64,000 bases of DNA from Stegostoma tigrinum (Eukaryota), in the NCBI RefSeq assembly GCF_030684315.1, contig NC_081389.1:11821048-11885047 (forward strand). The letters are read 5' to 3'. Positions within the stretch are counted from its first letter, which is position 1. Each line of letters starts with the position of its first letter. Positions 1-64,000 of this stretch are shown piece by piece. The position numbers were made by a program, and so were the translations under genes. Below the pieces are notes generated by a model, which saw nothing but the letters and a program-made list of their open reading frames with translations, made no database searches and was not told the origin of the DNA.

Positions 1-171
1 CCCCTCAGCCCAAGGGTGTGCTGGTTAGGTGGATTGGCCATGCTAAATTGCCAATAGTGTTGAGGGATGTGTAGATTAGGTGGGTTATAGGGGGATGGGT
101 CTGGGTGGGATGCTGGCAGGGTCAGTGTGGACTTGTTGGGCCATAGGTCCTGCTTCCACACTGTAGGGATT
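1..171 (+). mobile_element. HE1-type SINE, 3' half (cut by the window edge)
   Basis: ttaggtggattggccatgctaaattgcc..cacactgtagggattct. Confidence 0.8.
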
Positions 172-1149
172 CTTTCTTTTTTTTTAAAAAAAACCTGGTT
201 CAATGTCATAATTGTGTGAAAGCGTTTTTTGCCTTCATGCTCTTGCCTGCGTAATTGCTGAGAGCGTATTGCTTTTCTTCAGCCAATGATGAACTTGGTT
301 TTTCTTTGCAAGCTTTGAAACTTCCTGCAAAGGAATTTAATGAGCGCCCAAAATTGGAAGCCAGCTAATGCCTATCCCATATAGACGCAAGAACGAGGAA
401 TATCCAATCCATTTGCCAGTGTCTTGGTTCCTTGCCTTTACAATCTTGAAATATTTATTCAATTCCTCCTCCCACCAGCTCCTTTGCTGAATTAGGAATG
501 AGTCCAAACCTCAGCAGAATCGTTACATTTATGGCATTGCGTAAATGATTGTGACAATTTCAGAGAGTTGCCAATGATCTGTGTGCTCCCCACAACCCCA
601 TTAAACATTAAACATTTGGGTTCATTTCCAAATGTGTTTGCCTGAAAATTCTATTCGTGATTAAATGAAATCTGTGCATGTGCTGCAGATGGTGTTGGGT
701 TAGGGGTTTCAGTAAATGAGGAGGAATCTGTTGGCTCATTGGCAGGAACCCAGTTATGTAAATTAAACACAAATGAACCAAAGACGACTTGAAAGAATGA
801 GGTTTTCCATTAGAACACATGTAGAGAATAAAACAATCAGTGCTTGTGATGGGACGCTCATTTGGTGATTGACAAGGCAGCACCACAAAAAAATCCTGAA
901 GAAGGGTCCCGACCCGAAACGCCAGCTTTTCTGCTCCTCTGATGCTGCTGCCTGATCTGCTGTGTTCCTCCAGCTCCACGTTCTGTTACCATGGAGAAAG
1001 TGTAGTATTATGCATTGTAGCTGTAATATTGAAAAAGCCCTGATGAGAGCTAAGCTGGAGGAATGGAAGATGAAGAGAAAAGATGAAAGTTTAAAAGTAT
1101 TCTTGACGGGGACATGGTTGGGACAGTGGTTTCATGTGAATGTTGCTGC

Positions 1150-1470
1150 CCTGTAATAAGACTGAAAAGTGGGAGCAGGAGTAGCCTGCTTGGCCCATCA
1201 GGCTGTTCTGCCATTCAATAGGATCATGGCTGATCTGACATCCCAAGTGTCTGCTTTCTTGCCCTTTCCCCATAATCCTTGATTCCCGATAGATTCTTCA
1301 CCTATCTGCCTCTGCCTTAAGCAAGGACTCTGCCCCGACAGCTCTCTGTGGCAAGGAGATTTCAAAGACACTCCACTCGTTAAGAGAAGAAATGCTTCCT
1401 CATCTCCATCTTAAATTGGCACCCCTTTTTATTCTGAGACTATGCCCGCTGGTCCTGAATACTCTCAGTA
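1150..1470 (-). mobile_element. CR1 LINE 3' end
   Basis: ccattcaataggatcatggctgat..gagaagaaatgcttcctcatctc; the same family occurs at about 60095-60735. Confidence 0.7.
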
Positions 1471-2214
1471 CTTACCCTGTCGAACCCCTTAAGAATCCAA
1501 AGCAATCCCAACAGGGCAAATGGTGGAATTTAAATATGGAATTCAAAGCTGGTCTTGGTAATGACAGCCACGAAATTGTCAGCAATTGTTGCCAAAAAAC
1601 CTCCATCTGGTTCACTAATGCCTTTAAGGGAAAGAAATCTGTCATCCTTACCTGCTCTGGCCTACATATAACTCCAGACCCACAGCGAGGTTGTTGACTC
1701 TTAGCAGCCCTCTGAATTGACCTAACAAGCCACACCCAGGTCACTGGCAATTGGGGCTGCTCAGCAAATATGAACCTTAACAGCAACTCTCTCGTCAACT
1801 CTAGTGCGGTTTTCCAATTAAATTGGAAAGATATTACTCCATTGGCAATGACTGTTTCACAAGCTTAGACACTGTATTATTGATGAGATGAGTAAGGGGT
1901 CTTGACTGAGATTTCACATAGGGAATGCCTAGCACTTTATCTGGAGAACATTCAGAATGTAATCATCGAATCACTTCCCTGCTGAGTTGCACATCAACTG
2001 TAATTCTTGATTAATTACCAAGTAAATGAGATTTAAAATCAGAAATGAAGATACAAATTGCTGGAAAATATTCAGCAGACCTGGCAGCTTCTGCTGAAAG
2101 ACAATGCTTCCTACTTTAATTTCAGAGTTACTGAAGCCACAGCAAGATCAGGCTGTGTGTGCTCAGTTGGAAATGTGCCACAATCTGTAATAAAAGCCAA
2201 AAGAATTGTAACAT

Positions 2215-2405
2215 TAACAAAACCAGAAGCTCCTGGGAAAGCTCAGCAAGTTTGGCAGCACATGAGGGAAAAAAATCAGTTAGCCATTAACCAGCGACCC
2301 GAGCTTCTGAGGAAGTGTCGCTGGCCCCGAAACGTGAATATTTTTGTTTTCTTCCCAGATGCTGCCTGACCTGCTGAGCTTTTCCAGCAGCTTCGGTTTT
2401 TGTGC
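2215..2405. mobile_element. Palindromic Penelope-derived mini-element
   Basis: Inverted arms aaagctcagca/tgctgagcttt. Similar elements at about 23025-23210, 26485-26680, 42420-42520, 46490-46680, 51015-51190 and 57770-57940. Confidence 0.78.
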
Positions 2406-2679
2406 CAAAATCTACGTTGCCCTAAAGGTCCATGTTTAACAGCAGCCCGAGTGTGTCTCCTCATATTGATTTCAATGAACTTTCAACCAGAGCGCAGGTA
2501 TTGTGAAGCTATTGCAAAACATACAGCAAGATGATTGAGACTTTGTAATCACAAGGGGTTCAGGAATCTCATCTGTCCAAACATTGTCCAGCGTCTCTGG
2601 CCATCCCATTGCAGCACCTTAACTGATTTAATGCAGCTCCGCTATCATCCCCTATCTTGCTGTGTTATTGTGTAGCTGG

Positions 2680-2975
2680 GTTATAAAATCGTGAGTATAG
2701 ACAAGGTGAACGGCAGGTGTCTTTTTCTTAGGGTGGGGGCTTTCAAGATGACGGGGTATATTTTTAAGTTGAGGGGAGAGCGGTTTTAAAAAAAGGTCAT
2801 GAGTGGCAATTTTTTAATGAAGAAAGTTCGTGTGTAGAATGAATTTCAAGAAGTGGTGGACAGGGCACAGTTAGAACATTTAAAAGGCATTTGGAGAAGT
2901 ACATAAATGTTTGGAGAGATAGGGGCTAAGCACAGATAACTGGGACTAGTTTAAGTTTGGGACCATGGTCAGCAA
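2680..2975 (+). mobile_element. CR1 LINE 3' fragment
   Basis: Similar to 5070-5400 (tttaaaaggcatttgga, ctgggactagttta). Confidence 0.75.
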
Positions 2976-4917
2976 GTACTTCTCCAAATGTCTTTTAAAT
3001 GTTGTAACTGTGCCCTGTCCTCTGGAAGTTCATTCCACACGCAAATAACTCTCTTTCTATAGATGTTATGTAAAAGAAAATGCCCCTCCTGTCTTTTTTG
3101 GCTGGATGCAAGAGTCTGTCTCTGTTCTGTATGACTCTATTCCAGACCAGATAGGCAGGGCACCTAAAGTCAGTTACATCCTGAGACATGTGACATTCTG
3201 GTATAAAAGTAGCCACCCCTCAGCTTCAGTCACCCTCTTACTGCAGTGGGTGTCAATTTAGTGTGTTTGATCAGTCAGTTATGTGCCTGTAACAGCGAGT
3301 ACATCAATAAGCGTAGAAAACCCAAACAGCGTATAGGCCTGATGTAGCAATATAAATAGTTAGTGTTGTTAATGAACTTGAAGATGTATGTCTCAGTAAA
3401 TAGCAAATCTTTGTGGTGTATAGACATGAGCTAACTCTGTACCCAGGCCATAGGACACGAGTATTGCTGTTTGATGCTCAAAATCACTGCAATTCTGTTG
3501 CAAACAATTATCACTGCTTCTAAAATAAACCTCTTTTTTGGTATCTGTTCTTAACTGGTTTCTGGTCTGCTCACTTGTTCTCCTGCCCTATTTTTATTTT
3601 TAATTAGGGCTTTGTACTAATCTTACTTTGTACTGAGTAAAATTGAAACCACATAGTGATTTATAGCATCTTGACCTGATTAACTTCACATATTATGATT
3701 AGACTGTCAAGATTGATTTGGCAAATGTTAAACTATTTTGGAATCATCTTCTGGGTTGTACAGTATAACTGACCAAATGCTTGTCGTGGTACATTTTAAT
3801 AACTCCTTCACATGACGTCTGCCTTTCGAGGTAATAGTTGGGTCTGAAGGATCAACGACCTATAGTATTATATTGGAATTTATTGTTACTTTATGAAAAT
3901 ACAGTAAACAGTGTGCAAGTCGCCACAAACCAGTGCCATTTATTTAAGACAAATTTCATTCTCTGGTCGCCCCATGGCTGTTGGTTTTACGAACTGGCTA
4001 CGGGGCCTATGAAGCCGCACTGAAGGAAGAATTATATCCACAAACAGGCCACTTGAAGCCTCCTGCCACTGTGTCAAGGACACCTCCCACTGGACCCATC
4101 ATGCCTCTGCAGCCATCGTCGCCAGAACCAACGAAAAGGACCCACTCAGTTGCTGATGTACAACCGTGAATCTGGCAAAATTCCAGCTGCTGCCAAAGGC
4201 TGGAAACTGTTAAAACTCCTGTAGACTAGGCCCTGCCCCAACTCTCTGGGGCGGTGACGTCCAACTCATGGCACCTCCGTTGAAGAAGCCATCAAATCCA
4301 GCACGGCCGCACAAGGAATGATCTGCAGTTTCGCCACCCCACAACCTCGGCTGCAGAAAGCAGGAAAGGAGAATTTGATACAAAAGGTAAATTAAGATTC
4401 CTTTTTTTTAAGAAGTTAAGACGTGGCTGGGCCAGGAGCCTGAACGTTACCTATACTGCTGCCTCTGCCACCTTGTGTGGGCATCTGAGGACCATGTCAT
4501 AATAGAGATTTGCTTATATGGGATTGAGGAACACTTTTTTTTGACATCTGTATTTGCAATACAGGAGCACAGACTTACTCAACACCATGACCCATCCTCC
4601 TTTTGAAGAAAGCTGGATGAAGCTCTGAATTTAAGGAAGACCTTGAATTTCTACAACACCCTTAATAACTTCAGCTCATCACAAAGCATTTGACAATTAA
4701 TTAATTACTTTGCTTATCTGAAGCGTGGCTGTTAGAACGTCAGGAACACTGCATCCAGTGTGTGCCTAGTAAGTTCCCTGAAACAGTAATGAGTTTAGTG
4801 AGGATGTAGCCTGTCGATGGTGTTGGGTGAAGTAGTGATCTGGATAAATGGAACATTCTCTCTTGGGAGAGTAGCATGGGGTGGCATAACAGAACTGGGC
4901 TGAGGTTGTACTAGATT

Positions 4918-5425
4918 ACTGTACCCAGTTCTGGTTGCCCTGTTACAGGAAGGATATTATTAAACTGGAGGGGGTTTGGAAGAGACTCACCAAGGTGTCG
5001 CTGGGAATGGAGAGTTTGAGTCATGTTAGCCTGGAGTGTAAGAAGTTGAGGGGTGACCTTACTGAGCCTTATAACATCTTGATGGGCCTGGTTAAGGTGA
5101 GTGACTTTTCCCTAGGTTGGCGGGGGGGGAGGAAAGAGGGTGAAGTTCAAAACTTGCGGGGGGGGGGGGGGCGACATTTTTAGGTGAGGGCAGAAAGATT
5201 TTAAAGACGTGAGGGGCATTTTTGTGTTTTACTCGGAGTGGTTAGTGTGTAGCGTGAACTGCCAAAAGAAGTGGTGGATACAGTTAAAACGTTTTATAAG
5301 TCATTTGGATAAGTACATGAATGAGAAATATTTGGACTGACTTGGGTCAAGTGCAGGCAGGTGGGGCTAGTTTAGTCTGGAACATGGTAGGCATCGACTG
5401 CATGGACCGAAGGGTCTGTTTCTGC
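4918..5425 (+). mobile_element. CR1 LINE 3' fragment
   Basis: PCYRKDIIKLEGV.KRLTK..KLRGDLTE.YNI; 3' end ggaccgaagggtctgtttc. Confidence 0.85.
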
Positions 5426-6084
5426 TACTGAGCAACGGTAGTGGAGAGACTGTGTGTCTGTGGATGTGGGCTGTTTGAATCCATGACTCGAATTCACCTT
5501 AAAGACTTAGGTGAAGGGCGTAAAGTGAGAAAAGTTTGTTTCTGTTCCTTGCATACCTGTCTGCCAAAGATGTTGTACCGTTTTTTTCCCCCTTGGGTTA
5601 ATGGTAGTGTCTCTTCTCTGAACTGGAAGGCAAGTGTTTAAGACCCTTCTGTCCCGGACGTGCTGTAAAATGACTGAAGAAATGAATTAAAATATCTACA
5701 GTTTGTTCGTGTAGATTCCATTTGATGCACCAGTTTCCTGACAAAGGTAAGCATCACGGACAGGCAAAAAATAGGCCAATGAAATTTCCCTTTTGACCTG
5801 TAAAGGCCAGATAACAATAACAGCCTGTCTTTATATATTAGCACCTTTTAACTTAGTACATGTCCTGAGGTGCTTCACATGAATGTTATGAAACAATGTA
5901 GGACTGAGTGTGTCTCACACAGCTATTAGGTCAGGTGACCAAAAATCTGGTCAAAGAGAAACATTTTGAGAGCCATCATAAAGGACAGATTTCAGAACTC
6001 CCGGCGGGGGGGGGGGGGGTGGTGATAGGCAGCTGAAAGCCGAGCCACTGAGGTGGGAGCATTTTATAACAGATTATTCTCGGG

Positions 6085-6610
6085 ATGTGGGCATTACTGG
6101 CTGGGCCAGAATTTATCGTGTGCTGCCTAGTTGCTCTGGAGATTGTGGTGAGCTGCTTTCTTGAATCGTTGCAGTAGATAGATCCACAATGCCTTCAGGA
6201 AGGGAATTCCAGCATTTTTGGCCCTGTGACAGTGATGGAACGGTGGTACATTTTCAAATCGGGATGATGAGAGGCTTGGAAGGGAAGCTGCACATGGCAG
6301 GTGTTCCCGTGTATCTGCAGCCCTTGCCCTTCCATTGGTAGTGGTTGTCAAGTTTGAGACATTATCAATGAAGCATTGGTGATGTTCTTGTGTCTCTTGT
6401 GCTTGGTCCACACTGCTGCTACTGAGCCTCAGTCTTGGAGAGATTGAACGTTTGTGGATGTGGTGACAATCAAGTGGCTGCTTTGTCCTGATGATGGTGT
6501 CAAGGCTTCCTGAGTGTTGGTAGAGTGGCATTCATCCAGCCAAGTGGGGAGTGTTCCACCACACACCTGACTTGTGTCTCGTAGGGAGTCAGGAGGTGAG
6601 AGTTACTCAG
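6085..6610 (-). mobile_element. Decayed L2/CR1-group LINE 3' fragment
   Basis: The - strand reads LDTI..LQRFKKAAHHNL. Related pieces at about 11320-11880 (-), 56540-56660 (+) and 59095-59340 (+). Confidence 0.6.
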
Positions 6611-7039
6611 TTAAAATCAGGGATGCTTGAGGTTGGAATTAGAGCAGTGCAAATATTCTCTCAAGGTTTGCAGAAGTAGGAAGGATTTGAAAACCTGGAA
6701 GAGAATTTGAAAATGAAGTTGTTGCTTGACTGGGAGCCAGTGTTCATTGGCAAACAGGGGTTCAAAGGAGTGATTGTTAATTGGAAGTGATAAAGAAATC
6801 TTTTTGGGTTGATCTAATCTTGCAATCAACACTGAAATCTCCCAACTTCACAGTTGATGGCAGCCTTGATTTGATTGAGCTTTTGGGGAATTTCCAGGTG
6901 TGTATTGGGTCCTGGATTTAGATTTCCCGTCTGAGAGATCAGAGTCAAGTAGAGCTCTCGCCGTACATTGCCTCAGGCTATTTGTTGCTCAGTTCAGCCC
7001 CAGTTACAAAGCTGTGCAAGTTTGGAAGCTTAATGAGAA

Positions 7040-8115
7040 ATACCAAAAATGCAGGAGATCACCGTCGATACAGCGTGGAGCTGGTGGATCGCAGTGGCTC
7101 AGGCAGCGTCTATGGAGAGAGAGCAATCTCCCGATTCAAATCTGGATGAGACGTTTTGGACAGAAAAGTGGGAGGGGGCTGCTGCACAGAAATATTCTTC
7201 TCCCTAACTAGAAGCTACTTCCGCCACCTCCAGCAAGATGCCGCCACCAGACACACATTCCCCTCCCCTCCCTTGTCTCCCTTCCACAAGGGCAGTTTCC
7301 TCTGGGACACCCTGGTCCACACTTCCTTCATGCCCAATACCTCCCCACAGCCCTACGGCACCTTCCACTGTAACCAGCGAAGGTGCAACACCCGCCCATT
7401 TACCTCCCTCCCTCCCCAGTATCCAAGGGCCCAAACGTACCTTCCAGGTGAAGCAACACTTCACCTGCACTTCCCAGAATCTAGTCTACTGCATTCGCTG
7501 CTCACGATGTGGTCTCCTCTACATTGGGGAAACGAAGCTTAGACTTGGTGACCGCTTCGCAGAACATCTACGTTCTGCTCGCAAAGAAGACCCTGAGCTA
7601 CGCATTGGCAGCCACATCAATGCACCACCCTGCCCCCTGGCCAATATCTCTGCCTCAGGCTTGCTGCAGTGTTCCAGTGAAGCCCAATGCTATCTGGAGG
7701 AACAACACCTCATTTTCCTCTTGGGGATCATACAGCCCTCCGGACTCAATATTGAGTTCAATAATCTTAGGCCCTAAACTCCCATACCCCAGCCCCCTAC
7801 CCCACACACCAGGCCTTATTAGCGCACAGCCTGCCACTACACACCCCCTGTTGTTAGTCACTAACATTACTCATTAACAACTATTCACCCTCATAGCCTG
7901 ATCGTTAGCCACTCCTTTTGTCTGTCCAACTGCCTTTCTCTTTGGGCTCTATCCTATTGTTTACTCCCTACCCCACCCACCTCCCTATTGTCTGCATATA
8001 AGCTGACGTTTTCCCAGCCACCATCCGTTCTGAGCGACACCAGACCCAAAATGGTAACTGTTTTCTCCTTCACAGATGCTGCCAGACCTGCTGAGCTTTT
8101 CCAGCAACTTTTGTT
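7040..8115 (+). mobile_element. 5'-truncated Penelope-like element with GIY-YIG endonuclease and terminal repeat arms
   Basis: ORF 7238-7777 contains NLVYCIRCSRCGLLYIGETKLRLGDRFAEHL..LEEQHLIF..GLNIEF. An overlapping frame has YFRHLQQD..FPSPPLS. Terminal arm at 8027-8115 and an oppositely oriented arm-like segment at about 7040-7135. Confidence 0.88.
7238..7777 (+). pseudogene. Penelope GIY-YIG endonuclease domain remnant
   Basis: VYCIRC..C..LYIGET GIY-YIG motif with R..EH and the terminal GLN motif. The RT is absent or frameshifted. Confidence 0.85.
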
Positions 8116-11100
8116 TATATTCTCCCTGATTGATATTTCTGTATTCATTTAATTTGGGTAATTAAATGCACGAAAATTTGTCTGTGTATGTGCTACATGA
8201 TTGTAAAGCAGCTCTTTGATCAGAAATGTCATCTAAGGGTCAAATCTGTGAAGCTGAACGAAAAGAATGGTAAAAGAGGAGATTGGCAACTTGTCTGCCT
8301 GGTGTCAGAGATTCCTCAGTGATGCTGCTTTATATGGACTCCAGATTGTTGTTGCCATGACACTCCTTTGTACAGTGTCCAAAATGAGGTGGTTTTATCT
8401 TTGTTAGGTGTTATCTGTTTTTCAATAGGAAACACTAATGCATTTGAATCAGAAGGTTCAGACCCCTTTCTGTACAGCTCAGCACAAATAGTGAGCTGAC
8501 TCTCCCCAGTGCAATAATGAGGACCTGACGCAGTGTTGGAGGTGCTGTTGAATACAGTTGTCATACCAAGTTCCCATCATCTCTCTTGGGTCTAGTATCC
8601 CACAGCACTATTAGAATTGGTGCCAGCAGAATTCTCCTTGCTGTCCCGGTCAGTATTCACCTCTCGGTGACCATCACGGTAGCTTCGAACCTGGGCATAA
8701 TCCCAGTGTTCTCTGCAAGTAGACTGCTGCATTGGTGACATTGTAAGAGTGACTTTGGGAAGCAGTGCCCATCCTTAGATTTGCTGGTGTCAAGATTCCA
8801 GGAGGGTAGAGTGAGTTCCAAGACAATTCTTGTCTGCACAGCGCAAGCGCGACCTAATTAGTGACATTCAGATCAATGGTTTCTGGGTTCAAAGTTTGAA
8901 ACTGGATGACTTTTGAGTGCATGATCAGGCTGGCGAGTAATATGTGGGCATAATATATTGCAAGGCGTGATTAGAAAGTGGAAGCAAGATGCACCCTTGT
9001 GCCTCATGCACTGATCATTGAGTTCAAGACTCTCTTGTTTTGCCCTGTACCTGTATCCCTAGATCTCCCTCAGTTGTTCACAAATCGATTAATTGCAGAC
9101 TTGTGGCACACTCTGTCTGAGCAATTCTCTCTGGTGTAAAAGATGCCATTCAGTCTTCACCTTTTGAGTGAAGAAATTTCTCTCCATCTCAATTCTAAGT
9201 GGCCAACCTCCTCCTCCGCCTCAGCTGTCCTAAGGGACTAAGCATTTAGCTTGTTGTTGCTTTAGAGGTTTATGTATTAAACTGAGCAGTTGTACAGATA
9301 CAACTCTGGAGGGGAAGTTCTGCTAGTGTGCCTCCTGCTCTCAAAATCTCCCAACAAGTGCACATTTAGCTGATTTACTGTGTAGAGAGTGCCTGTGATG
9401 CAGAATACCTTGCAACAAAACTCTGGACTGCAAAATCTATTTGTCTCAAAAATGTAGTTTGATATTCTTATGTAATGTGAATATTTCTTTAGCTAAAATG
9501 AAAGCCGTGCTTTATTCCATGATGCTATCCCAACAAAACCGATTATTAAATTAGAGTTGAATCATTTAAATGTGTGGGCAAAAATTCATTGCTAACTTGC
9601 AGTTCTTGATGTTAACTGTTCTTTTGCACTTGCTGTTTCCTATAGCTGAGCATCAGAGCGCTCCGGCAGGTTTCGGCATACATTAGGCTGTTTAATGCCT
9701 TGTAACTCCAAGCTGAGCTGAATAAATCTGTCCTTCATGTGCAACACACCTCATTTCTGTAGTTTGAAACATGAGAGAGAATTTATCCCTGGGCAGATTC
9801 CAGCAGCTGAGTGCATACAGGCTGCTGCCTTCTAAAATGGCATTGATTGTGTCATTTTGATGCCGTTGAGCTGCTCTGCTTGTTATCTTCATAGCATCCG
9901 AAATGAATGTATGAAAGAATTGCTGTGGTCAATATCAGACAAGCTGTTTCACTGGAAATGCCATGTTAGCTTGTATTGTAATGGGGAATTGGGTTATTCA
10001 GCTTATATCAAGCCTGCATTAATGCTCTTCACCACACTCCTCCAAATTACTGAAACTATCTCAGTGAACACCATCTACTGGGGAATGGCATACACTGTTG
10101 TTAGGCCCTTCAGCCCAACCAGTCTGCACTAGCCTCTATTCTGATCCCATTTTCCAGCGTTTGGGCCATAGCCTTGTGCATTTGGTTTGTGAAAGCATAC
10201 ACCTAAATACTACTTCAATGTTATAAGGGTTTCTATCTCTACCACATCTACAGGCAGTGAGTTCTAGACTTCTAGTGCCATCTGAATGAAAAAAGCATCA
10301 ACACATCCCTCTAAACCTCTTGATCTTTGTCTCAAGCCTAGGCCCCTTTGTCATTGATCTCTTCATCAAGTTCCAGTGTCAGATTGGAATTCTGTTCCTA
10401 CTTTTTTATCACCATGGCAGAGCTGTGCATTTCTGCCTTGGTCTTCCAAGCCCGCTCCTTCAGAAAGGCAGGATGTTTTCTCGCAGTATTGATCTGGTGA
10501 GGGAGGAGGAACTACTTCTGCTAGCTGCTGATTTCTGATTTGAGTATTATTGTCACATATACTGAGATACAATGAAAATTATTGTTTGCATGCTAACCAG
10601 ATAAATCATATCTATATGTAAGGGCATCGGGGTAATAGAATGGAATGTAGACTATCGTGTTTCACCTTCAGATCAACTAATATAAGAGAGGTCTGCTCAA
10701 AAGACTGGCAACAGCAGGAAAGAAGCTGTTCCTAAATCTGCTGGTGTTTTCAAACTTTCAAACAGTAAGTGCTGAAGAACATTTAACCTACAGAAAATGT
10801 TCGAAGAGAATATAACTGGGATGAGAGGAGTCATTTTTTTTTATATTGATTTGCCTCCCTAAGGGAAGTGTAGATGGAGTCAGTGGAAGGAAGGCTGGTT
10901 AACATGATGGAACTGGGCTGTGTTCACAGCTTTCTGACTTGTGATTCTAAGTGTTTGTTCATTAATACACTGAAGCTCTGGGACAGTTTAGCAGCTTTTA
11001 ACTGTGATCAATGTTTGAGTAGGTTGATAGCTGAGGCAGGAGTCAAATTGGTCAGGAGCTTGGGCAAGTGGTTTTGGGTGGAAGGTTCTAGTCAGGTTAT

Positions 11101-12929
11101 TTGGGGCTAAAGGCATGTTAGTATCAGAGGTTTTGTTTTGTGGTAGTCAGGATAGTTTGGGATTGGAAGTTCAAAAATTAGGGGTTTGGATGATGATATG
11201 ATAGTGGTGTAGATTGTTATTAAGTTGTAGAGTTATCCAGGAGTGAGATTAGGATATTTCTGAATAAAACTTCTGTATAGCTTCTGGAGCACTGTTGGAG
11301 CTGCTCTAATCCAGGGAAATGGGGATTGGTTTATCACATTGTTGAGTTGTAGATGATGGACAGCCATTGGGAAGTCAAGGAGTCAGTTACTTGTTGCAGA
11401 ATTCCTAGCTGCTGTATGTAATATTGCCAGTTCAGTTCTGTTTTGGTGACCCGCAGGGTGTTGAAACCTGAAGATTTGACGATAGTAATGCCACTGAATG
11501 CCAAGTGGAGATGGTTGATGCTCTATTATTAGAATTGGTCAATGTCACAACACTTGCCTAATACAATTATTACTTTCCTCTCAAACATGAATGTTGTTCA
11601 GGTCCTGGTGCATTTGGACATGGACTGTTTCAGTATTTGGGGAATTGTGAAAAGTGCTGAGCAGCATGCAACCATCGGCAAACACCTCCACTCCTGACCT
11701 TAGGATGGCAGGAAGCTCATTAGTGATTATAGTTGAAGGTGGTTGGGCCTTGGATGCTGCTCTGAGTACAGTGATGTCTTGGAACGGAGATGACTGACCT
11801 CCTAGCGATCACAGCTACCTTCCTTTTGTGTTATTATCATTCCAACTTTTACCCACTGGTTCCTATTGATGAGTTTTGTTTCAGCTCCTTTACTCAAAGA
11901 CAGAGTACCCATAACTCCTGAGAAAGGGAATTCCAAAGATTCACAATGCTATGAGTAAAGAAACTTCTCACCTCAAATGGCTGAGCCCTTAGTGTAAAAT
12001 AACGGGTCTTAGTTCTAGCTCCCTTAGTCCTAAGAAGCCTCCACCTTGTCAAGCTCACTTGGAATTTTCTACTTTTCGATGTGGTCACACCTTTGTTCTT
12101 TTAAACTCAATAGACTATGAGCTCAGTTTGTCTTTGGAGGGTGATCCTTGCATCTCTTGGGGGTGGGGGAGGGTGGGGGAATCAATAATTTGTTTAGCCA
12201 GTCTATTTAATTTTTGGTACAGGTTACAAATTTGTTGGTGATTGTCATTCATTTGACATTACAAAAGTCTTTAGAGCCCAAAAAATGACTGAACAGTATT
12301 TTGACTTGCTGAATTGGCAGAAAGGTGAGAATCAAGACTGATGGTGCAGGTAGCAGTTATGAATGGTTGCATGGGTCCAATCAGTCGAGGTGTCCCATAG
12401 AAGTTGGTGTTAGTGCTATTATTCTTTACTCCCTCATCAGTGGTCTATATGAATGTGGAAGAATATCTTCTACAGCCAGGATTCTACCTTGCTTCCTCAT
12501 TGGGTAAGACATGAATCACCAAATTGTTGCAGTGCAAGTGGAGATCTTTTGGCCCATTGTGTCAACATGGATCTCGAAATGAGCCTTGTATGACTTGGCA
12601 ACACTCCTCTGACTTTTCAGTGTAACCTTGCATGTGAGACTACGTGTGAAAGCCCCCTGCATTGATCAAATGCAATGTAATGTTTATCTGTGATCTCTTT
12701 ATCTGACTGTAATGCTTGCCATTGTAGCATAATTTTCTTGTTTTCTAACTTATGCAATGAATTACTTTAAGTTAATGTAACTTTTTTCTTTAGTTTGGTA
12801 TTTTGTATCTAAAATTCATACTTGGGTACAAAGATAGCGCCGTGAAGGATGACATTTGTAAACTTTTCACTGTAGTCTGTACACATGACAAGAAACCTAG
12901 CTGTAATTCTCTTACTTCAGTTTAAGTAT

Positions 12930-13350
12930 TCGTCTAACGAATGCGCTCTTCAATGCCTTGATTAAGTTTGTCTGCATCACACTTAGAGGCAGTGTGTTCT
13001 AGATCCAATGCACTTGTTCGGTGAAAAAGCTCCTTCCCATAATCACAATTACTTCCTTTGCCAATCTTGTTTTTTTTTAAAAGCCTGTGCCACCTCGTTC
13101 TTGATCCACTTATGAGTGGGAGCCCCTTTTTTATTTCCACGTTCACACTGTCCAGGCTCCTCGCGATTTTGAAAACATCTCTCGGATCCCCTTCCCTCCC
13201 TGCACTGCAAGTAAATCAGTCCCAGCTTCTCAAATCTATCTTTACTGTCTCCAATGTGCTCATATTCCATCCTGGAGTAGTATCCAGAACTGTGTGCCAT
13301 ACTGCAGCTGAGGTGTAATTAGTGTTGTTTATAGATTCAGTAGAACCTCC
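12930..13350 (-). mobile_element. Decayed CR1 LINE fragment
   Basis: DRFEKLGL; tatccagaactgtgtgccatactgcagctgaggt. Confidence 0.65.
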
Positions 13351-13979
13351 TTACTCTAAGCCCTATCAAAGCCTAGCCTAAGTGTTTTTTGTTTTGAATA
13401 TTTCAGTGTAGGATTACTGCAGGAAATGATTAGTTTAAAGAAAACCCTCTGCATCTGACATTATTCATCCTTAGCAAGTTGTCTTCCTTGCCTTGGTATT
13501 TGCATTGCTCAGAGTTCAGAAAGGTCTTAACTCTGCAGAGTGATAAATGCACGGTGAATACTTATTCTTAGAAGCTTCAATTCCATTCCTTACCAGATGT
13601 TTCACCAGCTGTTTTTTGTGACTAATTAACATACCATTAACTGAATTTGCTGGTTCTCTGTTTCACAGACACAATGTTGTGTGAAGAAATATTTATTCTC
13701 ATCTAAATTGTGCTTGATGCTTGTTAATTGTACGCTTTTTGCTGTTCAGTGTACGCTCCACTGACTAACCTGCATCCAGTGTATGTTGGCCTTTCCTCTC
13801 AGTACTTTGTGTGACAATAATATATCCTTTCAATCTACTTCACTCCCCTGAAGAAAGTAAATTGGCTTGTGTGAATCTTTTTCGATGATTTGGATCCCTA
13901 AATTTAGGCCCCATTTCCTTCAATTAGGGCTCTTTGCTAACATCATTAACTTGGATTTCATGGTGAAAACTGTTACCAT

Positions 13980-14270
13980 CAGAGGTATCGATAGAGTAGA
14001 CAGCCAGAGACTTATTCCTGGGGTGGAGGGGGCATAGTTTTAAAGTGTGTGTGGGTAGATATAGGGGAGATGTCAGAGGTAGGTTCTTTACTCAGAGTGG
14101 TAGGGGTGTGGAATGCATTGCCGGAGAGGGTAGTGGAGTCGGCCTCATTGGGGGCATTGAAGCAGCTATTAGATAGGCATATGGATAATAGTGTAAGGTA
14201 GGGGTCGAGGTTAGATAGACCTTAAGATTATGGTAAAAGTTCAGCGCAACATTATTGGCCCTATGTTCTA
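13980..14270 (+). mobile_element. CR1 LINE 3' end
   Basis: ggggagatgtcagaggtaggttctttactcagagtggta..tggaatgcattgcc. Confidence 0.8.
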
Positions 14271-14721
14271 AGTACCACTATTACCCCACATCTCCAATGG
14301 ATCTTTCGATGTGATGTCCAACTTGAATTAGATTGCAAGGCTCAGGGCCAATTTTGATTCCCTTAAATCAAAATATTTTGCTCTGTAGCAGTAAACTGCA
14401 AATTCCTGTTTAATTTTGGAAGGGAGCAAATACCTCTGTGTTCAGGCTAAACGTAAAGTTGCATTTCTTTCACGATGAGGTAATTATACAGAAGCAAAAG
14501 GTACTTTTCAAGTATCTGCTAATATATTTTAACTTAAAATGCACACACTGTTTCAGGAACAGTGAAGTTCAAACCTTTTTAATGTCCTTTCCAGAATCAT
14601 TAAGATATTGCTGTATTAACTTTAACTGTTAGAACCATACTTGGAAGATGCTGTAGTACAGCAGCCCCTGCTGGTACCAGACACTCATAGCAAAGGACTT
14701 GGTTATAGAATTATTGGGCAG

Positions 14722-15080
14722 AGTTATCATCGAGTCATGCAGCATGGCAACAGACCCTTCGGTCCAACTTATCCATGCCCGCCATGTTCTGAAATTTGCC
14801 CCACTTGCCTGTGTATGGCTCATATACTGCCAGGTTTTTCTTTGTAATTCCTTGTAATACATGTAATTATCCAAATTTCTTTTTAAATATTGTAGCTGTG
14901 CTTGCATCCGTCACTTCCACCAACAATTCATTCCACTCACGAACCGCCCTCCCTGTGATTAAAGTTGCCGCACATGTCCTTTTTAAATCTTTCTCCTCTC
15001 ACCTTTTTAAAAAAATACTCCCCCCTAGTTTTGAATTCCCATGCCCTGGGTAATAGTCTCTTATTATTCACCTTTATAGT
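14722..15080 (-). mobile_element. CR1 LINE 3' end
   Basis: cagcatggcaacagacccttcggtccaac..tcattccac; the same family occurs at 39720 and 63360. Confidence 0.75.
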
Positions 15081-15925
15081 TGTCCCATTTTTTTATCAAG
15101 TGTTGGGGATGGACCCAATTTAGTGAGAGAACTTATTTTATTGCCCACCAGTCAGCTCTCAATGAGCTAACAAGGGCAAGATAATTTACCCTATTCTTGG
15201 CCTCAGAAGCTGCTAGCCAATCAGAGGCTGGTAGCTTCTGAGTCTTAAAGTTTGCTATTTCAAGCCTCCTACTTGAAGTCTCCCTGGAAAGCAGCTAAGT
15301 TCTTTCTTTTTCCTACTCGAAGCAAGGGTTTTGGGCGGGGGGGTCAGACTGTAGGTGTCGGAGGTAAGGAGAAGTGTGACTTTCAAAAGCTCCCCCCTCT
15401 GCCCTATATGCGTACCTCAGATTGCCTCTGGCAGGGGCACTGGGCCCCGAACCCAAACCCATCAGGCAGAGGCCCCACAGTCGGGAAACTGGCAACTTTT
15501 TCTCCCCTGCTGGTGATTCAGGTCATTGGGGAAGTGGCAAATTGATGTATCTGAAAGTTGCTGTTAATTGACCACTTAAGAGCCTTAACTGGTGGTGAGC
15601 TGTGGAAAGCGCCAATATTATCTCTCATTAGGTGCTTAATTGCAGAGGTGGTGAGAAGCGGGTGAGTTGCTACCTTGGGCTGTGTTGCCTATTAATTTAC
15701 CCTTCTCACTACCGCTCTCCAGGGAGGGAAAAATCACCCCGAGAGAATAGATCAGCACAGAAGGACCTCCTTGGACCCAGGGAGTATGCATCAACACTTT
15801 TAGATTGGGACTAGATCTATCTTATCCCCTGCCCTACAAGCTCTCCATCAAAGCATTTCTCTTTTAAGAGCCAACTTTGGAAGATAATATAAAAGCTGCT
15901 GCCCAATTCTAAAGGATTATTACAA

Positions 15926-16228
15926 TCATAGAATCCCCACAGTGCAAAAGCAGGCCGTTTGGCCTGTTGAGTCTACATCAAGCCTCTGAAGAGCATCCCA
16001 CCCGGACCCAACCCCTATCCTATCCCTGTAAGCCTGCATTTCCCTTCGCTAACTCACCTAGCCTGCATGTCCCTGGACACTACAGGCAATTCCACATGAC
16101 TAACCCACCTAAACTGCGCATCTTTGGACTGAGAGGAAACCCTCACAGATGCAGGGAGAATGTGTAAACTCCGCACACACTGCCCCTGGTGTTGTGGGGC
16201 AGTAACACTAACCACTGAGCCACTGTGA
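15926..16228 (-). mobile_element. HE1-type SINE
   Basis: Reverse complement of the family: catagaatcccc..gcatctttggact..taaccactgagccac. Confidence 0.8.
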
Positions 16229-16984
16229 TTTAAACTGAGCGGAGAAGCATCGCTGTCGAAGGAACGCTAGCTGGATCGAGGGGAGCGGCACATTTGTCGA
16301 AGGGTAATGTGGGAACGCTTCCACCCTCTTGACTTTCCTTTGTAACAAACCACACCATTGTCGCTCAACTGCCTGAGTATGAATATAAACCATTTCTGTC
16401 ATAAGCTGAGAGCGGGCGTCTGTTGGCAACCTCTTGACTCATCTGCTCACATATTAGTCTGCCTCAGGATGTGTCCACTGTCTGATAAGCCTGCATGTGG
16501 GACAACGCTTATCAACTTGACCACAATACATTTTCATTTGCTTTCCTACACAGTGAGATATCGCTCAATAGTTTATGCCACATCTCAGGAAGGGATGTTA
16601 CATCACTGTGGCTTGTTTTGTACTGAACTGTTTTGCTGTTTGAACCAAGTCTGATCTCCAAGTTATTTGTCTATTCTGTTGCTTCTGGCCTATGAAGAGC
16701 CAGCTCTCTGTTTCTTTTTTTTGAAGCCAGTTTGTTCAAAAGACCAACTTTCATGAAAGGGGTGCGATCCATTAACTGTGGGTTCTCCGTAAGACCTAAA
16801 CAAAACATCAGGTTTGAAGCACAGGCTGTTGGGATATCGACCATGCACAGTAGCCATCCTGGCACCCACTGATTTGCACTAGGTGTCAGACACACGGCAG
16901 ACCCTAGAAGTTCCCTCCCTAGGGCTCAGGTGGGTGAAAACGTCAGGGAACGATCAGTGACCCCTGCCCTGTATGCACAGGCCC

Positions 16985-17262
16985 TGATGCACATGACGGA
17001 TGAACCGTGCATGTCACACATGTGACATCTATATGACATTTCTCTCACAAATGTCTGTCATACATGATGCCTGTTACATGACATGTCACACAAGCACACC
17101 TTGTCACATGGCACCACCCATTCACATCTCTATCGTGACATGTCACATACTTGTCTTACTCAGGCACACATCATACAATTCTCACATGTCACACACTCAT
17201 CAGACATGTCATGCACGAATGACACGTGCACAAATGATATACATACACACATACACAGCTAT
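16985..17262. repeat. Low-complexity CA/TG-rich cryptic repeat (catgtcacaca-like units)
   Basis: Repeated acatgtcacac, gacatgtca and cacatg words. Confidence 0.8.
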
Positions 17263-18551
17263 GCAAGGGCATGGAGGTCCTCTGCCTTTCTGGTTCTTGG
17301 CCCCCAGTGGCCAAAGATGAGGAATATGAACAACCAGACACTGAGGTATACTCCTTCCACGTCGTGGAACACAGGCTATGCAAGGCTAAGACAACCAGTT
17401 ATGAATGAAACAAATGACCTGCTCTGCCTCAGTACATGATTAGCATTATTGATGAAAGCCTCACATCGACTATGTCCTTTGGATGGTCAATAAATGCACT
17501 TTAGCTCTTTTAATGTCTAACTGCAATGAGGGAAGGGAATCTCTGTTGCTTTCTGAGATTCTGCATTCGCATTTGTGAAAGGTGAGGACAATGAGCATCT
17601 GCCAAAAACAGACCAGAGAATTTGCCATTTATATCCTGATGATCTGATATCCCATCACAGCCTTGGTAATGTTCCTAAAATAATCAACATTGCTCCTTGT
17701 ATATGATGTTTAGGAAAATATGCATGCTCTGTTTATACCATGAAATACGTTAATTTTAAAAGAATTGTTAAAAGTCTAGCAATTCTGTAACAGCGGGATT
17801 TCCCATTTTAAATTTATAATAAGTAAAACTGGTACTTTTTAATGAGTGTTTTATTTTATTGGAATGTTCAGTACTTGCAACAGGTGCACAGATACTGAAT
17901 ATGACTTTCACTTGTGTTAAAACATGGGCAGAATAGTTTCTATTCTGCTGTAAATTTCTGAAATTGAAGGAGGGGTGTGATTTCTTGAGGCAAAAAGTTC
18001 TTAAAATATGGTTTGCACTTCTCAGCATTGGAATCAGAGACTGTTGCATATCTTTGAAGAGTGGAGAGACGGAGGTATTTGTAGAATCATATAACACAGA
18101 AAAAGACCCTTTGCTCCAACTCATGCGTATCTACCAAGTTTCCCAAACTGAACTATTACCATTTGCCTGCATTTGACCCATATCGCTTTAAATCTTTCCT
18201 ATTCATGTACCTATCCAAATGTCTTTTAAACGTTGTAACTGTAACTGTACCTGAGATAGAGCAAGGGTTAACTTTCAATTATTTGAAGAGCCAGTATGAA
18301 CAGAACAGGCCAAATGGCTGTGGAAAATGAAAGCTCAATGGAAGAGAAATTAATCTCTATTAATCAAGGTCTACCTGAGAATATAGCCACTTTCGTACTG
18401 GAAAATGCATAGCCCCAAGTACTCCTTGAGCACGGTACCTGATCCTTGAAATTTCAGCCATCTCTTGTCACAGCTTCAATCTAAAATGTCAATGGCTTCA
18501 TTCTTTTGATTCTCCTCGCTCCTGGTCTCTCGGCCCCTGTCTCACACGTAA

Positions 18552-18856
18552 GCCCTACACTGTGGAAGCGGGCTATTCAGCCCATTGAGCCCACACCAAA
18601 GAGCAGCCCACCCACCTACCCTATCCCTGCAATTCCCATGGATAACCCACCTAGCTTACACATTTCTGGACATTGTGGGCAATTTAACATGCACAATCTA
18701 TCTAGACCTGCATATCTTCAGACTGTGGGAGGAAACCCGTGCAGACATGGGGAGAATCTGCAAACTTCACAAAGGTAGGTTTGACTCTACCCTTGAGTAA
18801 CTAAGTCCCTGGCACTGTGAGGCAGCAGTGCTAACCACTGAACCGCCATGCCACCT
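18552..18856 (-). mobile_element. HE1-type SINE
   Basis: ctggcactgtgaggcagcagtgctaaccactgaaccgccatgcc. Confidence 0.8.
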
Positions 18857-19534
18857 ATGCAGAATGTAGGCCTGCTAGGAACCATCCAGTCTACCTAATG
18901 CTGAGACTGGATGTGGCTGCGCAACTGGCTTGTAAACCCAGTTTTAAACCCCATGGCCGACATTCCAAACAGAGTTGTGGCTCTGTCGTGACAGCCTATT
19001 ATTTCTATGATCCTCTTGGATAGATCAAGTTGGAATTTGCTGCGTCTTGTTTTGGCTTGGAGGGATCAAATACACCTCGAGTGACCACAGAGTGGCATAC
19101 CCGCTGAATGGACCTCTGTGACTTGACGTAATGTTGCCATGCTAATGTTGATCTTGCTTCACGCTCCTCCTGTGCAGTTGTAACCTTGTATGCCTCACTG
19201 TGTCCCTGTTTTGCTATGACCTTCCTGTACTGCTTACAAAACAAACCTTTTCGCTGTTCTTAGGTGCACGTGACTAGTAAGTCAAATCAAAACTGAAATT
19301 GCTGGCAAAACTCAGTAGGTTTGGCAGCATCTTTGGGAAGAAATCTATCGGAATACCTGCATTCAGTTTGGAAGCCTGACAGTAAGCCACTAACCAGTGT
19401 CTTTGCAATTCTTTCCTACTCCCAGGCTCCCTCTGACCTCCTAGTCCTTGGCTTCCTGTACTGTTCCAAGCAAGCACAAGTTTCAGGAGCAATTCCTCAT
19501 CTCTCAATAAGGCACTTCACAGTCGAATAGCCTT

Positions 19535-20066
19535 AGAACATAGAACAATACAGCACAGAACAGGCCCTTTGGCCCTCTATGTTGTGCCGACCTGTGAACT
19601 AATCTAAGCCCCTCCCCCTACAGTATCCAATCATCATCCGTATGCTTACCCAAGGACTGTTTAAACGCCCCTAATATGGCTGAGTTAACCACATTGGCAG
19701 GCAGGGCGTTCCACGCCCTTACCACTCTGAGTAAAGAATCTGCCTCTGACATCTGTCTTAAATCTATCACCCCTCAATTTGTAGCTATGCCCCCTTGTAC
19801 AAGCTGAAGTCATCATCCTTGGAAAAAGACTCACTGTCCACCCTATCTAATCCTCTGATCATCTTGCATGTCTCTATTAAATCCCCTCTTAGCCTCCTTC
19901 TCTCCAATGAGAACAGACCCAAGTCCCTCAACCTTTCTTCATTGACCAGGCAACATCCTGGTAAATCTCCTCTGCACCTTTTCCAATGCTTCCACATCCT
20001 TCCTGTAATGGGGTGACCAGAACTGCACGCAATATTCCAAATGAGGCCGCACTAGCGTTTTGTACC
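19535..20066 (-). mobile_element. CR1 LINE 3' fragment
   Basis: ERLRDLGLFSLERRRLRGDLIETCKMIRGLDRVD; tail agaacatagaaca. Confidence 0.9.
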
Positions 20067-20477
20067 GGGTTTCTGCAGCAATCCCCATTTGTTTCAGGTT
20101 TCCAGCATCTGCAGTACTTAGCTTTCATACCAGCCACACTGAGTTCAGTACTTTCAGATTGTAACCACTGTCAGAAATGTCATGGTCATGCTTTTTGACT
20201 GCATCTGGAGTTGTTATACCTTCTCTAGACCTGGCATTTCCTCACTTGTCCTGCATTCATCTCCTTCGCAGTCAAGGCAAAATTGAATGGTTAGGAGAGT
20301 GGGACTTGTCTCCATGCAGATTTGTAGGTGGACAAGTCCATGTGACCTGTTTGTCGTGGGAAACAAGTCAAAACGCTTTGAAAGTAAAGTGTAAATTTTA
20401 ATACTTGGACACTTTCACACATATACACTCTGTGCTGATCAAACAAGTGGGAAGACCCATGAAAGGTGTTTGTTTAT

Positions 20478-20784
20478 GGGTGACACGGTGGCTCAGTGGT
20501 TAGCACTGCTGCTTCAAAGCACCAGGGATCTGGGTTCCATTCTAGCTTTGGGCGACTGTGTGGAATTTGCATATTCTCCCCGTGTCTCTGTGGGTTTTCT
20601 CCAGGTGCTCTAGTTTCCTCCCACAGTCCAAAGATGTGCAGGTTAGTTGGGTTAACCATGGGAAATGTGGGATTCTGGGGAAAGGGTGCTGATGTGAGTC
20701 TTGGTCGGCCGCTCATCGAAGGTTTGATGTGGACTCGATGGATCAAATGGCCTGCTTCCATGCTGTAGGGATTCTATGATTCTA
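20478..20784 (+). mobile_element. HE1-type (V-SINE) tRNA-derived SINE
   Basis: A-box ggtggctcagtggttagcactgctg, B-box gggttccattc, V-domain tgtgtggaatttgcatattctcccc..tttcctcccacagtccaaagatgtgcaggttag, tail ctgtagggattctatgattcta. Confidence 0.88.
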
Positions 20785-21840
20785 GGTGTTTCTAAGCCCA
20801 GTAGGAAAACAAGGCTATTTTTGGATTATCCACCAAGCAGTGTGTTGGTGAGGACAGATTTTCACTTCAAAGAAACCACGATTGTGGAACATTTGAAGAC
20901 AAGGTTTTTGCGAACGCTGCCTTGCTGTCAGAAATCCATTTAATTATGCTCAGAAGATTGAATAAATGACTCTGTTTAGGACACTCTATGATTGACTTGA
21001 GTGTGACAAGGTGAAGAGATCGTGTTATGAGATGTTGAACCCGCGAATACTTTTCTGCTGTGGTCGTGGTGCAATACATAAGCATAGTGTGGACATTTCA
21101 CTTGTATTAAGAAATAAATAGGAAATCCGGTTTCAGTAGCTAAACATAGTTGCCAACAATTAATGTTTAGTGTTGATTTGTTAGTGAAAGTCTAAAATGT
21201 GAAATCTTGTGTGTGGCCTTATGCTTAGACTAGAAGAAAATTGATGTTTAAACAACACCAATATTGGTCTCTGTGGGATTCATGTCACCCATAGTCTTCC
21301 TTTTTATTTCCCTAGTATGATCGCTTTTGTGATTGAACTTGTTATCTTCAGTCTTGTCACAAACAATCTTTTTTGTTCCTTTTCACCTTATCACATTCCT
21401 TCTGTACTTGTTTAAACCTTGTTACATCTGTATCTTCTGAATTTCAGTTCTGAGTTGTTAACTCTGCCAATTTTTTCTGTATTTATTCATGTTATTTCAA
21501 TAAAATTCCAATGAAGAAAACTGAGTACATATCAGAAGCATGCTCTTACAGGATTACCTGTCTGTAAGGATTGCAAAGCCTTGTCGCCTTGACTGATCTT
21601 TGCATCATATTTGGTAATGTATCAACTCTTGGCAACAAAAGACCACTTGGGATTGGAAAAAAAATCTGCTCTTCTACAGTAGTTTTACGCTTTGTGTCCT
21701 GAATGGAGGCTTGTGGTGCAGTCTCTGCTTTAGTGGGGGAGATGGTGGCATGGTGGAACTGTCTCTGGGCTAGTGATCAAGATTAATTATTTGGGGACAT
21801 GAGTTCAAGTCCCACCATGACAGTCGGTAGACTTTAAAAG

Positions 21841-22130
21841 GGGCAGCGTGGTGGCACAGTGGTTAGCACTGCTTCCTCACGGTGCCAAAGACTGGTGTTT
21901 AATTCCAGCCTCAGGTGCCTGACTGTGTGGAGTTGCATATTTGCCCTGTGTCTGTGTGGGTTTCCTCCCACAGTCCAAAGATGCCTGGGCTAGGGTGGAT
22001 TGGCCATGCTAAGTTCCCATAGTGTTCAGGGTTGTGTAGATTAGGGGGAATAGGTTTGGGTGGGATGCTCTGAGGGACAGTGGACTTGTTGAGTTGAAGA
22101 GCCTGTTACCACACTGTAGGGCTTCTATGA
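21841..22130 (+). mobile_element. HE1-type SINE
   Basis: Same head, core and tail as 20478. Confidence 0.85.
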
Positions 22131-23831
22131 ATATTGGTTTTTATCCCCTGTCCTGAATATTACATGGCACCTCTTGGAAGGGGCAGGGGTGGTCAGTGTG
22201 AAATCCCAATTGTGTTTTTTTTATTATTATAGTGTAGAAATCTTGTTGCTTTGAGATACGTTGTTCTTTGTGGAGGTCTTTCACTTAGGATTGTGGTCCT
22301 TGGCGGGGGGGGGAGGATCTTTTAGAGATGGTGTGATTTTTTTTTATTTGTTATTTTTTAAATTCATTCACGGGATGAGGGTGTTGCTGACCAGGCAGCA
22401 TTTACTACCTGTTCCTAATTGCCCAGAGGGCAGTTCAGAGTCAGCCATGTTGTTGTGGGTCTGGAGTCACGTGTGTGCCAGACAAGCTAAGGATGGCTGT
22501 TTCCTTGTCTCGAGGGCATTAGTGAACCAGATAGGCTCTTCCAACAATTGACAATGTTTATGTGGTCATCATTGGATTCTTAATTCCAGATTTTTTTAAA
22601 AATTAAAATTCACATTCGACCATCTGCCATAGCAGTGGTGCCTGAAAGAAAGGCAGACTAATATTCACACAGTGCCTTTCAAAACCTCAGGATGTTATCA
22701 AGTGTTTGCCAGTCAATGAAGTACCTCAAGTGTAAAAGGTCTAGATAAAGTTGCCATAGTCCTACCAAACCATTGGCTGCTCTATTAATGGGGAGAGAAG
22801 CAGAGTGGGAACTAGTGGTGGTTTAACGTGAGGGTCACCACACCTCTTGAAGGAAGATGTTGAGAAGGAGAGTCCTTCATGGTAACCGCAGCCAGTTGAG
22901 GAACGGAACTCAGTCTGGCATCACTCTCTGCATTAGAAACCAGCCATCCATCCAATCATATAATGTAGGAATCAATGTTGTCCGTTTGCACCCTTGGATA
23001 CTCTTGTGATTTCCTGTCTTGCTGAGAGATAGCGAGAACTGCAGATGGTAGAGTCAGGGATACGAGTGTAGAGCTGGAGAAACACAGCAGGTCAGGTAGC
23101 ATCAGAGGAGCAGGAAAGTTGACATTTCAGGTCTGGACTCTTCAGCAAGTGTCCCGACCTGAAACGTCAGCTTTCCAGCTCCTGTGTTGCTGCCTGACCT
23201 GCTGTGTTATCTCCTGTTCTGCTGGTGTTAGCTGAAGGATATGTTCTGCTCCCCTCACCTGAGGTGTGGTGACCCTCTGGTAAAACTATCACCAGTTGAA
23301 TCTCGTGGCCCCTCTGCCCCTCTCTGCCTTTTATTGCTGTCCCTTTACCTAAGGCCCGGTAGTCACTGTACCTTGATCTTTTTCACTTAAAGTACTTCAT
23401 TGCCAAACAAACGCTTGATGGAATTATGGTCAAAATTAGCCTGTGCTTAGTAGCCCCAAGGGATCCGTTATGCCCCTCTGATGGAGCAGATGGGGTCTCA
23501 AAATGCAAAGACAGCACCTCCATAACAATGCGGCAATCCCTCCAAATTGCACTGGAGTATCAGGTGGGCTTTTCTGTTCTCCCAGATCCTACAAGTGTGT
23601 TATCCTTTTCCGTATCTCTTTATTGTTCGGCACTTATTTCTTGAAAATGTTCCCACTTAGCACAAGCGTCTACATTCTGGCTCCTCACTGGGGCCACCCA
23701 TTGGGTCTTTTGCTGGGTGAAGCGTGGTGATTCATGACAAACATAGGACTTTAAAAGCTGTTTCTGTCAGGACATCAGAAGCTGGAATTAATTCACAAAG
23801 GGCTGAGAGCTTTTGGCTGAGTTAATAATTA

Positions 23832-25630
23832 AGACCATAAGACACAGGAGTGGAAGTGAGGCCATTCGGCCCATCAAGTCCACTCTGCCATTTAAATCAT
23901 GGCTGATGGGCATTTCAACTCCACTTCCCTGCACTCTCCCCGTAGCCCTTGATTCCTTCTGAGATCAAGAATTTGTCGATCTCTGCCTTGAAGGCATCCA
24001 ACGTCCCGGCCTCCACTGCACTCTGTGGCAATGAATTCCACAAGCCCACCACACTCTGGCTGAAGAAATGTCGTCTCATTTTTAAATTTACCCCCTCTAA
24101 TTTTAAGGCTGTGCCCACGGGTCCTAGTCTCCCTGCCTCAGGGAAACAACTTCCTAGCTTCCACCCCTTCTAAACCATACATTATCTTGTAAGTTTCTAT
24201 TAGATTTCCCCTCAACCTTCTAAACTCAAATGAATATAATCCCAGGATCCTTAGCCGTTCATCATACGTTAAACCTACCATTCCAGGGATCATCCGTGTG
24301 AATCTCCGCTGGACACACTCCAGGGCTAATATATCCTTCCTGAGGTGTGGTGCCCAAAATTAGACACAGTATTCCAAATGGGGCCTAACGAGAGCTTTAT
24401 AAAGCCTCACAAGCACATCGCTGCTTTTATATTCCAACCCTCTTGAGATAAACGACAACATTACATTTGCTTTCTTAATTACGGACTCTACCTGCAAGTT
24501 AACCTTTAGAGAATCCTGGACCAACAGTCCCAGATGCCTTCGTACTTCTGCTTTACAAATTTTCTCACTGTTTAGAAAATAGTCCATGCCTGTATTCTTT
24601 TTTCCAAAGTGCAAAATCTCACATTTACTCACATTGAATTTCATCAGCCATTTCCTGGACCACTCTCCTAAGCAGTCAATCTTTCTGCAGCTTCCCCACC
24701 TCCTCAGTACTACCTGCCTGTCCACCTATCTTTGTATCATCAGCAAACTTCGTCAGAATGTCCCTTCATCCAGATCATTAATGTATAAGGTGAACAGCTG
24801 CGGCCCCAACACTGAACCCTGCGGGACACCACTCGTCACCGGTTGCCATTCCGAAAAAGAGCCTTTTATTCCCAACTCTCTGCCTTCTGTCAGACAGCCA
24901 ATCCTCAATCCAAGCCAGTAGCTCACCTCAAACACCATGGGCCCTCACCTTGCTCAGCAGCCTCCTGTGAGGCACTGTATCAAAGGCCTTTTGGAAGTCT
25001 AGATAGATAATATCTACTGGGTTTCCCTTGTCTAACCTACTTGTTATCTATTCAAAGAATTCTAATTGGTTTGTCAGGCACAACCTCCCCTTACTAAAAC
25101 CTTGCTGACTTGTTTTAATCTGACCCTGCACTTCCAGGAATTTGGAAATCTCATCCTTGACAATGGATTCTAGAATTTTACCAACTACCGAGGTTAGGCT
25201 AATCGGCCTATAATTTTGCATCTTTTGACTTGATCCTTTCTTAAACAAGTTGGTTACAACAGCAATTTTCCAATCATCTGGGACTTTCCCTGTCTCCAGT
25301 GACTTTTGAAAGATCACGACCAAAGCCTCTGCTACTTCCTCAGCCACCTCCCTCAGAACTCTAGGATGTAGCCCATCGGGGCCAGGTTATTTATCAATTT
25401 TTAGACCCTTTAGCTTTTCTAGCACTTTCTCTTTTGTAATGCCTACCATACTCAACTCTGCCCCCTGGCTCTCCCTAATTGTTGGCATACTACTCATGTC
25501 TTCCACTGTGAAGACTGATGCAAAGTACTTAAGTTCTTCAGGTGTTTCCTTATTTCCCATCACTAGCCTTCGAGCATCAATTTGGAGCAGCCCAATATCT
25601 AATTTTGCCTCTCGTTTGTTTCTTATGTAT
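23832..25630 (-). mobile_element. CR1-clade LINE, 3' 1.8 kb (RT region to tail), frameshifted
   Basis: Successive - strand ORFs: [54 protein letters not shown] and FFSQSVVGLWNSLP. Confidence 0.95.
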
Positions 25631-28626
25631 TATTAAGCTTGTCAAGTCTCAAGGAAGAAAACGGACATGGTCCAGATACAAAGGACGGAGGATTATTTGA
25701 GTGAAGGATATGAAAACAAAGTTTTCCCCTTGTTACCAGTGCTTGTTGGGCCATACTCTGCTTGCTTGTGTGTTATCCAACTGTACGTGGGGATCAGTGT
25801 TGATGTATGGTGTTGCGTGTTTTTATACCTTTAAACAAAAGCTACTTGGTAGTCATGTCTGTAAGTGACTGTGTGTATTTGCAAACTTCAGTTTACAGCT
25901 TTTGCCTTGAAGCATTCAGGAAGTGATCAGAGCTACAGTGACCTCTTTGATTAACTTCGGTCCAAAGGGATTACCCCAGGCTGCATTCCTTACCTAATCT
26001 CAAGTTATTTTTAACCAGTTTTATCATCTTTTCCAGATTGCTAGTTTTTGGGAAGAGTAGATGGTTGTGATGCAAAGGGTATTTTGTTGCCACATGTGAA
26101 ATGAACCAGAGGCTCTGTGTTGCCCATCAATGTTCTTCTCTCTTGATTTCAGTTTCATAAGTAGGTGATGATTATTGCATTTCTGGGTGACCAACCACGC
26201 GAATCTTGTGTTTGTGATCCTTCACTGCCACCAATTCTCCTTTCCATTTTTCTAATCCAAACTGATCAGACAGGTCAAGATATACCTCTGGAACAGGTGG
26301 CACTTGAACCTAAGTGTTCTGGCCCAGAGGTGGTGACACTACCACTTCAACACCGGAGCTCTCTGGAGCAGTCAACAGATTTTGGATAGGGATGCGAATC
26401 AAACTCCTGCCTGCAGAGATCATTTAGTTTAGCAGTCCATCACGTGAACCCCTCAGCTACCCTAACACAACTTTTCAAAAAAAAAGAACTGTGGATCCTG
26501 TAAATCAGGAACAAAAACAGAAGTTGCTGGACAAGCTCAACATGTCTGGCAAAATAAGAGTTAATGGTTTGGGTCTGGTTTCTGAGGAAGGGACACCGGA
26601 CCCAAAACATTATAACTCTGTTTTTTCCTTCACAGGTGCTGCCAGCACTGCTGAGCTTTTCCAGTGATTGATTTTTTTTTTTGCTGTATCAATGGCCTGT
26701 CTAATTCTGATAGCTGACAGACCAGTATAATGCCTTGAAAATCGTGATAGCTTTTACAGCACGGAAAATGGTCTGTCAGCCCATTCTGCCCACTCTGGTT
26801 GTCAAACATGCATCTGTTTCTAATCCCATTTTCCATCACATGGCCCATAGCCTTGTGTGCTAGGGTGCTTCAAGTGCTCATATATGTATCTTTAGGGATT
26901 CTCCAATCCGCTACCTTTTTTTGGTAGTGAGTATCAGATCCATACAATCCTCTGGGTAAAAGAAAATCTTCAAGCTCCCTCTAAGTCTTCTGTTCCTGCC
27001 TTAAAACTCTGACCCCTGGTTATTGTCCCCCTGGATCAGGGGAGAGGTTTCTCTCTATCTGCTGTCTCCGTCCCTCGGCCTTCTCTGCTCGAAGGAAAAC
27101 AACACCAACACCAGAGTATCTAGACTTGAATAAGTTGAGAAGATTGTTTTGGGATACATTATACTTTGTGATAGCAATAGGTACAATTAATATCACAACT
27201 TAAGCACACTTCCAACTATCAGGAGCCAGATATATGATATCTGTCTCCATCAGGATCTTGTGCAAGACTAACATTTTTCCTAAGACTGTGTAACATCATT
27301 AGATTGGGTGGAGCTCGATACAGCTCAGTGTTAACTCTCGATTATCTTATTCAGTGTTGAGTGGTAAAATACTGCATGCTAAAAGTAAGACTTTCAGCAT
27401 TTAGTGTCTTAGCAAATCTTGGGATGTTTGGAAGCGTTTTGCAGTCAATGAAGGTCTTTTTGAGACGTCAGAAGTCATGTGACATCAGATTATTGTCCGA
27501 CAAGTTTATTTGAAGTTATAATCTTTCAAAATACTGCTCCTTTGTCAAGTGGAGGGAAGTGTACCTCTTTGTTGTGTAATCACTGTTTTGATAACGTGGT
27601 GACTGTATGTGTGGAGTTTATACGTTGTCCCTGAAACTGCATTGGTTTTCTCTGGGTGCTCCGGTGTCCTGCCACAGTACAAACATATGCAGGGTAGATG
27701 GAGGTGCTAAATTACCCTGTAGCGTGCAGGCGAGGTGGGTTAAATGTAGTAATGTTACAGAGAAGGGGAGGTTAAATGCAAGAAAATCCCTGATATTTAC
27801 TTGAAAAGTTACAAGTAAGAATTTATTTTCTTAACCCTAACAGTGAACAAATTAATAGAACTACAAATAAACTGAACAATTCCCCCCAACTCCTAATTAT
27901 TCCCTAACTATACAAAGTTCTACTGACTCCAGTAAACACAAGTCCCACTTGTATAGCCCAAGTAGTAAGTAAGAAAACTAATACTTAGACTCTGAGTCCA
28001 CACACAATTTGTCTTCCAGAATTCTTTGCTTTCTCCATGTCTCTCAAATCATAAATGCCTTTCTTCCAGTGATCTTGTTGTTGGGGATGCTTTCTCTGTG
28101 AAGAATCTTAGCTAGAAGTGCTATGGTACATTTTATGGATAAGACGGTATTTTCTTCGAGAACTTAGCAAATTGTTGTGAGGGCTAGGTGCTTATTTCTT
28201 AGATGACAGTTCGCTCTCACATCAATTCCAAAAGCCCTCTTCTTAAATACCTTGGATGACATATCAATTTTCTTACAATAGCATTGGTCCAAAGTTGTCA
28301 AAAACTATTGCATTTGAATTTAATTGGCTTTCAATTGCAAAGTGCTTGGTTTATATTAATTAGCTGATTCCTGTTGGTTGCTAAATATTTAAACAAGCCT
28401 AAGGTTCATAATCTCACAGCCAATTGATACATGTTTCAGTTTTAGAACTCTGTACCTGTTCAGCTGCTTACATACGCGCTCTCACGCGCTTAAATCTCCA
28501 AGCTTAGAAAAACACGTCACCTCTTAAAGGAACTTCACACTCTTTCTCCAGCCTTACTGTTTTTACAAATAAATTCTAGCTTCCTGCCTTCCAATTCACA
28601 ATTGCAACACAATTTTGTAACAGTAA

Positions 28627-28960
28627 TCATAGAATGGATTCCCTACAGCATGAAAGCAGGCCATTCAGCCCATTGAGTCTACATCGATCCTCCAGACCTA
28701 CCCTGCTATCCTATCCCTGAACCCTGTATTTCCCATGGCTATTCCATCTATCCTGCACTTTCTAGAACACTGTGGACAATTTTAGCATGGCCAATCAACA
28801 TAATCTTCGGGAGGAAGCCGGAGCACCTGGAGGAAACCCATGCAGACATGAGAATGTGGCAAACTCCACCTGAGAAACTGTCACCTGAGGCTCAAATTGA
28901 AGCCCAGGGCCCTGGTGCAGTGAGGCAGCAGTGCTAACCTTTGAGCTACCATGCAGCCCT
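28627..28960 (-). mobile_element. HE1-type SINE
   Basis: tttagcatggccaatc..ggagcacctggaggaaaccca..gaggcagcagtgctaacc. Confidence 0.8.
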
Positions 28961-29574
28961 GTAAGCGTGGAGTTAAGGGTTGGAGAGTTGGTGCAGACCT
29001 GATTTTGTCCAAATGGCCTCGATCTGCACTTTTGAGAATCTGATTTTATGAAAGATTGTTGTCAATTTGCGCACAGCAAGCTGCCTCAAACAGCAGTGTA
29101 ATCATGGTTGTCTTGTTGCTGGTTTTTTGGAGGATAAATATTAATCATGATAGTGAGGAGAACACTCATTCTCTTCTTCAAAATGGGATAGTTTAGAACT
29201 ATTTGATTGGCAGGACCCTAGGTCAAGATTGCACCCGAACAAAACATCTGTGAGAGTGAGGTGTCTTCACGGTGGTATTTCCTTGCTCCTGTTCAACAGC
29301 TATGCAAGTGCATACCATTAGGTTAGTCTTAGTTAGAGATCTGAAGTGTGAGCAACCGGGCTTGCACTGGAATCAATCCATCACTGTCTCAATCGCATCA
29401 ATGCAGCCAGGCGAGAAGTTCAAGGATTATTGTGCCGATACAAATTGAGCATTTTTTCAGCCCTTGAAAAAGAAGAGATTTGCTTCTTAACAAATGAGAA
29501 CACAGTTGAGACCTGTTTCTGATTTTTGTTGATGAGTGCTGCCTTTTCTGTTCCTGAAAATTATGGTTTGTGTG

Positions 29575-30860
29575 GATACAGTGTGGAGCTGGAGGAACAC
29601 AGCAGGCCAGGCAGTATTGAAGGAGCAGGAAAGTCGAAATTTTGGGTTCACACCCTTCATTGGGACTTGGGTGGGGGAAGGGAGGTCAGAAAAAGAGGTA
29701 AGAGGGAAGGGGGTGGGGCTGGGGAAGGGGGGTGGGATAGTGGAAGATGGATGCAGGTATGGGGTTGTGGAGATGGCTAATGGAAAGGATGGATCAGGTG
29801 GGCAAGAAAATGGACAGGTTGTGTTGGGCCAGGGAGGCTGGGATGAGATACAGGGTTGAACGTGAGATGAGGCCAGGAGTGGGGAGATTGGGGCGGAATA
29901 TGAGGTGTTGTTCCTCCAGCTTATGCATGGCATCATTGTCACACTGGAGGAAGCCCAAGGTGGGCATGTCGTCAAGCAAGTGGGAGGGGGAGTTAAAATG
30001 GTTGGGAACCAGAAGGTGCTGTTGCTTATAGTGTACAGAGCACAGATGCTGTGTGAAATGGCCCCCAAGTCTGTGTTTGGTCTTGTTTGATGCAGAGGAG
30101 ACCACGTCGGGAGGATTGGATACAGTAGACCAGGTTGGAGGAAGTACAGGTGAACCCCTGTTAGATGTAGAAAGATTGTTTGGGGCCTTTGATAGAGGTG
30201 AGGAGGGAGGTGTAGGGGCAGGTGTAGCACCTCCTGTGGTTGCAGCGGAAGGTGCCAGGTGTGGTGTGGTGGGGTTGGTGGGGAGCAAACGAGGGATTTG
30301 TGGAGTGCGCGGTCCCTATGGAAGGCAGATAGGGTTGGGGAGGGAAATATCTCTTTAGTTATGGGCTCAAGTTGCAGGTGGCGAAAGTGGCGGAGCATAA
30401 TGCGTTGGATGCCAAGGTTGGTGGGGTGATGTGAGGACAAGGAGGAATTCTGTGTATATTTTTGTTGGTGGGGGAGGGGGGTTTAAGGGCAGAAGTGTGA
30501 GAAACGCAAGAGATGTGGTTGAGGGCATTATGAATCATAGGAGGGGAGAAGTTACAGTCCTTGAAGTATGAGAATATCTGGCATGCCTGGAGGAGGAATA
30601 CTCCATAATCTTGGGAGTAGATGTGGCAGAGAATTGGGAGCATGGGGTCACATTCTTGCAGGAGGGTGGGTGAGAGGAGGTGTCATCTAGGTAGCTGTGG
30701 GAGTCAGACTTGAAATAGATGTCAATTTCGAGGCGGTCACCAGAGATGGAGAGGTCCAGGAAGGAGAGAGAGGTATTGGAGGTGATCCCGGTAAATTTTG
30801 AGGTGAAGGTTGAAGGTGAAAGGTGTCAGTAAAGTTGATGAACTGTTCAAGCTCCTAATG
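29575..30860 (-). mobile_element. Decayed Penelope-like element (RT C-terminal part, GIY-YIG, terminal repeat); left part of the copy interrupted by R2
   Basis: Frameshifted fragments ILRHFRHLQ..FPSP.LSAFHRDR, TKHRLGGHFTQHL and KLEEQHLIFR; terminal arm at about 29575-29660. Homologous to the element at 7.0-8.1 kb. Confidence 0.88.
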
Positions 30861-30878
30861 GGCGGGAGTAACTATGAC
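30861..30878 (+). rRNA. 18-nt fragment of 28S rRNA carried at the R2 5' end (not an rRNA gene)
   Basis: GGCGGGAGTAACTATGAC matches the conserved 28S sequence upstream of the R2 site (GGCGGGAGTAACTATGACTCTCTTAAGG/TAGCCAA). No other rDNA was seen in the window. Confidence 0.88.
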
Positions 30879-30948
30879 ATCTAGTTACAGGTCGGCCACC
30901 TCCTCGTGGTTCCCCCGGAAGCAGGCTGGGCCTGACCAAGAGCCGACC
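30861..30948 (+). ncRNA. HDV-like self-cleaving ribozyme of the R2 5' UTR
   Basis: Hand-folded. P1 GGCGGG 30861-66 / UCCCCC 30911-16 (one C-C mismatch). J1/2 hairpin GUAACUA 30868-74 / UAGUUAC 30882-88. P2 GGUCGGC 30890-96 / GCCGACC 30942-48. P3 ACC/GGU around L3 UCCUCGU 30901-07. P1.1 GG 30917-18. P4 CAGGC/GCCUG 30922-34. J4/2 ACCAAG with putative catalytic C30936. Confidence 0.9.
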
Positions 30949-31021
30949 GACCACGTCTGGGGGGGTTAGCTCCCCCCCCAAGACGTCCCGCTGCTGTGCT
31001 ACGTCACAACAAGACATAGAT

Positions 31022-34000
31022 ATGCCCGAGGCCACTGCCTCGGCACACAGCAGTCAAAGAGGGACCGCGATGTTTGTCTGCGAACATTGTGGTAAGGAGT
31101 ACAGATCTAGATCTGGACTTAGTGGACACAGAAGGATGCACTTTGCAGAGGGTGAGACCAGAGCCGTGCCGATCTGGAAGTGCGACATATGTCAAGCCGC
31201 CTTTGGTACAAAGATCGGACTTTCCCAGCATCAGCGTCGACAACATGCGGAAGTAGACAACCAGAGGAAATTAGAAGGTATGAAAGTGGTGAAGAGAAGA
31301 TGGGAGCCTTACGAGGATGAGCGTATAAGAGATTATACTGCCACCCACTGGAGGCCTGGGATGGATAAGAAGGTTGTCTACCAAGCCCTGGCTGAGCAAT
31401 TAGGACGGTCCTCAGAGGCGGTGCGCGCTAGACTGAGATCCATTGGTTGGCCGGAGGTGGGAGAACGGACCCCGATGGTGGATGTGCCTTCGGACACAAT
31501 AGAGGGACGGCAAATCTCCGTCACACCATCGGGTGAGGAATTAAAGGCAGCAGAACCCTGGGACTATGGAGTAGCCACTGTGGCGCTACAGGACCCGGAG
31601 CTTACCATTCGAGAACGGGATACGACGGAACAAGAACAACCTCTAACGGTGATGACACCTGGTGTAACCCCGGAAAGAGGAGACACTCGAGAAGCCCGCA
31701 CGGAATCTCACGAGAAACATCCTTCAGTAACGTGTGAGGGTTGGCGTAATTGCTTATTGTTAGCGGCTAGCCAACAGCTCCGAGATGCTCACATGGAGGA
31801 GTTTGGATGCCTTCTACTACGGCGATTGATCGAGCGGGTCATCCAAGGGGAGTGTTCGTTGACAGAGGCTAGAAAAATACTGGATGAACATGCCGAGGAA
31901 TATTTGCAGGCGAAATGGATTCCATCAAAGGTTCGTGTAACAGCAGAAACGACTCGAAGATTGAATGCCAAGCAGCGACGACGAAAGGAGTATGCACATG
32001 TCCAAGCTCACTGGGCAAAACGGAGGGGAGACATTGTTAAGACTATCCTCCGTGGGGAGTGGCGGGACATGGTCGCTGCTGGTAAGGGCTGGCCTGAAGG
32101 TACATTTCAGTATTGGGAGGGTCTCTTGTCACGCGAGCCCAAAAAGGATGACAGGCCGATTCGGAAAATCCTGGAAGAACGTTGGGATTTAGTCGCTCCA
32201 TGTGAGGTAGAGGATGTGAAGAAAGCCATAACGGCTTCTAAGGGTACAGCACCAGGTGTTGATAGGATATCAGCCGAGCAGATGGCAGCAGCAGACGTAA
32301 ATGTGTGGGCTGCATATTTCAACATTATTATCGCTCTGGAGTATGTCCCGAAGAGGCTTCGCGTTTCCCGGATAACATTGGTCCCGAAGTCAGAGGGAAA
32401 AATCGAACATCCCTCAAACTTGAGGCCGATAAATGTAACGTCGGTGGTGCTCCGGGTCCTTCATAAGATCCTGGCTGAGAGATGGATGAACTGTTTGAAT
32501 TTGCCATCATTTCAATTCGGTTTCTTACGAACGGACGGTACATACGAAGCTACACAGTTGGTATCGGCAATATTGCGTGAAGCCCGAGCAAGATTCGACA
32601 ATCTATCTTGTGCTTTCGTCGATCTCTCGAAAGCATTTGATCTGGTCGCCCATGATACGATTCTCAGATCGGCGGCGGGATTCGGAGCACCTCCCCCACT
32701 GGTGACTCTGTTGAAGAGTGGCCTTGAAGAGGCAGAAGCCCTTTTGGGTAGCTCTACGATAAGAGCTGGTAGAGGGGTGAGGCAAGGGGATCCGCTATCT
32801 CCGTTGCTATTCATTATGGCAATGGATGAGGTGATCGAATTGGCCGACCGCAGCATAGGTTACCAATTTGTGGGAGAGAAGGTGGATGTGGTTGCCTACG
32901 CAGACGATCTGATGGTGATGGCTGAGAACGAACAACGGTTGCGGGAAAAATTATCCAAGCTGTCAACATCTTTGGATATGGCCGGAATGACGATCAATCC
33001 GGGAAAATCAAGAACTCTCTCGATCGTTGGTTCGAAAAAGAACAAAAAGGTAGCTGTCAAAGAAATGAATATCAAGGTACAGGGTATGGACATTCCATCA
33101 ATGGGTCCAACTGACCAGATCAAATATCTTGGAATCCAGTTAAACTGGAAGGGACGAGCGCCAATACCACACAAGAAGATTCTCAGTGATATGCTTCGGG
33201 AGGTTACTCGGGCCCCCTTGAAACCACAGCAAAGGGTGGAAATCGTCCGTTCCTATTTGATACCGAAGATGAAATATACCCTTACTTTGGGTGAGGCCCA
33301 TAGGAATACCTTAAAGGCTCTAGATCGGCAAATCAGACAGTCAGTTAGAACTTGGCTTCGTCTCCCGAAGGATGCCCCCATTGGGTTTATACATTCTTCC
33401 CTAAGAGATGGGGGACTCGGGATTTCATCACTTTCATCAATAATCCCGATTGAGAAGGGGAGGCGAATGGAGCGTCTCTTGGCCAAGGACATACCCTGGA
33501 TCCGGGCGTTAGTGACACTGAGATCCTTCCAGCCAGTATGTAGAGAGATGATTAGACCGGGCAAGGTTGGAGGAGTGGAGGTTTCCACAGTAGAAGAGGT
33601 TAAAGAAGAATGGAAGAAACGTCTAGTGTCCCACGCGGATTGCAAGATCTTACAGGGTGTGAGGGTAGATCAAGTATCCCATAGATGGTTGCAGAATAAT
33701 GAGAGGATGTTCCCGAGACTCTTCATAAGAGCAACTCAATTAAGAACAGGCTCGCTTTCGACGAAAGTTCGAAGATCTCGGGGAGCTCGTGCCCAGGGTG
33801 ACTGTAAATGCCGTGGGAACTGTGGCAGTCCGGAGACTCTCCATCATATATTGCAGAGCTGTGAGATAACTCATGACGCGCGCTGTGCACGACATAATCG
33901 TGTAATGAAACAACTTGTACGTCAGATGCGGCGATTGAAGGATGTGGAGGTAATTATGGAGCCGAGAATACCATTGAGAGTCTCGTTCTGCAAACCAGAC

Positions 34001-34336
34001 ATCATTATGATGGAGGGTGAGACTGCTTATATCTGCGATGTTGCGGTGCCACTGGAATCACGACTGGAAGAGTCATGGAAGATGAAGATCGCGAAATATG
34101 GAAGTGATGAAGTTGTAACCGCAACTCTTAGATATTTGACAGCGACTGGCCACAGGATCTCAACAATCAAGCAAACTCCGGTGATAATATCATGCCGTGG
34201 ACTCATCTACGACAAAAGCGCAAACATTCTCCAGAGGCTCGGCATCTCCAAAATTTCGATCGGAGACCTGGTTACAACAACTATGGCAGGAAGTCTCAAT
34301 TGTTATGATATGTATATGCGCGGTGCATGTGGGTAG
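31022..34336 (+). CDS. R2 retrotransposon protein (2x C2H2 zinc finger, Myb, reverse transcriptase, CCHC knuckle, restriction-like endonuclease), 1104 aa
   Basis: Zinc fingers CEHC..HRRMH and CDIC..HQRRQH; Myb-like KRRWEPYEDERI. RT motifs APGVD, LRPINV, QFGF, FVDLSKAFDLVAH, GVRQGDPLSPLLF, AYADDL and KYLG. R2-typical APLKPQQR and GGLG. Knuckle CRGNCGSPETLHHILQSC, then RHN and endonuclease KPDII..CDV..K.AKY. No stops or frameshifts. Confidence 0.96.
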   Translation: MPEATASAHSSQRGTAMFVCEHCGKEYRSRSGLSGHRRMHFAEGETRAVPIWKCDICQAAFGTKIGLSQHQRRQHAEVDNQRKLEGMKVVKRRWEPYEDERIRDYTATHWRPGMDKKVVYQALAEQLGRSSEAVRARLRSIGWPEVGERTPMVDVPSDTIEGRQISVTPSGEELKAAEPWDYGVATVALQDPELTIRERDTTEQEQPLTVMTPGVTPERGDTREARTESHEKHPSVTCEGWRNCLLLAASQQLRDAHMEEFGCLLLRRLIERVIQGECSLTEARKILDEHAEEYLQAKWIPSKVRVTAETTRRLNAKQRRRKEYAHVQAHWAKRRGDIVKTILRGEWRDMVAAGKGWPEGTFQYWEGLLSREPKKDDRPIRKILEERWDLVAPCEVEDVKKAITASKGTAPGVDRISAEQMAAADVNVWAAYFNIIIALEYVPKRLRVSRITLVPKSEGKIEHPSNLRPINVTSVVLRVLHKILAERWMNCLNLPSFQFGFLRTDGTYEATQLVSAILREARARFDNLSCAFVDLSKAFDLVAHDTILRSAAGFGAPPPLVTLLKSGLEEAEALLGSSTIRAGRGVRQGDPLSPLLFIMAMDEVIELADRSIGYQFVGEKVDVVAYADDLMVMAENEQRLREKLSKLSTSLDMAGMTINPGKSRTLSIVGSKKNKKVAVKEMNIKVQGMDIPSMGPTDQIKYLGIQLNWKGRAPIPHKKILSDMLREVTRAPLKPQQRVEIVRSYLIPKMKYTLTLGEAHRNTLKALDRQIRQSVRTWLRLPKDAPIGFIHSSLRDGGLGISSLSSIIPIEKGRRMERLLAKDIPWIRALVTLRSFQPVCREMIRPGKVGGVEVSTVEEVKEEWKKRLVSHADCKILQGVRVDQVSHRWLQNNERMFPRLFIRATQLRTGSLSTKVRRSRGARAQGDCKCRGNCGSPETLHHILQSCEITHDARCARHNRVMKQLVRQMRRLKDVEVIMEPRIPLRVSFCKPDIIMMEGETAYICDVAVPLESRLEESWKMKIAKYGSDEVVTATLRYLTATGHRISTIKQTPVIISCRGLIYDKSANILQRLGISKISIGDLVTTTMAGSLNCYDMYMRGACG

Positions 34337-34504
34337 AATAATGTTCAATAAAAGTCCCGAAATGATCTGTGCCCCTTATATTTCGCAGAAAACACTTATG
34401 ATGAGCTAATCGCCTGACCTCGCGTCCCTCGGCGACAATAGCACTTTAGTGCAGTTTTTAGGGATTGGGTACCACCACTGTGTGTCCCAACCAAATACAT
34501 GTTA

Positions 34505-34551
34505 TAGCACTGGTCAACGTAGTGAAAGAAGAAGTGAGGGATGGTGCCAGT
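34505..34551 (-). mobile_element. Continuation of the Penelope RT (YIDD-motif region) on the other side of the R2 insertion
   Basis: The - strand reads GTIPHFFFHYVD, resembling the Penelope RT segment P.LFLRYIDD that normally precedes EEL/VEQFINF, which is seen at about 30830-30860. Confidence 0.7.
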
Positions 34552-36129
34552 TGAAGATTGTGATTCTGTGCATTTCAAACTCAACCTCATTGTGAACAGT
34601 TTGGAGTGCATCTCGGTGGGCATTTAGTGTTGGAGTAACAAGCTATCGTTGCACTGCCAATATCTCAGACTGTCTTTTTTTGCCACGTGGTAGCATTAAG
34701 GATTGCAGTACCAAAGCCCTAATCAAATTCAAGAACTGTGAGAAACTGGAAGGGTTAAATGTCTGAATTTTCCCCAAGTTTGTGGGAGATCTTGTAATGA
34801 AACCACTCATGTGACACCCAACTGGAGAGATCATTCACCCAATCGTCTGTCAGTAACAATATCCAAGAGCTACTAGGTGAGCGATGGTGAGTGTCTTTCC
34901 CTCTCGTTGGCCTTGATACAGCTGGCCGTCCAATGGAAGGCTAATGCCTTCTGTGTCCTAAAGCCCACTAGGCAAGACCTTCTTGCCACTGGAGTCTATT
35001 GTTTAAAGCCACCCCCTTACCAGCCATCTGTGCCTCTGATTGCCCCAGATGGAGATGGTGAGTCAAGGTTCTTGTGTGGCCATTAATTGACCACATAAGG
35101 ATCTTTCCCACTCTTGACAAGTTGACGAAGTTGCCCATGGATCTTCCTGCCTACCACTTAGTTCGTGAGGTAGCACGAAATGGATGAGTTTATCTCCAGT
35201 GCTAAGTCACCCAAATATTGCCCCCTCTTGCCAACTCCCAGGAGGGAGCACTTACTCCGTGTTCCTGTGCTCTCAAAGGGCCAAACATTTGTCTACCAGT
35301 AAGAACAAGAGGCCCTTTTCTGTTACAGGAATGTATCCTGTGGAAAATGTACCTTAGCCAACGTTGCTTTTAAATAGAAAACAAAATTGTGATCTAGTTT
35401 CTTGTAACTTGTGTAAGCTGTTGTTGCTGTTCTTGCTGGTTGGAGATTGGGAGGATAAAGGTGAGCTTGAGAACTCTTAAAATAAGGTAATCAGGAGGGA
35501 CTGAAATATAATGAGCAGAGAGGAAGCCTCACATGTTGGTGCCAAGGGAGCAGGCAGGGGTCACAGAGTGGCGATAGATAATCTCCCTAACAATCCACTA
35601 TCCTGCCACTCTAGAAAGTCGGACAGATCACTGTTGTCCATGGAAATGGAGAGGAGGAGGAGGAGGGGTATGGGTGGATTAAAAGAAATGATTTGTTCGA
35701 ATTGTGTGGAAACTAAAAAACCATTTGCCCACTTTCAGCCACTATGGATGGCTGACTGACTAAATTAATAATGAGCTATTTATTTAATTATTCATATCTT
35801 CTCTTTGGAATTGCCAGTTGTGGGATATGGTGAGTTAAGGAACAGTTATAATTAAGATGACATAATAGTGGTCATTAAAAGAATTGACAGCACAGACGAA
35901 AGCTACATGTGTGTTGTTTATGCTCTAAATGAGCCTTCACCCCTACTGCCATTAACATTAACTCTGATTTATCTCTATACAGATGCTGCCAGACCTGCTA
36001 AGTTTCTCCCAGCAATTTCCTTTTCTTGATCTCTAATTTCCTGCAGCTGCAGTTCTTTGTTTTTATTTACGTACCACCTGTTTGGCCATGATTTTGTCTG
36101 CTTATTCTAATGTTTAAAGGTGGAGTCCA

Positions 36130-36450
36130 TGGCTTTTTAAGAATTATCACTGATTAATCCAAAGACCCAGATCATGATCCGGGGACCTGGTTCACATCCC
36201 GCCGTGGCAGATCATGGAATTTGAATTCAATTAAAAGAAATCTAGAGTTATGAGTCTGATGATCATGAATCCACTGTCAATTGTTGAGAAAACCACATCT
36301 GGTTCACTTTACAGAAGGGAACTGGCATCCTTACCTGGTCTGGATTACATATGACTCCCTGGATCCATAGCAATGTGGTTGACTCTTAACAGGCCTCTAG
36401 GATGGGCACATATTGGTCTTGCCAGCGGTGCCTTCACCCTGTGAGTGAAT
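36130..36450 (+). mobile_element. Second SINE family copy ending about 130 bp upstream of the CD276 IgV exon
   Basis: tggaatttgaattcaa..acatctggttcact..gcaatgtggttgactcttaac. Confidence 0.75.
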
Positions 36451-36583
36451 TTTAAAAAAAAATCTAAATGGGGCTCTTAAAAATCAATATCTCTCTTCTT
36501 CCCTTTCTCCCACTAATCCTTTAAATGTGTGTGCATGCAAAGTCTGACAGAATTCTCATTTTGTTTTTTTTTTACATTCCCAG

Positions 36584-36925
36584 GGGTCTTCAAGATCCAA
36601 GTACCAGAAGTTCCTGTCGTTGCCATCTTTGGGAAAGATATCACCCTGAACTGCTCCTTCATCACCAATGCCACCTTTTCCTTGGGCGACCTCACTGTCA
36701 TTTGGCAGCTTACAGAGACTCGGAAGATGGTGCGCAACTACCCGATCCAGCAGGACCAGCTGGCAGACAGCTTTGCGAACAGGACAGCTCTGTTCACTGA
36801 AGAGCTGGAAAAGGGGAATGCTTCTTTGCTGTTGAGGCATGTCCGGATTGAGGACGAGGGCAGCTTCACCTGCTTTGTGAGAATTAAAAGTCACCAGAGT
36901 GCTTCCATCATGCTCCGACTGGCTG
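36584..36925 (+). CDS. CD276: CD276 (B7-H3) IgV-domain exon
   Basis: Polypyrimidine tract and AG at 36582-83, GT donor at 36926, phase 1/1. Translation VFKIQVPEVPVVA..LNCSF..IWQLTET..FANRTALF..GNASLLL..VRIEDEGSFTCFV closely parallels the mammalian B7-H3 IgV as I recall it. Confidence 0.93.
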
Positions 36926-36989
36926 GTATGAGGACGTGAGATTGTGCCCAGAGCAGTGGCTCCCAGTCTTATATTACTTACACTGAAGC

Positions 36990-37870
36990 ATATGCTCCCT
37001 ACTTAACTACATATAATTCACTTATGATAAATAATAATATTTTATTATTCTTCCTAATTGCTGCGTGTAACATTTTGCGGTTCATGCACAAGGACACCCA
37101 AATCCCTCTGTATCTAAGCTCTGCAATCTCCCAGCATAATTTTTTGTTTTGTGTTCTACACACCAAAATGGACAAATTCGCATTTTTTTCCACATTGTAC
37201 TTCCTTTTCCAGCTCTTCAACTACTTACTTATCTGTAACTTTTTACATCCTCATTCTGTCCACTTTGCACCTGCTTTCCTGCATATCTTTGTCATCAGCA
37301 CGTTTGGCAACATTACCCTCTGTCCCAACATCTAATTGTTTATAAATTTGTAGCTAGTTGGGGTCCCAGCTCCAATGTCTGTAGTACATCTCTGACATTT
37401 TGTGAAGCCTCTGGAAGACCTGTGTATGTGTCCTTGTTGCGTCCTGTTAGCCAGTTAACTTTCTATCCTTGACAACCTAGTACCCAATACACAATGAGCT
37501 TTCATTTTCTGCAATAGCCTTTGATGTGGTAACGTAGTAAATGCCTGCTAGAAATCTAAATATAGTGCATCTACCAGTTCCTCTTTATCCAAATTATGTA
37601 ATATTTTTACAATAGATTGTTAGCGTGATTTCCCTTTCACAAAACAATGGTGACTCTGCCTGATTACCTTGAACTTATCCGAGTGTCCTCCTATTAACTT
37701 CATTGATAATTGCTTTTAACATGTCTCTATGACAGTCATTTGGCTTGTCATTTCCTGCTTTCTGCCTCCATCTACTTTTCTGATTAAAGGAGTTGCATCC
37801 ATCATCTTCCAATCCAATGGGGTCATCCCTGAATCAAGGAGGTTTCAGAAAATTAAAACCAATGCATCAC
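36990..37870 (-). mobile_element. Decayed CR1 LINE RT fragment in the CD276 IgV-IgC intron
   Basis: IAELRYRGIWV..AAIRKNNKIL.FI; aaatgcctgctagaaatctaaata (DF.KAF region). Confidence 0.75.
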
Positions 37871-38415
37871 CATTTCAGTAGGAACCTGGTGCAGAGTTGG
37901 GCTGACGTCATGGAGCTGCTCCCTCACTCAGCATAGATAGCACATTGTGGGCAGAATTAGTTAGAGTGATATCAAGTAAGGACTGTAGAGGGAATCATGA
38001 AGTAGACCAGCTCAAATGAGGTGATAGAATTTATGGAATAGTATTCCAAGATGGTAACAGAAAGAGTAGAGTTTGATATATTTCTGATTACCAATATTGT
38101 TTTATGTATAGTCTGAACTGTAATAAACAATGTTGTAAAGAGGCCTAAGCCTGAAAGCATTTTCTGTCTTATAGACCTGGCTATCTTTGAGCCAAATGCA
38201 TGAATGTGGGCATAAAATCACATGCCAAATGTAAAGGGGGCTGACAGTAATGTGGAGTTTAGATCACAACGAGGTCAACCATGACTTTATTGAATGGCAA
38301 AGCAGCCTTAAGTCCAAATGGCGTAATCCAACTCCCACAGTCCTACAACTCCTCGTCAGCCGTATGTCTTTGTAACTATTTGTTTTGCACTCATTAACAC
38401 AGCAGTTTTCAACAG

Positions 38416-38642
38416 CGATCGGAGATAATGGGAACTGCAGATGCTGGAGAATCCACAATAACGAAGTGCGGGGCTGGATGAACACAGCAGGCCAAGCAGC
38501 ATCTTAGGACCACAAGAGCTGATGTTTCGGGCCTAGACCCCCCTTCATTTCTGATGAGGGGCGTAGGCCCGAAACATCAGCTCTTGTGCTCCTAAGATGC
38601 TGCTTGGCCTGCTGTGTTCATCCAGCCCCACACTTTGTTAAC
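38416..38642. mobile_element. Palindromic Penelope-derived mini-element with 13-bp target-site duplication
   Basis: Near-perfect inverted arms spanning 38459-38640; flanks cagttttcaacag (38403-15) and cagtgttcaacag (38643-55). Confidence 0.85.
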
Positions 38643-38894
38643 CAGTGTTCAACAGTGCCAGATTTTGAAATGTGGAATTCTTGTTTTTGTTTTGTTAAGT
38701 GAAACGTCAAAGTTAGCAAAACCGAGATCGAAATGGTATGAAAATTACATAGTGATCTTTGGGCTTGTCAGGACTTGGGAAAGCTAACTGACCAAATGGC
38801 TGCAGAGATATTGACGAAGTTGTAATGTTCTTTTGGAGTGAAACACGTTGATTGGTTGAGAGTATTTGCTTTAGTTGTACTTCTGTCATTTCAG

Positions 38895-39191
38895 CTTCTT
38901 ACTCCAAACCCAACTTGCATTTGGAACCTAACAAGAATCTCAAGCCTGGCGATGAGGTGGCCATTACTTGCCACTCTTCTGGAGGTTACCCCCAAGCCAC
39001 AGTGCAGTGGCATGATGGGAAAGGGAGCAACATCACTGAGAATGTCACCACTTCGCAGGTGGCCAATGAGCAGGGTCTGTTTGACGTCCGCAGTGTGATC
39101 AGGGTGATACTGGAGCCCAACAGCACGTACAGTTGCATGGTGAGGAATGAGCTGCTGAATGAGGAGACCCAAGCCTTGGCAACCATTACAG
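38895..39191 (+). CDS. CD276: CD276 (B7-H3) IgC-domain exon
   Basis: TTTCAG acceptor ending at 38894, GTCAGT donor at 39192, phase 1/1, in frame with the IgV exon. YSKP..LEPNKNLKPGD.V.ITC.S.GGYP..NVTTSQVANEQGLFDV.S..TYSCMVRN..TITG is diagnostic of B7-H3. Confidence 0.95.
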
Positions 39192-39719
39192 GTCAGTCGC
39201 ACATTGTTGTTACCGACTTGCCGATGTGAGGCCTGCAAAATAGAATAGAGCATTGTAACAGCACAATTTGCACAGCGTTCATTCCAATTACTGTGAACTG
39301 CCTCAAAGGACTTCTGAAGTGTCTGAAACATCTGTTCATTCATTCTGCTCTGCAGTGAACCAGCTGAAAATCACTCCACATCACAATAGGATATCGGGAA
39401 AACATGTTTAGAAATTTTGATGGGCAATTTTCTTTTCTTTTTAGCGGGGGGAGTGGGGGAACATACACTGTTTCCAATTTTGTAGCCATTTAAGCCCATT
39501 ACGAACATGGAAAGTGATGACACTGTGACAGAAGCCTTGCAGTACCTGGGTGAGTGAGATTAACTAATATTATCTCTTCAAATCACACCTGTTTTTCATT
39601 GACAGCTGGTTACAGTTTTGTTTAACTTCTGTGAAGGCTAATCTGTTGGATCTCCTATAATGGAGCTGGAGCAATTTACTGTAGATGGGGTTAATAAGGA
39701 GGAGCTGTCTGACTGGCAA

Positions 39720-40230
39720 GTCGTAGAGTTATGCTGTCATACAGCATGGCAACAGTCCCTTTGGTCCAACCAATCCATGCTGAACCTAATCCCAAACTAA
39801 ACTAGTTTCACCTGCCTGCTCCTGACCCTATCCCTCCAAACGTTTCCTATTCATGTACTTATACAAATAAGTGTTGTAATTGTACCCACATCCACCACTT
39901 CCTCAGGAAGTTCATTCCACACATGAACTACCCTCTGTGTAAAAGAAAATTACCTATCGTGGATTTTTAAAAAAATCTCTCTCCTCTCTCCTCAAAAAAA
40001 AAAATATACCCACTGGTCTTGAAATCCCCCATCCCAGGGAAAAGACAACAACCATTAATTCTATCTATACCTGTCATTATTTTATAAGTCCCAGCCTGTC
40101 TTTATATAAATTGAACCTTTCATACCTGGCAACATCCTGGTAAATCTCTTTTGAACCCTCTCCAGCAAATAATACCCTTTCTATAACCAGGCGACCAGAA
40201 CTGGACAAGCTGGTAACTGGACCACACCAG
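39720..40230 (-). mobile_element. CR1 LINE 3' fragment
   Basis: cctggcaacatcctggtaaatctcttttgaaccctctccag; tail as at 14722. Confidence 0.8.
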
Positions 40231-42107
40231 TTTTTAGATCGTTTTTTTTTGTGGACTGAGTTGATGTGATCTGGAAATTCCCTGCCTGAAAGCAGGGTGG
40301 GGGTAATGGGAGCAGATTTAATACAGCTTCTGAAATGGAATATTTGGAAGGGAAACTTTGGAATGTAATGGTGTAATGACAAGGGAGTGAGACCAATTAT
40401 GTAGCTGGACAGAAGAGCCAACGTAGGCATGGACTGCTCAATGACCCCCAATGCTGTATTATTCTGTATTGAATGATAAAGGTGGATATCTTTACAATTC
40501 AGAATAAACCCCTCATCTCAAGTCTTTCTTGTGCATTTGAGTCAATGACTGAAGAGATTTTGCAACTGAATACTGTTAAATTAAGGCAGATTTAACAATT
40601 GGAAACTTTTAACCAGTAATCTGTCACAAAAGAAATTATACAAACAGCTCAATGTTTGTTGAGAAATGTGATTCTCTTCAATTAATTGAATTCTGAAAAT
40701 AACATTTAGCTTTTCCATTAAAAGTAATTGAACTGGGTCTTTGTTCGAGTTAGATTAGAACAAAGAAGGGATTTAAAGCCTTATTTAAAACAGTTAAATA
40801 ACAGGATTGCTTTGCAGTGTGTTTGTTCTGACCTTGTCAGTTTAATGTTAATTTGAAGGATTGATAGATTTAACCTTCAGGTTCAGTTGTCCATCATTTA
40901 TCTTGTCCTTAAGTTAGGAGGACAAGGCTGTATAAGTGCTCATTATTGGTTAAGTGCATGACCTCTCTGACATTAAATGTCATTGACTTAGCAAATATTA
41001 AATAAATGAAGCTGACAGTGATATATTCACATTTGCATTGTGATAAGCCTTCATTCAAAATCAAGTTTTACCAAACCTGTCCCAAAAGTCACCTTTCAGT
41101 TGAAGGTTCATTTCAGCTTGTTGTTATTTGCCAATAAACATGGGGTCCAACCACCAAAGAAGTGAAGATATGTGTTTTATTTATAAGATGTGGCTACCAC
41201 TGGCAAGACAAACATAGGTTGCTCATCTCCAAATGCCTTGCTGTGGGTCTGGAGTCACATATAGGCCACACCAGGTAAGGATGGTAAATTTCCTTCCTTA
41301 AAGAACGTTAGTGAACCAGATGGGTTTTTGTAGCAGTCAATAGCTTTATGGACATCACTCAGACTGGCTTTCAGTTACAAATTTTTGATTTATCGATTCA
41401 GCTTACGAATGAATGGATTTCAAATTGATTCAAACTTGAGTCCCCACAACCTCTGTCTGGACTGCTGGTTCACTTTTATTCCCATTACAGCACTGTCTCC
41501 CCATATACATATAGGAATCTAAAGAGCACTTGAACATGGGACGAACACTCTGATTGGATTTTCTCTGGATCCCATACATAGTCGAAAGAAATAAGGCATG
41601 ATAACCATGCCACCGCCCCCCCCCCCCCCATCACTCCTGAGGTCTACCGGTCAATCAGCATGTGCAGAGGGCAGTGAGAATGGGTTTTAAGAGTTGTCGG
41701 CCACACTGTCGTATTGGATTCCAAGAATGAAATGCGCAAGAGTACCCAAGGAATCAAAGCTTAGTCCTGTAGGAAACCACCCCTGGTACCTAGAAGAGGC
41801 CATAAAACTCCAACGTGACTTACCCACCTTCAGTGTTTTCATACCATCTGTCTTTCAATCATGGAAGATATTGCTTTAAACGTGAGCAAAGAACCTTTCT
41901 GCCTCATTTGATTAGCTTTCGTTGTGGAAGGGTTGGAGCTAAACTTTGGGAACAGATAGCATTCCCCCGTGTCGTTGTCACTTGCACCCTGTTACAGTTG
42001 TAAGATTCAATTACAGAGATGCGAATCCATCACAGTTCAAAATTTTTGCTGATACTTGACTGATGGAGTTCAGAATGCCGAAATGAAAGTAAAAGTTAAA
42101 GCAAAAG

Positions 42108-42418
42108 AGTGGCTGAATGGATAGCATTGCTACCTCGCAGTGCCAGAGATCTGGGTTTGACTGCAACCTTTGTGGAGTTTGCATGTTCTCCCATGTTCGT
42201 GTGGGTTTCCTCCTGGTGCTTCTGTTAGCTCCTGCAGTCCAAAGTTGTGCAGGTTATGTGGATTGTCCATGCTAAACTGTCCATGTTCAGGCTAAGTGAA
42301 TTACCTATTGGAAAATGCAGGGATAGGGTGGGGTGGGGCTGGGTGGGATGGTCTTCAGAGGGTTGGTGCAGACCTGATGGGCCGCTTGGCTATTTTCTGC
42401 AGTGTAGGGATTCTATAA
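42108..42418 (+). mobile_element. HE1-type SINE
   Basis: Same head, core and tail, more diverged. Confidence 0.8.
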
Positions 42419-45400
42419 CTCCAAAAGCAGAAAATGCTGGAAATGCTCAAGAAGTCAGGCAGCAACTGAAATAAAACTCTTGTTAATAAGTTGCTCAGCA
42501 TTGAACAACTGCTGACATTCTTTTTTTTTGCAATGAAGTTCATTGGTGTGAAAGTTACTTTTTGGTTCTGTTGTTAGCTCAACTGTTTTGAACTGCAACA
42601 TATCCATTTTTATGACCCAGATTACCAGTTTTCTTTGCCGTGGATTTTGAAGGTTTCAGCTTAATAATTCAAAGTGACTGCCTTGAGGGTGACCAGCGAA
42701 GGTTACAGCTGCTCAACTCATTATCTCCCACTGAAAGTTGCCTTAGAGATGAAGGGGAAGATTTCCAGCCTGATCATTGAAACATGCAATTAGAGATGCC
42801 ATTGTCCTACATCTTTCTGGCAAGGTTGCCAGCCAGAACCGTGTGCACTTCAATAGAGATTGAAGATGTAGCTGTGTGGGAGTTAGTTATCATTGTAATG
42901 TGCCATCACATGCTGACTGACTGAGATTTTCCCTGAAGACTGGCATCTTGCTGTTGTGCAAATGTTCAAAAGTCTATTTTTACAGAACTGTAGGACTTCT
43001 TTGCTCGTTATCATGTGTTACTGACATTGTGAACACAGTGGGAAGATTCCCTCTGTCTGACCTGCTTTTGATTAGCAGTGGTCAACATGCAAAAGCTTTT
43101 GTTTTCTTGAGTGCTATCTGCATGATACCACTAAAGTAACAGATACCTCCTCCAGTAACAGATGGAACAGAAATTCTTCCTCCTTAGAAGAGCAGGTTTC
43201 ATTGAGTGAATGCTGCTGATTGTGAACTAGCCTTGCATATTGAGAAATTACAGATCTGGCATGGGAGAGGCAGCACACACCCCCAGCATTAGTTCCCAAC
43301 ATTCAAAGTTGCTCGCATCTGATATGGTAAACCAATATAAAACACACATTTACTCCCAGCTGCTCCAGTTATGGGCATCTACTCTAGGAAGGCTTGAGAA
43401 ACAGGTGTTGCTGCCCTTGATCTTTTAGATGGGGGTCACTGAAAGCTTGTGAAGTGTCCTAAGAGGTCTACAGCACAGAAAGGGGCCCAACAAAGCCACA
43501 CTAGTCCAAAAACAAGCCCATAATCATTCCAATCACGTTTTTGAGCATTTGGCCCATAACGTTGTGTGCTTGGCACATTTAAATATTTAAACGTTAAGAG
43601 GGTTTCTGCCTCTGTCGCCCTTAAAATTACCTGAAGAGTTTGGCAGATTGTGACTAATGCGTTGCAGTCACTTTACATCAGTGATGGAGGAGATGGATAT
43701 TGCAAAAAAGTGGCTGTGCTTACATTTAAGCTGGCTTTTTCCTTGTATTTATCTCCCTGAGCTTTGGAGATCCAGTGAAATAGTATTCCACTGCTCCCTG
43801 GCCATCCACTTTGTAATTTGTGGAGGGCTTTTGGGAGTCGAAAGGTGAGCCACTTGCTGCAAAATGCACACAGTTCTCGTGTAGCTCTAGCAGTAATACA
43901 ACTGGCCCAGTCATGGCATTTATAGTGAGTCAGCGAGGTTTTTCAGAGCCTCCACGTTATGAAGTCATAATCCTCCTGTTTCTCTGGCATGTTTCATTGT
44001 GCCAAAGCTTCTGATTACACAGCCGAGCATAAGTGTGTGAGGAGGTGGTGAAGGAAATTGTCAAACAAGCCACCGTGAAGTTTAACACACAGGCTGTTCG
44101 TAACTCCTACATTTGTGAAATGATGAGATGAGAACTTACAGACTACTTGTGTGTATTTCTTTTGTTATTTATCATTGGAAAGACTGGATTTGAGTGGTGG
44201 CTGCATTCTGCTTAACATACCAAACAAGCTGAAATTTGAGTGCATCTGATGAGAGAAATATGATCCTGTGGTGATTTGTAATAAGGTCAGCCAACTGGAC
44301 ATCGTAGAATGAGTTCCCCAATTGGGGCTGTTAATTTGGTCCAATCAGGGAGATCTGCATGACATGAAAAGATTGAGTTAACATTTCAGGTCTGGTGACC
44401 CTCCCCTCAGAACCAGGAAGGGGTACTGGCACTCTCATACCTAACCCTGTATGAGGCAGCACTATGGTCAAGGACTGTCCTTGTATAAATAAAGGGTGAC
44501 TTTGTGACAAGATAACAGCTTCCAAAGACTTTCAGATCTCTGGCCTAATTTTTACAGGATCCACTTTAATGATTCGTGATCTTTGCGAAAATGCCTGACT
44601 GCAAAATGAAGGGAGGAAGTAAAATTGCTCACCTTTAAATGTAATAACATTGCTTTGCCAGTTGAAAGCCTTAGCAATCTTAAATGGGTGTGTACATGGT
44701 TATCGCATGAGAGCTGAGCCCATATCTGCCCACTCTTCTAATTCTCATACATTCCCTCTTCCTGTTTGATACAAGGGCATGTTGGCATTTTGGTCTCGAA
44801 GACCTATTGAGAGAGCCTAGAAAGAGAACTTGCCCTATCCCCCATAAGAACATAATGTCAGTCATCAGTCATGGCTGAGTTGATAACACGCTCATCTCTG
44901 GCTCAAAGTCTTGGGTTCCACTGAGTCAAGTGCAAGCATCTAGGCTGATGCTCCAGTGCACCGCGATAGGCATGCTGCACTGTCAGAGGACTTCGCCTTC
45001 CAGGGAAAGGCATTCCAACTGAAGCATGAATACAAAATATCATATTGTGCCATTCCAAAGTGAAATGGGGATGTTCTCCCCCTGGTGACTGCCATCAACC
45101 AATGTCACAAAATAACTGCAAGATCTGGCCATGATTATGTTGTTATGTGTGGAACCTTGGAGAATGGCTACCTCAACTTCCTACGTTACAGCAGTGACAA
45201 GAACCTGTGAAGGGCCACATTCTACTGACTTACGAATAAGTGCAAGTTCTTGCTTTGAGTTAACAGCGACTTGACAGCTCTTTAGCGGGTGCTTTGAGGC
45301 TGTCCTGTGCAAGCATATGTTGTGAGATATTAACATTGAATGAAGTGTGGCAGTATGAGCACAGTTCAGGATATGGCATTGCTGATCTCACTTGTCAGTG

Positions 45401-45636
45401 ATACGCCTGGCTTTCCTTTTTCACTTTCTGCTCTGTTGGACTGGCAAATGAAAAGCTACAGCATCTCTTTTTTGACACTGAATGCAGCCTTTGGATTTAT
45501 TAAAACTGAAGCGAGCTGTCTGGGAGGAGGGGGGAGGTTTTTTAAAAAAAAGAATGAGAATGGATTTCCAGGAGTTAGGAGTAGGCAAAAGTACATTGAA
45601 GGCCCTTTTAGTTTTAAGGCAAATTGAATCCAGGGC

Positions 45637-47109
45637 AAACTCCTAGGCCCTATATTTTGAAATTCTTTCTCTGCACCTCTCTGTTTAATAGTGTAACGTC
45701 TTCAAGACCCTGGAGCAACCTTGTGATGATGTCTCAGAACTGTGCATTAATATGCATAAGTAGCACAGCATGAACAGAGTTAGAACAGAATTCTTGATTT
45801 GGAACAACTTTCTGGAAGACTGACATGAGTGCATGGATAGAGTAGTTCCTACTGCATGTTTTCCCCTGGTGCCATAGTCCAGTTTATCCTGTTGAGTTGT
45901 GTTTGTCAATGTTTGTAATGAGAAGGGTTATTGTAAACATTTGGTCACACATTTCCTATTGCAAACACTAAATGGTCAAACGCCAATTTTAATGGGAAAC
46001 GAGACGGAGGAGGCATTATGGGGGTGTGCTGATTTTTCTTGTTGTGGTCTGCTTGTTTCCAGTTCTTACGTTTGTCCAGCGGAAACTCATTTGGGCACTT
46101 TTCTGGAAAAGGAATTGAGAAAAATTTGGATTCACTCAATGTGATTTTTTTTTTTTCTTTTTGAAATCGGCTGCTCATCACAGTTGATCCAGGTCTTAGA
46201 CCCCTTTTCGTGCATCTATTCCCTGGCACATATTGGGGGTTGATTGTGCAACCTTCCATGTTCTAATGCTTCCCTTCGAAACCGGACAATGATTTCATCA
46301 ATATAAGTTGTCCAAGGGTTTGTCATTGTACTCTGTTTCAGTCCAAGCTGAATGAGATGAATATCAGCCCAGTGTGCTCAAATGAGGAATGTCCAAATAA
46401 CTTTGCCATTAGTGTTTTAAAGAATGTGTTAACGTGACAGTAACAATATATATGATTCCATAAGCTGTAACAGACAGAAATGTGAATACATACCAAAAAA
46501 CTGAAAGAACTGCTGAAATTGGAAGTCTGAAACCAAAACAGAAATTGTTGGAAAATCTCAGCAGGTCTGGCAGCAGCTGTGGAGGGAAATCCGAGTTAAT
46601 GTGACCCTTCTTCGGAACTCTGCAGCACAGATGCTGCTAGACCTACTGAGATTTTCCAACAATTTCTGTTTTTGTTTCAAATATGTGAATGTGCTTTATT
46701 CCACAGTCTATGGCAGGGAAGTTGAACAGCGCCCAGGGACTTGGTGCAGTTTTGACTTGTTCTGAAAAAGGGGAACTGTGATAAACCATGAAAATACAGA
46801 TGATAAAATGTCTTCAATCGTTCTGATTGCTGTGAAATTTGCCCCTTGACATTCCTCTATCTGAATCACTCCATCGCTAGCAGTCTCTTCAACCTCCTAG
46901 GCCCAACACTTTGAAGTGGTTTCTCTGCCCCTCTCCATTTAATTATATAAAGTCTTCAAGACCCTGGAGCATCCTTGTGATAATGTTTCAGAGCTGCGCA
47001 TTAATATGCGTAAGTAGCACTGTGAACAGAGTTAGAACAGAATATTCGATTAGGGACAACTTTCTGGAAAACTCATGAGCACATGGATAGATTAGTTCCT
47101 ACTGCATGT
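45637..47109 (+). repeat. Diverged ~220-bp direct repeat pair (45637-45859 and 46891-47109)
   Basis: Shared blocks ctcctaggccc, gtcttcaagaccctggagca, gcattaatatgc.taagtagcac, tgaacagagttagaacagaat, acaactttctggaa and tagttcctactgcatgt. Confidence 0.9.
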
Positions 47110-47394
47110 GACTGTAAATCAGACCCTGCTGTATTAATTATTACCATGAATAGCAGTATTTGATATTAATAATAAAAAGCTAGATGGATTCACTACTGCT
47201 ATTGAGAAGTATGAGTGGATAATTTGACTTGGCAATGATCTTATAGCAGATGCTGTAGAATCCATAAGGATGTATAACAAAAGGACTAGATACTGCTGAG
47301 AATAGTCTGTAAACTCCCCAACATCTGTTTTGTACATCAGAGAATAAATCAAGAAACAAATAGGGCATGTAAAAAAAAAATGCAGTGCATTAAT

Positions 47395-50140
47395 CATAAG
47401 TAACTTTGATCTTCTCATTGATTAGGAATATCAAATGAACAAAAGGTTCTGGAAGGATTCATAGAAAGTGCTCCAAGAAACTATTCTGAAAAATGTGTCA
47501 TGGATCCAACCAGGGATCATGCAATTTTGGATCTAGTACTGTAAAGTATTGAGGTTGGTTTAATAATAATCTTGGAGTAAAAGATCCCTGGCTAGGACAA
47601 GAGATCAGACCATTGTATATTTCAGCATTAAGTTTGAGAGTGAGAAACTTGCATTGAAAACAACTATGCCATATACAAGTAACGGTAATTAAATAGGAAA
47701 TAAGGGTAGAGTTAGCTGGGAAAGGGGTTTAGTCGACAAGACAGCGAGGAACGAAAGCAGATGGTTAAGAAAATAGTTTATGATTCAGAGCAAAGATATA
47801 GCCCATTGAGAAAGAAGGACTTTAGGAAGGGGAATAAACCAATCTTGGTTAACCAAGGAATTTTAGGATTGTTGGCACTCACTCACTGATATATTTGATT
47901 ATGAACCTGGGACATTTAAGGATTGCCAGCAATCATTTACCAACGAATAAGATCATCCATCGAGGAAATTCTGTTACACTGGTCATGGGTTTTGTGGGTT
48001 GTTGTGTGGCTGACGAGCGTGATCCTAGAGCCACATGTCCAACCACATTTGTCAGATGTTGCCAGGAAGTAGAATTGATTCTTGGCTTTGAATGTTGGCT
48101 CGTTTTAAGGATAATATCAAATTGAAAGTGAAACATAAAACGTGGTCAAGACTAGTAACAAACCGGAAGGTTATACAAGCCGACATAAGATGATTAAAAA
48201 AATGTTTTAGCTTTTCCCTCTTAATATCAATGTAAACTAGCTATAGTCTAACTCAATATAAAATTTGAAAAGTGAGGCCAAAATGAACAGACCCTATAGA
48301 CAGTCAGGCTGGGAAATAATAACTGGGAGCCAGGAAATGATAAGAGGACTTGAATGAATAGTTTGCATCAGTCTTCGTGGTAGAAGACACCAGTGATAAT
48401 TCAGACATGATGTAAACGAGGGGCTAGGTAAAAGGGCGTATAGCAATAAATAGAGGAAATTTTATTAGGAAAATATACAAGGAAAGCTACTGGAGCTAAA
48501 GGCCATGGACTAGAAAGGTTGCATCCTGAGAATTTGAACAAAAAAGCTTCAGAATTAATGACTGTTCTGGTTATGTTCTTCCAAGAATCCTTAGATTCTG
48601 GGAAAGTCCCAGAGGATTGAAAACTGTTAATGTAACGGCCTTATTCAAAAATGCAGGGACATTATTAAGTGGTAACCAGATTGCTTAACATCTGTCATTG
48701 GCAAAATGTTAGAATCCAATACTAGATCTGTAATTGCAGGGCACTTATAAACACACAATACAATCAAGCAGAGTCAGCATGGGTACTTAAAGGGGAAACT
48801 TACCTAATAAATTTATTACGTGGGGATGCTGGAGTTGGACTGGGGTGCACAAAGTCAAAAATCACACAACACAATGTTTATAGTCCAACAGGTTTATTAG
48901 AAAACACATGCTGTTTCAGTCACTCTCCTCCTTCAAGTGCTCCTTCAGCACCTGAAGGAGGAGAGAGGGAGAGAGAGAGACTCCTAAAGCTTGTGTTTTC
49001 AAATAAACCTGGGGAATAAATTTATTAGAATTCTTTTGAGGAGGTAACAAGTAGGATATATAAAAGTGGAGACCAGTGGATTTAATATCTTTGGACTTCC
49101 AGAAGCCATTTGATAAGGTAAACCACACTAAGGCCACTTCATTCGATAAGAGCTGATGGTGTTGTTGGTAATGTTTTTGCATGGATAGAGGACTGGTTAA
49201 TTAAAAGAATAGAGTTGGGATAGAAGGGGCTTTTCCACAAAAATAACTAGTGGAGTTCTATAGGGACCAGTGCTGACCCCACTGTTGTTTACCATGCAGC
49301 GTGGCTTGAATGAGGAAAACGAACGTACTAACACTAAGTTTGAAGATGACACAGTTTACAGAGGGATACAGACAGGTTAACTGAAATGGTAACAACTTGG
49401 CAGCTGGTATATAACATTGGGATTTTGCATTTTGGCAGGAAGAATAGAAGAACTGAATGTTATTTGTATGGAAAGAGGCTGTAGAAAGCTGCAGCACCAA
49501 GGGATTTGAGTGTTCATTGCGTGAGTCATGAAAACCTAGCATTTAACTTCAAGCAATAAGGAAGGCAAATGGACTGTGACCATTATTTCATAGGGAATTG
49601 AGTAGGCAAAGTGTTATCATGCCCAGCTGGATTACCATGAACCATTTTGGTTCCCTTATCTAATAGACGATATGCTGGCATGAGAGGCAGCCCATGTAAG
49701 TTTCACTAGGTTGGTCCTGGGCATTGAAGGATTTTCTCATTTGGGATGTTGAGTTTCCACTTATGAAGCGGTTAGATGATAGGGGAAGACTTTCTTAAAA
49801 CAGATATGGTTACTAGGGTCTTCGACAAGGTAAATGCAGTTAGGATGTTTCCTTTTTTGGGAGAACCTTAGACCGGCGTGTGTGATCTCAAAGTGAAGGG
49901 TTGCACGTTTAAAGCAGGGATGAGGACGATTTTATTCTCTGAGAGGGTAGTGAATCTGTGGAATCCTTCAGCAGAGAGTGCTGACAAGGCTGGGTCATTT
50001 AGGATACTTAAGATTGGGATGGATTTTTAATCAGTAAGAGTAATGGTGAGAGGTAGGAAAGTGGAGTTGAAGGTTATCAGATCAGCCTTGATTTCATTGG
50101 ATGGCAGAACAAACATGATGGGCTGAATGGCCTACTTCTC
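47395..50140 (+). mobile_element. Old, heavily decayed CR1 LINE (endonuclease end through RT to 3' end)
   Basis: Recognisable CR1 nucleotide motifs (ttggacttccagaagccatttgataaggt, gtagtgaatctgtggaat, gatgggctgaatggcctacttct) with many stops. Interrupted at 48819-49014. Confidence 0.8.
48819..49014. mobile_element. Palindromic mini-element of a second Penelope-type family with perfect 13-bp TSD
   Basis: aataaatttatta at 48806-18 and 49015-27; internal inverted arms caggtttatt..aataaacctg. Confidence 0.8.
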
Positions 50141-50939
50141 CTGAAGTTTATTGTGTTAGTCCTTGAATAAGAAGAGAATAGTGCTTAGACTCAGCTGTCT
50201 TTGTAGACACTGCTGGAAGACAAATCATAACAAGTCATTGTGTTAAGTTCATTTATAATCTTGTAAGTACTTTGCCAACATTCCTTGAATGAATGTGAAG
50301 GTCAGCATTTATTATCCACTTCTGATGCATCACGCCCACTTTCCTGCTGCTTACTCACAACTATGACTCCCCTACTGGTCAAGAATCTACCTCAGCCTTA
50401 AATATAACAAGGACTCAACATTCATAATTCTCCTTTAGGAAGGATTTCCTCAGACTCTCAATCCTGAGAGAAGAAATCTAGAAATCCTCTGAGGAAGAGG
50501 ACACCAAATTTTAATGAAAACATTGTGCAACATTAGTTTTAGTATGTTCATTAATGACCTCTCCTTAATGGGAGTTTCACGTCATCATTTATTCCTCGTG
50601 GTTTAAATGAGCATGAACATTTTCCCATTCAGCTCTCTATTAAAGCAGTTTTGATTGTCTCATCTTCCCCAAGACTGAATTAAGGTAATGATGATGAACT
50701 TACTTGAGGAAGCGATTAAAATCTTTATTAGAAAGTAACCCATCTTCCCACTTTCATGGCTTACCTTGGCTGTACAATCAATGAATTCTAGAATTTCGCA
50801 GAGCTGAAGGAGGCCATAAAGAAGGGTCACTGGACCTGAATGAGTTCTGAAGAAGGGTCATTGGACCTAAAACATTAACTCTGCTTTATCTCCAGACCTG
50901 TTGGATTTCTCCAGCAATTTTCTGTTTTTGTTTCACTAG

Positions 50940-51505
50940 AATTATCCCCTGAAAAAGCGGGAGTGTCTTGTGAGCAAAGGTTAAACAGGTTGGGGGCGCT
51001 ACTCATTCAGATACAGTAAGAACTGCCAATGCTGGAGTCAGAGATAATACTGTGTGGACCTGGAGGAACACAGCAGGCTAGGCAGCATCAGAGGATTTCT
51101 GAAGAAGGGTCCTAACCCGAAACGTCAGCCTTGCTGCTGTTCTGATGCTACCTGGCCTATTGTGTTCCTCCATACTGTTATATCTGGGACTCTTCTTATC
51201 ATTTAGAAGAATGAGTGATGATCAGTTGAAACGTACAGGATTATTAAAGGGCTTAACAGGCTAAGTGCTAAGAGGATATTTTCCCTCCTGAGAGAGTTGA
51301 GAACCATAGTCTCAGAATAAGGAAGCCCCAATTTAAGACAAAGATAAGGAGGAATTTCTTCTCTCAGGATTGAAAATCTGAGGAAATCCTTCCTAAAGAG
51401 AATTATGAATGTTGAGTCCTTGTTTATATTTAAGGCTGAGATAGATTCTTGACCAGTAGGGGAATCGTGGTTATGAGGAAGTGGCTGGAAAGTGGGCTTG
51501 AGGCA
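50940..51505 (+). mobile_element. CR1 LINE 3' fragment interrupted by a Penelope-derived hairpin element
   Basis: tttagaagaatgag..atttaagacaaagataaggaggaatttcttctctcag..tttaaggctgagatagattctt. Confidence 0.7.
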
Positions 51506-54150
51506 TTAGAAGTCGATAATAAATGCTGACCTTTGCCGACATTACTTGAATGAATATGAAGTACTTGCAAGATTATAAATGAACTTAAACACGATTTATG
51601 ATTTGTCGTCTTCCTTATGGAGTTCCTCTCTCGTGTTTATGCGACAGTGTACCTATTCCTTTCTTGTCCAAGACAAATTGGATCTACCTACTATTCCCTC
51701 CCTGTAGTGGCAGCAAGTTCACCTATCCCAACTTAAAAAGTCAAGCGAGACTGTTTGTTTCTCAAGATATAGCAGGCATGGTTGCGTGCTAGAGATTGCA
51801 TTTGTATAGTGATATTAATATAGCGATACATTACAAGGAGCTTTGCTAGAGCTTTATGACAAAATGTAACACTGCGTCACATCAAGATGTTACAACTAAT
51901 GGCAAATGTGCGGCCAAAGAGGTTGGTTTTCAGTCCTTGTACAGAATCCGGGAGAGTTTGCAACTTTTCCCTGGTGGTACTGTGGGGAAAATGCGTTGGT
52001 TTTGCACTTAGGGACCACAGAGAACTGGGATGGATTCAGAATTTGCTTCCACTCTGTATTGTTGACTAATGATGTGGGGTGAACCATGAACTGTTTGCTT
52101 TTGGCTGTTGGATAAACAAAGCTAATAATTAGTTCAAACTTCATGATGGATATACCACTTAGCCTGCTGTTGCAAGCTTCCATCAGTTTTTGTGTGTGAG
52201 ATGTCTCTGGTTTAGAGCAATTACCATTCACAGTATGAAGCAACTAAAAGTGCAGGAGTGGGAAGCATTAAATGTCTAACATTAAATATGGTGTTATGCC
52301 TACCATAAAACATTAACTCAAAGCAAAAAGGCTACATTCAATTTTAATTCCAATTGAAATGAATAGTAAACAAAGAATCAAGTAAATAAAATGTATCATT
52401 AATTTCCGCAAGATTATAGTCAGTCCAACTTTATTTAATTTGAATTAAAACCTCCCAAATCTCTCGCTGCTACTATCTACTCATTGACCACCAGTTGCTG
52501 CTATTGTGGTGATCATCGGGTGGTTTTAAGTTGAAGACTAAAGGATGTTTCAAACTTGCCACCTCTCTGATTCTCATCCCGCCTTTAAGATATGCCTTCA
52601 AATCTATTTCATTAACCAAACCTTGTGGTGACCTTCGACCCAGGACCTGTACAGTAAAGGGACATTTTTAATTTCCTTGAAATGCCAGTGGAATCTGAAA
52701 TTGGATTGAAGAATGCTTGCAAAGGAAAAGTTTGAGTTTGCATCAGTTATAAAGGGATCAATTATAATTTTCATTGGCTAATAAGAAATATCGGTCCAGG
52801 TGTCCTGAAGACCTGTAACCTGGATGCAGTGCCGACTGGGAGGAAGCTGAGAAAGAAATGTTATAGTGGAATACAAAAGAGAGATGGAGTGGGAGATGGT
52901 GACCCGCACATGAGAAGACAAACTTCCTGCCATAAAGAACAAAGGAGAGCTGCAGAAGAGAGAACATAGCAAGCATATTTACAAGGAGTTGTGTAATAAA
53001 GCTAAACAGCGTAGATATCTGGTGGTAGGGAATCGGACAGTTTGACTGCTCCTGTTTCAGTTCTGCCAGAGCTGTCCAGACAGTGTAACTGGATGTATTA
53101 AAATGGCTTTATACAATCTCTCAGGAATCCATCACATCCTTTCTTTTCGTTCTCCTGTAAAACTCGACAGGAGTGTGCATTTTAGGTAACAACAAAGTTT
53201 GGCAGCCTCAGATAGAATATGCTTGGAGGTAAATGTAATTCAAGAGCCAAATTGACTGAGTGAAAAGGTGAGATAACAGGTGAGTTGGAGAACTTTGGGG
53301 CATCTTGTGGTGTGTTTCATCTGCCGGGAATGATGTGCGTGTCATTGACTTTGTCAAATATGGTTTTGTTGTATGGCGAAATTAACTTTGTATGGATCGT
53401 GTACAAGGCAATTCAGGATAATGTGTACAAGCCGAAAGAATGCTGTAAATCAGAAACAAAAACAAAACTTGCTGGAAAAGCTCGGCAGGTCTGTCCATAT
53501 CTGTGAAGGGAAACCAGAGTTAATGTTTGAGGCCCAGTGACCCTGACTGAAAAGGGTTCTTCAATAAATCTTGGGTACTTTTTGGTTTATGCTTATCCAG
53601 TGATGATTGTAACACTGTCGTAATGTGCCTCACTGTTCAAATATTAGTGTTATTCTGAGACACTATGGGACTCATACTTATTGCAAAGGGCCATGTAAAT
53701 CCAGGCTGCTGATATTGTACATTTGAGGAATTTGATACAGGTTATGAGGAAAGACTGGGAATCATGACCTTGTTAAATTCGGAAAGGAACTTTCTAGAAT
53801 GTGATCTTTTCAAATATTCAAAACAGTTAATGAGGATGAACAAAATAAATTTGTCATTTTGTTTTGAGAATTGGATAATGAGTATGGATTCACACTTTGC
53901 ACAGGTATATCAGGAACCTAATTCTCATAGATTGAAATTTTTAGAAGTGAAAACTTTCAAATAAATTAGAGAATTGATTTTATAGGGCCATAGAGTTCTG
54001 CAGCACAGGAAAGGGCCCTTTGGCCTATTGTATCCATGCTGGCCAGAATCAGCCACCAGACTATTCTAATCCCACATTAGTTGAATTGAGACTCCACCTG
54101 CTGTGGTGACTTAAAATGGAACGAATGACCTTCATTCATAGACTGGGAAT

Positions 54151-54505
54151 CGTAGAATTCAAAGAACAGAATCCCTACAATGTGAAAACAGGCCATTTAA
54201 GCTCATCTATATCCTCCGCAAGGTCCGATCCTCAAAGAACATCACACTCGGACCGACCCCCCTACTTTATCCCTGTAACCCTGCATTTTCCATGGCTAAC
54301 CCACCTAGCCTGCACCTCCCTGGACACTTTGGATTGGCCATATTAAATTGTCACTGAACCTGCACGTCTTTGGACTGTGGCAGGAAACCGGAGCACCTGG
54401 TGGGAAGCCTCGCAGATGCAGGAGGAATGTGCAAACTCCACACAGACAGCCGCCAGAGGGTGGAATCGAGTCTGGGTCCCTGGCATTGGCTAACCACTGA
54501 GCCAT
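54151..54505 (-). mobile_element. HE1-type SINE
   Basis: ctttggactgtggcaggaaaccggagcacc..tgcaaactccacacagacag..ctaaccactgagcca. Confidence 0.82.
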
Positions 54506-56172
54506 AGTTTGTTACATATTCCGAAACAATCCTAAACCATATGAATTATTAAATTTTCTTATAAATCAATTTAATATAACCAAGCACAGCAAGACAGTGG
54601 TCTGGTGCAGATAATGCATTTAATGTCAATTAGTGAGCTTAAAAATTCATAAAACCTGCATAAGGAAGTAACTAGCTCTATCTGTGTTGGTGTTCAATGT
54701 ACGACTTGGCTCATCACTTCTAACCCCATTTCCCTACCCTTACCATCTAAGATTATATATTATTTTCAAATGTTAGTGTGCAACTCAACTTCTCACATCC
54801 ATCTTGGCATGAGGCAAGTTGAAGAGCTGAAGAAACCGTTTGTGCTTGAGGGCACAGGAGATGTATGACTTCAAACGGATGTGGATCTTTTATATAATTG
54901 CTATGTTTCTGATTTTTTTTGTTGCTTTTCTGTCCTCCACAACTCACTAGGAGTCTTTCTTTTCCACAATCTCAGCTTCAAGACTCGGCAGTGAATAGGT
55001 TGAGGACAGGGTGAAGTTATATATAGATTTATGCTCCTAGTTAGTACTCTTGTCTATAATCCGATGATGAATGCACTAATGTATTGAGTCAAATAACGTA
55101 ACTGATTGCCATGATTAAATGCAAACATTGGTGCAGCAGTTTACTTGGACCTGTTATCAAATGTAGTTCTCATTAATAGTTATCTTTATTTCCAGTAATC
55201 ACGGCAAACATCTCCATATCACTCTACAAACAGGTGCCTTTATCAATGCATTTGTTTGCCCTTGTGCACTGTGCCTCTGACTGTTCTCACAATTCATTAA
55301 TCTTTGCAATGTCTCCATCGTAAATTTTACACAGGTTCTAGATATCTGATGTGCTGCTAATTTTGGAGAAGGCTATTTGAGTGATAAATTAGCTTATTTC
55401 AGGGCAGTGACAGTTAATGACTCTCTTCACCTGAAGAAGCCTTGCAGAGATTGTGGCTTTGAAATTTTAGTCTTTAATGGGAATCATGCATGCACCATAG
55501 AATAGTGTGCGTGGAACTCGAGTAGTTAGTGTTCTGCTTCTGATTTTTGGCTGCGGCTTTTAGAATATAGCCATCACTGTTGAAATAGTCAAGATCTGAA
55601 AGAGATACTTCTGATAGGTTGAGGTAAAAATATTTCTTCGGCTTGGGAATGACATGAGTTTAATGTCTCCTACAGTTTCCACAGCTTTTTAGTGCTCCAG
55701 TTTTGGGCTAGTATAATAGCCAGTGTCCATCTCCTTTACCCCAAAGACAGGTGCAGTGTGTTCGGGAAAGAGGCCATTCTGTGTGTAGCTTTTGGAAAAT
55801 TGTTGCAGATCAATTTGACACAGACAGGAAAGGTTTAGAAGGAAATGAGCTGTATGCAGGCAAGTGGGATCAGTTTAGTTGGGAAAACCTGGTTGGCACA
55901 GACTGATTGGGCTGAAAGGCCTGTTTCCATGCTGTATGAATTTATGACTCTTAGACTGATCGTAATGGCTGCTCCCTGAGCAGGGTAAAATTCTCCATCT
56001 ACTCAAAATGCAGGAATGTTCCCCCTTGACCTGTTCTGGGTTATTTGGGTTGTAAGCATAACAAAAAAAAAAAGGCGTCACTTTCAGAAAATGCTTTTCT
56101 GGAAAATTTTATACAAGTGTTGTCCTCTCTTTGAGGTGATACACTTAAAGTCAAAACTACTGAGCTCCCTCA

Positions 56173-56536
56173 GGGTGACATGTTAGCTCAGCGGTTAGCA
56201 CTGCTGCCTCACAGTGCCAGGAAAGTTGGGTTCGATTCCATCCTCGGACAACTGTCTGTGTGGATTTTGCATGTTCTCTCTGTCTCTGTGTGTGTGTTTC
56301 CTTCTGGGTGCTTTTGTTTCCTTTCACAGTCCGCAGGTGTACAGGTTCGGTGGATTGGCATTGCTAAATTGCTGTACAGTGTCCAGGGATGTGCAGGCTA
56401 GGTGGATTAGCAGGATTACAGGGTTAGGCCATGGGGGTGGATCGGGGTATGTCTGGATGGGATGTTGTCCAGAGGGTTGGTTGGGACTCAATGGGCTGAA
56501 TGGCGTGCTTCCATATTGTAGGGATTCTATGATTCT
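56173..56536 (+). mobile_element. HE1-type SINE
   Basis: Same head, core and tail. Confidence 0.85.
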
Positions 56537-58136
56537 CTCTTGCCAACAGCACTGTGGGTGTACAAACTTGAGCTGGACTGCAGTCATCCAAGAAGGCAGT
56601 TCATCTCCAAGTTCTTGAGGATGCCAACATCTCAAGGACAAATTAGGAGATCGGTAAAGAATAAAATGTGCAAAATTACTGCCACGAGGCGGGAGAATGG
56701 CACACAGAGCATTGCTCATTTGGAGTGTTATTGCAGACATGTTGGGCTGAATGGCCTCCTTTTGTGCTGTATCAATTCTCTGATTTTATGAAAATAATTA
56801 AATACAGTGGTGGAAGGAACTCTCCAGTGATATCTTCCACTGCTGCTCCTGCTGAATTCTTCCTCTAGAGGCATCATTCCTTCCATTAAAAAGCAGTGTG
56901 AACCAAGGGAGTACAGCCTTAAAATTAGGGCTAACCTGATGAGGGGTGGTGTCAGGGAGCATGTCAACAGACAAGGGGTGATAGAAATCTGGAAGGCTGT
57001 TGCTTCTCAAAATGCTATTGAGGTTGGGAGAGGGGTCAGTTGAAAATTCCAAACTTCAGATGGAGTTCTAGTTTGTCACAGGATTATCAAACTAATAAGT
57101 GTGGATTTTTAAAAGGGATGGGATGTGGATGCCATTGGTGAGGTCAGAATTTGTTTCCTGTCCCAAATTGCCTGTGAACTGACTTTCTTGCCTGAGCAGT
57201 TTAGTGTACAGTGGAGAGTCAACCACATTTCCACTAGTCAGGAGCTATGTGCAGGCCAGTCCAAGTAAGGAAGGAAAATTCTCCCTAAATAGATGGCGAT
57301 CTTCCATGACTCAGTTGAATGGCAGCCCAGTCTTGAGGGCCAAATGGCCCATCCCCAGTCCTATAAACTTTACCAGCTGCATTTAACAATGACTATTATT
57401 CTAAATTTTCCAACTCCATACCAACTTATGTAGGTGCTCAAGGCAGCAAGTGCTGTGGGAACTAACAATGTGGAAGAAGGAGTGGAGAACAGACTTGCAT
57501 CTTGATGTTTAGACAACATCAATTGCTTAACAGACAGATCAGTCACAGGACCAGCTGATCTGGGAAAAAAAGTAGCTAAAGAACTCAGCTGTTTTTCATA
57601 CCTAATTTTAAACTAAGTCACTTGAAGAATTAACTGTGGAAAAGCCTTGCAGAGGGAGAGAGACACTTGAGAGAACAAATTAGGTTATATTGTATACGCA
57701 AGTACCAAAGTACAGGAGTAGAGTGAAAAGTGTACAGCCTCCCCGCACACAATGCCACCTTAGGAACAAAGTAAAAACTGAAACTGCTGATGCTGTAAAT
57801 CAGAAACAAAAAGAGAAATTACTGGAAAAGCTCAGCCGGTCTAGCAGCATCTGTGGAGAGAAATCAGAGTTAACGTTTCGGGTTCAGTGACTTTCCTCAG
57901 AACAGACCTGCAGAGCTTCTCCATAAATTTCTGGTTTTCTTAGGTACAAAGTACAAATCTTGGGTAACAAAATAGATTAGGTACCAAAATAGAGAAATAA
58001 AGAAAAAAGTTAAAAGTCCTACATTACAGCTCTTTGTAGTATAAATTAGGAAAATAAAGAAATAAAGTCAAAAGATTTAACATTACAGTTCTTCTATAGT
58101 TGTCAGTCACTCCATTTGTACATGTGCGTGGGGCCA

Positions 58137-58201
58137 AGCCCCTGCCGGGCTCGCTATCCCCTGCGCTGGGCGAAGCCCTTGCCGGGCTCGCTATCCCCTG
58201 C
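58137..58201 (+). repeat. GC-rich 2-copy tandem repeat
   Basis: tgccgggctcgctatcccctgc occurs twice (about 58142 and 58180). Confidence 0.85.
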
Positions 58202-60334
58202 TCACTGTTTGTGACAAGCTGATCCACTGACTGCTAACTGCCTCCCTCTGGGCTCAGTAGCATCACATTCAAGCCCTTTTTGAGTCCATTCATAACACTG
58301 CATTTTATTGTGACCAACCCATTGTTTATACTTAAGAATTTAAACTTTGAGTGCTGCTGAAAAGGACACATTTTCATTCAGTCAGCACCCTATTCTCGTA
58401 TATTGTAGAATGTGGTTCCCCTTTTACATTGGTCATTTTTGTCAAATGTTCTGATGAGTCCAAGATTAAAAACCTGAATGGAACATGTCTTTTATCAGTG
58501 TATCTTTTATCCTTGTCCTGCACAACCAAACAACATCTTTAAAGGTATCTGAAAGGATACATGAAGTTGAGGCTTATTCAAGAAAAAAAATGCAAGAAAA
58601 CTGCTTAGAAAAGAAGCACTTATTTATACAGCGTGACTTGACGGTTGGCTTGGGGATACGGTGGAAACTGTCAGCTGTCAATCTTTGCCCAGGTTGAGTT
58701 TAAGCAGTGAATAGATCAACTTTGATCACCTAGATTCAGACTACGGGGTTTGCATTGTCATTCTAGATCATGGCTGATCATCTCCTTTATGCCATTTTGC
58801 AATACTATTCCATATTCCCTAACGCCCTTAGTTTGCAGAAAACTATGGATCTCTGTTTTGCATGCCCTTTTCTTTCTTTTAACTGCCTTGCAAATAATAA
58901 TGTAACTCCGAAAGAACAAATTCACAGAAGTTAGCTAACAAATTGATAAATAAATTAAAGCCAAAGTTGGAGGCAAATGCTGGCACATTACTGAAGTGTA
59001 ACGCACCAGAGACAAATTCTAGTCTATAATTTCAGGTCAGTGATTGTTCAAGTTCAAAAATATTTTATCTTTTGACTTTGTTCTGCAAACCTGGTCAGGA
59101 TCCAACTATATCAGTGGCATGGTGAGTAATATTCACACCACACAAATGCAAAGTGATGAACATTTCTAGCAAGTGAAGGTTTTATCATTTCCGTTTCACA
59201 TTTAGGAGCATAATCATTGTCTGCTTTGCTACCACTAACATCTTGGGGGTCACCATTGATCAGGAGCCCCCTCCCCAGTAGCACTTTGGGAGTACCTACA
59301 CCACACAGACTTGCAGCAGGCCAAGAATCAGGCTTATGGTCATAAAATCAATAAATTTAAGGATGGGCATCAGATACTGGCTGGGCCAACGTTATGTTCA
59401 CGATTAAAGAAAAGTTTTGTTGCACTTCCAATAGAATTAAACTGCCTAGCTTTAGAGCATAACTTCGTCTCTCAGTCAGATTTGGTTGTGAGTTTAACAG
59501 AACGTTTTTGTAGTACTGAGGAACTGCAGCATTGTAAGAACGGTATGACAGGTTGGCACAACATCGGCCGAAGGGCCTGTACTGTGCTGCAATGGTCTAT
59601 GTTCTTAAGAAGTACCTACTTTTGGATCTGCTTTTCACCTGACACCTGTGAAATGAGTAAAAAGGAACTCAGATTTAACCTTTATATCCCTGGGGCATCT
59701 CAATGCATTTCTGTTTGTGAATTGTCTACTGCAACCCAGTCACTATTACTGCATAGACGGTAATGAGAGATACCATATACTATTTGAAGAAAAGGAGCAA
59801 GTTTTCTGTTTCCAAGGTAATGTTCTTCTCTCAAGGTTCACCACTAGGAATCTAATAAATGGGTCATTCCATTGTGTGATAGTTCGTGACCTTGCAGTGT
59901 ACAACTTGGTTGTATATGTCATCTACACAATGCTATTGGTTTTGCTTTCTGGAATGCCTTTGCTGAAGATGGGATTATCAATGAAATGCCCACTATGGTT
60001 CATTGCAGAATGGGACAGCAAATACTGGTATCGTCCAATGATGCCCATTTCCTAAGAATGAACTTTTTAAAAAAAAAGTTAAAATTAATTTCATAAGACT
60101 ATAAGGAATTGGAACACTGAGGCCATTCAGCCTCTCAAGTCTACCCTACCTTTCAAAAGAATCCTAGGTAGTCTGATGTTCTTCATGTCCACCTTCTTGC
60201 CCCTTCCCCAGAACCCTTGATTCTCCCACTAATCAAGACTTTATCCATCTTAGATTTAAATATATACAAGGACTCTGCTTCCATAGCTGTCTCTCACAAG
60301 GAGTTCTAAAGGCACTCAACCATCTGACAAAAAT

Positions 60335-60670
60335 GGGGAGGTGATGGCTGAGTGGTGTTTTCACTGGACTATGAATCAAGAGACCAATCTAATGTTCTGG
60401 TGGCTTGGGGTTGAATCCTACCACGGCAAATGGTGGAATTTGAATACAGTAAGAATCTGGAAATAAGAATCTAAAGATGATCATGATTCCATTGCTGACT
60501 GTTGGTAAAAACCCATCTGGTTCACTAATGTCCTTTAGAGAAGTAAACTGCCATCCTTACCTAGCCTGGTCTACATGTGACTCCAGACTCTCAGCAATGT
60601 GGTTGACTCTGAACTACCCTAGGTATAGGTAACAAATGCTGGCCTAGCCAGGAATACTCTCATCCCGTGA
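60335..60670 (+). mobile_element. Second tRNA-headed SINE family (core aaacccatctggttcactaatgtcctttag..tgactccagac)
   Basis: Best-preserved copy, nested in a CR1 end. Other copies at about 1510-1790 (+), 22365-22630 (-), 36130-36450 (+), 41185-41500 (-) and 57115-57290 (-). Family name not assigned. Confidence 0.75.
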
Positions 60671-61399
60671 CTGAATGCAAAAATACATAAATCCCTCCTT
60701 ATCTCATTCTTAATTTGGCACCCCTTTATTCTGAGTGAAATGTTTTGAGTTCAATATGAGCTGAAAATCATCATCCATTATGGCAATTGTAGCTATAGCT
60801 GCCATCCCTAAACCTCATCAAATTTACCAAGCACGTTTATTGTGTAGGAAAACTGCTAAATAATTTTATAGCAAAGTTACTTTCATGGAGCAGTTTAGCT
60901 TTACTGATTTTTATGGATGATAAAAATTCTACAATTATACTTCCCCCATGGTTATCCCTTCTCTTTGGCACTGTTTGTGTTGCAATGTTGAAAGCAAAAC
61001 CCTCTCCCATTGCTAATAGTTGCTTTGCTTCAACGCTGAAACAAGCACAATATTGCATTCAATTTATACAGAAGATACAGCTGAATCAAAGTCAATAAAT
61101 GCAAAGTGAGAAAGGAAGATTTGCATTTGTAGCAAACTTTCATAAACTCAGCACCTCCTGAGGCATCTCACCGGCAATGATTACAACAGTCAGGTGTGTT
61201 TGAAATGTAATGTCAGAATTGCTAGAACCCAGCTTGTATGCACTGAGCTCTCACAAACAGCTAATATGTTCGTGACCAAATAATTTCTCCTTGTGATGTT
61301 GCCTGAGGGATAAATATTGCCTAGGAAACTAGAGAGAACATACCTGCTCTTTCTAATTAGTGCCATGGCATCTTTTATACACCTTCCTTATAAATCAAA

Positions 61400-61690
61400 G
61401 TTCTGAACCGAAAGCAGAAATTGCTGCAAAAGCTCCATAAGTCTGGCAGCATCTGTGGAGATAAATCAGAGTTAATGTTCCGGTCGACTGACGCTTCCTC
61501 AGAACTGATGGTGGCAATTTAAACAGAGTCATTTTCCTAGCTACCATCAGCTCTGACGAGGGGTCCAAAATGTGAACTGAAATGTTGACTCTTGATTTCT
61601 CTCCTCGTTTGCTGCCAGGCCAGCTGAGCTTCTCCCGCAATTTCTGTTTTCGTTTTCTGATTAACAGCATCCACAGTTCTTTTGGTTTTT
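61400..61690. mobile_element. Palindromic Penelope-derived mini-element
   Basis: Inverted arms aaagcagaaattgc../..gcaatttctgtttt, plus inner arms ctgatggtggc/gctaccatcag. Confidence 0.8.
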
Positions 61691-62263
61691 AAATCGAAGT
61701 CCAGCCTGCCTTAGCATCTCATTCAAGGGCTACATCTCCAATTATGCTGCACTACTCCATGCACCTCTGGGAGTTTCAATCTGTATTGTGTCCTGGTCAA
61801 AGTTTATCCTTCAGCCAACATGAACAAGCAAACAAATTCTGTGGCCACTATCACATGGCTGTTTGTGAGACCTGCATTCCACAGAGCATCACACTTCCTA
61901 CGTTAGCCTTACGAAATTAGCTGTAAAGCTCAGTGGGATATGATGCTGAAAAGAAGATCTGTTATCAAAGCTGCTTTTTTCACTTATTAGGACAAATGAA
62001 AGAATGCGAAAATTTGAATGATCACCACAATTTATACTATAAGGGTAAAGGATAATGATTGGTTAGCAATGTCAGCTCTGTGGCGTTGCCATGGAGAAAT
62101 CAGACTTCAAACACTGCATTCTTGTGTTTGTCCTGATCAGTGAAAGAGGAAATCTTTGGGAATGTGTCTTTTTTTTTTGGGATATTGTGAGCTCGTAAAA
62201 GACCCAATATAAATGCAAATCTCATCTGTTTGTATTGACTGACATTTGCGAATTGGATGAGAT

Positions 62264-62287
62264 TGTCTGTCTGTCTGTCTGTCTGTC
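62264..62287 (+). repeat. (TGTC)n microsatellite
   Basis: tgtctgtctgtctgtctgtctgtc. Confidence 0.9.
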
Positions 62288-63359
62288 AGTCATCTTATGT
62301 TTACAAGGTTCACTCCGTTCTGCAACTGCAAGTTGGGGTTTGTGATCCTAATATTCTGAAGGAAAACAAAATTCCATCCTAAAGATTGGTCACTTATAAC
62401 GAGCCTTCAGTTGGCTTGTGTTAGTTTGCCTTTTGTTATGACTAATTCAACATGCAATTATATCTGCAATTTTGTACCGGCCTCAAATTTATATCTCATT
62501 ATTTGCCCAGAATGAATACATTCTGGTTCCTGATATGCTTTGGCAAATTCACTTTTCATTTCCAATGACCCTGTAAGACTTGCCATCTAATTCCAAGACA
62601 ATTTCAGAAATGTATAGGGTTCTGAGGTACTTTTCAATACTGACCCCACACAGGGAAAATTTCTGAGCATTGCACACTTGAGGGAAATTGGAGAACTGCA
62701 TGGTCAGGGTAGCAATGTGTTGTGTATCCGTTCAGACTATTCACACCATGAGCTAATTTGAATCTGTGATCGACCAAGACATTGGGATTCTAACCAGATG
62801 TTCAGCTCAGTGTTAAGTGTTTGGTTTATGAGCAGAGAATGATCGGATAATCTCCAACTTGCTCACATCTATAAGCTGGGCTTTGGCATTGAGACCTGTT
62901 TGTTTGTCCAGTTCTCTAATGTTTAAGAAAGTCTCCAGCTGCTGTGTCGTTTGACTCTGTCTGTATATTAAAGGTGTGCATTAATGCTGTTATGCTGTCA
63001 TGCATCTGGAGAGTCAAGTCAACAGGCTGGGGATGACAGCTGACTAATTTTAGTGCTGTTCAAATTTGTCTTCCGAGGACACAAAACAAATGTCAGCACA
63101 CATTCAACTTGCCGTTCATTGATGGAACGTAAAAAAGCCTGATGCTTATGGTGTCTGTACAGTTTCTTATAGGCAGATGGTTTGAAATGCTTTCAAAGAG
63201 GGATTTGCATCTTTTACAAAATTGTAGGGAAGAATTATTTTTAATGTTTTTGTATGAAAAGGATACATTGGCAAGAACAGTTCATAAGAAACAGTGCATT
63301 GTAATTGTCCTTAATAATTAAATTTATGTAATTTAGGTGCATTTACAGACTGCTTCTGT

Positions 63360-64000
63360 CTCCATAGTCAGACCCTTCAGCCCAACCAGTCCATGCTGAC
63401 CATAATCCTAAACTAATACTACCTGCCTGTGCTTAGCCCATATCCCTCGAAACATTTCTTATTCATGTACTTACCTAAATATCTTTTAAACGTTGCCACT
63501 ACCTGCATCCACTACTTTTAGAAGCTTATCCCACACACAAACCACCCTCTGGCGCGCGGGGGGTGGTGGTGGGGGGGGGGGGGGGGGGGGGTGCAGGCGG
63601 GCAGTGGTCGCCCTTCATGCCTTTTATAAATCTTTCTGCTCTCACCTTTAAAACTATGCCTTCTAGTTTTGAAATCTCTCAAAAAAAACAAAACACAAAT
63701 TTCTGGAAAAGCTCAGCAGGTCTATCAGCATCTGTGAAGGGAAAAGTACAGTTAATGTTTCGGGTCTGGTGACCCTTCCTCAGAACTCAGAACCGGACCT
63801 GAACCATTAACTGTTCTTTTTTTTCTTCACAGATGCTGCCAGATCTGCTGACCTTTTCCAGCAATTTCTGTTTTGCTTCCTGATTTACGGCATCCACAGT
63901 TCTTTCATTTTTTTATTTGAAATCCGTCGCCCCAGGCACCTACCATTCACCCTATCTATGACCCTCTTGATTTTATAATCCTCTATAAAGTCTCCTCTCA
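63360..64000 (-). mobile_element. CR1 LINE 3' end, interrupted by a G-run and a hairpin element
   Basis: cagacccttcagcccaaccagtccatgc..ttcaccctatctatgaccctcttgattttataa. Confidence 0.75.
63677..63915. mobile_element. Palindromic Penelope-derived mini-element
   Basis: ctggaaaagctcagcaggtct..cacagatgctgccagatctgctgaccttttccag; flanked by tttgaaatc on both sides (63668-76 and 63916-24). Confidence 0.8.

What the first reader, a model, noticed from the sequence alone, without database searches (positions are those of the whole stretch)
30861..30948. Complete HDV-like ribozyme whose P1 strand is captured 28S rRNA; the insert starts at the predicted self-cleavage site
Seen: P1, P1.1, P2, P3 and P4 can all be drawn, with the hallmark ACCUCCUCGUGG L3 and an ACCAAG J4/2. 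The first inserted base, G30861, is the ribozyme +1 position and corresponds to 28 nt upstream of the canonical AAGG/TAGC site. Established: many R2 ribozymes cleave within upstream 28S co-transcript sequence and use it as P1. Inference: the copy was reverse-transcribed to the very end of a self-cleaved RNA, so it carries a self-sufficient ribozyme that no longer needs an rDNA context. A C-C mismatch in P1 (30863/30914) may slow cleavage.
Basis: partly seen in the sequence, partly recalled or inferred. Interest (0 to 1): 0.85.

Follow-up and report, generated by a model that had tools for sequence, protein, structure and literature searches.

The report
Shark R2 retrotransposon's HDV-like ribozyme
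The 88 bases are the ordinary self-cleaving (HDV-like) ribozyme at the front of an R2 jumping gene already catalogued from the zebra shark; here it sits in an intact stray copy outside the ribosomal genes whose front end falls within two or three bases of the predicted cut site.

Summary
The fold is real. All five helices can be drawn at the stated coordinates with the exact hallmark CCUCCUCGUGG. A descriptor scan found this as the only such site in the window and none in shuffled sequence.

It is the known "-28" class of R2 ribozyme, whose P1 5' strand is 28S rRNA (Eickbush 2013). Bases 30883-31032 are letter-identical to R2-2_STig, a 28S-flanked R2 of the zebra shark published in 2026. So the imperfect P1 (a C-C mismatch, or a bulged C) is shared with that 28S-flanked copy, not private to this one.

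The window holds no rDNA. The element interrupts a very high-copy repeat, and uninterrupted copies of that repeat read ...GGG|AGCAC.... G30860-62 could therefore be target, and the insert's first base is fixed only to 30860-30863.

The reading "full-length cDNA of a self-cleaved RNA" is well supported but is an expected consequence of known biology. The 28S leader runs -28..-11, then an extra A, then TCT (-10..-8): seven bases are missing, not ten.

Activity was not tested. Earlier scan notes list other stray R2 copies in this genome; none describes this ribozyme on other DNA.

The parts
30861..30878 (+). 28S rRNA-derived leader (-28..-11 of the R2 site). 30861-30866/67 is the P1 5' strand, with predicted cleavage 5' of G30861.
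   Evidence: Exact and unique match. The same 28S stretch is seen in locus L001 and in the shark 28S flanks of Table S2. The -28 class is described in PMC3774820.
30879..30882 (+). Junction ATCT: an extra A, then TCT that fits 28S -10..-8. 28S -7..-1 (CTTAAGG) is absent.
   Evidence: Read from the sequence. The published R2-2_STig element column starts at AGTTACAGG = 30883. An X2 contig shares CTATGACATCT without a gap.
30868..30888 (+). J1/2 hairpin, 7 bp: 28S-derived GUAACUA pairs with element-side UAGUUAC; the loop is UGACAUC.
   Evidence: Analogous leader/element hairpins occur in L001 and in the ghostshark R2-1_CMi.
30890..30896 (+). P2 5' strand (GGUCGGC).
   Evidence: Seven Watson-Crick pairs with 30942-30948; present in the minimum-free-energy fold.
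30898..30910 (+). P3 (ACC/GGU) enclosing L3 UCCUCGU. This contains the hallmark CCUCCUCGUGG (30899-30909) and the two Cs of P1.1.
   Evidence: The motif is named as the most conserved R2 ribozyme sequence in PMC5035012, and it occurs 88 times in Table S2 of PMC13188248.
30911..30916 (+). P1 3' strand UCCCCC. C30914 faces C30863 as a mismatch, or C30863 bulges out.
   Evidence: The identical sequence is present in the 28S-flanked R2-2_STig.
30917..30918 (+). P1.1 3' strand (GG).
   Evidence: Pairs with C30903 and C30902.
30922..30934 (+). P4 minimal hairpin: CAGGC, loop UGG, GCCUG.
30935..30941 (+). J4/2 ACCAAGA, holding the candidate catalytic C (30936 or 30937).
   Evidence: by analogy with HDV C75-G-A-A and with GCUAA in L001. 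Which C is catalytic is undecided.
30942..30948 (+). P2 3' strand (GCCGACC); the 3' end of the ribozyme.
31022..34336 (+). Intact R2 ORF of 1104 aa: two C2H2 fingers, a Myb-like region, reverse transcriptase, and a C-terminal endonuclease region.
   Evidence: The protein matches R2-2_STig.
34337..34505 (+). R2 3' UTR. The element ends ...GTTAT and the target repeat resumes at AGCAC (34506).
   Evidence: Joints 30856->34528 and the loose ends from uninterrupted repeat copies.

Best explanation
Bases 30861-30948 are the 5' HDV-like self-cleaving ribozyme of the R2 family published as R2-2_STig (zebra shark, Stegostoma tigrinum). It belongs to the common '-28' class. The P1 5' strand is 28S rRNA (GGCGGG, -28..-23), and the other helices lie downstream; the J1/2 hairpin also draws on the 28S leader.

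How it works in rDNA (established for the class, inferred here): the 28S/R2 co-transcript cuts itself 28 nt upstream of the insertion site. That leaves R2 RNA with a 28S leader folded into the ribozyme.

How this copy arose (inferred): such a processed RNA was reverse-transcribed to its 5' end at a non-rDNA site, GGG|AGCAC inside a high-copy repeat. The new copy therefore kept the leader and every part of the ribozyme. Both junctions overlap short matches between the target and the RNA's 28S-derived ends: GG at the 5' side and AGC at the 3' side.

P1 is imperfect, with a C-C mismatch or a bulged C30863 and about 4.4 kcal/mol less stability than a perfect P1. This is shared with the rDNA copy, so cleavage is probably slow in vitro yet evidently compatible with recent transposition.
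For: - Fold and motif: every helix is present, and the site is unique against shuffled sequence.
- 28S leader: exact 18-nt match.
- Class: -28 is the most frequent R2 cleavage site, with P1 made of 28S; tandem 28S duplications at 5' junctions have lengths that match the cleavage site (PMC3774820). Designed Rz-28 ribozymes carrying 14-32 nt of rRNA all cleave (PMC11331408).
- Family: six 30-mers covering 30883-31032 and 31200-29 are each found once in the R2-2_STig row. That row has 28S sequence upstream and TAGCCAAATGCC downstream.
- Recent and intact: a 1104-aa ORF, and contigs of run X1 that differ at 0-5 positions.
- Ectopic: no rRNA in the window, and uninterrupted copies of the flanking repeat skip 30856->34528.
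- Comparators: ghostshark R2-1_CMi has P1' UCCCGCU, a perfect partner for GGCGGGA. L001 is an R2 in 28S with the same L3 but different P2 and P1 sequences.
Against: - No cleavage assay, and no RNA reads that show a 5' end.
- No formal covariation test.
- P1 is imperfect. Comparable P1 mismatches abolished in vitro cleavage in horseshoe crab R2 and in an Anopheles ribozyme.
- J4/2 is 7 nt, with two extra bases before P2.
- No Rfam hit, although the control shows this is uninformative.
- The 5' boundary is ambiguous by 2-3 nt because the target ends in GGG.
- The immediate 28S/R2 junction of the rDNA copy could not be read, because the table cell is cut.
- Two contigs from the same species diverge from the window at 30872 and 30921 and remain unexplained.
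Confidence: 0.8

Rival explanations
1. The fold is a relic that no longer cleaves in this family. R2-2_STig RNA 5' ends are made another way, for example by rRNA processing nucleases or RT stalling at the folded 5' structure, and the insert's start near -28 reflects that instead.
For: P1 carries a C-C mismatch or bulge in both the ectopic and the rDNA copy. Similar P1 defects gave no in vitro cleavage. The minimum-free-energy fold of the 88 nt is no more stable than shuffles, z = -0.3.
Against: All catalytic-core features are intact and the family is recently active. The insert's start within 2-3 nt of the geometric cleavage site is hard to get by chance. Silkmoth R2 is active in vivo with about 1% in vitro cleavage.
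Confidence: 0.1
2. The ribozyme is active but uses another P1 register. One option is GGGAG (30864-68) with UUCCC (30910-14), cutting at -25. Another, in this ectopic copy only, is GGG(C)GGGA starting at the flanking G30860, cutting one base upstream.
For: The C5 run allows slippage: the descriptor accepts starts at 30860, 30861 and 30862. L001 uses a -25 register, GGGAGUA/UACUCCU. Cleavage shifts of one to three bases between lineages are documented.
Against: A -25 register leaves two unpaired Cs between P1' and P1.1, which breaks the usual stacking. The insert retains -28..-26 (or at least -26), which a -25 cut would have removed.
Confidence: 0.07
3. The copy reached this place as DNA, by recombination or segmental transfer of an rDNA fragment carrying an R2, rather than by retrotransposition of processed RNA.
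For: 28S sequence abuts the element's 5' end.
Against: Only 18-21 nt of 28S are present, ending at the ribozyme +1 position. There is no 28S at the 3' side. Uninterrupted repeat copies show a clean insertion between GGG and AGCAC.
Confidence: 0.03

Closest known systems
R2 '-28' HDV-like ribozymes (Eickbush, Burke & Eickbush 2013, PMC3774820; Rz-28 of PMC11331408)
   Same: Sits at the 5' end of R2. The P1 5' strand is 28S -28..-23. It has the CCUCCUCGUGG core, a P1.1 GG, a variable P4, a C in J4/2, and 28S sequence in J1/2.
   Different: P1' is UCCCCC instead of the usual CCCGCU, which gives a C-C mismatch or a bulged C. J4/2 is two bases longer. Only 21 of the 28 leader bases are present, plus one extra A. 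This copy is not in rDNA.
R2-2_STig, Stegostoma tigrinum (Table S2 of PMC13188248, Genome Biol 2026)
   Same: Sequence is identical from 30883 through at least 31032, and again at 31200-29. The protein is the same apart from one seen difference (L/V), and it has the same two-zinc-finger N-terminus.
   Different: The published copy is flanked by 28S on both sides. That paper does not analyse the ribozyme and reports no ectopic copies of this family.
Genomic HDV ribozyme
   Same: Nested double-pseudoknot topology, G at +1, L3 CCUCCUCG, P1.1 made of two C-G pairs, and a C-N-A-A motif in J4/2.
   Different: L3 is one base shorter. P1 closes with G-C rather than G.U. P4 is minimal (5 bp). A structured 22-nt J1/2 is present. 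P1 is imperfect.
Horseshoe crab R2 ribozyme (PMC3774820)
   Same: A -28 ribozyme with a one-position P1 defect that is shared by all copies of an apparently active element.
   Different: A different lineage and a different position of the defect. In the crab a compensating change gave only 9% cleavage; nothing has been measured here.

Membership tests
HDV-like self-cleaving ribozyme | Nested double pseudoknot: P1, P1.1, P2, P3 and P4 in the canonical order | tested here: met
   All helices are present. It is the only site in the window, with 0 of 60 and 0 of 3000 shuffles matching.
HDV-like self-cleaving ribozyme | Conserved L3 (two Cs for P1.1; the G and U of the reverse wobble) and G at +1 | tested here: met
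   L3 is UCCUCGU at 30901-07 and G30861 is at +1. The CCUCCUCGUGG motif is named.
HDV-like self-cleaving ribozyme | Catalytic cytosine in J4/2 | tested here: inconclusive
   ACCAAGA offers C30936 and C30937, and the spacing to P2 is atypical.
HDV-like self-cleaving ribozyme | Uninterrupted P1 of 6-7 bp | tested here: not met
   C30863 faces C30914 or bulges out. The duplex is -5.4 against -9.8 kcal/mol for a perfect P1.
HDV-like self-cleaving ribozyme | Mg2+-dependent self-cleavage 5' of +1 | not testable with these tools
   Needs an in vitro transcription and cleavage assay.
HDV-like self-cleaving ribozyme | Match to an Rfam HDV-type covariance model | tested here: inconclusive
   No hit at gathering score or at E<=10. 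The control, a genuine 28S/R2 junction in L001, also gives none.
R2 -28 ribozyme class | P1 5' strand is 28S starting 28 nt upstream of AAGG|TAGC | tested here: met
   30861-78 is identical to 28S -28..-11.
R2 -28 ribozyme class | Lies at the 5' end of an R2 element (RT plus C2H2/Myb N-terminus) | tested here: met
   ORF 31022-34336; the best relatives are R2-type proteins.
R2 -28 ribozyme class | Embedded in 28S rDNA and made as a co-transcript | tested here: not met
   This copy is not: there is no rRNA in the window. The family is: R2-2_STig is flanked by 28S.
R2 -28 ribozyme class | Helices kept by compensatory change among relatives | tested here: inconclusive
   Only comparisons by eye were possible. 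P2, P1' and the J1/2 hairpin differ in sequence but keep their pairing in L001 and R2-1_CMi. No alignment-based test could be run.
R2-2_STig family | Near-identity of nucleotide and protein sequence | tested here: met
   Six of six 30-mers and a 16-aa peptide were found in that row.

The most novel reading that the evidence does not exclude
Because the -28 ribozyme carries its own 28S-derived P1 strand, every full-length copy is processable from any host transcript. In this shark that portability may have let R2 lineages establish intact, potentially expressed copies outside rDNA: earlier scan notes list several ectopic R2s. This copy lies in the same orientation as an Ig V-set exon about 1.6 kb downstream (2 kb from the element's end), so it could cut that gene's pre-mRNA. 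It may mark an early step towards loss of rDNA specificity.
Probability: 0.15. Interest if true: 0.55.

Novelty: new member of a known kind. Interest (0 to 1): 0.3.

Why it matters
The ribozyme itself is textbook R2 biology, and the element family is already published. What this copy adds is modest.

First, an insertion outside rDNA keeps the RNA's true 5' end, because no 28S target is there for it to anneal to. It therefore acts as a natural record that a vertebrate R2 RNA begins at or within 2-3 nt of -28 in vivo.

Second, it shows that a P1 with a mismatch or bulge is tolerated by a recently active family. That echoes the unexplained horseshoe-crab case.

Third, it documents that an intact R2 can land outside rDNA at a site sharing only 2-3 nt with the RNA's 28S-derived ends. 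This bears on off-target risk in R2-based gene insertion.

Tried and rejected
- The search for homologous proteins gave only three distant hits.
- The exhaustive protein search gave R2 relatives at 41% identity or less, plus one 64% fragment. Without their DNA these were of no use for the ribozyme.
- A pattern scan (28S leader, a gap, then CCTCCTCG) found one metagenome contig, L001. It found nothing in genome contigs or viral contigs.
- Rfam gave no HDV-type hit, but the control shows this is uninformative.
- Minimum-free-energy folding cannot represent the pseudoknot, and its z-score is uninformative.
- All four runs laid were contigs, none on record as RNA, so they show neither RNA 5' ends nor expression.
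- The upstream 28S cell of the R2-2_STig row is cut at 400 characters and the preprint holds no supplement. The rDNA junction itself stayed unread.
- The bacterial promoter/terminator scan is irrelevant here and found nothing.

Full report
[quoted passage not shown] The match is unique in the window and never arose in shuffles. The same 28S stretch is seen upstream of an R2 in metagenome locus L001 and in shark 28S flanks.

- P1: 30861-66 with 30911-16, where C30863 faces C30914.
- J1/2 hairpin: 7 bp, 30868-74 with 30882-88.
- P2: 7 bp, 30890-96 with 30942-48.
- P3: ACC/GGU around L3 UCCUCGU.
- P1.1: C30902-G30918 and C30903-G30917.
- P4: 5 bp, 30922-26 with 30930-34.
- J4/2: ACCAAGA.

The string CCUCCUCGUGG (30899-30909) is the sequence Kojima et al. 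single out as the most conserved part of R2 ribozymes (PMC5035012). It occurs 88 times in the 5' ends listed in Table S2 of PMC13188248.

**More than chance?** I wrote a descriptor requiring P3, L3 with CC and G, a following GG, a P4, CNAA, a 6-bp P2 and a 6-bp P1 with at most one mismatch. It hits only this locus on either strand of the 64-kb window. It hit none of 60 dinucleotide shuffles of the window and none of 3000 local shuffles.

Rfam gives no HDV-type hit at gathering score or at E<=10. As a control, the genuine 28S/R2 junction in L001 also gives none. The negative result therefore says nothing. Minimum-free-energy folding recovers the J1/2 hairpin and P2 but cannot represent the pseudoknot.

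**What it belongs to.** Downstream lies an intact 1104-aa ORF (31022-34336) with two C2H2 fingers, a Myb-like stretch and a reverse transcriptase. The reading frame is open from 30878, that is, through the ribozyme.

Table S2 of PMC13188248 (Genome Biol 2026) lists R2-2_STig from the zebra shark, Stegostoma tigrinum, assembly sSteTig4.hap2. Its protein begins VTGRPPPRGSPG... and matches the window, with one visible L/V difference. Its nucleotide column begins AGTTACAGGTCGG..., which is window 30883. Six 30-mers taken from the window (30883-31032 contiguous, plus 31200-29) are each present exactly once in that row. The row has 28S sequence upstream and TAGCCAAATGCC... downstream, so it is an rDNA copy.

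The window is thus most likely zebra shark or a very close relative (inference). The ribozyme from 30883 on, including P1' UUCCCCC, is identical in a 28S-embedded copy. The C-C mismatch is therefore shared with that copy rather than a mutation private to this one, which points to a family trait.

**Known biology.** Eickbush, Burke and Eickbush (PMC3774820) showed the following:
- R2 ribozymes in most lineages use upstream 28S as the P1 5' strand, and -28 is the commonest cleavage site.
- Junction variants, such as a uniform 7-bp 28S deletion in springtail, are copied into the RNA and propagated.
- Some rDNA copies carry tandem 28S duplications whose length equals the cleavage distance. That is the signature of integration at the very 5' end of a processed RNA without annealing to the target.
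- P1 mismatches (horseshoe crab R2, and a C-C mismatch in an Anopheles funestus ribozyme) go with absent in vitro cleavage.

Designed Rz-28 ribozymes carrying 14-32 nt of rRNA all cleave (PMC11331408). The 'capture' is the normal architecture of the class.

**The leader and junction.** After 28S -11 (C30878) come an extra A (30879) and TCT (30880-82), which fits 28S -10..-8. Then comes the element as delimited by the published row. Seven 28S bases (CTTAAGG) are missing rather than ten. A contig of run X2 shares CTATGACATCT without a gap, so this junction variant is probably inherited rather than private.

The J1/2 hairpin pairs the 28S leader (GUAACUA) with element sequence (UAGUUAC). Analogous leader/element hairpins, in other registers, occur elsewhere: CUAUGAC/GUCAUAG in L001, ACUAUGACUC/GAGUCAUAGU in ghostshark R2-1_CMi, and in further Table S2 entries. 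The structure recurs while the sequence differs. That is soft, by-eye support for the fold.

**Ectopic position and boundaries.** No rRNA is detected anywhere in the window, and there is no 28S 3' half. Laying contigs of four runs (two of the window's species, two of a relative) shows that 30300-30860 and 34519-34900 belong to a very high-copy repeat.

Copies of that repeat without the insert join 30856 to 34528. Loose ends read ...AATG|AGAGCAC......AATGGG|AGCATGAGG... and ...CGAGGG AGCACAAGG.... The insertion therefore lies between GGG and AGCAC, and the element ends ...GTTAT at 34505.

Because the target ends in GGG and the RNA begins GG, the first inserted base can only be placed at 30860-30863. 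At the 3' side, TAGC (34505-08) equals the first four bases of downstream 28S, while the empty site supplies only AGC. Both junctions thus sit on 2-3 nt of identity between the target and the 28S-derived ends of the RNA. I read this as microhomology-assisted priming (inference).

An uncleaved co-transcript would be expected to give a 5' end anywhere in 28S. A boundary within 2-3 nt of -28 therefore supports cleavage at or near -28 in vivo.

**P1.** In the mismatch register the pairs are G61-C16, G62-C15, C63xC14, G64-C13, G65-C12 and G66.U11. ViennaRNA prefers a different arrangement in which C63 bulges out and G64-66 pair with C14-12. That gives -5.4 kcal/mol, against -9.8 with a G at 30914.

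The usual vertebrate P1' is CCCGCU, as in ghostshark and in the entries shown, and it pairs perfectly. UUCCCCC occurs only three times in the table: here and in two bamboo-shark R2-1 elements. One of those has GGGGGGA at its junction, a perfect partner. Whether the shark ribozyme is slow or needs high Mg2+ is untested.

**Context.** An Ig V-set exon lies on the same strand at 36529-36939. Read-through transcription from a host gene could supply the RNA, but this is inference only.

**Limits.**
- All runs laid were contigs, none on record as RNA.
- The upstream 28S cell of the R2-2_STig row is cut.
- Two contigs diverge from the window at 30872 (X2) and 30921 (X1) and remain unexplained.

**Verdict.** This is a genuine, class-typical R2 HDV-like ribozyme in a published family, so it is a new member of a known kind. 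The ectopic, intact copy with its 5' end at about -28, and the family-wide imperfect P1, are the only points of modest interest.

Noticed in passing
window 30953-30987: A strong hairpin lies five bases after the ribozyme and about 35 nt before the first ATG: ACGUCUGGGGGGG, loop UUAGCU, CCCCCCCCAAGACGU. It is identical in the published R2-2_STig. It might insulate the ribozyme fold or affect translation initiation.
   Followed up: partly
window 30878-31021: The ORF frame is open upstream of the first ATG, right through the ribozyme. The published protein for R2-2_STig starts VTGRPPPRG, i.e. within P2/P3.
   Followed up: partly
window 30300-30860 and 34506-34900: The flanks are a very high-copy repeat in the window's species and in a relative (summed contig depth up to 10^5). 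Many uninterrupted copies read ...GGG AGCAC....
   Followed up: partly
window 30872 and 30921: One X2 contig fits 30872-31182 (5 differences) but has 29 further upstream letters unlike the window. One X1 contig fits 30921-31428 exactly but has 20 upstream letters unlike it. These may be other copies that are 5'-truncated or have different junctions. Their letters could not be seen.
   Followed up: no
window 36529-36939 (+): An ORF with an immunoglobulin V-set domain (E = 8.6e-07) lies on the same strand as the R2, beginning about 2 kb beyond the element's 3' end. The R2 may sit in an intron in sense orientation.
   Followed up: partly
Table S2 of PMC13188248 (bamboo sharks R2-1_CPl and R2-1_CPu): These three-finger R2s share GGTCG..ACCTCC[T/A]CGTGGTTCCCCC..CGACC with the two-finger R2-2_STig. 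R2-1_CPu has GGGGGGA at its junction, a perfect partner for UUCCCCC. This suggests either exchange of ribozyme modules between co-resident R2 lineages or a cleavage-site shift.
   Followed up: no
L001 3711-3870 (-): A metagenome contig (ERZ501033) holds an R2 in 28S with a 1165-aa ORF. Its ribozyme uses P1 GGGAGUA/UACUCCU (cut at -25, G.U first pair), the same L3, P2 GGUGAC/GUCACC, a roughly 90-nt P4 region and J4/2 GCUAA.
   Followed up: partly
window 34505-34508: TAGC at the 3' junction equals the first four bases of downstream 28S, but uninterrupted repeat copies supply only AGC. The T may come from a 28S tail on the RNA template.
   Followed up: no

Follow-up and report, generated by a model that had tools for sequence, protein, structure and literature searches.

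The window, the whole 64-kb stretch of DNA analyzed here, carries a full-length R2 element outside the ribosomal DNA (rDNA), and we hold with high confidence that this is a very recent, polymorphic insertion, likely generated by ordinary TPRT at a chance AGG/TAGC (the slash marks the point of insertion) in one decayed Penelope-like copy. The element belongs to R2-2_STig, a family that inserts at the conserved 28S site, as evidenced by four copies on rDNA contigs with 99% identity that continue with TAGCCAAATGCC. The window copy itself, flanked by a Penelope-like relic and an intron of CD276, lies outside 28S rDNA and represents an off-target insertion by a site-specific family. An assignment to the non-specific R2NS type was rejected in view of the rDNA copies and of the TAG found at 35 of 39 off-rDNA junctions.

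Table 1. Features of the window.
Feature	Position	Strand	Remarks
Second Penelope-like copy	7214..8488	-	at 7847 decayed, empty version of the 3' UTR site hit by lineage A
Decayed Penelope-like element, 3' part of RT and downstream sequence, left of insertion	29130..30860	-	profile match
R2 retrotransposon, full-length, 3644 nt, family R2-2_STig, clade C (lineage D)	30861..34504	+	intact, open frame
28S-derived leader carried by R2 RNA (rDNA target -28 to -11), 18 nt	30861..30878	+	same sequence as upstream 28S at rDNA loci
HDV-like ribozyme fold (P2, P3, L3, P4, J4/2 with C), predicted	30861..30948	+	pattern and fold z -2.98
Open frame, 1152 aa stop to stop, first Met 31022	30878..34336	+	two CCHH fingers, Myb-like region, RT (YADD), CCHC knuckle, PD-(D/E)xK nuclease
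R2 3' UTR, 168 nt, no poly(A)	34337..34504	+
TAGC, right half of target	34505..34508	+	present in empty allele
Remnant of the same Penelope-like RT (YIDD-like motif), right of insertion, older 8-nt deletion	34505..34551	-
CD276 (B7-H3) IgV exon	36583..36927	+	91% to bamboo-shark CD276
CD276 IgC exon	38888..39196	+

The best PDB matches of the open frame are R2 proteins (8gh6, E 4e-100; 9nl3/9dou), and this single frame combines an RT with a restriction-like endonuclease homologous to R2. Two CCHH fingers are visible in the sequence, the first of which was found by Pfam, and together with the clade C listing they place the element in clade C (lineage D); the Myb-like region gave only a weak Pfam match (E 0.095), below the cut-off. 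By eye, the N-terminal ~400 residues of P0001 agree with R2-2_STig in the accessible part of PMC13188248 (Table S2/S7) at all but one residue. Over 3644 positions the window copy differs from the rDNA copies L124 and L123 by 21 and 23 changes, respectively, and both of its ends are the same as in the rDNA copies.

With respect to CD276 the element is sense-oriented and is located ~2 kb before the IgV exon. The leader exon of the gene was not found inside the 64-kb window; a leader-exon pattern has a same-strand match 27 kb upstream of it, one of 11 matches genome-wide. The repeat on the left of the insertion is presumably Penelope-like, a name that we base on motifs in its translation, and we likewise take the RT and GIY-YIG motifs in the Penelope-like translations to be of the PLE type. 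A Pfam search with two decayed Penelope-like frames returned no match. Genome-wide, ~3975 Penelope-like candidates were found, the best of which are 81-85% identical to the left-hand repeat.

Junctions, empty allele and 5' end of the window copy

The 3' UTR ends with ACATGTTA at 34504 and is followed by TAGC and then by minus-strand Penelope-like RT sequence, as had been described in the initial annotation. As the four rDNA-contig copies end on the same base before continuing into 28S, 34504 is the true 3' end, correctly placed from the outset, and the TAGC is the 28S-equivalent flank. At the two junctions we found neither poly(A) nor a TSD, a duplication that was considered and rejected, and the left flank ends TAATG at 30860, again in line with the earlier description (no poly(A), no TSD, AATG on the left). 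The R2 sequence starts directly after this flank with the 28S-derived GGCGGGAG.

That description had also predicted a pre-insertion site resembling AGG/TAGC, and exactly this site was recovered from public contigs. In a contig of run X5, the right flank was matched without difference and continued for 29 letters past 34505; these letters comprise the left flank of the R2 copy, including its private TAATG, and 11 more bases that end in GAGG. In run X3, from the same sample, a contig extends past 34505 by 35 letters, an extension recorded by its length. Run X2 stems from another sample, from which the assembly may derive. Here the flank unitig is interrupted at exactly 34505 (depth 21.8), and R2 and flank are joined by a contig of 55 nt (25 + 30 nt) at a depth of 9.2 versus 21.8, as expected of a heterozygote. 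Note that the loose end in X5 (29 nt) and the junction contig in X2 (25 + 30 nt) are shorter than the 31 letters that the bridging rule of the tool demands. The insertion is polymorphic, with an empty allele GAGG/TAGC in public contigs. Sample S3 likely is without the insertion, short of proof since contigs show presence and not absence. No reads across the site came from run X1 (share 0.06) or from the bisulfite run X6, and joints near 30856-34528 in a first read placement derive from Penelope paralogs and were discarded as evidence.

As TAGC stands in the empty allele, it is target and not R2 RNA in the window copy, and an origin as an RNA tail is ruled out. The insertion removed 11 target bases, or nine if the shared GG is assigned to the target, and the 5' joint shows this GG as a 2-nt microhomology. 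From the short spacing between two Penelope RT motifs, where ~19 nt are absent, a small target deletion had been deduced beforehand, and this is correct for the 11 bases lost with R2 but not for the other eight, which are missing to the right of TAGCACTG and are also absent from the empty allele, so that they represent an older deletion in this Penelope copy. Between -40 and +20, the empty site agrees with 28S at 26 of the 60 positions (12/29 from -40 to -12, 5/11 from -11 to -1 by hand count, and 9/20 downstream). The sole contiguous match is the 7-nt core AGG/TAGC, and the likeness to the upstream 28S word GTAACTA, discussed below, is poor (4/7).

The 28S-derived leader is not peculiar to the window copy; most full-length copies outside rDNA also begin with it. 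The HDV-like pattern of which it forms part is present in 13 of 31 5' ends, while the others are decayed or come from older subfamilies in which a P2 pair is compensated, and P1 of the predicted ribozyme contains a C-C mismatch in the young subfamily. Rfam gave no match in the window at the gathering score and none at the R2 5' end. Cleavage at -28 is that of a published class of R2 ribozymes (PMC11331408). A G7/C8 hairpin, with weak Rfam matches only, lies right 3' of the predicted ribozyme (30953-30990) and is kept in the young copies. An isolated 226-nt R2 5' piece with the ribozyme, 100% identical to the window copy, is found beside a Penelope-type repeat in L179 (2146-2371).

We propose that a C>T change likely made AGG/TAGC in one decayed Penelope-like copy, and that RNA of an rDNA-resident master was likely freed at 28S position -28 by the HDV-like ribozyme; leader and fold are observed features of the copy, to which the cleavage would be added. 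The protein likely nicks and primes where TAG(C) stands just downstream, with a weak preference for GTAACTA ~21 nt upstream, and the need for TAGC may be set by the protein or by pairing of RNA and primer. The 5' end was joined through the GG microhomology with the loss of 11 target bases, as is seen from the empty allele.

Stray copies of two R2 lineages

DNA and protein searches for clade-C copies yielded 63 fetched loci in addition to the window, from which two without R2 homology were dropped (L176 and L177, pattern-only matches likely due to chance). A further pattern for older 3' ends gave 77 matches versus 65 in the control, not above control, and was left unused. Among the 49 3' ends located, four lie on rDNA contigs, four adjoin chromosomal 28S pieces and 41 are off-rDNA. 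L152 and L171 have no clean 3' end and were left out. In the 39 clean off-rDNA junctions TAG follows in 35 and TAGC in 29, at backgrounds in flanking DNA of 0.014 and 0.0028, respectively. Two of these junctions (L147 and L169) were shifted one base by hand. Some of the TAGC may be RNA-templated, as the paralogs of L167 read TAAC where its junction reads TAGC; an empty allele was observed at the window site only, and the other sites were deduced from flanks or paralogs.

For the upstream side, all 28S 7-mers from -34 to -7 were slid over the last 30 nt of the left flanks of 36 of the 39 copies, with the exception of L144, L155 and L163, where an inversion or interruption hides the target. The peak was GTAACTA (-21 to -15), found with at least six of seven matches in 7/36 flanks versus 2.4% (p 1e-6), and its enrichment persisted in the 21 5'-truncated copies without the 28S leader (p 8e-4). 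The strays range from 62 to 99% identity across successive subfamilies and many are full length. Copy counts are lower bounds, and since rDNA is moreover collapsed in assemblies, a ratio of on-target to off-target insertion is not derivable from them.

Several loci stand apart in their structure. Two older clade-C strays outside rDNA, L128 (2117-5746) and L131 (2104-5743), still have open frames over their full length; their identity to the window copy is 96% and 88%, respectively. In L151, L155 and L163, also of clade C, the 5' part is inverted, resembling twin-primed LINE insertions. R2 copies joined to 28S pieces of 29 nt to 2 kb were found on ordinary chromosomes (L127, L133, L160, L168, L175, L183, L189, L191 and L316-L322), and these are probably orphan rDNA, or else co-transcripts of rRNA and R2 that were retroposed or displaced.

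The same genome houses a second R2 of lineage A, with three fingers, that by eye matches R2-1_STig in the accessible sequence data. A pattern census of its complete 3' ends gave 76, of which 14 are on rDNA contigs and 62 are chromosomal. The latter run into 28S (12), into one RT position of a CR1-type LINE (16), into a position in a Penelope 3' UTR (3), into a Penelope terminal repeat (2) or elsewhere (29). The host LINE (RVT_1, E 3.5e-21) is presumably CR1-type, a label that we base on its motifs. A pattern for the joint of lineage A with this LINE was found at 20 loci and in none of the controls, and with two pattern variants 21 of 22 fetched TAGACC junctions were at one CR1 position, with collinear CR1 sequence on both sides. 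The 21 insertions each have their own 5' joint, with inserts of 0.3-5.7 kb and hosts that are 85-97% alike, and monophyly of 14 long copies at the site is rejected (p-AU 1e-132). The differing joints and the polyphyly rule out a single amplified CR1::R2 chimera, and this one nucleotide of the LINE has received at least 21 independent insertions of lineage-A R2 (e.g. L283-L290, L323-L336). One further candidate insertion at this site appeared in the census at C12:91310327. The empty CR1 site exists in 4,333 exact copies versus 143 empty 28S sites in the assembly, in which rDNA is collapsed, and it matches 28S at 15/25 positions with a one-base shift. No exact clade-C end was found at this site, and its use by clade C was rejected.

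The Penelope 3' UTR site (L338-L347) holds four lineage-A insertions, with both joints seen for two of them, and has 167 exact empty copies; it matches 28S at 13/25 positions in register, plus TAG. The initial annotation had suspected that 28S mimics in other retroelements serve as repeated landing sites, and this is the case for lineage A in the CR1-type LINE and the Penelope 3' UTR, but not for clade C at the window site.

Upstream of the lineage-A insertions the word GGGAGTA (-25 to -19) was found in 10 of 26 non-CR1 flanks versus 3% (p 1e-7), and downstream the same flanks show T in 24, A in 21, G in 14 and C in 11, with only TA strong. These 26 flanks exclude 28S-tailed and 3'-truncated copies and one rearranged copy. 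Judged from the flanking words, the two lineages prefer different parts of the 28S target, TAGC with GTAACTA in one case and GGGAGTA with TA in the other. This difference agrees with the binding data available in PMC11204384, according to which A-clade N-termini bind upstream only and those of the D-clade on both sides. For lineage A, GGGAGTA ~25 nt upstream and only TA downstream would lead to repeated insertion at fixed, 28S-like positions in the CR1-type LINE and the Penelope 3' UTR.

Two insertions of lineage A, L305 and L310, are at or near one position in the endonuclease region of another LINE, a possible further hot spot. In L212, L214, L232, L238, L263, L278 and L280, lineage-A 3' ends are fused directly to a hammerhead-like Penelope terminal repeat, in some cases with 20-29 nt of 28S, and these fusions may be template switches by the RT of another element.

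Ancestry and alternative readings of the window copy

In a tree of 33 copies, the clade-C sequences form a ladder that ends in the rDNA copies, and the window copy adjoins these. Changes shared among 16 long copies have a dN/dS of 0.15 versus 0.58 for private ones. The window copy shows no private change in the RT-nuclease part, its nearest rows being rDNA copies, and the current subfamily comprises four rDNA copies versus one complete off-rDNA copy. This pattern fits an rDNA master lineage that has leaked ~40 dead-on-arrival copies through successive subfamilies.

A far bolder reading would give shark R2 two niches, rDNA masters on the one hand and thousands of 28S mimics in other retroelements on the other, with intact strays that are cut by their ribozyme from host pre-mRNA and act as polymerase-II-driven sources, reseeding rDNA after purging. 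We consider it improbable; if true, it would explain the long persistence of R2, and the window allele would be a self-cleaving knock-down of CD276.

A somewhat less likely possibility is that the off-rDNA copies, including the one in the window, are active sources and that the family is now a generalist independent of rDNA. Roughly ten times more off-rDNA than rDNA copies were assembled, full frames are kept in the window copy as well as in L128 and L131, and the window copy has the whole predicted ribozyme and is sense-oriented in an intron. However, the ladder-like tree with its short tips, private changes that are near neutral, and the composition of the current subfamily all speak against this.

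The copy might also have been made by repair, or by the machinery of another element, from R2 RNA or cDNA at an existing break, with TAGC resulting only from pairing of a 28S tail. This we regard as very unlikely. In lineage A, 3'-truncated copies with a fusion to Penelope or CR1 sequence occur, as do copies with 13 to >60 nt of downstream 28S, resembling the capture of an rRNA-R2 co-transcript, and the upstream match at the window site is weak. Insertion by the R2 nuclease is nevertheless favored by the precise R2 3' end at the 28S-equivalent base, the lack of a TSD and the upstream deletion; the AGG at -3 to -1 is a further match, and the upstream motifs follow the two R2 proteins rather than host elements.

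The initial annotation had suggested that the Penelope RT position is a 28S mimic, so that the abundant Penelope copies could serve R2 as a TE-in-TE safe harbour; for the window site this reading fails. TAGC is present at this position in none of the 29 best Penelope paralogs, where the family reads GAGG/CAGC, and exact patterns gave 632 CAGC versus 23 TAGC genome-wide, with no matches in the controls, a share that is compatible with neutral decay. A paralog profile run over all R2 flanks placed the window alone at this position, and a genome-wide pattern combining the 3' end of the lineage with this flank (C or T allowed) had one match, the window itself. Further insertions of this lineage at the position, for which a search had been proposed as a check, were thus not found in the genome. 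The clade-C strays are flanked either by unique DNA without mutual relationship or by various repeats, each hit at a different place, an outcome that had been named in advance as refuting the idea. That this position is a family-wide mimic offering clade-C R2 many secondary landing sites is therefore highly improbable, for although the empty site reads AGG/TAGC, Penelope candidates are abundant, 23 of the empty copies do have TAGC, and a second clade-C copy (L145) sits in a Penelope element, the family letter is C, L145 lies at another position and in the other orientation, and the upstream likeness to 28S is weak. The Penelope host of the window copy is incidental, and the flagged RT site is a one-off.

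Relation to known R2 systems

The co-existence of R2-2_STig (clade C) and R2-1_STig (clade A) in one shark was reported by Hassan et al. 2026 (PMC13188248). Their elements were collected by flanking 28S, and nothing on off-rDNA copies, target motifs or hot spots is found in the accessible part of the paper; the terms 'off-target' and 'CR1' have no occurrence in its main text. Our literature search, with most subscription papers outside its scope, found no report of off-rDNA R2 in sharks or of R2 hot spots in CR1.

Strays as such have precedents. Stage and Eickbush 2009 (PMC2718515) described stray R2 copies in five Drosophila species and concluded that these do not act as sources, and the same work lists 118 R1 insertions outside 28S, often in repeats, with 28S-like bases and an upstream 28S leader. 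As far as described in the text available, the Drosophila R2 strays are frequently incomplete, whereas many of those in the shark are full length, with 62-99% identity, and one is intact and polymorphic. Unlike the Drosophila strays, shark lineage A moreover hits single nucleotides of other retroelements more than 20 times. With avian R2 proteins in PRINT, off-target sites share mainly the primer-complementary bases after the nick (Zhang et al., PMC11371274). According to the portion of that paper at hand, these events are engineered, somatic, restricted to the A-clade and amount to 0.1-1% of all events, whereas in the shark two lineages, each with its own upstream motif, have inserted naturally in the germline. 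R2NS-1_SMed and R2NS-1_CSi, one of which belongs to clade C, are non-specific R2 families outside 28S (Kojima et al. 2016, PMC5035012); in contrast to these families, described there as having lost specificity, R2-2_STig keeps its exact 28S insertion and the requirement for TAG(C). Off-rDNA R2 in Drosophila, TAGC-only off-targets in engineered cells, non-specific R2 and both shark families were thus already known, and what is new here is a clade-C stray that is both intact and polymorphic and whose empty allele is known, together with the comparison of two lineages in one genome.

A 2026 review considers the division into site-specific elements and others oversimplified and, in the part available, calls the durability of R2 unexplained (PMC13580325). 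R2 proteins are under development for rDNA-targeted gene insertion, and the genome studied here records more than 100 natural germline off-target events of two R2 lineages side by side, with lineage-specific motifs that are testable. Since the window copy is intact and near-identical to the rDNA copies, and its empty allele is known, the substrate, the enzyme and the two genotypes are all available. As abundant positions in LINE and Penelope elements can serve as decoys, repeat families appear worth screening as a class of off-targets in engineered use.

Short, internally deleted R2 derivatives, the R2 SIDEs, have been described in Drosophila (PMC3414825). In the shark, L283, L323, L324, L325, L327, L335 and L340 are internally deleted lineage-A derivatives of ~0.8-0.9 kb, several with a common, distinct 5' segment. 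These copies of ~0.85 kb resemble the R2 SIDEs as far as the latter are covered in the accessible text, but lie outside rDNA at CR1 and Penelope sites, and their structure suggests a SIDE-like, non-autonomous family that has spread outside rDNA.
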